IMG/VR virus record: IMGVR_UViG_3300038315_000737
Span: 1 to 33,769 of that record
Length of the DNA stretch: 33,769 nt
Direction: 5' to 3' (one strand)
Origin: a virus
Lineage: Duplodnaviria; Caudoviricetes
Part shown: positions 1-33,769 of the stretch, one piece after another
How positions within the stretch are numbered: position 1 is the stretch's first letter
Layout: every line of letters begins with the position of its first letter
Position numbers and translations under genes: made by a program
The notes under the pieces: generated by a model
What the model was told of the DNA's origin: nothing
Databases searched by the model: none
Seen by the model: the letters and a program-made list of their open reading frames with translations, nothing else

Positions 1-156
1 GTGTGTCGTCCCTGTTTTTGGTATACCGGGGATTGGATGTGGGAGTGTGCGATGGGTTGGGACAAAGCGTGTATGACCAGCGTATCCATTAAACATGTTT
101 TGGATGCGGCGTGCGGGGTGCTAAATGGAGAGCATGGCAGTTGTAGCAGTGGTTGA
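1..156 (+). CDS. C-terminal fragment of a probable GT9 (heptosyltransferase-like) glycosyltransferase, 5' truncated by the window
   Basis: Frame 1 reads VCRPCFWYTGDWMWECAMGWDKACMTSVSIKHVLDAA... to TGA 154-156; the CxPC...C...CM..v....V..A pattern is typical of GT9 C-termini; precedes other glycan genes. Confidence 0.55.
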   Translation: MCRPCFWYTGDWMWECAMGWDKACMTSVSIKHVLDAACGVLNGEHGSCSSG

Positions 157-982
157 TACCGATTACTGGCATTGGGTTCCGCTGTTTGTTCACTCTGCCA
201 ACTTTGCTTATCCAGAATACACACCCGTGATATTTGGGCATGGCGATCAACCGGAATCCGTTCGCAACCTATGCGTTGGGATGAACTGCCAGATCTACCC
301 ACATGCTTTAGACGACTATATTCAGTCACCGCTTGGCACCAAATGCGCGCGATGGCTGTTTAACCATCCGGCACTCCATGAGTTCCGGACGGTCTGGATG
401 TGTGATGTGGACCATATCGTTATTCGTGAAGAGGTATCCATCCAGGAATTGCATCTGCTAGACTGTGTTAAAGAGGGGCTGTGCTATTCTAACACCTTCC
501 ACGGCGAAGGCCCTGAACGCGGTTTGCGGATGATGGGGAACAGCCATTTTTACGTTGTCGAACCGTATCTCGAGAAGATGACACCGATAATTGCGAAGTA
601 TCAACACCTTGTCAAAACTGACGAGGGGATGGCGTGGCTAAAAAGTGAATGGTTCAACCATCTGCTAGGCAGGGCTGATAACCAAAACATCTTGTATCGG
701 CTTATTGTTGAAGCGAGGTTGGGACTTCCGCAAGAAACACTGAATCCGCTTCGTGTCTATCATGGTGTCCATTTAGGGCACAGCCGAGAGCCGGGACGGT
801 GGGAACTGTTCTGCAAACAGCAGACGGATTTTCGCACAATGCCGGGGCCAATCGCTCATTATTACCACCATTTTTTAGAACTGGAATCAACTGCGAAGTA
901 TCAAACGCTGTATGATGCGGCCCCGAAATTCGTCACTGAGTCAATCGATACATTTGATAAAGCATGCGAACTAACATTGTAG
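125..982 (+). CDS. Putative GT-A fold glycosyltransferase-like protein
   Basis: 285-aa ORF with a DxD motif after a hydrophobic strand (VWMCDVDH); lies within the glycan cluster. Confidence 0.5.
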   Translation: MESMAVVAVVDTDYWHWVPLFVHSANFAYPEYTPVIFGHGDQPESVRNLCVGMNCQIYPHALDDYIQSPLGTKCARWLFNHPALHEFRTVWMCDVDHIVIREEVSIQELHLLDCVKEGLCYSNTFHGEGPERGLRMMGNSHFYVVEPYLEKMTPIIAKYQHLVKTDEGMAWLKSEWFNHLLGRADNQNILYRLIVEARLGLPQETLNPLRVYHGVHLGHSREPGRWELFCKQQTDFRTMPGPIAHYYHHFLELESTAKYQTLYDAAPKFVTESIDTFDKACELTL

Positions 983-1653
983 CCTTATTCAGAAATAACG
1001 CAGGCCTAATCGACGGCTTCTTCGAGGCGTTAGGCAGACATCTTTATCCGCCGATGGTGATGTTGGACCAGCACAGCAAAGATGGGACGCTTGATCTTTT
1101 GACGAAATATGCGCGGGATTGTGATGCGATTATCAATCTAGAGCAAAACTTGCCGGTCCCTGAAGCACGTAACATCGGCGTAGAATGGTCTGCTGTAGAC
1201 GTTCACATCTTTTTAGACAGTGATATGCTTATATCAACGTCAGTGATGCCACTGGCGGACAACTTTATCACCTATCCTGATGCGGGGATTGTAACAGGCA
1301 CATCAATCGCCCCACATAACGGCGAGATGAACAATGGTATCTGTTTCGCGGCATTACGCCGTGACACCTACGATAAAATCGGTGGCTTCCACGAGGGCTA
1401 TACGCTGTATTGCGATGATACCGAATACTTTGAAAGTGTAAACCGGCTGGGACTCCGTGTCTATCATTGCCCAGAATGTGTCGGCGTGCATATCGGCGGG
1501 ATGACAATAACGCACGGCAGCGAATCGTATCAACGCGAGAAATGCCTTAAAGAGGATTTAGCGTTATTGCACAAACGGCGTGCCATACTTGACACCAAGT
1601 CAAACGCCGATTCAAGGCGGCCATTTGTATATGATTTCAAGGCAGCGGTTTGA
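964..1653 (+). CDS. Glycosyltransferase family 2
   Basis: LDQHSKDGT, ARNIG, IFLDSD (DxD), IGGFHEGY..YCDDTE motifs. Confidence 0.85.
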   Translation: MRTNIVALFRNNAGLIDGFFEALGRHLYPPMVMLDQHSKDGTLDLLTKYARDCDAIINLEQNLPVPEARNIGVEWSAVDVHIFLDSDMLISTSVMPLADNFITYPDAGIVTGTSIAPHNGEMNNGICFAALRRDTYDKIGGFHEGYTLYCDDTEYFESVNRLGLRVYHCPECVGVHIGGMTITHGSESYQREKCLKEDLALLHKRRAILDTKSNADSRRPFVYDFKAAV

Positions 1654-2203
1654 GCATCTATTTTGTGACTATGAGCATACACCTGTCCAAAACTATTTTG
1701 AACTGTTTGAGCTGTTCACATGGTTCGATGGCAGGGTCACGGGAAATGCGATTATCGAGATCGGGACGTTTCACGGTGGCACGCTGCGTTTCTGGCATGA
1801 GATACTACAGGGCGATGGCGTATTGATTTCAATCGATAACAATGCCAGGGGATCTATTCCGCATGTGCAAAAGGCGTTCTCACATGATAGCAGGGTCCAT
1901 TTCATCATTGATGACAGTCGAAGCAAGTCAGCATTTGATGCTGTACAGTCGATACTCGGTGAACGTCAGGCTGACATTCTTTTTATCGATGGCGATCACG
2001 CATATCAGAACGTATGCTTTGATGTGGACACTTACGGGCAATTGGTTCGCCCTGGGGGGTATATTGTGATGCACGATATTTCAGCGGGTGGCCCTAAATG
2101 CAAATGGGATTTAGAGTTGGCAACCACACCGCACGGGTATCGTGGCTTTATATCGTTCATGGGTGGGACTAAACCCGTGGGGATCGGGTTGATGCTAAAA
2201 TGA
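1631..2203 (+). CDS. Class I SAM-dependent methyltransferase (Methyltransf_24-like)
   Basis: IEIGTFHGGT, ILFIDGDHAY, VRPGGYIVMHD; ATG 1631 preferred over GTG 1580. Confidence 0.85.
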   Translation: MISRQRFEHLFCDYEHTPVQNYFELFELFTWFDGRVTGNAIIEIGTFHGGTLRFWHEILQGDGVLISIDNNARGSIPHVQKAFSHDSRVHFIIDDSRSKSAFDAVQSILGERQADILFIDGDHAYQNVCFDVDTYGQLVRPGGYIVMHDISAGGPKCKWDLELATTPHGYRGFISFMGGTKPVGIGLMLK

Positions 2204-2724
2204 ACTTTAAGGACTTTATCGACACAGAAAGCTATTGCGAAGCAATAAAGAATCTCGCAGCGATTGCCTCACCCGACGGCGTTATCCTAGAGCTGGGTGT
2301 CGGTTCCGGCGCGTCTGGTATCTGGATGTATGCAGGTGCGCAAGAGGGCACAGGCTGCGAAGTGTTCGGCGTTGACAACTTCTCGATGGACGGTGTGAGC
2401 TTTACTGTCTCAGAGCTGAACCGGAAAGCTCACAGCGTGGTCGAACATGTATTAGCCATGTCAACCGAAACGGCTGCAAAGATCTGGGGTGCAAAGATAA
2501 GCCTGTTATTCATCGATGCCGATCACAGCTACGAGGCTGCGCGACTAGACTTTGAGCGGTTCTTTTCGCATGTGGTACTCGGTGGGTTTATCATCTTCCA
2601 CGACAGCGAACGGGACGGGGTGAAGCAAGCCATCTCGGAGATCTCGGCGTTACTGACAAATATCACTGAAAAGATATATGATGACGGGCGAGGTTGTTTG
2701 TTTGCTCAGAAAGCGGCGTTATGA
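2200..2724 (+). CDS. Class I SAM-dependent methyltransferase (Methyltransf_24-like)
   Basis: LELGVGSGAS, LLFIDADHSYE, GGFIIFHD; ATGA overlap with the upstream gene. Confidence 0.85.
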   Translation: MNFKDFIDTESYCEAIKNLAAIASPDGVILELGVGSGASGIWMYAGAQEGTGCEVFGVDNFSMDGVSFTVSELNRKAHSVVEHVLAMSTETAAKIWGAKISLLFIDADHSYEAARLDFERFFSHVVLGGFIIFHDSERDGVKQAISEISALLTNITEKIYDDGRGCLFAQKAAL

Positions 2725-2882
2725 TTTCATGGACAGACCTAAAGAACTTGATATTGTGCCTTATTTCGGAATGGCGTATAAGCCCACCATCAAGCCCAGC
2801 GTACCAGTGGCAGAGCGAACCGGCTGCGGCGAAGAATTGGCGTGTAGGGCCGCCGAGTGGCGGTAGTTGGAGGAACCGATAA
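2721..2882 (+). CDS. Small hypothetical protein (53 aa)
   Basis: ATGA overlap at the start and TAATG overlap at the end suggest translational coupling on both sides. Confidence 0.45.
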   Translation: MISWTDLKNLILCLISEWRISPPSSPAYQWQSEPAAAKNWRVGPPSGGSWRNR

Positions 2883-3841
2883 TGCTGGCAAGCGATATAA
2901 TCACAGAAATTATCGATGACATGGGGTACGACTCGACAGACGCGACAACGATCGAGGTGTATCGCAAACACTTGAATCGCGCATTAAAAGACGTGGTCAA
3001 CCGATCGCGCTGCATCCAGAAAACGCAGTTCCATGCTGCGGTTGCAGATCAATTTGAGTACGCATTGCCTTCTGACTTCCTACGTGTGGACGTGGCGAAA
3101 TGGCAGGACGACCCACCATTACAGAAGGCGTCTTTATCGTCTATCCATGCGGGCCGATGGTTCGCAAAGACTTCGGACCGCCCGTCATGGTATGATGTGT
3201 GGGGGAACGCAAGAAAGCAACGCGCAACCGGTACAGCGACAAGCGGTAGTAGCACGACACTGGTGGATACAACCGTTGCGGACTTTGGGGCGATAACCGA
3301 TCCGGTATTAGTCGATGACTTGGTGTTGAACACGCCAGACGATAGCGAAGCGACAGTCACCAGCATTTCGGGTAGTACCGTGACCTTCTCCGGCGGGTTG
3401 GCGGGCGGAAGTGACAACATCTTCGCCGCAAGCGATGCCTACATTATCCAGAGCGCAGGCGCTCCGCTGAAGGTACTGGTTATCCATCCCGCTGTGGCAA
3501 GTGCTGATGCCACGGGCGTTGAATCATTGGCTGTACTGTACGCTGCAAAGCACCGGGAGATAACGGCTGCGAACCTCACTAGCGGTAACGATGACCTTGA
3601 ACTTGATGAAGAGCTGGAAGCTGCGTTGATCCACCGGGTTGAGTATTGGGCCTGGGGCGCTGGCACGCCGCAACGTCAACAAGCGCTAATTGACTATCGG
3701 ACCGAATACCGAAATGTTATCCCACGGGTAAACAAACGTATCAGAGAAAATATCAGCTTCTGGCATCGCAACTCGATTATCTTCAAGAATAACATTACAG
3801 GAACTAACCGCGTATTCACGCGCAACAGTGTAGTGATATAA
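2882..3841 (+). CDS. Head-to-tail adaptor / tail tubular protein A-like, with an inserted beta module
   Basis: GGAGG RBS 8 nt before ATG 2882; HLNRALKDV, EYALPSDFLRV, PSWY and C-terminal ALIH..Y helix typical of adaptor proteins; sits before the tail-tube gene. Confidence 0.65.
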   Translation: MLASDIITEIIDDMGYDSTDATTIEVYRKHLNRALKDVVNRSRCIQKTQFHAAVADQFEYALPSDFLRVDVAKWQDDPPLQKASLSSIHAGRWFAKTSDRPSWYDVWGNARKQRATGTATSGSSTTLVDTTVADFGAITDPVLVDDLVLNTPDDSEATVTSISGSTVTFSGGLAGGSDNIFAASDAYIIQSAGAPLKVLVIHPAVASADATGVESLAVLYAAKHREITAANLTSGNDDLELDEELEAALIHRVEYWAWGAGTPQRQQALIDYRTEYRNVIPRVNKRIRENISFWHRNSIIFKNNITGTNRVFTRNSVVI

Positions 3842-5925
3842 TGCCGAAACGGATTGACTGGAGCTTAGAAAACTTCAACGCAGGCATGCACACCGACGCG
3901 AAGCGCACAGAGCGCAGCGAGATATTTAGCGTTGACCAGTTCGGCGTGCGTGCAGACAACAACGGCAACCTATCGAACCGTTATGTGATCCGCTCGGTGG
4001 CGAATTTCGCATCGGTGGTGAGCGGGTTAGCCCACTCTCGGAACGGACAAAATCCGGTCACAACCTATCTACGCGCAACGGGCATTTTGCAGTTGTATCG
4101 ATCCGGTGCGGCTGATACAACGCTGGTTACTGATACCGATCTGACCGGCAAACTCTCCAGCGACTTCGCATTAAAAGACGTGGTGGTGCTGACCAGTGAA
4201 GGCGATGACCGTGGGAAATGGATCGATTTAAGCAACGGCGAGGCGTTGGCACTTGCATATCCGCTGACGATTCCTGAACCGGACGTGAAAAGTGTAACAC
4301 TTGTTGATGGCGGGACTTCCGGCGGCATGCAGGCGAGTGCGCTGTATTTCTATGCGCTAACATATCATCGGCATTTTTCGCCGTTGGACGGTTCAGAATC
4401 CCGAATGAGTAACACGCTAACGGTTACAACGAGTGCGGGAGCCGATAATCGAGAAGTCGACTTGGCAGTGCTGCCAGCGTCAACGGTTGCTGCAACGGGT
4501 GCGGACGAGATTCGGATATGGCGATCGGTGGGTGATCCGCCTTCCGGCTATACCGGCACAGCAACGGGCGGAGGGTCTACCACGGTTTCTGAGACAGGTC
4601 AGACCTGGGAAGGTGCGGGGATTGTTCCAGGCCGTATCGTCATGAATACCACGGACGAATCTGAAGGGGTTATCACCGATGTGGACGTAGCACAAGATAC
4701 GATCGTCTGCGCTGCGGGGTTCACTGGCGGCACGGACAACACCTTTGAAGCGGGCGACAGTTACCGGATAATTGTGCCGGATCTGCCGATGTATCTCACC
4801 GGGACTGTCTCTATTGCCGATACGACGTTCACCGACACACGCAGCGATACAAGCCTGATAGACTCTTCGCGCGCGGGCTATGCGCTTTTGGACAATGTGG
4901 AGAGCCGGACGGTCAATCCGCTGCCAACAACATGCCGCAACCTTGCGGTCTATAATGACCGGGTGTTTGCTGCATGCGAAACGGAGCTACGCTACTCAGA
5001 CCTTCGCGCAGGTGTGCCGATCTGGCTGTCATTCCCCACAGCGAATAATATCGTTGTGAATGCCGAGATACTGTTCTGCACCAGATACCGGGGCTTGTTA
5101 TTGTTCGGCGGGCCTGATGGGATATGGCGTTTGACAGGCGGCACAGAATTTGACTTTCGGATCGAGCAGATCTCAACCACTGGGCCGGTTGATGCGTTCG
5201 CATGGGGTCAAGACGATCAGTTCCTGTGGTTCGTCGGTGTGCATGGTTTGCATGTCTGTGATGGCACAAGCGTGCAGGGCATAGGCTATCCTGATAAAGT
5301 GGCTGCGCCGTTACGGACCTTTTTTCTCAATAACGCGGTCAAAACCGGGGCGGCTGTACCGTTGCCGAATGGCGAGGTCTTGTTTAATGCATACATGAAT
5401 CCCGTATCCGGTGATGATAAGGCGTTGCAGTTCTTGCGTAGGACCGATGGGACATGGGAGAAGTGGGAGGATTTCAACGTCCTACAGGGTCACCAGGTCG
5501 TGACAACGTCGGGCGGCGAGAAAACGGTTGATGTGTTCGTCGTTGAAGATGGCGAAAACGAGATTCGAGAGATATTGTGGGACCGATCCGGGCTGACAAC
5601 GGATAGCACAAACGAGTCCGCAACGATCGAGATCGATTGGCTGTGGCAGACACAGATAATGGATTTCGATGACTTAGGGATTGCCGATCAGAAAAAGTTT
5701 TACATGTACCTTGAGATAGAGATTGAAGCGGCGAAAACGATAACGGTCACGGTCACGATCAACGGAACAGACGTTATATCCGGTGTGGCGTATTCGGTCA
5801 CAGCGCATCCGATACGGCCGTACAGGATACCGATAAACCGAAGCGGCGAGAATATACAGGTAAAGATGACCGGGACCACGGCGACGGTTATCAGAGCGTT
5901 ACGGATTGTTGGGAGTACGTTATGA
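3841..5925 (+). CDS. Tail tubular protein B / P22 gp10-like stabilisation protein
   Basis: 694 aa, N-terminal NFNAGM, propeller-like blades (YNDRVFAA, LRYSD, LLLFGGPDGIWRLTG), C-terminal beta-sandwich; synteny. Confidence 0.65.
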   Translation: MPKRIDWSLENFNAGMHTDAKRTERSEIFSVDQFGVRADNNGNLSNRYVIRSVANFASVVSGLAHSRNGQNPVTTYLRATGILQLYRSGAADTTLVTDTDLTGKLSSDFALKDVVVLTSEGDDRGKWIDLSNGEALALAYPLTIPEPDVKSVTLVDGGTSGGMQASALYFYALTYHRHFSPLDGSESRMSNTLTVTTSAGADNREVDLAVLPASTVAATGADEIRIWRSVGDPPSGYTGTATGGGSTTVSETGQTWEGAGIVPGRIVMNTTDESEGVITDVDVAQDTIVCAAGFTGGTDNTFEAGDSYRIIVPDLPMYLTGTVSIADTTFTDTRSDTSLIDSSRAGYALLDNVESRTVNPLPTTCRNLAVYNDRVFAACETELRYSDLRAGVPIWLSFPTANNIVVNAEILFCTRYRGLLLFGGPDGIWRLTGGTEFDFRIEQISTTGPVDAFAWGQDDQFLWFVGVHGLHVCDGTSVQGIGYPDKVAAPLRTFFLNNAVKTGAAVPLPNGEVLFNAYMNPVSGDDKALQFLRRTDGTWEKWEDFNVLQGHQVVTTSGGEKTVDVFVVEDGENEIREILWDRSGLTTDSTNESATIEIDWLWQTQIMDFDDLGIADQKKFYMYLEIEIEAAKTITVTVTINGTDVISGVAYSVTAHPIRPYRIPINRSGENIQVKMTGTTATVIRALRIVGSTL

Positions 5926-6197
5926 GAAAAGCGATATACCAGAAAGCTGAAAATTCGGAGATGGTTATTCCGTTTAGTGCAATAACCTATGCGCAGATGC
6001 GGAACGGTGAGCTGTTGATCGAGTCTGCGGGGCGGAAGTGCTTTTTCCCGTTACCCGAATCACTACGGATCTGGCGTGATATTCAAGCATATTTTGAGGT
6101 GAACGATGCAAGCACCGGAGATGTTTCGGGACCGAAACGCAAGCGAACAGATACGCCGGATCGACGAAGAAAAACAGCGAAGGACGTTTCTGCTTGA
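5922..6197 (+). CDS. Hypothetical protein
   Basis: ATGA-coupled to the upstream gene; its 3' 92 nt overlap the next ORF. Confidence 0.5.
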   Translation: MRKAIYQKAENSEMVIPFSAITYAQMRNGELLIESAGRKCFFPLPESLRIWRDIQAYFEVNDASTGDVSGPKRKRTDTPDRRRKTAKDVSA

Positions 6198-6303
6198 GGA
6201 CGATTCAACGCCACAGACAGAACTGGGCGTGCCCGGTGATTTCGCTGTAAACTCGACGGCCGCATGGGTTAAACTGACCAATAATACCTGGCTATCGATT
6301 TGA
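6106..6303 (+). CDS. Small hypothetical (possibly virion) protein
   Basis: GAGGT RBS upstream; ends just before the next RBS. Confidence 0.5.
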   Translation: MQAPEMFRDRNASEQIRRIDEEKQRRTFLLEDDSTPQTELGVPGDFAVNSTAAWVKLTNNTWLSI

Positions 6304-6313
6304 GAGGTGACAT

Positions 6314-6964
6314 ATGATACCAATTCTACAGCTGGCGAATAGTCTGCACGGCGTGTTCGGCGTTGACGATGCCTTGCTAATCCAGGGCGGTATCGCTGCC
6401 GGATCAGCTGTCCTCGGTGGGCTGTTCGGTGGTGACGATGAAGCGAAGAAGCTCCAAGAAGAGGTCTTGCGAGAGCGTATCCAGTTTGCGAAAGGGTTGC
6501 GGCGTCGTGCGGAAGGCAACCTGACAGGCCAGCAGAGCCAAAACCTGTTAGCTGCTGCCGAACCACGGCTAAACCAGATCGCCGCAAATGTGTCGGCGCG
6601 GGGCTTAGGTCAATCGGGTGCGGGTGCGCAGGTGTTGGCACAAGCGACGGGCGATGTGTTTCGCCAGGACCAGGACCGGGCTGCGGCGTTATTGCCGGGT
6701 GTGCTGGCTGGCAGTTCTCAAGCGGCAGGACAGTTGGCATCACTTGAGGCGCAGGAAAATCAGGGGTTTACCAGTGCGTTAGCGGGGTTTGCACGCAACT
6801 TTGCGATAGTGCAAGGGCTGCGAGGCCAGCAGAGTGCTACACCGGGCGCTAATGGTGTCGGCATACCTACCGGACCTGTTGATGCGCTTATATCACCGGA
6901 GTTGAGTGATACGGTGGACCTGATTTTCAATGCGGTCAAGGGTGGATTCTCACAGATAGGGTGA
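6314..6964 (+). CDS. Probable internal virion / DNA ejection (pilot) protein
   Basis: Gly/Ala-rich hydrophobic N-terminus (IQGGIAAGSAVLGGLFGG), Gln/Ala-rich helices, ARGLGQSG motif; podovirus synteny. Confidence 0.6.
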   Translation: MIPILQLANSLHGVFGVDDALLIQGGIAAGSAVLGGLFGGDDEAKKLQEEVLRERIQFAKGLRRRAEGNLTGQQSQNLLAAAEPRLNQIAANVSARGLGQSGAGAQVLAQATGDVFRQDQDRAAALLPGVLAGSSQAAGQLASLEAQENQGFTSALAGFARNFAIVQGLRGQQSATPGANGVGIPTGPVDALISPELSDTVDLIFNAVKGGFSQIG

Positions 6965-6968
6965 TATT

Positions 6969-8384
6969 ATGGCATTTAATGTAAGGGCGGCTGTCCAGAG
7001 TCTCGCAACAACGGCAAATGCATTCATGGAAGCACAGATAGCGGTGACGCAAGCGGCTGATGCGAAAGCGCGTCAAGCTGCAGAGGCGTTGCTTGAAGAA
7101 CGAAAGATACAACTCTCTGAAGCGAATCAACTGTTTAGAGAACAACAAGAGGTCAACATACAAGAGCGATTTCAGGTAGAACAGAACCGCTTAAAAACAC
7201 AGGCACAACAGACAACGGCACTCAAGCAACACATTGCAGCAGAAAAAGCCAAGCAGGAAGCGATACAACAAAGAGGCGAGGTTATCCGGCAGCGTGAAGG
7301 GTTTGAGCAAGAGACGACAGAACGAATTGCGAAAGAGAAGTTTGAGGCAGGCGAGAGCGTGTTAGACCGTGCAAGCCGTGAGAAGGTGGCGGCTACACGA
7401 AGTACGCAAGGCGGAAATGTAGACCTGTCACGGTTCACAGGGCAGCAGATACTTAATGCTACAAACTTGCTTACAACACGTTTCGGGCGCAGGATTGCGA
7501 ACCGTCAAGACCTTGTCTTAAAAGTTTTGGAGATGACAGAAGCGGATATGACCATTGACGAAATAGATGATACTATTCGCAGGTCCGGTATATCTCCAGA
7601 ATTTGCAGAAAGCCCAATTCGGGCGGCATTCAATTCGGTGGCTGTGACAATGTCGGCTACAGAGCGTGAGCAACTGGAACACGTTATCGATCAGCGGCTT
7701 GAAGCGGGCGATGTGCAAGGTGCGCAACGTGAGCTGATGAGCGGTATTGTCAAGCAGATGGACGGTAAAACGCGGCAAGAACATCTCGACAGGCAAGAGA
7801 TGTTAGCATCGTTATCGGAGATCCGTAACGGTTTGAATGCGTTAGCTGATGCGGGCATATCTGACCTGGGGCCGGGCACTGCGATAGAAAACTGGTTGCG
7901 CGAAAAAGGAAGATTAGAACAGCGCCCTGAGATCGCGCGGTTAATCCAGCGGATGCGAAACATTTTTGTGATATTTCGGGGTCAAATGTCGGGGGCAAAC
8001 TTTGGTGTGGCCGAAAATGAAGGTTACAAGCAGATATTCCCATCGCCTGATAAGAATTTGGGCATGAATCGGGCGATTTTAGACTCTTTAATCGCAACGA
8101 ACCTGCAGAACGGGCGCAACGTGCTGTCAACGATTGTGCCGGGGCTTGCTGATGTTGTCCAGCAAGAAGATATTCACGATTTTCTAATCGGTTCGGTGAA
8201 TCCTGCTAGCGCGATAACGGGCGGCACGACGTTGACAACAGATCAAAGTGACCAAATGATAACAATTGCGATAACCCAAAAAGAGCAGGGCGCAACACCG
8301 GAGCAGATCCGGGCGCAACTTGAAGCACTGAATATATCGCCCGATCAGGTCAACGAAATCATGCGGGCTTCGGAGGTGCGATAA
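6969..8384 (+). CDS. Probable internal virion / ejection protein (coiled-coil)
   Basis: 471 aa, helical with Q/E/A-rich N-half; lies between the pilot and large ejection proteins. Confidence 0.6.
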   Translation: MAFNVRAAVQSLATTANAFMEAQIAVTQAADAKARQAAEALLEERKIQLSEANQLFREQQEVNIQERFQVEQNRLKTQAQQTTALKQHIAAEKAKQEAIQQRGEVIRQREGFEQETTERIAKEKFEAGESVLDRASREKVAATRSTQGGNVDLSRFTGQQILNATNLLTTRFGRRIANRQDLVLKVLEMTEADMTIDEIDDTIRRSGISPEFAESPIRAAFNSVAVTMSATEREQLEHVIDQRLEAGDVQGAQRELMSGIVKQMDGKTRQEHLDRQEMLASLSEIRNGLNALADAGISDLGPGTAIENWLREKGRLEQRPEIARLIQRMRNIFVIFRGQMSGANFGVAENEGYKQIFPSPDKNLGMNRAILDSLIATNLQNGRNVLSTIVPGLADVVQQEDIHDFLIGSVNPASAITGGTTLTTDQSDQMITIAITQKEQGATPEQIRAQLEALNISPDQVNEIMRASEVR

Positions 8385-11300
8385 TGGCCAATGAAAAAAA
8401 TCCGTTTGCAAGGGTGCTTGAAGATTCTGCACAGGACAACGGGGCAGCAGATCCGCTATCGGTTCCGGAGGTATTAGCGCCCCTGCCGGGTGCGGTTGTT
8501 ATTGAGCCGCAAGCCGTGCCTGAACCTGTCAACCCATTCCAAGCAACTCTGCGGCCTGCGGGTGTGCGGACTGAACTTCCCGATCCGCCTGCAGATTTCA
8601 AGCGCCGATTGCGTGCGCCGGAAATCCTGCAATTTGAGCGTGAAAATCCAGAGCTGGCAGAACTAAGTGATTTAGAGTTCTTCTTTTCGCCCGATGTGGC
8701 AAAGGCGATGCTTAAAAATACACCGGGTTCGGCGTTTAATCTGTTAAAAGATGTGGTAAGCATTGTCGATCCAGGTATCGGCAAAGATGCAAGGCTCGGC
8801 ACGTTCCCGGCGCTGGCAGGCATTGCGACGTTAGCGGGTGAACTTCAGGCGTTAGCGGGTGCGCAGATCGCACAGCTGCCGGGGGTTGGGGCTGCGGTAG
8901 AATTTGGCATACCCGAAGAGATCTTACAGCGTCGGGGCCGGGTCGCGGATGTGGCGCGTGAGACGGGGATCGATGATTTTACGATGTTACCAGCGGTCAT
9001 TGAGTTCTATAAGCAGAATTATGGGCTAGGGCCTCAGAATGTTGGGGGGTTCCGGCGTTATGTCGTCGAAGATCCGCTGGGTTTCCTCTCGGACGCTGTC
9101 GCTATTTCGGGACTGATGGCCGGGACTGTCGCCAAAGGTGCGAAAGGTGCGCAGTTAGCAACGCAGGTGGCGGCGGCGAGTCGTCTGCCGGGGGCGCAGA
9201 AAGTTATATCTGGACTGAAAGCCGATCGGTTCTTGGTTCCGACAGAACGATTTGCGACAAAGGCAAACCAGTTTCTTGATGCTGTCGATCCGGCGGCGTT
9301 ACCGCTTAGGGGCTTACAGTTCGGGCTGCGTCAGGGGGTCGGTGCGGTTGAGAATCTGACCGATGCGAACCTGAAGTCTGCTGTCGATCAGCGAATCGTA
9401 GACCTTGAGCAAAAGTATGGGCTGACGTTACCGGCATCCGCGAAAAGCAAGGCGCGCAAGGTCGGACTTATCGAAGCGGCTGCGGTGAATCTTGGTGATG
9501 AGACATTGCGTCAACTGGTGGAAACTGCGGAAACCGATCTGATCGGGATACTCCAGAAAACCATAGATGATATTGATGGGGCTGCCGATATGGAAATTGC
9601 AGGCCAAGCGGTAATCGATGGGATGGAACAATTTAAGCGCAACTACGAAACGATCTCGCGTGCGATTTATGACAAGTTCGCAGCGGAAGGCGGGCTGGAT
9701 CTGCCTGCCAGCACAGATCATACCTTCGCTATGCTCTCACAGTCTGATGCTCGGCGTGGTAAGGCGCTGGGTGGGATTGGAGATGTTCCGAAGTTTGAAA
9801 AAATCCTGCGTGATCTCGAAGATTTTCGGGGGGAAGAGCGGCTGCCAGAGGGTGCGATTGGACAACGTCAACAGGTAGATGTTGGTATAGATGAGACGGT
9901 GGACGTTGTTCGTGGTGGACGACAGGTCCGCACGGTGTTCGGCAAAGATCCGAACGTGACATATCGGACACGGTATAAGGTTGTACCGTTGGATACGCTC
10001 ATCCCCTCTCAGCTCGACAGTTTCGCCGATAATCCAGCATTCCCGCGTGAGCTGCAACCGCGTGGCAGGGACAGAGTTGCGGCACAGCAACAGGTTATCT
10101 CTCAAGCGGCACAGTTGCAACCGGCTGCGCTTCTAACCGATATTCCGGCGCTGAATAAAGGGGCGCCAATCGTCGGGAAAGACAATCTCGTTGAATCCGG
10201 CAATGGTCGGGCGTTGATGTTGCGGCGTGCGAGATCGTTGCATCCTGAACGGTTCGCTGACTATCAACAACAGTTGCGTGAGATCTTACCGAGTTATGGG
10301 ATTGATCCAAATGTGGTCGGCAGCATGACCGATCCCGTATTGGTGCGAGAGCGAATCACCGACGTCGATCGGCGGCAGTTCGTGCGTGATGCGACGGAGG
10401 GTGGGCTGGAACTTTCACCACTTGAAAAGTCTGCATTGGACGCTGAATCGCTAAGCGATGATATGGTCGGCTTGTTACGGGTATCGCCTGACGAAACGCT
10501 AATCGATGCGTTGAGCAAACCGAAAAACAACGAATTTATCACGGCGTTCTCAGGGGTGCTTTCGCCCCAGGATGCGGCAGGGATTGCACAGGAGAGCGGA
10601 CAGATTAACCGTGCGGGTGTAGTACGGATTAAGAATGCGCTACTCGCCAAAACCTACACAAACGGGCTGTTGGCCCAATTAACAGAAAGTGTCACGCCGG
10701 GTATGAGAAATGTTGAAAAAGCGATGCTTGCTGCGTTACCGGAGATGAGCCAAGTTGAAGCGCTGGTAAGAACTGGTGCGAGGGGCGAGGATTTAGGGCT
10801 TGCCCAGGACATTGAGCAGGCGGTGATAAAAGCGAAGGAGTTGCGGGCATCTGGGACGGGCATCGATGACTTCTTTGCGCAGGGCACGCTAATCGATGAT
10901 GACCTGTCAGAAGCGGCGAAGATACTGTTACCGATGGCAGAAAAGGCGTTTACTGCACCCAAAGAGTTTCGTACGTTTCTTCAGCGGTATGCGTCAGAGG
11001 TCGGCAAGGCTGGCAATCCAAGCCAGAGCATGATTTTCGATTTCGGCGGGCCTGTCAGTAAGGAGCTGATACTTGCAAAGGTCGCTGGCGAAAGTTTTGA
11101 CGATGTGCCCGATATTTCGGCGCTGTATGATGAAATCACTGGTGCGAGTGCTGCGCCGGGAACCGTTGCGAGTGCTGCGCCGGTAAGGGCTATGACGTTT
11201 GATTCGCTGAAACAGACTCGGAGTATTATCGGTGAAACGATCGATACAGATGCGCTAATCAATTCGGGGCTGAACGGCATCTATAAGGCGCTCTACAAGT

Positions 11301-12067
11301 CTTTATCGGAAGATATGAACAACACCGTGAAAGCACAGCGGCCAGATCTTGCGCCGTTAATCGATGAAGCAACGAACACATTTCGGGAAGGTGTTCAGTT
11401 AGCACAACACCGAACGAGCCGCAAGTTTTGGAAGATGAAGGATAGCCCGTCTTTGGTCGTGCCTGCGCTGATGCGGAAAGGCACATCTGTTGAAGATGTG
11501 CGGCGCATCCAACAGATGGTCGGCGGGGTCGGGTCTGAACCATGGCGTGAGGTCCAAGCTGCGATGATGACGAATCTCTTAGAAAACTCGCTTAACCAGC
11601 AAGGGAACTGGAATCCGTCGGCGCTGATGCGGCAGTTGGATAAGGGGATTGGCAAGACGAAACTCAATACAATCTTTGGGTCTGATGCTGCGGAGAGTCT
11701 GCATGAAGTTGCGGAAATCTCTGCATCGTTTAGTAGGCTGAAGAAGATCACGGAAGGCAGCCAAACCAATTTCCTGCAACGGCTGACAACGTCGGGCGTT
11801 TTAACATCTCTCGCGGTAATCTATGGCGGCGGCGTGCCCGGGGCCGCGGTCTTTGCGTCGGGTTTGGTTGGTGACAAAGTATTCCGGCGCTGGATCGTCT
11901 CGGACGCCGGGCAAGCGTGGCTGATGGGTGCGAAACGGGTCGGTGCTGACAGGGGCCAACGGTTTAACCATAATGCGGCGTTGGTCGGGCGTGGCGCTTT
12001 TCAGGCTGGCAGGGCTGCACGGGTAAGCACAGAGACAGGACGGTTCCGCCAAGAGCCGCAACAGTAA
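8384..12067 (+). CDS. Large ejection protein containing a DdrB-like ParB domain
   Basis: 1227 aa; internal NPAFPRELQPRGRDR...GAPIVGKDNLVESGNGR (about 9926-10400) matches the ddrB-ParB signature of phage polyvalent proteins; helical flanks typical of ejection proteins. Confidence 0.75.
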   Translation: MANEKNPFARVLEDSAQDNGAADPLSVPEVLAPLPGAVVIEPQAVPEPVNPFQATLRPAGVRTELPDPPADFKRRLRAPEILQFERENPELAELSDLEFFFSPDVAKAMLKNTPGSAFNLLKDVVSIVDPGIGKDARLGTFPALAGIATLAGELQALAGAQIAQLPGVGAAVEFGIPEEILQRRGRVADVARETGIDDFTMLPAVIEFYKQNYGLGPQNVGGFRRYVVEDPLGFLSDAVAISGLMAGTVAKGAKGAQLATQVAAASRLPGAQKVISGLKADRFLVPTERFATKANQFLDAVDPAALPLRGLQFGLRQGVGAVENLTDANLKSAVDQRIVDLEQKYGLTLPASAKSKARKVGLIEAAAVNLGDETLRQLVETAETDLIGILQKTIDDIDGAADMEIAGQAVIDGMEQFKRNYETISRAIYDKFAAEGGLDLPASTDHTFAMLSQSDARRGKALGGIGDVPKFEKILRDLEDFRGEERLPEGAIGQRQQVDVGIDETVDVVRGGRQVRTVFGKDPNVTYRTRYKVVPLDTLIPSQLDSFADNPAFPRELQPRGRDRVAAQQQVISQAAQLQPAALLTDIPALNKGAPIVGKDNLVESGNGRALMLRRARSLHPERFADYQQQLREILPSYGIDPNVVGSMTDPVLVRERITDVDRRQFVRDATEGGLELSPLEKSALDAESLSDDMVGLLRVSPDETLIDALSKPKNNEFITAFSGVLSPQDAAGIAQESGQINRAGVVRIKNALLAKTYTNGLLAQLTESVTPGMRNVEKAMLAALPEMSQVEALVRTGARGEDLGLAQDIEQAVIKAKELRASGTGIDDFFAQGTLIDDDLSEAAKILLPMAEKAFTAPKEFRTFLQRYASEVGKAGNPSQSMIFDFGGPVSKELILAKVAGESFDDVPDISALYDEITGASAAPGTVASAAPVRAMTFDSLKQTRSIIGETIDTDALINSGLNGIYKALYKSLSEDMNNTVKAQRPDLAPLIDEATNTFREGVQLAQHRTSRKFWKMKDSPSLVVPALMRKGTSVEDVRRIQQMVGGVGSEPWREVQAAMMTNLLENSLNQQGNWNPSALMRQLDKGIGKTKLNTIFGSDAAESLHEVAEISASFSRLKKITEGSQTNFLQRLTTSGVLTSLAVIYGGGVPGAAVFASGLVGDKVFRRWIVSDAGQAWLMGAKRVGADRGQRFNHNAALVGRGAFQAGRAARVSTETGRFRQEPQQ
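11143..11183 (+). repeat. 17-bp direct repeat, 24-nt period (ASAAP linker duplication)
   Basis: tgcgagtgctgcgccgg at 11143-11159 and 11167-11183. Confidence 0.85.
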
Positions 12068-12079
12068 AAGGAGGGCATA

Positions 12080-12598
12080 ATGGCAAAAACGCCAACATAT
12101 AAGCCAGTCGAAAACAAGAAACCGCTGGAACTTATCCTCAACACGGAACTGGTTGGGATCAACGAAGCACAGGTCGATCAGCATGAACTCGGCAGCACGA
12201 AAACGCTGAGTGTTGCAGACGTCCAAGTGTCGGGCGAGATCATCGGTGTGACGCTCATCAGTTCAGAAGATGGCACAGGTGCAATACTCAAGCAAGCGGC
12301 GGACATTATTATATCACGTTCGGGTGTGGGCTTCTCTGCGGGTGATGGGATATTTACCATCGCGGCGGCTAATGCGTCGGACGGGTTTATCTCGGTACTC
12401 GCTGGCGATTGGATGGCGAGTATGAACGGAACCGACACGGCAGGAATGGCGCATGTCGTGACGGCGTTCCCATTTCGGACTGATAGCTCCGGCAATCTTT
12501 ACGCTACCTTTGTGAATCGGGGCGCGGTGCCTATAAATTCTGATGCGGGCGATGACGAACAGGTCGAAGCGAACTTCTTTATAAGGTTGGATGACTGA
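12080..12598 (+). CDS. Hypothetical beta-rich, probably structural protein
   Basis: AGGAGG RBS, 172 aa, in the structural operon. Confidence 0.6.
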   Translation: MAKTPTYKPVENKKPLELILNTELVGINEAQVDQHELGSTKTLSVADVQVSGEIIGVTLISSEDGTGAILKQAADIIISRSGVGFSAGDGIFTIAAANASDGFISVLAGDWMASMNGTDTAGMAHVVTAFPFRTDSSGNLYATFVNRGAVPINSDAGDDEQVEANFFIRLDD

Positions 12599-12960
12599 TG
12601 CAAAAACAGACCAGGCGGAAACTTGTTGTGCCTTCAGACCCACAGGGGATACATTTGCCACGAACCCACAGAATCGTGACCGATGGGCTGGTATCGTGGT
12701 GGGATTTTCGGGGCGGATATGCCACGGACACGCTGATAGATCGTATTGGCGGCAACGATGGGACGATTACCAATGCGGATGCGGGCGTGTTTTGGGCGGA
12801 TGGGAAAGGGCAGGGCATATTTGACGGGGTGGATGAAGTTGTTGATGTGGGTGATAATTCCGATTTTGATATAACCGAGACGGGGCGTACGACTATCTCG
12901 GTTTGGTTTTTTCATGCTGATTCTAATCGGGCGGGGCTGGTTGGGAAAACCGATGTTTAA
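12598..12960 (+). CDS. LamG/concanavalin A-like domain protein, N-terminal part only (apparently truncated)
   Basis: GLVSWWDF...D..GGNDGT...FDGVDEVV...TISVWF, then a stop about 15 aa later. Confidence 0.6.
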   Translation: MQKQTRRKLVVPSDPQGIHLPRTHRIVTDGLVSWWDFRGGYATDTLIDRIGGNDGTITNADAGVFWADGKGQGIFDGVDEVVDVGDNSDFDITETGRTTISVWFFHADSNRAGLVGKTDV

Positions 12961-12969
12961 GGTGCTGTC

Positions 12970-13311
12970 ATGGATCTGGTGCAGTATGCAGACCAAGCGT
13001 TGACGGTGTTCGTGCTGGCTGCTGCGGGCATCATGCTACGGTTTATCCTCAACGAGATAACGCTGAAACTCAAAGAATTGGACATGAAGTCAGCGAAATA
13101 CGCGGCGGACCAAGCGGAATCGAATATCACGCATTCGATGGTGATCGCCAATCTTCAGCAGATGATTATCGATCATGATATGCGGGTGCTGGGTCTGGCT
13201 ACAGAGCCTGACAATGAAACGATTGAAAGGCGGGTCCAGCCTGCAAAGCTAAGCTATGATCGGTGGACAAAGAATCAAACCGAGCTGCTTGAACGGCTAA
13301 AAGAGCTTTAG
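12970..13311 (+). CDS. Single-TM membrane protein with coiled-coil tail (possible holin/lysis accessory)
   Basis: ALTVFVLAAAGIMLRFIL hydrophobic helix followed by a coiled coil; last gene of the late operon. Confidence 0.45.
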   Translation: MDLVQYADQALTVFVLAAAGIMLRFILNEITLKLKELDMKSAKYAADQAESNITHSMVIANLQQMIIDHDMRVLGLATEPDNETIERRVQPAKLSYDRWTKNQTELLERLKEL

Positions 13312-13352
13312 CAGAAACGGACGCAACAGGCGGCATAATTTATCCCTTATAG

Positions 13353-13388
13353 AAAAAACCCCACGGATGATGTTTGTCCGTGGGGTTT
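13353..13388. terminator. Intrinsic terminator between convergent operons (stronger on the minus strand)
   Basis: 12-bp perfect stem aaaccccacgga/tccgtggggttt with 9-nt loop; A6 at 13353-13358 gives a minus-strand U-tract. Confidence 0.85.
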
Positions 13389-13406
13389 CGTGCGCCTAAA
13401 AGTGGG

Positions 13407-13688
13407 TTAATATGTCAACGGTTCGGTGACTTCGTGGCCGATGGTGGGATTGTGCATTGAGTCGTCAACGCATTCGATAAACCTGTCTGCGTCGTCTTGG
13501 TTCACGACATATATTACGGCTTGGTTGTATCGATGCGTGATGTAGAGATCAAAGATAAATATGCGTCCGTCGGCGTTGAATGCCTCTTGCATGGTCGCTA
13601 TGTTCTCCAGCGTTGATGCAAGTGTGCCGACAGTGTTAAATATGCGGTATACTTCATCAAGCCCGGTGTAGGTGACTTCAATTCTCAT
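13407..13688 (-). CDS. Hypothetical protein (93 aa)
   Basis: AAGGAG RBS before ATG 13688 (MRIEVTY). Confidence 0.65.
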   Translation of the reverse strand: MRIEVTYTGLDEVYRIFNTVGTLASTLENIATMQEAFNADGRIFIFDLYITHRYNQAVIYVVNQDDADRFIECVDDSMHNPTIGHEVTEPLTY

Positions 13689-13905
13689 CGGTTTCTCCTT
13701 CCTTTCGGCGCTTGAGTTCGGCTTCGACCGCTGGCATGATATTGGTGTTGCGTGCCAAACGATCAAGCAGTTGCAATGCCTTCATCGCCCGGTTGTCGAA
13801 TGCGTCGTCCAATGCTTCAGCGAAGTCGCTGATAAGTTCTTTTTGTGTGCCTCGCGCTGTCATGTCTCTGTCGATGTTTTGGGTTAGCGTACTTATTAGC
13901 ATCAT
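13678..13905 (-). CDS. Hypothetical helical protein (75 aa)
   Basis: ATGA-coupled to the pentapeptide gene, overlaps the next start. Confidence 0.65.
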
Positions 13906-14630
13906 GCATCCCCCTGCTGCGAACCATCTTCTTCGGAGTATTTCCCTACCAGTTCCAACCGCTCACAACGGGCTTTTCCGTCCGTGTTATACGGCACAAC
14001 CACCCCGGCAATATCGGCACAGGGTGAGCCGTCGTCATGGAGCGTTCTGATCCGGCATTTCCATGTCTGCATCAGAGTGTTGAACTTTGTGTATTCAAGC
14101 GTTCCAAAATTCACGCCACAGCCACAGGGATCGGTTGGCATACGGTTGACTGTTTCGGTGAGAAACTCGCCCGGCTGTATCTTCCAGTCAGCAGGCGAAG
14201 AATAGTATTCGCCGAACGATTTGTAAACGATCCAGCCTCGTCCGTCATGGTTGAAGTTTTCAGCCAGCCAAGCCGAAGGTGAAAGCAGGCCTTTGGCACC
14301 GCTGAGATTTGCGTCAATGAGATTTGCGTCAATGAGATTTGCGTTACTGAGATTTGCGTTACTGAGATTTGCGTTACTGAGATTTGCGTTACTGAGATTT
14401 GCGTCAATGAGATTTGCGTTACGGAGATTTGCGTTACTGAGATTTGCGTCAATGAGATTTGCGTTACTGAGATTTGCGTTACGGAGATTTGCGTTACGGA
14501 GATTTGCGTCAATGAGATTTGCGTTACTGAGATTTGCGTTACTGAGATTTGCGTTACTGAGATCTGCGTCAATGAGATTTGCAGCCTCTGTGCTGAAAAT
14601 GATTTGGCCTTCTCGGTTTTTGATGTCCAT
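13902..14630 (-). CDS. Pentapeptide-repeat protein with a C-terminal Cys-containing domain
   Basis: AAGGGG RBS before ATG 14630; 19 A(N/D)Lxx repeats; C-terminal CGCGVNF...[11 protein letters not shown]. Confidence 0.9.
14304..14582. repeat. 15-bp tandem repeat array (18 full units plus a partial)
   Basis: gagatttgcg followed by ttact, tcaat or ttacg; one unit has gagatctgcg. Confidence 0.95.
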
Positions 14631-14640
14631 GATATTCCCC

Positions 14641-14997
14641 TTATGAGTTGAAAAGCATTTTGATACCGTTGCGATATGCCAGTTCGCAGGCAACTTGCGC
14701 GTTACGACTGACGGCAGCACCAGTACGTGAGCTGTTACCATATTTAACTGTGACGGTTGCAAATGTTGCCGGGATGCCGTTTCGTGCTGCCTGCTTGGTT
14801 CTCTCGCGTACCCGTTCTACGCCGAACAGTTCTGCGAGGTTTACAGCACCTGCGTATGTCAGGATAGAGCTGCCGTTTGCCCCGCGAAAGTATAGAGGCT
14901 CGGTGTCTATCGATTCGCCTGCCAAATGGCGCAAGGCTATTAAAGCCTCACGCCGTTCGGTTGCGACCATTTCGGATGTTGTTGGGAAGCGGTTCAT
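14641..14997 (-). CDS. Hypothetical protein, possibly a compact Rad52/Sak-like annealing protein
   Basis: RBS and ATGA coupling at 14997; [14 protein letters not shown]...ATVTV...G...[11 protein letters not shown] pattern resembles the Rad52 fold (weak). Confidence 0.4.
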
Positions 14998-15164
14998 TGT
15001 CTCGCCTTTCGGTATGTGTACCTTCCCCAGCGGCTTTTGGTTCTGCCGTTGGAGAAGTCTAATTGAACTTTGGTCGGCATGTCGTAGAATAGCACGGTTC
15101 GGTGTTCGATGTCCATGCCGGGGCGGTAGAGTGTAAAGCATTGGTAGCGGATTCGGGCTTTCAT
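14994..15164 (-). CDS. Small hypothetical protein (56 aa)
   Basis: GGAGGT RBS, ATGA overlaps at both ends. Confidence 0.65.
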   Translation of the reverse strand: MKARIRYQCFTLYRPGMDIEHRTVLFYDMPTKVQLDFSNGRTKSRWGRYTYRKARQ

Positions 15165-15682
15165 GATAATACCTCCGTTTTCGGTGTGCTGTACTGTCCG
15201 CCTGCCAGTTCTGGATATTTCGCCAGGTAAACGCATTGGGGCGAGACGGTTAGCGTGTGGTTATCGTCACTGATAATGTGCTTTCGCATGAAACTGCGTG
15301 CGCGGTTATCGCTGCCGCAATAGTAGGTGATGCTGTGCGGCGTTTTCGTGTAAACTCGGCTGTAAGGTATGCGCAGTGCGTCGTGTTCATAGACCATTCG
15401 GACATGCTGACAGCTACCAGCGATCCGGTGCATGTTGCAATCACATTGCGGCGTTGTGTTATTAGACGCTGTCGGGTAGTTGCTGACGGCATGAAAAACG
15501 CCCTCATTTGCCGCTGACGGTACTAAGAAGCCCCGTGTTGATGGATTGGGTGTTATCACTTCAACGACGCCTTCAGAGACGCGCTGAGCGTTTCGGGTGG
15601 CGATGCCTTTGATGCGGGCTGGCGCTTCGATGTGGTTGTCGAAGTATTGATACTCACCTGTTGACTTTCTAATTGCTAACAT
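15161..15682 (-). CDS. SWIM zinc-finger protein
   Basis: CDC-x8-CQH motif (CDCNMHRIAGSCQH); AGGAG RBS. Confidence 0.8.
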   Translation of the reverse strand: MLAIRKSTGEYQYFDNHIEAPARIKGIATRNAQRVSEGVVEVITPNPSTRGFLVPSAANEGVFHAVSNYPTASNNTTPQCDCNMHRIAGSCQHVRMVYEHDALRIPYSRVYTKTPHSITYYCGSDNRARSFMRKHIISDDNHTLTVSPQCVYLAKYPELAGGQYSTPKTEVLS

Positions 15683-15690
15683 GATACTAT
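15661..15690 (+). promoter_or_regulatory. Putative antisense sigma70 promoter overlapping the SWIM gene start
   Basis: TTGACT (15661-15666), 18-nt spacer, TACTAT (15685-15690) with extended-10 TG at 15682-15683. Confidence 0.45.
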
Positions 15691-15696
15691 ATCTCC

Positions 15697-15777
15697 TGGG
15701 TATTGATTTTCCGAATTGACATTCGTTGAGAATTTGAAAGCGGGTTGATCGTGTGTAGCGGTCAGCCCGCTTTTTTT
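15697..15777 (+). ncRNA. Candidate ~80-nt antisense RNA against the leftward early-operon leader
   Basis: Bounded by the promoter at 15661-15690 and a plus-strand terminator; no ORF. Confidence 0.4.
15737..15777 (+). terminator. Plus-strand intrinsic terminator
   Basis: aaagcgggttgatcg-tgtgtag-cggtcagcccgc followed by T7; two G-U pairs form only on the plus strand. Confidence 0.75.
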
Positions 15778-15797
15778 ATGCCTTGCTGACGGTGGGT

Positions 15798-15826
15798 ATT
15801 ATACTATATCGTCAACCTGATGTCAA
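15798..15826 (-). promoter_or_regulatory. Leftward early promoter, perfect sigma70 consensus
   Basis: Minus strand TTGACA (15826-15821), 17 nt, TATAAT (15803-15798). Confidence 0.9.
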
Positions 15827-15845
15827 GAAAATAAGCCGGATATTG

Positions 15846-15874
15846 TTGCTTTTTTTCATTCTTTATGGTATAAT
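15846..15874 (+). promoter_or_regulatory. Rightward early promoter
   Basis: TTGCTT (15846-15851), 17 nt, TATAAT (15869-15874) with extended-10 TG. Confidence 0.85.
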
Positions 15875-15901
15875 TGCGTCACATTGAGAGGAGGTTATAA
15901 T

Positions 15902-16108
15902 ATGCAGGAATTAACCGTAGATAATGATAAAATACGCGCATTATTATGGCAACGCCAACGCGCAGTTGCAGAAAAGGCAGATCTTCACCCGGACACACTA
16001 GCGCGAAAGATAAAAGGCCAGAACGGATGGACGATAGAAGATCTAAATAAACTGGCGAAGGCTGGCGGTTTTGATGTGAGTGAAATTGTGAGGATTGGAA
16101 ATGGGTAG
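15902..16108 (+). CDS. Cro/XRE-like HTH regulator
   Basis: AGGAGG RBS; QRAVAEKADLHPDTLARKIKGQNGWTIEDL helix-turn-helix; first gene after the rightward promoter. Confidence 0.85.
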   Translation: MQELTVDNDKIRALLWQRQRAVAEKADLHPDTLARKIKGQNGWTIEDLNKLAKAGGFDVSEIVRIGNG

Positions 16109-16604
16109 TACATTATATGTGGTTTATTGTAAGGCTGGCGACGAACTCTTTGCCAAAATCGGTGTCGCCAAGATTCCGAAAACGCGAATGATGTCACTAC
16201 AGATAGGAAATCCTTTACTTCTTGACACATTCAAGGTTTACTACCTGTGCAATGCGTGGAAAGTTGAGAGAAGGATACATGAAGCGTTAAGCGCATATCA
16301 TGTGCGTGGTGAGTGGTTCAGATGCAGCGAACACTTGAACAGCACAGTTCAGCGGATAATAGATGAGTACGGGGTTTTTGGGCAAGAGGAAGCATCATCC
16401 GATAATGAATGGCTGGAAACAAACATTGCGAACTTGCGGCAAGCATTACTAGGTCGAAAAACAGAGTTTCGCTGTGCTACGGGTACTGAGCCGGATACGC
16501 TGTTGCGTTTTCTGGAGGCAGGCAACAGATTGACCTTTGATGAGGCATGGTCTATTGCTGAAAAAACGGGTATGTGTTCTCCGACATTGAAGAGTTGGTA
16601 TTGA
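16101..16604 (+). CDS. T5orf172/MUG113 GIY-YIG-like nuclease fused to a Cro-like HTH
   Basis: YVV...KIG...R...LQIGNP...ERRIH...RGEWF; C-terminal NLRQALL...PDTLLR...LTFDE resembles the upstream Cro. Confidence 0.8.
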   Translation: MGSTLYVVYCKAGDELFAKIGVAKIPKTRMMSLQIGNPLLLDTFKVYYLCNAWKVERRIHEALSAYHVRGEWFRCSEHLNSTVQRIIDEYGVFGQEEASSDNEWLETNIANLRQALLGRKTEFRCATGTEPDTLLRFLEAGNRLTFDEAWSIAEKTGMCSPTLKSWY

Positions 16605-16660
16605 ACGCGCTGGCAGATTTCGCCAAAGTGGATATTGATCAGATTGTGAGGATTGAATAA
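16586..16660 (+). pseudogene. Orphan 3' end of a Cro-like gene
   Basis: Reads IEELVLNALADFAKVDIDQIVRIE* versus Cro IEDLNKLAKAGGFDVSEIVRIGNG*; its TAA overlaps the methyltransferase ATG. Confidence 0.6.
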
Positions 16661-18447
16661 TGAAATACTTCAGCCTATTCTCTGGTATCGGTGGTTTTGA
16701 GTATGGCTTTCCTGCTGATTGGGAATGTGTCGGCTATTCGGAGGTTGACAAATACGCGCAAAGCGTCTATGCTTACCACTATCCGAACCATGAAGGATAT
16801 GGCGATGCAACTCGAATTGATACCAGATCCATCAGTGACTTCGATCTGCTCTGTGCGGGATTTCCCTGCCAGTCTTTTTCAGTGGCTGGACGACGTAAGG
16901 GACTGGCAGACAGTCGGGGCACACTCTTTTTTGAGATCGCTCGGATTCTCACCGACAAAAGACCCCGATATTTTCTACTTGAAAATGTCAAAGGTCTACT
17001 TAGTCATGACGATGGAAAAACTTTCGCGCAAATCATTGGGATTCTCGCCGACATTGGCTATCTGGTGCAATGGCAAGTCCTCAATAGTAAGCATTTCGGC
17101 GTCCCACAAAACCGGGAGCGCATCTTCATTGTCGGACATCTTAGAGGAACAAGTAGACCCGAAGTATTTCCTATCGGAGAAGGCGACGGACAGGTTAATG
17201 CGTCGAGGAATGGGGAAGATTGTGTTGCCGGCAGCCTCGGAACCCGAAGCGGAGATAGGAGCTTCAACGGAAGCACGACAGTGATTTACGACGTACCAAG
17301 AGGCAAGAACAAGGGCGGATTCTCCGCTCGTAGTGAGATGCGAACAATAACCCAGAGCAAGTTTGAGCATAACACGATGATTCTCCACACTAACAAAAGT
17401 GGCAATGTTGCCGAACATACAGCGGCAAGCTGCGCATTGCGAAGCGGGGCGAGTCATAACTATCAGGTGGTGGCACTCACCGAAGCGCGAACGGAGGAAG
17501 CGAAAGCCATACGGCGAGAAGCACAGCGGAACGGCAAAGACTATTGCCCCAGGCGTGGCAAAGAACTAGTTGAACGTACTGATGGGCTAGGAAACTGTGT
17601 GACAGGTACGCAAAGCAAGGAGATGTTCGGTGCAAAAGACCGTCAAATAAGAAGGCTCACACCGCTCGAATGCGAACGGCTTCAGGGCTTTCCCGAAATA
17701 GAAAAATATGTTATAATAGAAGTATGCAAAGAAGATCGAAGGAAAAATGTAAATGCGGAAAGTCAAAATCGCAAGTCGCAAAAACTTGTTGGGGATGTAG
17801 GAAACGACGATCCGCAAGAAAATGTGCAATATGTGGCGAGGTTTTTGAATACAAAAAATCAACAAACAAACAGGCATGTTCTCCCCGATGTGCTTATAGA
17901 TTGCGCGGAGAACGGAATAGAGATATACAATCAAGAAAAGTTACTCTTAAGTGCCAAAAATGCGGAAAGGAAAAATTGGTGTCACCCGCATATAAAAATA
18001 GGCGATTTTGTTCAACTGCTTGTTGGTATCAACATAATCAGGGAGAGAATAGCAAAGCTTGGCGAGGTGGGATTTCCTCAGAACGGACGATGTTCAACTC
18101 ATCTAAAGAATGGTCTGAAGCCCGGAAGATTATTTGGAAACGAGATGATGCGACCTGTCGGAGATGCGGAGAACGATTTAACCATACTCAAAGAACTTTT
18201 GAAGTTCACCACATTAAGCCATTCAAGCACAGAAAATTTAGAACAAAAGTTGCAAACCTTATTCTTGTTTGTAATCCGTGCCATAACTGGATACATTCCC
18301 AAAAGAATACTGGCTCAAAGTATCTTTACGATAGGAGTGAAAACTAAAGTTGGATACACTTACGGCGTAAGTGACACACAGCGATACAAAATGCTCGGCA
18401 ATGCGGTGACAACAACAGTGATACAGGCGATTTCAGAACGATTTTAG
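16660..18447 (+). CDS. dcm: C5 cytosine DNA methyltransferase with a 218-codon in-frame insertion
   Basis: SLFSGIGG (I), GFPCQSFS (IV), ENVKGL (VI), PQNRERIF (VIII), RRLTPLECERLQGFP (IX), RYKMLGNAV (X). Confidence 0.95.
   Translation: MKYFSLFSGIGGFEYGFPADWECVGYSEVDKYAQSVYAYHYPNHEGYGDATRIDTRSISDFDLLCAGFPCQSFSVAGRRKGLADSRGTLFFEIARILTDKRPRYFLLENVKGLLSHDDGKTFAQIIGILADIGYLVQWQVLNSKHFGVPQNRERIFIVGHLRGTSRPEVFPIGEGDGQVNASRNGEDCVAGSLGTRSGDRSFNGSTTVIYDVPRGKNKGGFSARSEMRTITQSKFEHNTMILHTNKSGNVAEHTAASCALRSGASHNYQVVALTEARTEEAKAIRREAQRNGKDYCPRRGKELVERTDGLGNCVTGTQSKEMFGAKDRQIRRLTPLECERLQGFPEIEKYVIIEVCKEDRRKNVNAESQNRKSQKLVGDVGNDDPQENVQYVARFLNTKNQQTNRHVLPDVLIDCAENGIEIYNQEKLLLSAKNAERKNWCHPHIKIGDFVQLLVGINIIRERIAKLGEVGFPQNGRCSTHLKNGLKPGRLFGNEMMRPVGDAENDLTILKELLKFTTLSHSSTENLEQKLQTLFLFVIRAITGYIPKRILAQSIFTIGVKTKVGYTYGVSDTQRYKMLGNAVTTTVIQAISERF
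16805..17284 (+). CDS. Overprinted (+1 frame) methyltransferase beta-subunit-like polypeptide
   Basis: AAGGA RBS 7 nt before ATG 16805 (MQLEL); contains SLSDILEEQVDPKYFLSEKA; arrangement recalls M.EcoHK31I alpha/beta. Confidence 0.7.
   Translation: MQLELIPDPSVTSICSVRDFPASLFQWLDDVRDWQTVGAHSFLRSLGFSPTKDPDIFYLKMSKVYLVMTMEKLSRKSLGFSPTLAIWCNGKSSIVSISASHKTGSASSLSDILEEQVDPKYFLSEKATDRLMRRGMGKIVLPAASEPEAEIGASTEARQ
17709..17717 (+). promoter_or_regulatory. Extended -10 promoter for a probable leaderless HNH mRNA
   Basis: TGtTATAAT at 17709-17717, then 6 nt, then ATG 17724 with no Shine-Dalgarno. Confidence 0.65.
17724..18347 (+). CDS. Zinc-finger HNH (homing-type) endonuclease, nested in dcm
   Basis: CxC..CxxC and two CxxC...CSxxC fingers, GENSKAWRGG, RDDATCRRC...EVHHIKP...NLILVCNPCHNWIH. 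Confidence 0.9.
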   Translation: MQRRSKEKCKCGKSKSQVAKTCWGCRKRRSARKCAICGEVFEYKKSTNKQACSPRCAYRLRGERNRDIQSRKVTLKCQKCGKEKLVSPAYKNRRFCSTACWYQHNQGENSKAWRGGISSERTMFNSSKEWSEARKIIWKRDDATCRRCGERFNHTQRTFEVHHIKPFKHRKFRTKVANLILVCNPCHNWIHSQKNTGSKYLYDRSEN

Positions 18448-18451
18448 GCAT

Positions 18452-18515
18452 AAAAAAAGGGCTGACGCTCTTTAGAAGATCTCCCCAGATCGTAAGCGTT
18501 TAGCCCCAAACAACC
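18452..18515 (-). ncRNA. Candidate ~65-nt countertranscribed RNA in front of the primase-helicase
   Basis: Minus-strand promoter at 18550-18522, long hairpin 18506-18459, U7 tail 18458-18452. Confidence 0.55.
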
Positions 18516-18521
18516 GAGGAA

Positions 18522-18550
18522 ATTATAACACATTTCGCTCGGTAAAACAA
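18522..18550 (-). promoter_or_regulatory. Antisense sigma70 promoter
   Basis: Minus strand TTGTTT (18550-18545), 17 nt, TATAAT (18527-18522) with extended-10 TG. Confidence 0.75.
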
Positions 18551-18562
18551 GGACGGACATTG

Positions 18563-20857
18563 ATGAGTAACTCAAATTATGAGGCGGCGAAAGCATACCA
18601 ACAAAGGGGCTGGGCGGTTATCCCTGCAACCGGGAAAATCCCAGCGGTTCGATGGAAGTTGTATCAAAGTATGCTGCCAGATGATGATGATATTGAAGAA
18701 TGGTTTGGACCGGGCGGAAAGTTTGTTGATAGCAATATCGGCATTGTTACCGGGCAGATCTCACGGAACATCGTATTGGACTTTGATCACACCGACGCGA
18801 TAAAGGCATTTAGAGAACGCAATAACGGTGAACGGCTGCGCTGCCCGCAGGTGATTAGTGGCAAGGGGCTTCATGCGTACCTGAATTATCCCGCAGGGCT
18901 GACGACGCTGCTGGATAATGACCGTATCCAGAATTTCGTGGGGAAACTTGCAAGTATTGATTCACGGTTTAAGCATTTGGATCTTCGCGCAGATGGCGGG
19001 TTTGTCGTCACGCCACCTAGCACACACGCATCGGGGAAGAAATATGAGTGGGCGATTAGCCCTGAAGAGTGTGGGCCGCCGGATGTGCCAGATTGGTTTC
19101 TAAGGGTGCTTCTAGACGCTTCTGCTACCGAAACACCCAAAGCGCAAAACAACACCGCTACGGACGAAATAGACCTATTCGGCAATGACTATGCGAAGCT
19201 GTTAGATGGGGTCGGGCATGGACAACGAAACGATGCGTGCGCGAAACTCGCAGGACACTATTTCTCGATGGGCTTACCACATCGGGAGGTCTTGCCCATC
19301 CTTATCGGCTGGAACCAGCGCAACGATCCGCCGATGACACAGGCGGAGGTCTTGGCGACGGTCAAGAGTATCTATGACCGGGACCAGAAACGGCGTGAGA
19401 ATGAGCTGAACGAAGTACCGGAGGCGATACGGTTCACGGACGGCTGGAACGCAAAACGGTTTGTCGCTGACTATGGTGAAAATATCCGGTATGTGGCAGA
19501 CTGGAACAAGTGGTTGATATGGGATAAGACGCGGTATCAGGTCGATCGAAAACTGTGGGCGCAACGATTAGCCAAAGAGACGGTCAAAAAGATGCTGGTC
19601 GATGCGGCGAAAGCGCAGGACGATGATGAGCGGAAAGCCAGGGTGAAACATGCGATCCGTAGCGATGCCGCGCATAAATATAATGCGATGGTCGATCTCG
19701 CACGGTCTGAGCCGAACATCCCCGTTCAAGCCGACGAACTGGATAAAGACCCGATGTTACTCAATGTCGAAAATGGGACGATTGATCTCACGACGGGGAA
19801 AATTATGTCGCATACACGACGCAATTTAATCACGAAACTTGCGCCGGTTGAGTATGATCCGCAAGCGGTCTGCCCGTTCTGGTTGCATTCGTTAAATCTC
19901 TATATGGACGGGGATGAAGATCTGATCCGGTTTCTCCAACGTGCTATCGGTTATTCCATCACCGGGCTGATTCAGGATCAGGTGTTGCTCATCTGTTACG
20001 GGTCGGGCGCTAATGGGAAATCGGCATTCCTAGAAACCATCTTGGGTATGTTGGGCGACTATGCAAAGCCGTCTGAACCGGATTTATTGATAAAGCGCAG
20101 GCACGATAACCATCCGACAGGCATCGCCGACCTGATGGGCAGGCGGTTTGTGTCAACCACTGAGATCGGTGAAGGGGTAAGGCTTAACGAACCGTTGGTG
20201 AAGCGGCTGACAGGCAGTGACACACTTACCGCGCGGTTCATGCGTCAAGACTATTTCGATTTTGAGCCAACGCACAAACTCTGGATAGGGGTCAACCATA
20301 AACCGATTATCCGTGGCACTGACACGGGGATATGGCGGCGGATTCGGCTGATACCGTTTAATGTCAACCTCGAAGAGCGTTTAGCTGCGGATGTCCGCCC
20401 GATCTCTGTGGTACTCAGTGAGCTGCGCACCGAATGGCCGGGGATTCTGAACTGGGCGATCCAGGGCTGTTTGGAGTGGCAACGGGACGGGCTGGGGATG
20501 CCGAGTCCGGTGGCGGATGCGACCAAAGAATATCAGGCGGATATGGACATTGTCGGACGGTTTATCGAAGAGTGTTGCATACTCGGCGATGAATATCAGG
20601 CGAGTGCAAAAGACCTGTATCAGAAATACAAATTTTGGTGTGAGGACAACGGCGAATATGCCATTTCTAAGAAGGTTTTCGGTGGGAAATTGGGTGAAAA
20701 AGGGCTTGAATCAGGCCGAAAACATGGCGGCGTGAGAATCTGGAAAAACATCGGAATACGCGAAAATGGTGACGCATTGGTGACAGATGGTGACGTATCG
20801 TCCGAAGGCGTCAAAGCCAATGAGGGCGCGGCTTTGAGTGCTATGGAGCTGCTCTAA
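18563..20857 (+). CDS. Bifunctional primase-polymerase / D5-P4-type SF3 helicase
   Basis: Prim-Pol motifs (NIGIVTG, VLDFD, GLHAY, DLRADGGFVV.PPS.H), PriCT (GQRND), D5_N, Walker A GSGANGKS, K.LTGSD...AR. Confidence 0.92.
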   Translation: MSNSNYEAAKAYQQRGWAVIPATGKIPAVRWKLYQSMLPDDDDIEEWFGPGGKFVDSNIGIVTGQISRNIVLDFDHTDAIKAFRERNNGERLRCPQVISGKGLHAYLNYPAGLTTLLDNDRIQNFVGKLASIDSRFKHLDLRADGGFVVTPPSTHASGKKYEWAISPEECGPPDVPDWFLRVLLDASATETPKAQNNTATDEIDLFGNDYAKLLDGVGHGQRNDACAKLAGHYFSMGLPHREVLPILIGWNQRNDPPMTQAEVLATVKSIYDRDQKRRENELNEVPEAIRFTDGWNAKRFVADYGENIRYVADWNKWLIWDKTRYQVDRKLWAQRLAKETVKKMLVDAAKAQDDDERKARVKHAIRSDAAHKYNAMVDLARSEPNIPVQADELDKDPMLLNVENGTIDLTTGKIMSHTRRNLITKLAPVEYDPQAVCPFWLHSLNLYMDGDEDLIRFLQRAIGYSITGLIQDQVLLICYGSGANGKSAFLETILGMLGDYAKPSEPDLLIKRRHDNHPTGIADLMGRRFVSTTEIGEGVRLNEPLVKRLTGSDTLTARFMRQDYFDFEPTHKLWIGVNHKPIIRGTDTGIWRRIRLIPFNVNLEERLAADVRPISVVLSELRTEWPGILNWAIQGCLEWQRDGLGMPSPVADATKEYQADMDIVGRFIEECCILGDEYQASAKDLYQKYKFWCEDNGEYAISKKVFGGKLGEKGLESGRKHGGVRIWKNIGIRENGDALVTDGDVSSEGVKANEGAALSAMELL

Positions 20858-21022
20858 AAAGAGTAGTGGTGACATGAAATCCGTATTACCACGCGAAAGC
20901 TAAAATCCTTAGGGGTAAACTGGATTTCATGTCACCATCTGTCACCAATATGTCACAAGGCTATATGGCGTAAGGGTTTGCAGCGTTTTACGATACGTCA
21001 CCATCTGTATTTTTATGTCACC
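20767..21022. other. Putative replication origin with convergent GGTGAC/GTCACC iterons
   Basis: GGTGAC at 20768, 20779, 20789, 20868; GTCACC at 20931, 20941, 20997, 21017; perfect 16-, 18- and 19-bp inverted repeats; directly after the helicase. Confidence 0.75.
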
Positions 21023-21054
21023 CGGTGAAAATGAAAGAAATTGGAGGTGAAACA

Positions 21055-21255
21055 GTGTCGATTTTACTTGAAGCATATCACAAAGAAATGCGTAGAAATC
21101 CCAGGTTTTGGGAGGATTACGCATACCAGACTGAATGGAATAATTGGGCAGTGGACGTGCATCATCAGACATATGATCGTCTCTACAATGAAATGTGCTT
21201 CGATCTTGTTGCGGTATGCCGTGAGTGTCATGCAAAAATCCACAAAAACACATAG
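21055..21255 (+). CDS. Degenerate HNH endonuclease (apparent internal deletion)
   Basis: GGAGG RBS plus GTG; VHHQTYDRLYNE...DLVAVCRECHAKIH present but the first CxxC is absent. Confidence 0.6.
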   Translation: MSILLEAYHKEMRRNPRFWEDYAYQTEWNNWAVDVHHQTYDRLYNEMCFDLVAVCRECHAKIHKNT

Positions 21256-21268
21256 AACGGAGAGAAAA

Positions 21269-21523
21269 ATGATTTCACAACGGCCGCATAACTTAGAATT
21301 TGGCAACATGAAGCATGTGATATGGGTTCGGGAATGGGATGCACTTAGCGATGAAGAACGTGAGATGCTAGAATTCGTTGAAAAACGGGTACGTTTTGAG
21401 GTCACAGTGAAATGGCCAGGCTACTATATCCTCGATGTCTACGATGCTGAAGGGCAGAGGGCAACAGAAACCTATGAGGCATTTTCGGTTGACGAGGTCT
21501 ATGAGATAATCGAGTATTACTGA
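21269..21523 (+). CDS. Hypothetical acidic protein
   Basis: GGAG RBS before ATG 21269. Confidence 0.6.
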   Translation: MISQRPHNLEFGNMKHVIWVREWDALSDEEREMLEFVEKRVRFEVTVKWPGYYILDVYDAEGQRATETYEAFSVDEVYEIIEYY

Positions 21524-21531
21524 GGTTTATT

Positions 21532-22008
21532 ATGAATGCAGACGAATATCGCGCATTGCACAAAAGAACAAAAGACGAGTGTACTGGTTGTGGTAAGACT
21601 GTCCGTCCACCACGCCGGAGATGGTGTTCTGACTTATGTATAGAAACGCATCGAGTTCTATATGATTGGGGCTATGCAAAACATTTAGTGTTCAAGCGGG
21701 ATCAGGGCGTTTGCTGTGAGTGTTCGTGCTCTACCGTGTTTATCCAAAAAGTCCGGTACCGTGTTCGGCAGATAGACCGTAATATCGGATTTTACGCGGA
21801 TAAGCTATGGATTCAGCAAGGCTTTGACAATATGGCAGACAGGCTATATCATGTGGATCACATCATGGCACGCCGTGATGGTGGGGATAATTCGTTGGGT
21901 AATCTCCGCACCTTATGCGTGCCATGTCACAAGAAAAGAACAAAGGCACAGCGGGCGGCGTGGAGAAGTTCCGCCCCACCAGACGCGCCGCAACTTCTCC
22001 TGTTTTAG
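21532..22008 (+). CDS. HNH endonuclease
   Basis: CTGC..WCSDLC, RDQGVCCEC, VDHI...GG.N...NLRTLCVPCH. Confidence 0.9.
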   Translation: MNADEYRALHKRTKDECTGCGKTVRPPRRRWCSDLCIETHRVLYDWGYAKHLVFKRDQGVCCECSCSTVFIQKVRYRVRQIDRNIGFYADKLWIQQGFDNMADRLYHVDHIMARRDGGDNSLGNLRTLCVPCHKKRTKAQRAAWRSSAPPDAPQLLLF

Positions 22009-22019
22009 CGGGGAATATA

Positions 22020-22202
22020 ATGGACAGCATACAAAGTGATCGCATTATCGAACTAATGGACGAAATACGCACAAGATTAACGATGCAACTGGAAGAAGAT
22101 TTGTGGCTGGCGCTAGCCGATCCTGATCGTTATGAACTTGAGCGCGAATACCGGAGGCTGGGGATTACTCCCATTGATGAAAACCGCGTGGGTACGAGGT
22201 AA
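22020..22202 (+). CDS. Hypothetical protein (60 aa)
   Basis: GGGGA RBS, amphipathic helices. Confidence 0.55.
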   Translation: MDSIQSDRIIELMDEIRTRLTMQLEEDLWLALADPDRYELEREYRRLGITPIDENRVGTR

Positions 22203-22204
22203 AC

Positions 22205-22480
22205 ATGAACCATGAACTTTTAGCAATCTATGAGGAAGGCGGCAGCAAACTGGTATTCTTGGGCGTGTTTGTCGCCTTCATGCGCGTTATTTTCTCGCAC
22301 TTTAAGATTTTAATGTAGCATTTCACGGACACGCTCCCGAAGTTTATAGAAGCGTTTCCACAATATGTCAACCGGTGGCTCGATAACCAGCGCGAGAATG
22401 CGCAATCGATAAAATCGCTTGATGACACGCTCAAAGAACTGGTTATTGAGTTGAAGCAGACTAAATCCAAACGACGATGA
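22205..22480 (+). pseudogene. Holin-like membrane protein interrupted by an in-frame TAG (pseudogene or read-through)
   Basis: GAGGT RBS; 37 codons with TM helix LVFLGVFVAFMRVIF, TAG at 22316-22318, then 53 in-frame codons ending in a coiled coil and a basic tail. Confidence 0.55.
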
Positions 22481-22493
22481 AAGGAGATTCACA

Positions 22494-22559
22494 ATGAGAG
22501 ATAAAATCAAAGCGATAATTGCTATCGCGGGATTCGGGATAAGTTGGGAGGGCCGTTGA
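22494..22559 (+). CDS. 21-aa mini-ORF, possibly the truncated N-terminus of a signal-anchored protein
   Basis: Strong AAAGGAG RBS; MRDKIKAIIAIAGFGISWEGR*. Confidence 0.4.
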   Translation: MRDKIKAIIAIAGFGISWEGR

Positions 22560-22817
22560 ATGACAGCAAGAGATCAGCTAATTGAGGTTATAGAAAAACA
22601 GATGTCGCGCTTATATCTGGTTTCATCAGCACCGTCTTATCGCAGAGATTCCGAAACAGGAGAATTGCGACCAGCAGGATTGCGTTGGGCGAGTGACGAT
22701 GCGAAAGCGACATTTGAGATGTTGCGCGACCATTTGGCGATGCTTGTAGCTGAACGTGCGCGAGAAGCGGCGGGGCGTTCGTTTCTTGATATGGGGCAAA
22801 CCTATGACAGCGAGTGA
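22560..22817 (+). CDS. Hypothetical protein
   Basis: GGGAGG RBS, 85 aa. Confidence 0.6.
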   Translation: MTARDQLIEVIEKQMSRLYLVSSAPSYRRDSETGELRPAGLRWASDDAKATFEMLRDHLAMLVAERAREAAGRSFLDMGQTYDSE

Positions 22818-23247
22818 GATACTAACCCAAGCGAAAGCGGCAGGGCTGAACCTGTGGCTCGAAAAGCGTGATGGGGTTGTCGGGATCAATTTCAGCGATC
22901 CTGGCAAGGTCAAGCCGTTTATTAAAGCGATAAAAGCGGACCGTGCGGAGGTGGTCCGCTTGCTCAAGATGCGGCTGCCAAAGGTCCCGGATAGACGTGT
23001 GCCCGGGGCCATAACGTTACAGTTCTGTCGGGAGTGGCTGGACTTACATCAAAGTCAGTCTAAATCTTTCACCGCTCCGACTCGCCTTCGGTGGCTTGTG
23101 GGCTGGCTGCCGCCGGACATTCAGCTGCGGTGGCAGTACCAGACAGACGGTGGGCTTGACGGCAAGCTGGCCGTGGCGGATTGGCGTGTGGCGGTGGATG
23201 CGGTGTGGGCTGAGTTTGAAGCGAATCTGAAAGGTGGTGCTATATGA
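22804..23247 (+). CDS. Hypothetical protein with a TubC-N-like N-terminal domain
   Basis: MTASEILTQAKAAGLNLWLE...AIKADRAEVVRLL pattern. Confidence 0.6.
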   Translation: MTASEILTQAKAAGLNLWLEKRDGVVGINFSDPGKVKPFIKAIKADRAEVVRLLKMRLPKVPDRRVPGAITLQFCREWLDLHQSQSKSFTAPTRLRWLVGWLPPDIQLRWQYQTDGGLDGKLAVADWRVAVDAVWAEFEANLKGGAI

Positions 23248-23933
23248 GCCATTCAATGGCCGCTAAGCTAAAATTCATGGACCATTATCGAGCTGAGTTA
23301 CGCCCTGATGAAACAATTACGGGGGGCTTTGAGCGAATATTGCGTAGATTGATAAAAAGTGGGGAGACATATCGGCGTTTGGAGCGTGAAACTGGAGTAT
23401 CAAGAGCGACTATCCGCCGCTGGTGTCTTGCGCGAGGCATCAAGTCGATGGGCGTAAGGGCTGAATACTGCAAGGCAATTGCGGCGAAAACTGTACGCAG
23501 CAGGAAAAAGTCGCTAGATTTGGATTATGTGTTAATCCGTGTTTTTGATGGGCTGAATCTGAGGGCTATTGCCTCAGAGCTTGGATGCTCGTATCCGATG
23601 CTGTCAGCGCAGGTGCATGAAGCAAGGAAACGAGGGTGGCAAGTAGATAGAGATTGCCGATATTGTGGGGAGGTGTTCACACCAAGTCATATTGATCGAT
23701 TCTTGTGTAGTAGACGATGTACAGAGCTTGATATGAGTTGGCGAATCCGCTTCGCACGAGATGGATTTAAGGCTGTGCGGGTTGGCGATGTCCGCGAATG
23801 CAGGTTGGAAGGATGCAATAATAGATGGGAGGCCAAAAACACACGACAGATTTTTTGTGGCAGGAAATGTCAGCAGACAGACAAAAATCGGCGCAAAAAT
23901 CGGCGCAAAAAGAGTGGGCATAATGCAACTTGA
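23244..23933 (+). CDS. HTH plus zinc-finger DNA-binding protein
   Basis: Two HTHs (YRRLERETGVSRATIRRW; LRAIASELGCSYPML) and two Cys4 fingers (CRYC..CSRRC; CRLEGC..CGRKC). Confidence 0.75.
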   Translation: MSHSMAAKLKFMDHYRAELRPDETITGGFERILRRLIKSGETYRRLERETGVSRATIRRWCLARGIKSMGVRAEYCKAIAAKTVRSRKKSLDLDYVLIRVFDGLNLRAIASELGCSYPMLSAQVHEARKRGWQVDRDCRYCGEVFTPSHIDRFLCSRRCTELDMSWRIRFARDGFKAVRVGDVRECRLEGCNNRWEAKNTRQIFCGRKCQQTDKNRRKNRRKKSGHNAT

Positions 23934-24078
23934 GATAGTATTTCCAAAACTCTACCCAGGCGGTTTTGTGTCACTCGCAGAGTATGCGGTATACGTCCAA
24001 CAGCGGGTGGGTATGTTCGACACCGGGGCATGGTGGAAATCACGCCGAACTTTTCTAACCTTCAAAACTTCAGGATAG
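23923..24078 (+). CDS. Small hypothetical protein (51 aa)
   Basis: ATG overlapping the end of the upstream gene; fills the gap. Confidence 0.45.
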   Translation: MQLEIVFPKLYPGGFVSLAEYAVYVQQRVGMFDTGAWWKSRRTFLTFKTSG

Positions 24079-24140
24079 CGATATGGGCTGAATTTGAAGC
24101 GGATTTGAGGGGTGAAATGAGGGGGGGCAGTAATGGCTAG
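24078..24140 (+). pseudogene. Orphan duplicate of the 3' end of gene 22804-23247
   Basis: AIWAEFEADLRG versus AVWAEFEANLKG; 29/36 nt identical to 23200-23235. Confidence 0.7.
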
Positions 24141-24378
24141 GGATAAAACCTTCGATGTATATGCAGACGAAAAACATGTAAAGCGGTTGGCTGACGAGGT
24201 CACAGATGCGGGGTATCCGTTAGAGGTGCGGGTGAAGCAGACAGAACATGGTAAAATGCGATACTGGGTTTTAGGTGCAGCGTTTATCGGTTGTGGATAT
24301 ATGACAGGGCGTGAGGCTGTGGCTTTTATAAAAGGATTGACAACCGGGATACACTTAACGAAAGGTGGTCCGGTATGA
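24133..24378 (+). CDS. Hypothetical protein
   Basis: G-rich RBS, 81 aa, ATGA-coupled downstream. Confidence 0.6.
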   Translation: MARDKTFDVYADEKHVKRLADEVTDAGYPLEVRVKQTEHGKMRYWVLGAAFIGCGYMTGREAVAFIKGLTTGIHLTKGGPV

Positions 24379-24587
24379 TGTGCGATAAAAACCAGCGAAT
24401 CGACAAACTGGAACAAGTGTTGCGTGAGATGGTGGCGCATAACCGGCGTTATCTCAAAACGCACGTACAGAACCGGTTACGGCTTACAATGCTGACCAAA
24501 CAGGCGGAAAAGCTGCTAGGAGGTAATGATGAAGTACGAAACACCGAACCATGCAGGCACAGTGCGAAAAACGCAAAAAGGGACTAA
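24375..24587 (+). CDS. Hypothetical protein
   Basis: ATGA-coupled, helical. Confidence 0.55.
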   Translation: MMCDKNQRIDKLEQVLREMVAHNRRYLKTHVQNRLRLTMLTKQAEKLLGGNDEVRNTEPCRHSAKNAKRD

Positions 24588-24822
24588 ATTTGTAGGTGAT
24601 GGGAAAGCAATTATCGGCCTAATAGGTCTGCGCTGTGTTGTCAAAAAGGATACCACGTATGCCGGCAACGGCATGAGATATATGATTGAATGGTCATATA
24701 AAGGCGAAACACGTTCTGTGAGCTATCTTCACGAAGCAGACAGAAACGCGATGTATGAGATGGTAAGTAGTGCCCTGTTAGGAGGCGATGATGATGAATG
24801 TCAGAGCGAAAAGCGAGAGTGA
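24526..24822 (+). CDS. Hypothetical protein
   Basis: AGGAGGT RBS. Confidence 0.6.
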   Translation: MMKYETPNHAGTVRKTQKGTKFVGDGKAIIGLIGLRCVVKKDTTYAGNGMRYMIEWSYKGETRSVSYLHEADRNAMYEMVSSALLGGDDDECQSEKRE

Positions 24823-25081
24823 GGTCCGCGAAATGTTTCTCGCGCAACTAAAGCGTCATGCAAAGTATTGGGCGGATCAAGAGGACATAACATGTCGAGA
24901 GAGGTGTGATGGCGTGATTTTCTCTATTCTGAACATTTTCGATGGAACAACCATGTTGCCTGCAATGGATATTGTCTTGCGTCCGCATCCTGATGATAAG
25001 GCACACTGTCAGTCAGAAGGGCTTAATTGGTATGAAGATGGTATGATTATCAATAGTGATTGCATGTTGCATGAGATATAG
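24788..25081 (+). CDS. Hypothetical phage protein
   Basis: GGAGG RBS, globular-looking sequence (FSILNIFDG...PHPDD). Confidence 0.65.
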   Translation: MMMNVRAKSESEVREMFLAQLKRHAKYWADQEDITCRERCDGVIFSILNIFDGTTMLPAMDIVLRPHPDDKAHCQSEGLNWYEDGMIINSDCMLHEI

Positions 25082-25087
25082 GGGGCG

Positions 25088-25351
25088 ATGATGACAATTC
25101 CGATCCACAAAATCGATGAGCAGTGGGAGGTCCAAATCTCAAAGATTGCCCTGCTCATTGAAACGCGTAATGATCTACGCCGTCAACTGTCGAACACGAA
25201 TAGCAAGCTACTGATGGAAAGTCGGACACTTGACGACATGCTGAAATGGGAGGCGGAACATGCGATACAAGAAACGCAATACACTGATACCGAAGAAGCT
25301 GACCAGCGCAAGGCAACATCGAAAGGCGCTGATAAAAGCGTTAGAGCGTAA
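25088..25351 (+). CDS. Hypothetical coiled-coil protein
   Basis: AGGGGG RBS. Confidence 0.55.
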   Translation: MMTIPIHKIDEQWEVQISKIALLIETRNDLRRQLSNTNSKLLMESRTLDDMLKWEAEHAIQETQYTDTEEADQRKATSKGADKSVRA

Positions 25352-25427
25352 AGCCAAAGCGCAGCGAAAGGCGGTGGAAACCGATGCCGAGAGTGCGAGG
25401 AACGGAGAACCTGCCGAGACAGTATAG
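25260..25427 (+). CDS. Small basic protein (55 aa, not in the ORF track)
   Basis: GGAGG RBS; MRYKKRNTLIPKKLTSARQHRKALIKALERKAK... Confidence 0.5.
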   Translation: MRYKKRNTLIPKKLTSARQHRKALIKALERKAKAQRKAVETDAESARNGEPAETV

Positions 25428-25788
25428 TCGGGGGTATTTGGTGTTTTACGATGAAGCGGTTCCCGGTGGGGCCGTCGTCTTATCACCGGAGATGGTTCGG
25501 CGCGGGATAAAGATTGCAAATTACCCGGCAATCCAGAATCTGTTACAATTAAATCCGAAAAGTTGGCAGGCGTGGCGAAGAGAAGCGAACGCACTGTTGA
25601 CAAAAGGGGCGGAACTGGCAAAAGAGGTCGAACTTCTTGAGGGCTGTATTGCACAGCAGGAGATGAGTTTGCGAAAGCAGAAGGAGCAGAACGCCACACT
25701 CCAGGCACGACTGGACAATCAACAGAAACATTTTGATAATATGACGCTCTGGCAACATCTTAGGGCGTGGTGGAGGTCAACCCGATGA
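25384..25788 (+). CDS. Hypothetical protein with a C-terminal coiled coil
   Basis: 134 aa, ATGA-coupled downstream. Confidence 0.6.
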   Translation: MPRVRGTENLPRQYSRGYLVFYDEAVPGGAVVLSPEMVRRGIKIANYPAIQNLLQLNPKSWQAWRREANALLTKGAELAKEVELLEGCIAQQEMSLRKQKEQNATLQARLDNQQKHFDNMTLWQHLRAWWRSTR

Positions 25789-25949
25789 ACATTAAGCAAA
25801 AAACACCAATCAGCAAAGAGACGGCAAAACAGCGGAAGTTGAAAGCACTGGCGAATCAGATAGCGGCGATGGACGGTGACACCCAAGAACTGCTTGCCGA
25901 ATACGTGGCACTCGCATTGCGCAAGCAGGAACAGGCGATAATGAATTGA
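25785..25949 (+). CDS. Small hypothetical protein
   Basis: GGAGGT RBS, ATGA overlap. Confidence 0.6.
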   Translation: MNIKQKTPISKETAKQRKLKALANQIAAMDGDTQELLAEYVALALRKQEQAIMN

Positions 25950-25958
25950 GGTGTGAAT

Positions 25959-26156
25959 ATGGCAGGCAGATCGACAATGCCGGACGGCATCGAACAGAAG
26001 CTAGTGGAATGGACGGCGCAGGGGCTGACCGATAAACAGATGGCGGAAAAGCTCGGTGTCAATCCAAGAACGTTGGCGCATTGGCGGAAACGGTTGCATA
26101 TCATCAAACCGTCAAAGATGGACTGGGCACGCCGTCATTATGCGGATTATCCTTGA
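25959..26156 (+). CDS. HTH DNA-binding protein, candidate late-gene regulator
   Basis: GLTDKQMAEKLGVNPRTLAHWRKRL; last gene before the late promoter. Confidence 0.75.
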   Translation: MAGRSTMPDGIEQKLVEWTAQGLTDKQMAEKLGVNPRTLAHWRKRLHIIKPSKMDWARRHYADYP

Positions 26157-26181
26157 CACATCCTTGCGAATCTAGTATTTT
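26153..26181 (+). promoter_or_regulatory. Putative late promoter
   Basis: TTGACA (26153-26158), 17 nt, TATTTT (26176-26181). Confidence 0.6.
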
Positions 26182-26243
26182 ATAGGCAAGCTCGACCTGT
26201 GGCGGGTTCCGAGCTACTGAAATTCCGTAAATCATCTACCTTC

Positions 26244-26320
26244 AAAGCCCCGAACGGGATCCCGGGGCCGCGTGGCAGTTTCAGCGTGGCCGCGTGGCTC
26301 TCCGTTTTCGGGGCTTTTTT
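26244..26320 (+). terminator. Long-hairpin terminator/attenuator in the late leader
   Basis: aaagccccgaa/ttcggggcttt basal stem, pairable interior, T6 tract; ends just before the terS RBS. Confidence 0.7.
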
Positions 26321-26338
26321 GTTGCGAGGATACATTGT

Positions 26339-26794
26339 GTGGCAGGCGAACGAATCAAAGGTGAAACCGATCTTTCCTACACATATTTTGAAATTTATCG
26401 AGATCTTGACCCGAAACAACGGTCAGTTGAGGCGTTGTGTGCCTATGAGGTGCAGGGGAAGAAAAGGACACACACCGTGTTTGCGCGGTGGTATCGAAAC
26501 CATGATTGGGCGAATCGTGTCAACCAGTGGGATATTGAACGTAGCAGATCTGCACTCCGCGCGTTCATTCTCCGGCGTAATAAGGACCTTGAAAAATTCA
26601 TCGATGACGACTTCACCATCATGAAGGCCGCACAGCAGATTGTTATCAAGAAAACGCTGAAACTGAGTAAGCAGGAAGATCCGAACGCTACCGAATTTCG
26701 TACCACGATGTTAGGCTATCAAGTTGTAAGAGAAGGATTGAAAGACCTTATCGGGATATTTAACCAGGAAGTTGAAAATGCAGCAAGATCTTAA
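26339..26794 (+). CDS. Probable terminase small subunit
   Basis: GAGGA RBS plus GTG; GET..SY..F..YRDL....RS...RW...HDW..R...WD pattern followed by helices; first late gene, upstream of terL. Confidence 0.65.
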   Translation: MAGERIKGETDLSYTYFEIYRDLDPKQRSVEALCAYEVQGKKRTHTVFARWYRNHDWANRVNQWDIERSRSALRAFILRRNKDLEKFIDDDFTIMKAAQQIVIKKTLKLSKQEDPNATEFRTTMLGYQVVREGLKDLIGIFNQEVENAARS

Positions 26795-27281
26795 AGTTGA
26801 ATACGTGCCAGTTGACGCATTGAAGCCGTTTGTTGATAACCCGCGTGAACACTCGGAACGGAACATCAACGACATTAAGCGCAGTATATCACGGTTCGGG
26901 TGGACGAATCCGATCCTTGTCAGGCGTGAGGACAACATGATTATCGCTGGGCATGGGCGGATTGAAGCAGCGACCATCGAAGGGCTTGACACTGTGCCGG
27001 TGATATATTTGGATATGAGCGATAATGATGCGAAGTTGTATTCAATCACTGATAATCGGACGGCTGAAACAAGCGAATGGGATCTATTAGCACTCAAAGA
27101 GTTAACCGAGTCACTTGATGCCGATGGCGTTGAGATTGGGGATAGTGGTTTTGAATTGGCAGAACTTGAGGCGCTGATAAGCCTTGATGAATTTGAGCCT
27201 GTTGATTTCGACATGCAATCCCGGCTTGATGAGAAAACGCCTGTGAAATGTCCGGGGTGTGGGTATGAGTTTACAACTTGA
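26778..27281 (+). CDS. ParB/sulfiredoxin-like domain protein with a C-terminal CxxC
   Basis: NPREH, SISRFGWTNPILV, IIAGHGRIEAA, DNRTAE..EWD, CPGCGYEF. Confidence 0.9.
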   Translation: MQQDLKVEYVPVDALKPFVDNPREHSERNINDIKRSISRFGWTNPILVRREDNMIIAGHGRIEAATIEGLDTVPVIYLDMSDNDAKLYSITDNRTAETSEWDLLALKELTESLDADGVEIGDSGFELAELEALISLDEFEPVDFDMQSRLDEKTPVKCPGCGYEFTT

Positions 27282-28002
27282 TTGGTGTTCGCATGAAGCG
27301 GCCAAATATGCGGTTATGAAGTGGCATTACTCTAAACGGATGCCGAGATGTAAACTGGTAAGATGTGGCGTTTGGGAAAACTCCCGCTTCGTCGGTTGTG
27401 TCATATTCTCGGCGGGTGCTACATACAAACTCGTATCAGCGTTTTCTTTGACACCAACGCAGGGGTGCGAGTTGTCTCGGGTTGCATTGGGGAATCATCA
27501 AGCGAATGTGTCCAAGATTGTATCTATCGCACTTAAGATGCTGAAAAGCCGCTGTACTGGTCTGCGCTTGTGCGTATCATTTGCAGATCCGGAGCAGGGG
27601 CATATCGGCGGCATTTATCAAGCGGGGAATTGGATTTACACTGGCGAGACAGCAGGGGCGCATCATTTCATGGATGGTAATGGAAAAGTATGGCATCCTC
27701 GGAATGTTAGCAAGGATTTATGGCGAAGGGGAAAGCGACGAACCCCTGATGAATGCGTGAAGATTTGGAAGGCGGGGAAACATCGCTATATTTACCCGTT
27801 AGACCGAAAAATGAGAAAACAAATAGAACCATTAGCACAGCCATACCCAAAAGAGAATATGCGTTCAGTCAAAGGTGACGACTTGGCATCCAGTCAAGCA
27901 GGACGGTTCAATCCCGATCTGAACGCTTTGGTTGATAAAAATGAACATCGCATACAGACGTTATCAGATACCACAAGCGAACATCCTGCCGCTGCTGACT
28001 GA
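27265..28002 (+). CDS. mom: Mom-family (GNAT-fold) adenine modification enzyme
   Basis: WHYS, GVWE...VGCVIF, ELSRVAL, VSFADPEQGHIGGIYQAGNWIYTG. Confidence 0.85.
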   Translation: MSLQLDWCSHEAAKYAVMKWHYSKRMPRCKLVRCGVWENSRFVGCVIFSAGATYKLVSAFSLTPTQGCELSRVALGNHQANVSKIVSIALKMLKSRCTGLRLCVSFADPEQGHIGGIYQAGNWIYTGETAGAHHFMDGNGKVWHPRNVSKDLWRRGKRRTPDECVKIWKAGKHRYIYPLDRKMRKQIEPLAQPYPKENMRSVKGDDLASSQAGRFNPDLNALVDKNEHRIQTLSDTTSEHPAAAD

Positions 28003-29602
28003 TAGCGAACATCATGAGGATTCGCTTTACAATCAGTGTCGGGATAAACGCCGTTTTGCGGAGGTGTTCTTAGCTGAACACTTCGGATTACCGTTCGGTT
28101 CACATCATGAGCAGTGGTTCAACCGTCCCGAAAAGCGTGGCACACTTGAGGCGATAGCTGCGCCCCGTGGTGGTGCGAAAACCACGTTCTTCAGCTTCAT
28201 CGATGTCTTGCATGCGATCTGTTACGAAACGGAACAGTTCATCATCATCACTTCAGAGAGCAAAAGCCTCGCTGTTGAGCGGGTGATGGATGTCAAAGGT
28301 GAACTGGAGAGCAACGAGAAAATCATCGAAGTCTACGGCGAGATGCGTGGACATACCACATGGAAGCAGGATGACATTGTGTGCGCTAACGGCGTGCGCG
28401 TTACGGCAAAGGGCAGGGGTGGGCAAATCAGAGGAAGTAAACATGGGGCCGAACGTCCCTCGCTGATACTGCTTGACGATGTCGAATCCTCAGAGACGGT
28501 GCTTTCGCCATTGCAGCGTGAGAAGGTGCGCAACTGGTATCAGACTGACGTGCGACGTGCAGGCAGACCAGACGGTCAGACCAATTTCCGAATCGTTGGG
28601 ACATATCTGCATCAAGACGCACTATTACCGCAACTGGTGGAGAATCCGGCGTACCGCTCAGAGAAGTATAAAGCGGTGCTGAGTTGGTCAGAGCGCGAAG
28701 ACCTATGGACTGAATGGAAGGCGCTATACACAGACCTATCCGATTTAGAGCGGTTCGATACCGCCAAAGGCTTCTACGACGCGAACCAGGTAGACATGCT
28801 GAAAGGTGTTCAAATGCTCTGGCCGGACGGCATCTCCTATTACATGGTCCAAGAGGCGATCGTTGCCGATGGCAGATACTCAGTGATGAAGGAATTTCAG
28901 AACGAACCGTACGATCCCGAACACCAAATCTTTGACATGGAAAACGCTGTCCGCTTCAACATGACAGAGGAGGGCCTATTACGAAGCGATGACAGGCTGG
29001 TGAGTTGGGACAGTATCGTCGGAGCATCACTGTTCTTGGATTGGGCAGGCGCGAAAGATTCAATCGAAAACTGTTTCGCCTGTGCGGTGCTGATACTGTG
29101 GGAAAGGTTCCCCGTCAGCAAAGAGAGCTACGGATACCTGGCCGACTGTTGGCTGGGTCGTGGCGGACTTTCTGAACAGATTAAAGCGTGCTTCGATCTC
29201 TACGCCAAATACTCAACGCTACACTTCCGGTTCCAAATCGAAGAGTTCGTGAAGGATATAACGGGCGAGATTACCAAAGGCGTCCGACGTGCCTTCGGCG
29301 AAGAAAAACAACGTCGGCAGGACAACGGCGAACCGCACAACCTGACACTCCCAGCGAGACTACACACTCGACGGCATGAAAAGATTGATCGAATCGCTAC
29401 CGCACTAGAGCCAGAGATCGCTAACGGCTGGCTGAGTTTCAACAACGCACTACCGCAACAGTTTATGGACATGTTCATCCAGTTTCCAACGCACGAATTT
29501 GTCGATGGTCCAGACGCAACCGAAGGCGCGTTTAGCTTGAAGGTGACAGGTAAGCCGGGGCCTGTGAGAAAAGAACGGAATCCCGTTAAGGTGAGATTAT
29601 GA
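27941..29602 (+). CDS. terL: Terminase large subunit
   Basis: Walker A APRGGAKT, Walker B LILLDDVE, VGTYLH, EFQNEP, C-terminal nuclease FP...VDGPDA. Confidence 0.93.
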   Translation: MNIAYRRYQIPQANILPLLTDSEHHEDSLYNQCRDKRRFAEVFLAEHFGLPFGSHHEQWFNRPEKRGTLEAIAAPRGGAKTTFFSFIDVLHAICYETEQFIIITSESKSLAVERVMDVKGELESNEKIIEVYGEMRGHTTWKQDDIVCANGVRVTAKGRGGQIRGSKHGAERPSLILLDDVESSETVLSPLQREKVRNWYQTDVRRAGRPDGQTNFRIVGTYLHQDALLPQLVENPAYRSEKYKAVLSWSEREDLWTEWKALYTDLSDLERFDTAKGFYDANQVDMLKGVQMLWPDGISYYMVQEAIVADGRYSVMKEFQNEPYDPEHQIFDMENAVRFNMTEEGLLRSDDRLVSWDSIVGASLFLDWAGAKDSIENCFACAVLILWERFPVSKESYGYLADCWLGRGGLSEQIKACFDLYAKYSTLHFRFQIEEFVKDITGEITKGVRRAFGEEKQRRQDNGEPHNLTLPARLHTRRHEKIDRIATALEPEIANGWLSFNNALPQQFMDMFIQFPTHEFVDGPDATEGAFSLKVTGKPGPVRKERNPVKVRL

Positions 29603-29856
29603 CATTATTTAAGAAAAGGTATCCGGCTTTATCGTTCGCTGAAAACTTTTTGGGCGGCCATGTCAGTTTTGGGCCATTTTGCATCTATGGTGAAAACGCT
29701 ATGCATTGGGCGGTAAATATCAGAACAAAGCGTTGGGGTTACATCTGTTTCCGCCTGCCGTTGAGATGCTTCAAGCGTTGGTGGCCACTGTATTATTACT
29801 GTTCGCCTGATGCTACTCCGCAGCGTGCAACCTTTTGGGGCTGGGGCAAGCATTAG
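29599..29856 (+). CDS. Hypothetical aromatic-rich protein
   Basis: ATGA-coupled to terL. Confidence 0.6.
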   Translation: MTLFKKRYPALSFAENFLGGHVSFGPFCIYGENAMHWAVNIRTKRWGYICFRLPLRCFKRWWPLYYYCSPDATPQRATFWGWGKH

Positions 29857-29867
29857 AGGGTGAGATT

Positions 29868-30128
29868 ATGAACAACTATCGGAAGCAGAACGCATGTGGT
29901 AACTGTGCTTTTGCTCGTGTGATAGATGAATATGATGATTTTCGCGTGTTCTGCATGCATGACTTAACGCCGAACTGCGATTCGTTTGGCTTCCAGTGGA
30001 AAGGCGGCACTTATTCTTTCAAAGACAGTGTCAGTGTCGAAGCGTACGGCATTTGTGACGATTGGCAGCCAGACAAGGTTGTCGTAGAACGTAGGGCGCA
30101 GATCGTAATTGAGGGTATTCAAGCATGA
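29868..30128 (+). CDS. Small Cys-rich protein
   Basis: GAGGG RBS; CGNC...C...CDDW. Confidence 0.6.
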   Translation: MNNYRKQNACGNCAFARVIDEYDDFRVFCMHDLTPNCDSFGFQWKGGTYSFKDSVSVEAYGICDDWQPDKVVVERRAQIVIEGIQA

Positions 30129-32743
30129 CACAAGGTAACGAATCTGCAATAGTCAGGCACCGTTCAAGCCTCACACCGATCAATGACTTTATCCGTAGCG
30201 GTGGGGTTCATCTCTCCAGGGTGCGCGGTATTGATCGGACCGGTGGCGGTGATGCGTATGGCAAGATACTAGAGATTGTCAACCAGTTCGGCACTCAAGG
30301 CGGAAAGATTGTCTGTGATGCTGGGACGTATAAGATCTCATCGAACCTGACAATTCCTGCCAATGTATCATTTGAGGTGGTCAAAGGTGGGCAACTCAGT
30401 ATCGATAGCGGTGTGACCGTCACTTTCAACGGGAACTTCATCGCCGAACCACGGATGCAATGCTTTTCGGGTTCCGGGACAGTTGTATTCGGCGTTGGCA
30501 TTACCACCGAAGGGTATGCCGAATGGTGGGGCGCTGTGGCTGATGCGGATGTAGACGCTCCAGCGGACCTCGGCACAGATTCGGGTGCTGCGATCAATGC
30601 GGCGATGTTGGCATGCTTTGAGGCGGGGATTAAACTCCGCTTACTGGCTGGGACGTATCGGACATCTATCCCGCTGGTGTATACTGCTTCGGGTGTGGTC
30701 AAGCGTTCGATGGTTATCGAGGGTGCAGGCTCTTCCGATGAAGATGCGAGCCAGATATGGAATGCTGACAGCTTCGCGGGGATACTGCTGAAACTTGATG
30801 CGAACGGTCTGAAAGGTGACATCGTCGTTGAAAAGGTTCGGATCTATGGTGGCAAGCCGACCGATAAAACTGTCGGTTCGTTCGATTGTGATGGGCTGGA
30901 GATCGATGAAAGCATTGAGCGCGTCTTACTGAAAGATTTGAAGATCGATAAATTTGGCGGGCGTGGTTTGGTTATCCGGGATACGTTCGGATTTAGTATC
31001 GATACCTGTCAGGTCCGGGACAACAATCAGGGCGTGGCGCTGATCACCGATGGCTCGTCCAAAGGTGAAGGCTCTATTTTGGGCGGCAGCTATTCCACGA
31101 ACGAACATTATCAGTTCTGCATCGACAACAACAACTTTACCATCCATTTCCACGGGGGCGTGAAGCTGTTCGGGATCGGTGATGGTGTTGGCAATGCACA
31201 GCCGGGGATTGTGTTCATGGGTGAGATCCGGGTCCGGGACCGAACAAACACCGGAGGCGGGCTGACCAGTCTTATCGATACCGGCATCAATTTCCAGACA
31301 ACAGGCCAAGTGAATTTGGGTGATCAGATTATCGATCGGACAACAAACCTTTCCGCGACGGTGGTCGCACGAACGACGACGACGAACCCAGGCGATACGA
31401 TCCATTTCTTTTTTGTTGCTGGCGAGTCACCGGACTTTACGACACCGGGCAAGGATTATTATGTTGTCAAGGACAATTCCGGCGCGAGTCGTGTGACATG
31501 TCACGGCGTACACTTTGAGAAAACAAGCCCGTGCATTGAAGCCCATGGGACCGTTGAGAATCTCGTTGTGAATAACTGTCTCTTAAAGTTTGGCGAGACG
31601 TATGATTCGACAGGCCGGGCGATCCGCTTAACCCGTGGGCATGTGATTGATATAGGAAATAACGACTTTCTGCAAAACGATGGTGGCTCGTATGACATCA
31701 CCGCTCTGGATTTGGGTGATAGTTTTGGCGATCAGTGTTGTATCTATCCGAACCGATACGCAACAAACACATCCGGTTCTGTTACGGCTGTGACAGGCAA
31801 TCCGAATGCGAAGCGGTTTGATCTACTACTCCAAGGTACAGGCTCAACCGAACCGGGTGCGACGTTTTTTGAATTGAACCTTGTATCGAACCATATCGAG
31901 CTGAACGACACATTTGATATGATTCTGAATGAGGCTTTAGAATGGCAGGGTGGGAGCGGTGAAAACATCGTTCGGATTCCAGCAAATGTCGCTGATGCTT
32001 TGCATTTTACCGATGATGTTGGACAGATGATACGCTTTGATACCCGCACATCGCAGCGGGGTCTACGCATCAATCCCGCAACGCTGGACGTTGACTTTAC
32101 CATTGAGGCATCGGGGCCTGTTACGGCGATGTTTGTCAAAGGCTCTGACGGCACAGTTGCGATAGGACATCAAGCTCCACTTGACATCTTGCATATAGCC
32201 GATCCCGATGGCGATACGACGGTGCGGATCGGTGGTGCGGACGCTGCCGATCATAGCGTCCATTTCTCTGGTAATGCAGACTGGTCTGTCGGGGTGGACA
32301 ACAACAATAGCGATAACTTTACCGTCTCGGCGAGTGACACGCTCGGTACATCAACGGTTGTCACGCTAACCGCTGCGGGGGATTTGGGTATCGGTCAAAC
32401 ATCACCGCTCTATGGCCTGTCGATGGGCGCAGGCCAGTTGATCCAGCGGTCAACCGATGCGGGCTTGACAGCGAGTACAACCCAGACGCAAGGCGGCGGC
32501 CTCGCGTTGACAGCGGAATACAACGAGTTCTCGACAGTTGCCAACGCAAACGACGCAGCGACACTCATTACAGTGGCTGCGGGGATCAAACAGGTTGTTT
32601 TCAACAACGGTGCGAACACACTCCAGATATTTCCTGCAAGCGGTGATGATGTTGGAGCTGGGGTCGATACGTCGGTAACATTGGCGGCTGGGGCGAACAC
32701 GGTTTTCCGTGGGATTGATGGGACTAACTGGGAGCAGGACTAG
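30125..32743 (+). CDS. Tailspike/fibre-like protein with a pectate-lyase-like beta-helix
   Basis: EWWGAVAD...DSGAAINAA...AGTYR beta-helix cap, helix rungs, VAIGHQAP and LGIGQTSP fibre repeats. Confidence 0.75.
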   Translation: MTQGNESAIVRHRSSLTPINDFIRSGGVHLSRVRGIDRTGGGDAYGKILEIVNQFGTQGGKIVCDAGTYKISSNLTIPANVSFEVVKGGQLSIDSGVTVTFNGNFIAEPRMQCFSGSGTVVFGVGITTEGYAEWWGAVADADVDAPADLGTDSGAAINAAMLACFEAGIKLRLLAGTYRTSIPLVYTASGVVKRSMVIEGAGSSDEDASQIWNADSFAGILLKLDANGLKGDIVVEKVRIYGGKPTDKTVGSFDCDGLEIDESIERVLLKDLKIDKFGGRGLVIRDTFGFSIDTCQVRDNNQGVALITDGSSKGEGSILGGSYSTNEHYQFCIDNNNFTIHFHGGVKLFGIGDGVGNAQPGIVFMGEIRVRDRTNTGGGLTSLIDTGINFQTTGQVNLGDQIIDRTTNLSATVVARTTTTNPGDTIHFFFVAGESPDFTTPGKDYYVVKDNSGASRVTCHGVHFEKTSPCIEAHGTVENLVVNNCLLKFGETYDSTGRAIRLTRGHVIDIGNNDFLQNDGGSYDITALDLGDSFGDQCCIYPNRYATNTSGSVTAVTGNPNAKRFDLLLQGTGSTEPGATFFELNLVSNHIELNDTFDMILNEALEWQGGSGENIVRIPANVADALHFTDDVGQMIRFDTRTSQRGLRINPATLDVDFTIEASGPVTAMFVKGSDGTVAIGHQAPLDILHIADPDGDTTVRIGGADAADHSVHFSGNADWSVGVDNNNSDNFTVSASDTLGTSTVVTLTAAGDLGIGQTSPLYGLSMGAGQLIQRSTDAGLTASTTQTQGGGLALTAEYNEFSTVANANDAATLITVAAGIKQVVFNNGANTLQIFPASGDDVGAGVDTSVTLAAGANTVFRGIDGTNWEQD

Positions 32744-32745
32744 CG

Positions 32746-33769
32746 ATGGGAAACACACGTCAAGAGCTAATAAAACTGAGAGACGACGCGCTAAACGCTG
32801 CGCAACCGTTCCATGATCAGATTCGTAATGAGCAAGCGATCTATTGCAACGTCAATGCTTACATTGGTGGTGAGCGGGTGGGCCGTGTCTATTCGTCCGC
32901 GGGCGAGAGCTTGTATCCAAAAGTGGGCGAAGTGGTTGACGCGTTGAGTCCGAAGATTGAAGAAACCGTTGCCCGTGCAGACATCGTGCCCGATCCGAAA
33001 CAGGGCGACTCACCTGAAGCTGAAGAACAGTATAACGAAGCGCTGGAACTGACCGAACAGATCGGCGACTGGCGTGACATGTACGACGACGCAGGCGGCG
33101 AAGGCGAAGAGATCCAGCGCACAATTCATCACAACCTGGTGGGCGGCATGGCGATCCGCCTAGTCCGCTGGAACCAGATCCACCAGCGTTTAGAAGCGCC
33201 GACCATTTCGCCGTTGTGCTTTGCGCCCGATCCCGATGCGAACAAAATCGACCTATCCGATCATGAGTATGTCGTACACACCAACCTCCGCAAGATGCGG
33301 TACATCAAACGCCATTATCCAGACTTCAAACCGCGTGACGGGCGGGGCCAGTTCAAGAAACAGGGCGAGAAGGAAGAGCGCCATAAAATCCATGAAATCT
33401 GGTTACGTGCGCATCTGGCCGAAGAGATAGGTATCGATATACCGGACGAATCTACAAAGATTGTGCGTGCTGTTCTCATAGAAGATGACTTCATGTTCGC
33501 CAAACCGACACCGTGGATATACCCTGACTTTCCGTTTTCGTGTTGGCGCAACTTTTTGGAGTACGATAATACCGGCAAGCCTTCACAGTTTTGGGGCTTC
33601 GGGTATCCGTCGTTACTCTGGCCGCAACAGAAGATGTTGGATCACCTGTTAGCGAACCTCGTGCTGATCGTCAACAACCAGGCAACGGGCCGGCAGATGT
33701 CACCCGAAGGCATGTTTGATAGCGAAAACGACTATAGCTTCCACCAGTTGAACATGGAGTACGACGCAG
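32746..33769 (+). CDS. Portal protein (P22-like), 3' truncated by the window
   Basis: Open frame from ATG 32746 to the window end (absent from the ORF track): ISPLCFAPDPDA..D.EYVVH, FPF...FWGFG...L...QK.L. Confidence 0.8.
   Translation, partial: MGNTRQELIKLRDDALNAAQPFHDQIRNEQAIYCNVNAYIGGERVGRVYSSAGESLYPKVGEVVDALSPKIEETVARADIVPDPKQGDSPEAEEQYNEALELTEQIGDWRDMYDDAGGEGEEIQRTIHHNLVGGMAIRLVRWNQIHQRLEAPTISPLCFAPDPDANKIDLSDHEYVVHTNLRKMRYIKRHYPDFKPRDGRGQFKKQGEKEERHKIHEIWLRAHLAEEIGIDIPDESTKIVRAVLIEDDFMFAKPTPWIYPDFPFSCWRNFLEYDNTGKPSQFWGFGYPSLLWPQQKMLDHLLANLVLIVNNQATGRQMSPEGMFDSENDYSFHQLNMEYDA

Follow-up and report, generated by a model that had tools for sequence, protein, structure and literature searches.

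An HNH endonuclease gene overprinted at the motif IX-X junction of a phage C5-cytosine methyltransferase gene, a likely homing element

Described systems and the architecture of the dcm locus

The closest described arrangement is the ShiLan domain, published in 2025: a mycobacteriophage methylase carries an insert of 202 aa that has no stops, and the third frame of this insert holds an HNH gene (PMC11855218). In the accessible part of that article, no intron or intein signal is reported for the insert, a loop and leaderless translation are proposed, the evidence is entirely computational, and the methylase is described as non-essential (PMC11855218). The phylogeny of ShiLan and the insertion in Pacc40 gp60 are treated in the available sections of another article (PMC9957025), and another such methylase appears in those of PMC12613952. 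Other systems to consider, each according to the accessible text of its source, are mobE of Aeh1, a genes-in-pieces case in nrdA (PMC3045599), inteins with out-of-frame nucleases (bioRxiv 10.1101/2025.01.02.630785), and M.EcoHK31I, a C5-methylase whose alpha and beta chains are encoded in overlapping frames (PMC2836561).

The window analyzed here, a stretch of 33,769 nucleotides, is a phage contig with terminase large subunit and portal genes (PHROGs) and a primase-polymerase gene (Pfam). It carries the C5-cytosine methyltransferase gene dcm (Table 1), with motif I at aa 7, the catalytic PC at aa 69 to 70 and ENV at aa 108. Between motifs IX and X lies an insert with a GC content of 38.5%, compared with 50.3% in the upstream part of dcm, which the methylase frame reads as a passenger peptide and the +2 frame as an HNH endonuclease whose gene leaves just 26 nt of the insert uncovered on the 5' side and 4 nt on the 3' side. 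The nuclease has eight Cys pairs, H162-H163, N178, H187 and H191, supported by invariant columns in an alignment of 15 HNH-frame sequences. The lengths, frame and margins of insert and gene had been given in a preliminary description of the sequence and were confirmed by translation and by the PF01844 match. As for the exact ends, close empty alleles of the relative L028 read FPD-N-FT and L028 itself reads FPE-insert-G-FT, so that the insert boundary is uncertain by about one codon, and the G codon at 18352-18354 may belong to the element. The passenger peptide had no match in Pfam (E up to 1), NCBIfam or PHROGs, and the ESM Atlas gave none that was usable.

Table 1. Features of the dcm locus (window coordinates).
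Feature	Positions	Strand	Evidence
C5-cytosine methyltransferase gene dcm, 595 aa including insert	16660..18447	+	PF00145 E 4e-76, TIGR00675
Motif IX ECERLQGFPE, 5' flank of the insertion site	17668..17697	+	Translation; nearly invariant in 150-sequence alignment
Weak -35 box position, TTTCCC (putative)	17689..17694	+	Host Phe-Pro codons; 17 nt before -10 box
Insert (passenger peptide in dcm frame), 654 nt, 218 codons, 0 stops	17698..18351	+	
Host-frame 5' strand, aa 347-356	17698..17727	+	Alternating hydrophobicity (105 relatives); model block pLDDT 91 and 74
Extended -10 promoter-like box TGTTATAAT	17709..17717	+	TAnnnT at fixed offset; function inferred
HNH endonuclease gene, +2 frame, 207 aa	17724..18347 (ATG 17724; TAA 18345-18347)	+	PF01844 E 9e-10, PHROG HNH families
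Host-frame predicted helix, aa 524-543, over HNH active-site codons	18229..18288	+	Model; fixed CxxCH codons; ratios 0.41 and 0.59
Host-frame 3' strand, aa 555-564	18322..18351	+	Alternating hydrophobicity (105 relatives); model block pLDDT 80 and 90
3' flank, GYT plus motif X (GNAV) through stop	18352..18447	+	Translation, alignment, model

Elsewhere in the window, a T5orf172/MUG113 nuclease-like gene lies directly upstream of dcm (16095-16604, +), and further nuclease-like genes are an HNH gene (21532-22008, +) and a short ORF ending in CxxCH (21025-21255, +). A Mom-family DNA modification gene (PF25680; 27259-28002, +) stands just before the terminase large subunit gene, and a pentapeptide-repeat-like ORF (13902-14762, -) is open over its repeat in other frames as well (14111-14572 on the minus and 14251-14646 on the plus strand). 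The 5' half of dcm holds a second overlapping ORF, independent of the insert, in the +1 frame (16691-17284, +; 197 aa), which matches phrog_16143 'DNA methyltransferase' (E 2.6e-15). No stop interrupts this frame in 48 of 102 empty alleles and 44 of 77 filled ones, so the dcm gene may encode three products.

Compared with ShiLan, as presented in the available text, the dcm locus has an insert of about 200 codons open in the methylase frame, a zinc-finger HNH gene in the third frame that nearly fills it, no intron or intein signal and a patchy distribution; for both, a retained loop and leaderless initiation are proposed, from computation only. The HNH gene begins 18 bp from the 5' end of the insert in ShiLan and 26 here, and both stop within the last few bases. 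The preliminary description had left open whether such an architecture had been described, and the 2025 report of the ShiLan domain answers that question (PMC11855218, in its accessible part). However, ShiLan gp65 is an amino-methylase (DPPY motif) with the insertion at a different site, as far as that text goes, whereas the host here is a C5-methylase occupied at the IX-X junction. Identity between the two HNH proteins is 28% over 137 aa, with the family profile aligning to the zinc-finger part alone, and the host-frame peptides show no match to each other. In the published text available, ShiLan is represented by few copies with little divergence, whereas the dcm IX-X family has at least 108 diverged members, measurable selection in both frames and a conserved internal promoter-like box. 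Membership in the named ShiLan family was rejected, since host class, site and insert similarity in both frames all differ; with the same architecture but another site, host class and sequence, the element would work like ShiLan without being of that family. By sequence comparison, it is a separate, much larger family of ShiLan-type architecture in another methylase class and at another site. The 100 BLASTP matches of the ShiLan paper may include members of the C5 IX-X family, and no paper on this family was found in the literature searched, which lay mostly outside subscription journals. Another case is L007:1484-3133 (Mycobacterium phage HanShotFirst gp60), an amino-methylase whose own frame is open and whose +1 frame holds an HNH-like ORF of 211 codons; its insert lies upstream of the ShiLan site and scores 48 bits with the family profile, versus 29 for ShiLan.

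The mobE case, in the accessible text, likewise places a mobile endonuclease in a coding region without RNA or protein splicing and leaves element-derived residues in the host protein, but it splits the host into two polypeptides, whereas the dcm host stays one open frame across the nuclease gene (PMC3045599). Homing introns and inteins resemble the dcm insert in their fixed site in a conserved motif, their empty and filled alleles and their nuclease cargo, but ribozyme or splicing-domain features were not detected in the dcm insert. M.EcoHK31I, from what is available of its description, likewise combines a C5-methylase gene with an additional chain encoded in a different frame, to which the ORF at 16691-17284 may be a parallel case; the nested chain of M.EcoHK31I is a methylase subunit with motif IX, whereas dcm has motif IX in its main frame and the gene in its insert encodes a nuclease (PMC2836561).

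Splicing signatures, open frames and selection in relatives

Signatures of splicing were looked for at the insert and in its relatives. Searched against Rfam at E values up to 10, the window region gave no intron match, and 18 relatives at the gathering threshold gave two tRNAs only and no intron. Conserved terminal nucleotides were not seen at the insert ends of 105 relatives, and junction folding and end-to-end pairing in 53 representatives equaled those of shuffles (mean z 0.01, -0.28 and 0.03). A group I or II intron was rejected, as there was no covariance-model match and the ends were neither conserved nor structured. Inteins are marked by C/S/A as first residue, N/Q as last, C/S/T as next and by a Hint domain (accessible text of PMC11855218). 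In the 105 relatives, the insert mostly begins with Ile or Val and ends in varying residues, and Gly follows it in 68%; given that the required residues were not seen and that the window's host-frame peptide lacks a Pfam match, an intein was rejected as well. In genes-in-pieces arrangements and in the T4 gene 60 bypass, the host frame is interrupted by a stop. With 0 host-frame stops in 150 dcm-embedded sequences, mobE-type genes-in-pieces and the gene 60 bypass were also rejected. Overall, the Rfam, Pfam, junction and folding results bear out the earlier proposal of dual coding without an intron or intein signature, and it is likely that the insert is never spliced out.

A host-frame stop requires an Ile, Leu, Val or Met codon followed by A or G in the HNH frame, and there are few such positions; the chance value of 3e-5 first put on the open frame was therefore too small. 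With the HNH protein held fixed, the probability of a stop-free host frame was recomputed as 0.4% with uniform synonymous codons, 0.8% with codon order shuffled and 8% with its own synonymous codons permuted. Because these single-copy odds are weak, the significance comes from relatives. A protein search with the host-frame region returned 69 clusters (28 to 65% identity), all labelled PF00145, and 13 HNH-frame proteins were also found in protein search. Since a host-frame protein search can only find open frames, DNA patterns in the HNH frame, built on an alignment of 15 HNH-frame sequences, were used to avoid this bias. Three DNA collections were scanned, and the best 80 of 274 viral matches, the best 80 of at least 366 metagenome matches and all 19 genome matches were kept, which with the window gave 180 sequences (179 loci plus the window, duplicates counted in). 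A degenerate DNA pattern for the 3' junction matched only 3 viral loci, and among annotated phages the host-frame insert was covered in 0 of 147 matching records at 80% coverage, the HNH matches there being distant.

Motifs IX and X stand in one frame with 0 stops between them in 130 of the 180 sequences, and in 0 of 180 are they in different frames. The host frame is also stop-free in 20 further dcm copies, which are cut by contig ends or fall outside the motif pattern, so that homologous inserts share a common site and an open host frame in all 150 dcm-embedded sequences; the other 30 are more distant HNH genes outside dcm. The 130 sequences reduce to 114 distinct ones and 108 representatives (<90% identity), with an insert-region GC of 26% to 64%. 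HNH identity to the window's protein ranges from 36 to 77% across the family, and the HNH motifs are intact in 98 of the 108 representatives by a strict pattern. Under synonymous resampling, an insert would be expected to carry 5.3 stops, and 0.65 of 107 inserts (L021 excluded) to be free of them, an expectation to be read with the retrieved relatives not independent of one another. The last 110 codons are stop-free in 3 of 26 distinct non-dcm relatives versus 108 of 108 embedded copies.

Some copies depart from the common form. L021 and L058 have stops in the HNH frame while the methylase frame is still open, and by their sequence they are decayed elements with the passenger retained. Short HNH variants of about 175 to 185 aa, which lack the first zinc finger and keep both frames open, were seen in L012, L097, L098, L101, L102, L104, L108, L136 and others. 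At L066:1509-2082, an HNH gene lies outside dcm and its +1 frame is still passenger-like over about 95 codons; it is possibly a recombinant derived from an overprinted copy.

To evaluate selection in each frame, substitution-class ratios were calculated from 30 disjoint pairs of 68 to 98.5% nucleotide identity, with multiple hits uncorrected and 26 doubly synonymous differences. The ratio of HNH-altering to non-altering changes was 0.17 (0.15 to 0.19), and the host-frame ratios were 0.60 (0.49 to 0.73) and 0.62 (0.47 to 0.96). As a control, the same meaningless frame in 25 pairs of single-coding flanking genes gave 1.12 (0.77 to 1.57) and 1.70 (1.00 to 3.42). The host-frame ratios fall to 0.41 and 0.59 over HNH aa 161-207, and the interval for HNH aa 111-160 includes 1. 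Codon choice at the CxxCH motif is near-fixed in 34 GC-rich inserts (TGT in 32, TGC in 30 and CAT in 34 of 34), where the host frame reads Val, Ala and Ile; elsewhere these inserts prefer TGC to TGT (381 to 190), and in non-dcm relatives the CxxCH codons are mixed. The host-frame ratios and the fixed CxxCH codons indicate that the residues of the passenger matter, not merely the absence of stops. By these comparisons, both frames are under purifying selection.

A promoter-like box and the predicted passenger fold

The 26 nt ahead of the HNH gene contain an extended -10 promoter-like box (Table 1). Its hexamer spans -12 to -7 from the A of the HNH ATG, a leaderless geometry (7 nt before the ATG), and TAnnnT is found at this fixed offset in 69 of 108 filled versus 0 of 102 empty alleles, against a background of 0.6%. 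The TG extension is visible in the base tallies, and the HNH start codon lies exactly 29 nt past the Phe-Pro codons in 71 of 108 representatives. At the -35 position, after a 17-nt spacer, the host Phe codon gives TT, and among filled alleles 4 of 108 have an exact TTGACA there, compared with 0 of 102 empty ones. Where the HNH gene starts later, several copies show a run of purines ahead of the start codon. A generic promoter consensus scan of the window did not call an internal promoter. The T at -12 falls on a host wobble position and occurs in 53 of 71 copies overall and 15 of 26 GC-rich ones. Part of the -10 motif also codes for the hydrophobic strand, so two constraints overlap there. The preliminary description had missed this element in its reading of the 5' 26 nt, and the promoter-like box partly explains the Ile-rich, strand-like look of the insert start. 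From this geometry, we infer that the HNH protein is made from a separate, mostly leaderless transcript.

AlphaFold2, run on a 150-sequence alignment, gave a model of the whole methylase with a mean pLDDT of 66.6 and a pTM of 0.64. Confidence is mostly 90 or above over residues 1-160, motif IX (331-350) and motif X (561-595), and low (pLDDT under 50) over aa 367-384, 386-405 and 468-510. Against M.HhaI entries, the model scores Z 31, aligned from residue 1 to 595, with an rmsd of 2.2 over 228 residues to 1fjx; since methylases take up the list of structural matches to the whole protein, this comparison says nothing on the fold of the passenger. The methylase core is thus predicted to re-form around the insert, with strands at both ends. 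Both insert ends alternate hydrophobic and polar residues across relatives, which together with the modeled strands upholds the strand-like ends first noticed in the window, and the two end strands would pair as a beta stalk. The proposal of a tolerated passenger domain in the host protein likewise gains comparative evidence from the open frames, the host-frame selection and the predicted intact core.

Distribution, competing explanations and significance

Next, the distribution of the insert was evaluated with host N-terminal queries in three scans, which retrieved 240 loci, 182 of them complete enough to score. Insert-free alleles were found in 177 of these and filled ones in 5, and the nearest host relative of the window is itself empty (L188, 72%). 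When mapped on a FastTree tree of 179 hosts, presence of the insert requires 26 changes of state, of which well-supported branches (95 or more) force at least 10, and is still clustered when compared with shuffles (26 versus 58 changes). The HNH tree mostly tracks host subfamily (8 changes where at least 3 are needed; labels assigned roughly by pattern, some of them wrong), and HNH and host identity correlate (Spearman 0.63). In L110, L111 and L115, the insert falls within the HNH clade of the window, while the N-terminal domain and 3' flank are of another dcm subfamily; host-type flanks on both sides agree with the insert having moved by itself. This sparse sampling contained no near-identical inserts in distant hosts, and its most discordant pairs have 54 to 66% HNH identity; the transfers therefore look old or rare. 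The proposal of a homing element thus finds indirect support in the patchy distribution and some cross-subfamily transfers, and is tempered by an HNH tree that mostly follows host subfamily; taken together with the lack of near-identical inserts, the pattern makes homing likely but not necessarily current. Loss or ordinary recombination could account for part of the patchiness. The more distant HNH relatives in L065, L080, L176, L069 and L074 either split amino-methylase genes just after the SPPY motif or lie with a helicase-like ORF on one side and a methylase ORF on the other, by sequence a genes-in-pieces solution in a sister lineage.

We consider it probable that the insert is an HNH gene overprinted at one fixed dcm site, with the host frame kept open by selection, and that it is likely a selfish homing element and likely unspliced. 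Ribosomes on the dcm message would read straight through to a working 595-aa methylase, in which the passenger would hang off the IX-X loop on a two-stranded stalk, and the HNH protein would be made from its own, mostly leaderless, transcript. In a co-infection, a dcm allele lacking the insert would be nicked or cut by the nuclease close to the IX-X junction, and the insert would be copied into it during repair. Alternatively, the HNH protein could be a nuclease that benefits its phage, either by attacking the DNA of competing phages or of the host or as a restriction-like partner of the methylase, and spread by ordinary recombination. The strong purifying selection on HNH, its motifs being intact in nearly all representatives, and a tree that largely tracks host subfamily agree with such a role, but the use of a single site, within a conserved coding junction, in widely differing dcm subfamilies argues against it, as do distant relatives in or beside other methylase genes; the predominance of empty alleles, transfers with host-type flanks and decayed copies all fit a homing cycle. 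We regard a phage-benefit role as unlikely in place of homing, and the two can hold together.

Removal of the insert by a further RNA-splicing, protein-splicing or ribosome-hopping route, with the open frame as a fallback or a requirement of that route, seems decidedly improbable. The exact fixed site in a conserved motif junction is as in introns and inteins, and inteins with out-of-frame nucleases exist (bioRxiv 10.1101/2025.01.02.630785, in its available part), but the intron, terminal-nucleotide, Pfam and folding searches described above were all negative, and selection on the amino acids of the host frame would be left unexplained by RNA splicing. Slightly less probable still is a crippled or dispensable methylase whose frame stays open for a side reason, such as polarity avoidance or the amino-acid make-up of the HNH protein. 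The K/R/C-rich HNH protein has few stop-giving codons, which leaves a single-copy probability of up to 8%, and the ShiLan methylase is non-essential according to the accessible text (PMC11855218). Against this, non-dcm relatives carry stops in the host frame, selection acts on host-frame residues and not on stops alone, and motifs IX and X are nearly invariant in filled alleles.

Beyond the overprinted homing gene itself, a broader and rather doubtful proposal is that overprinting made a new, partly folded domain, with selection on its individual residues for docking to the methylase through the beta stalk. The promoter would then be completed only on landing, by way of the motif IX codons at the -35 position, and the element would represent an old and widespread third route beside introns and inteins, with sister nucleases that split their host methylases.

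These findings widen ShiLan-type insertion from about 10 mycobacteriophages to a broad family, whose divergence allows selection to be measured in both frames. The proposed promoter would answer a question left by the ShiLan paper, in its accessible part, of how the hidden nuclease is expressed. Such hidden nucleases are missed by annotation pipelines: the passenger goes under the name of a methylase in 69 protein clusters. The dcm IX-X family may serve as a direct system for asking whether a coding region can house a homing gene over time without splicing, and how an alternative frame gives rise to a protein domain.
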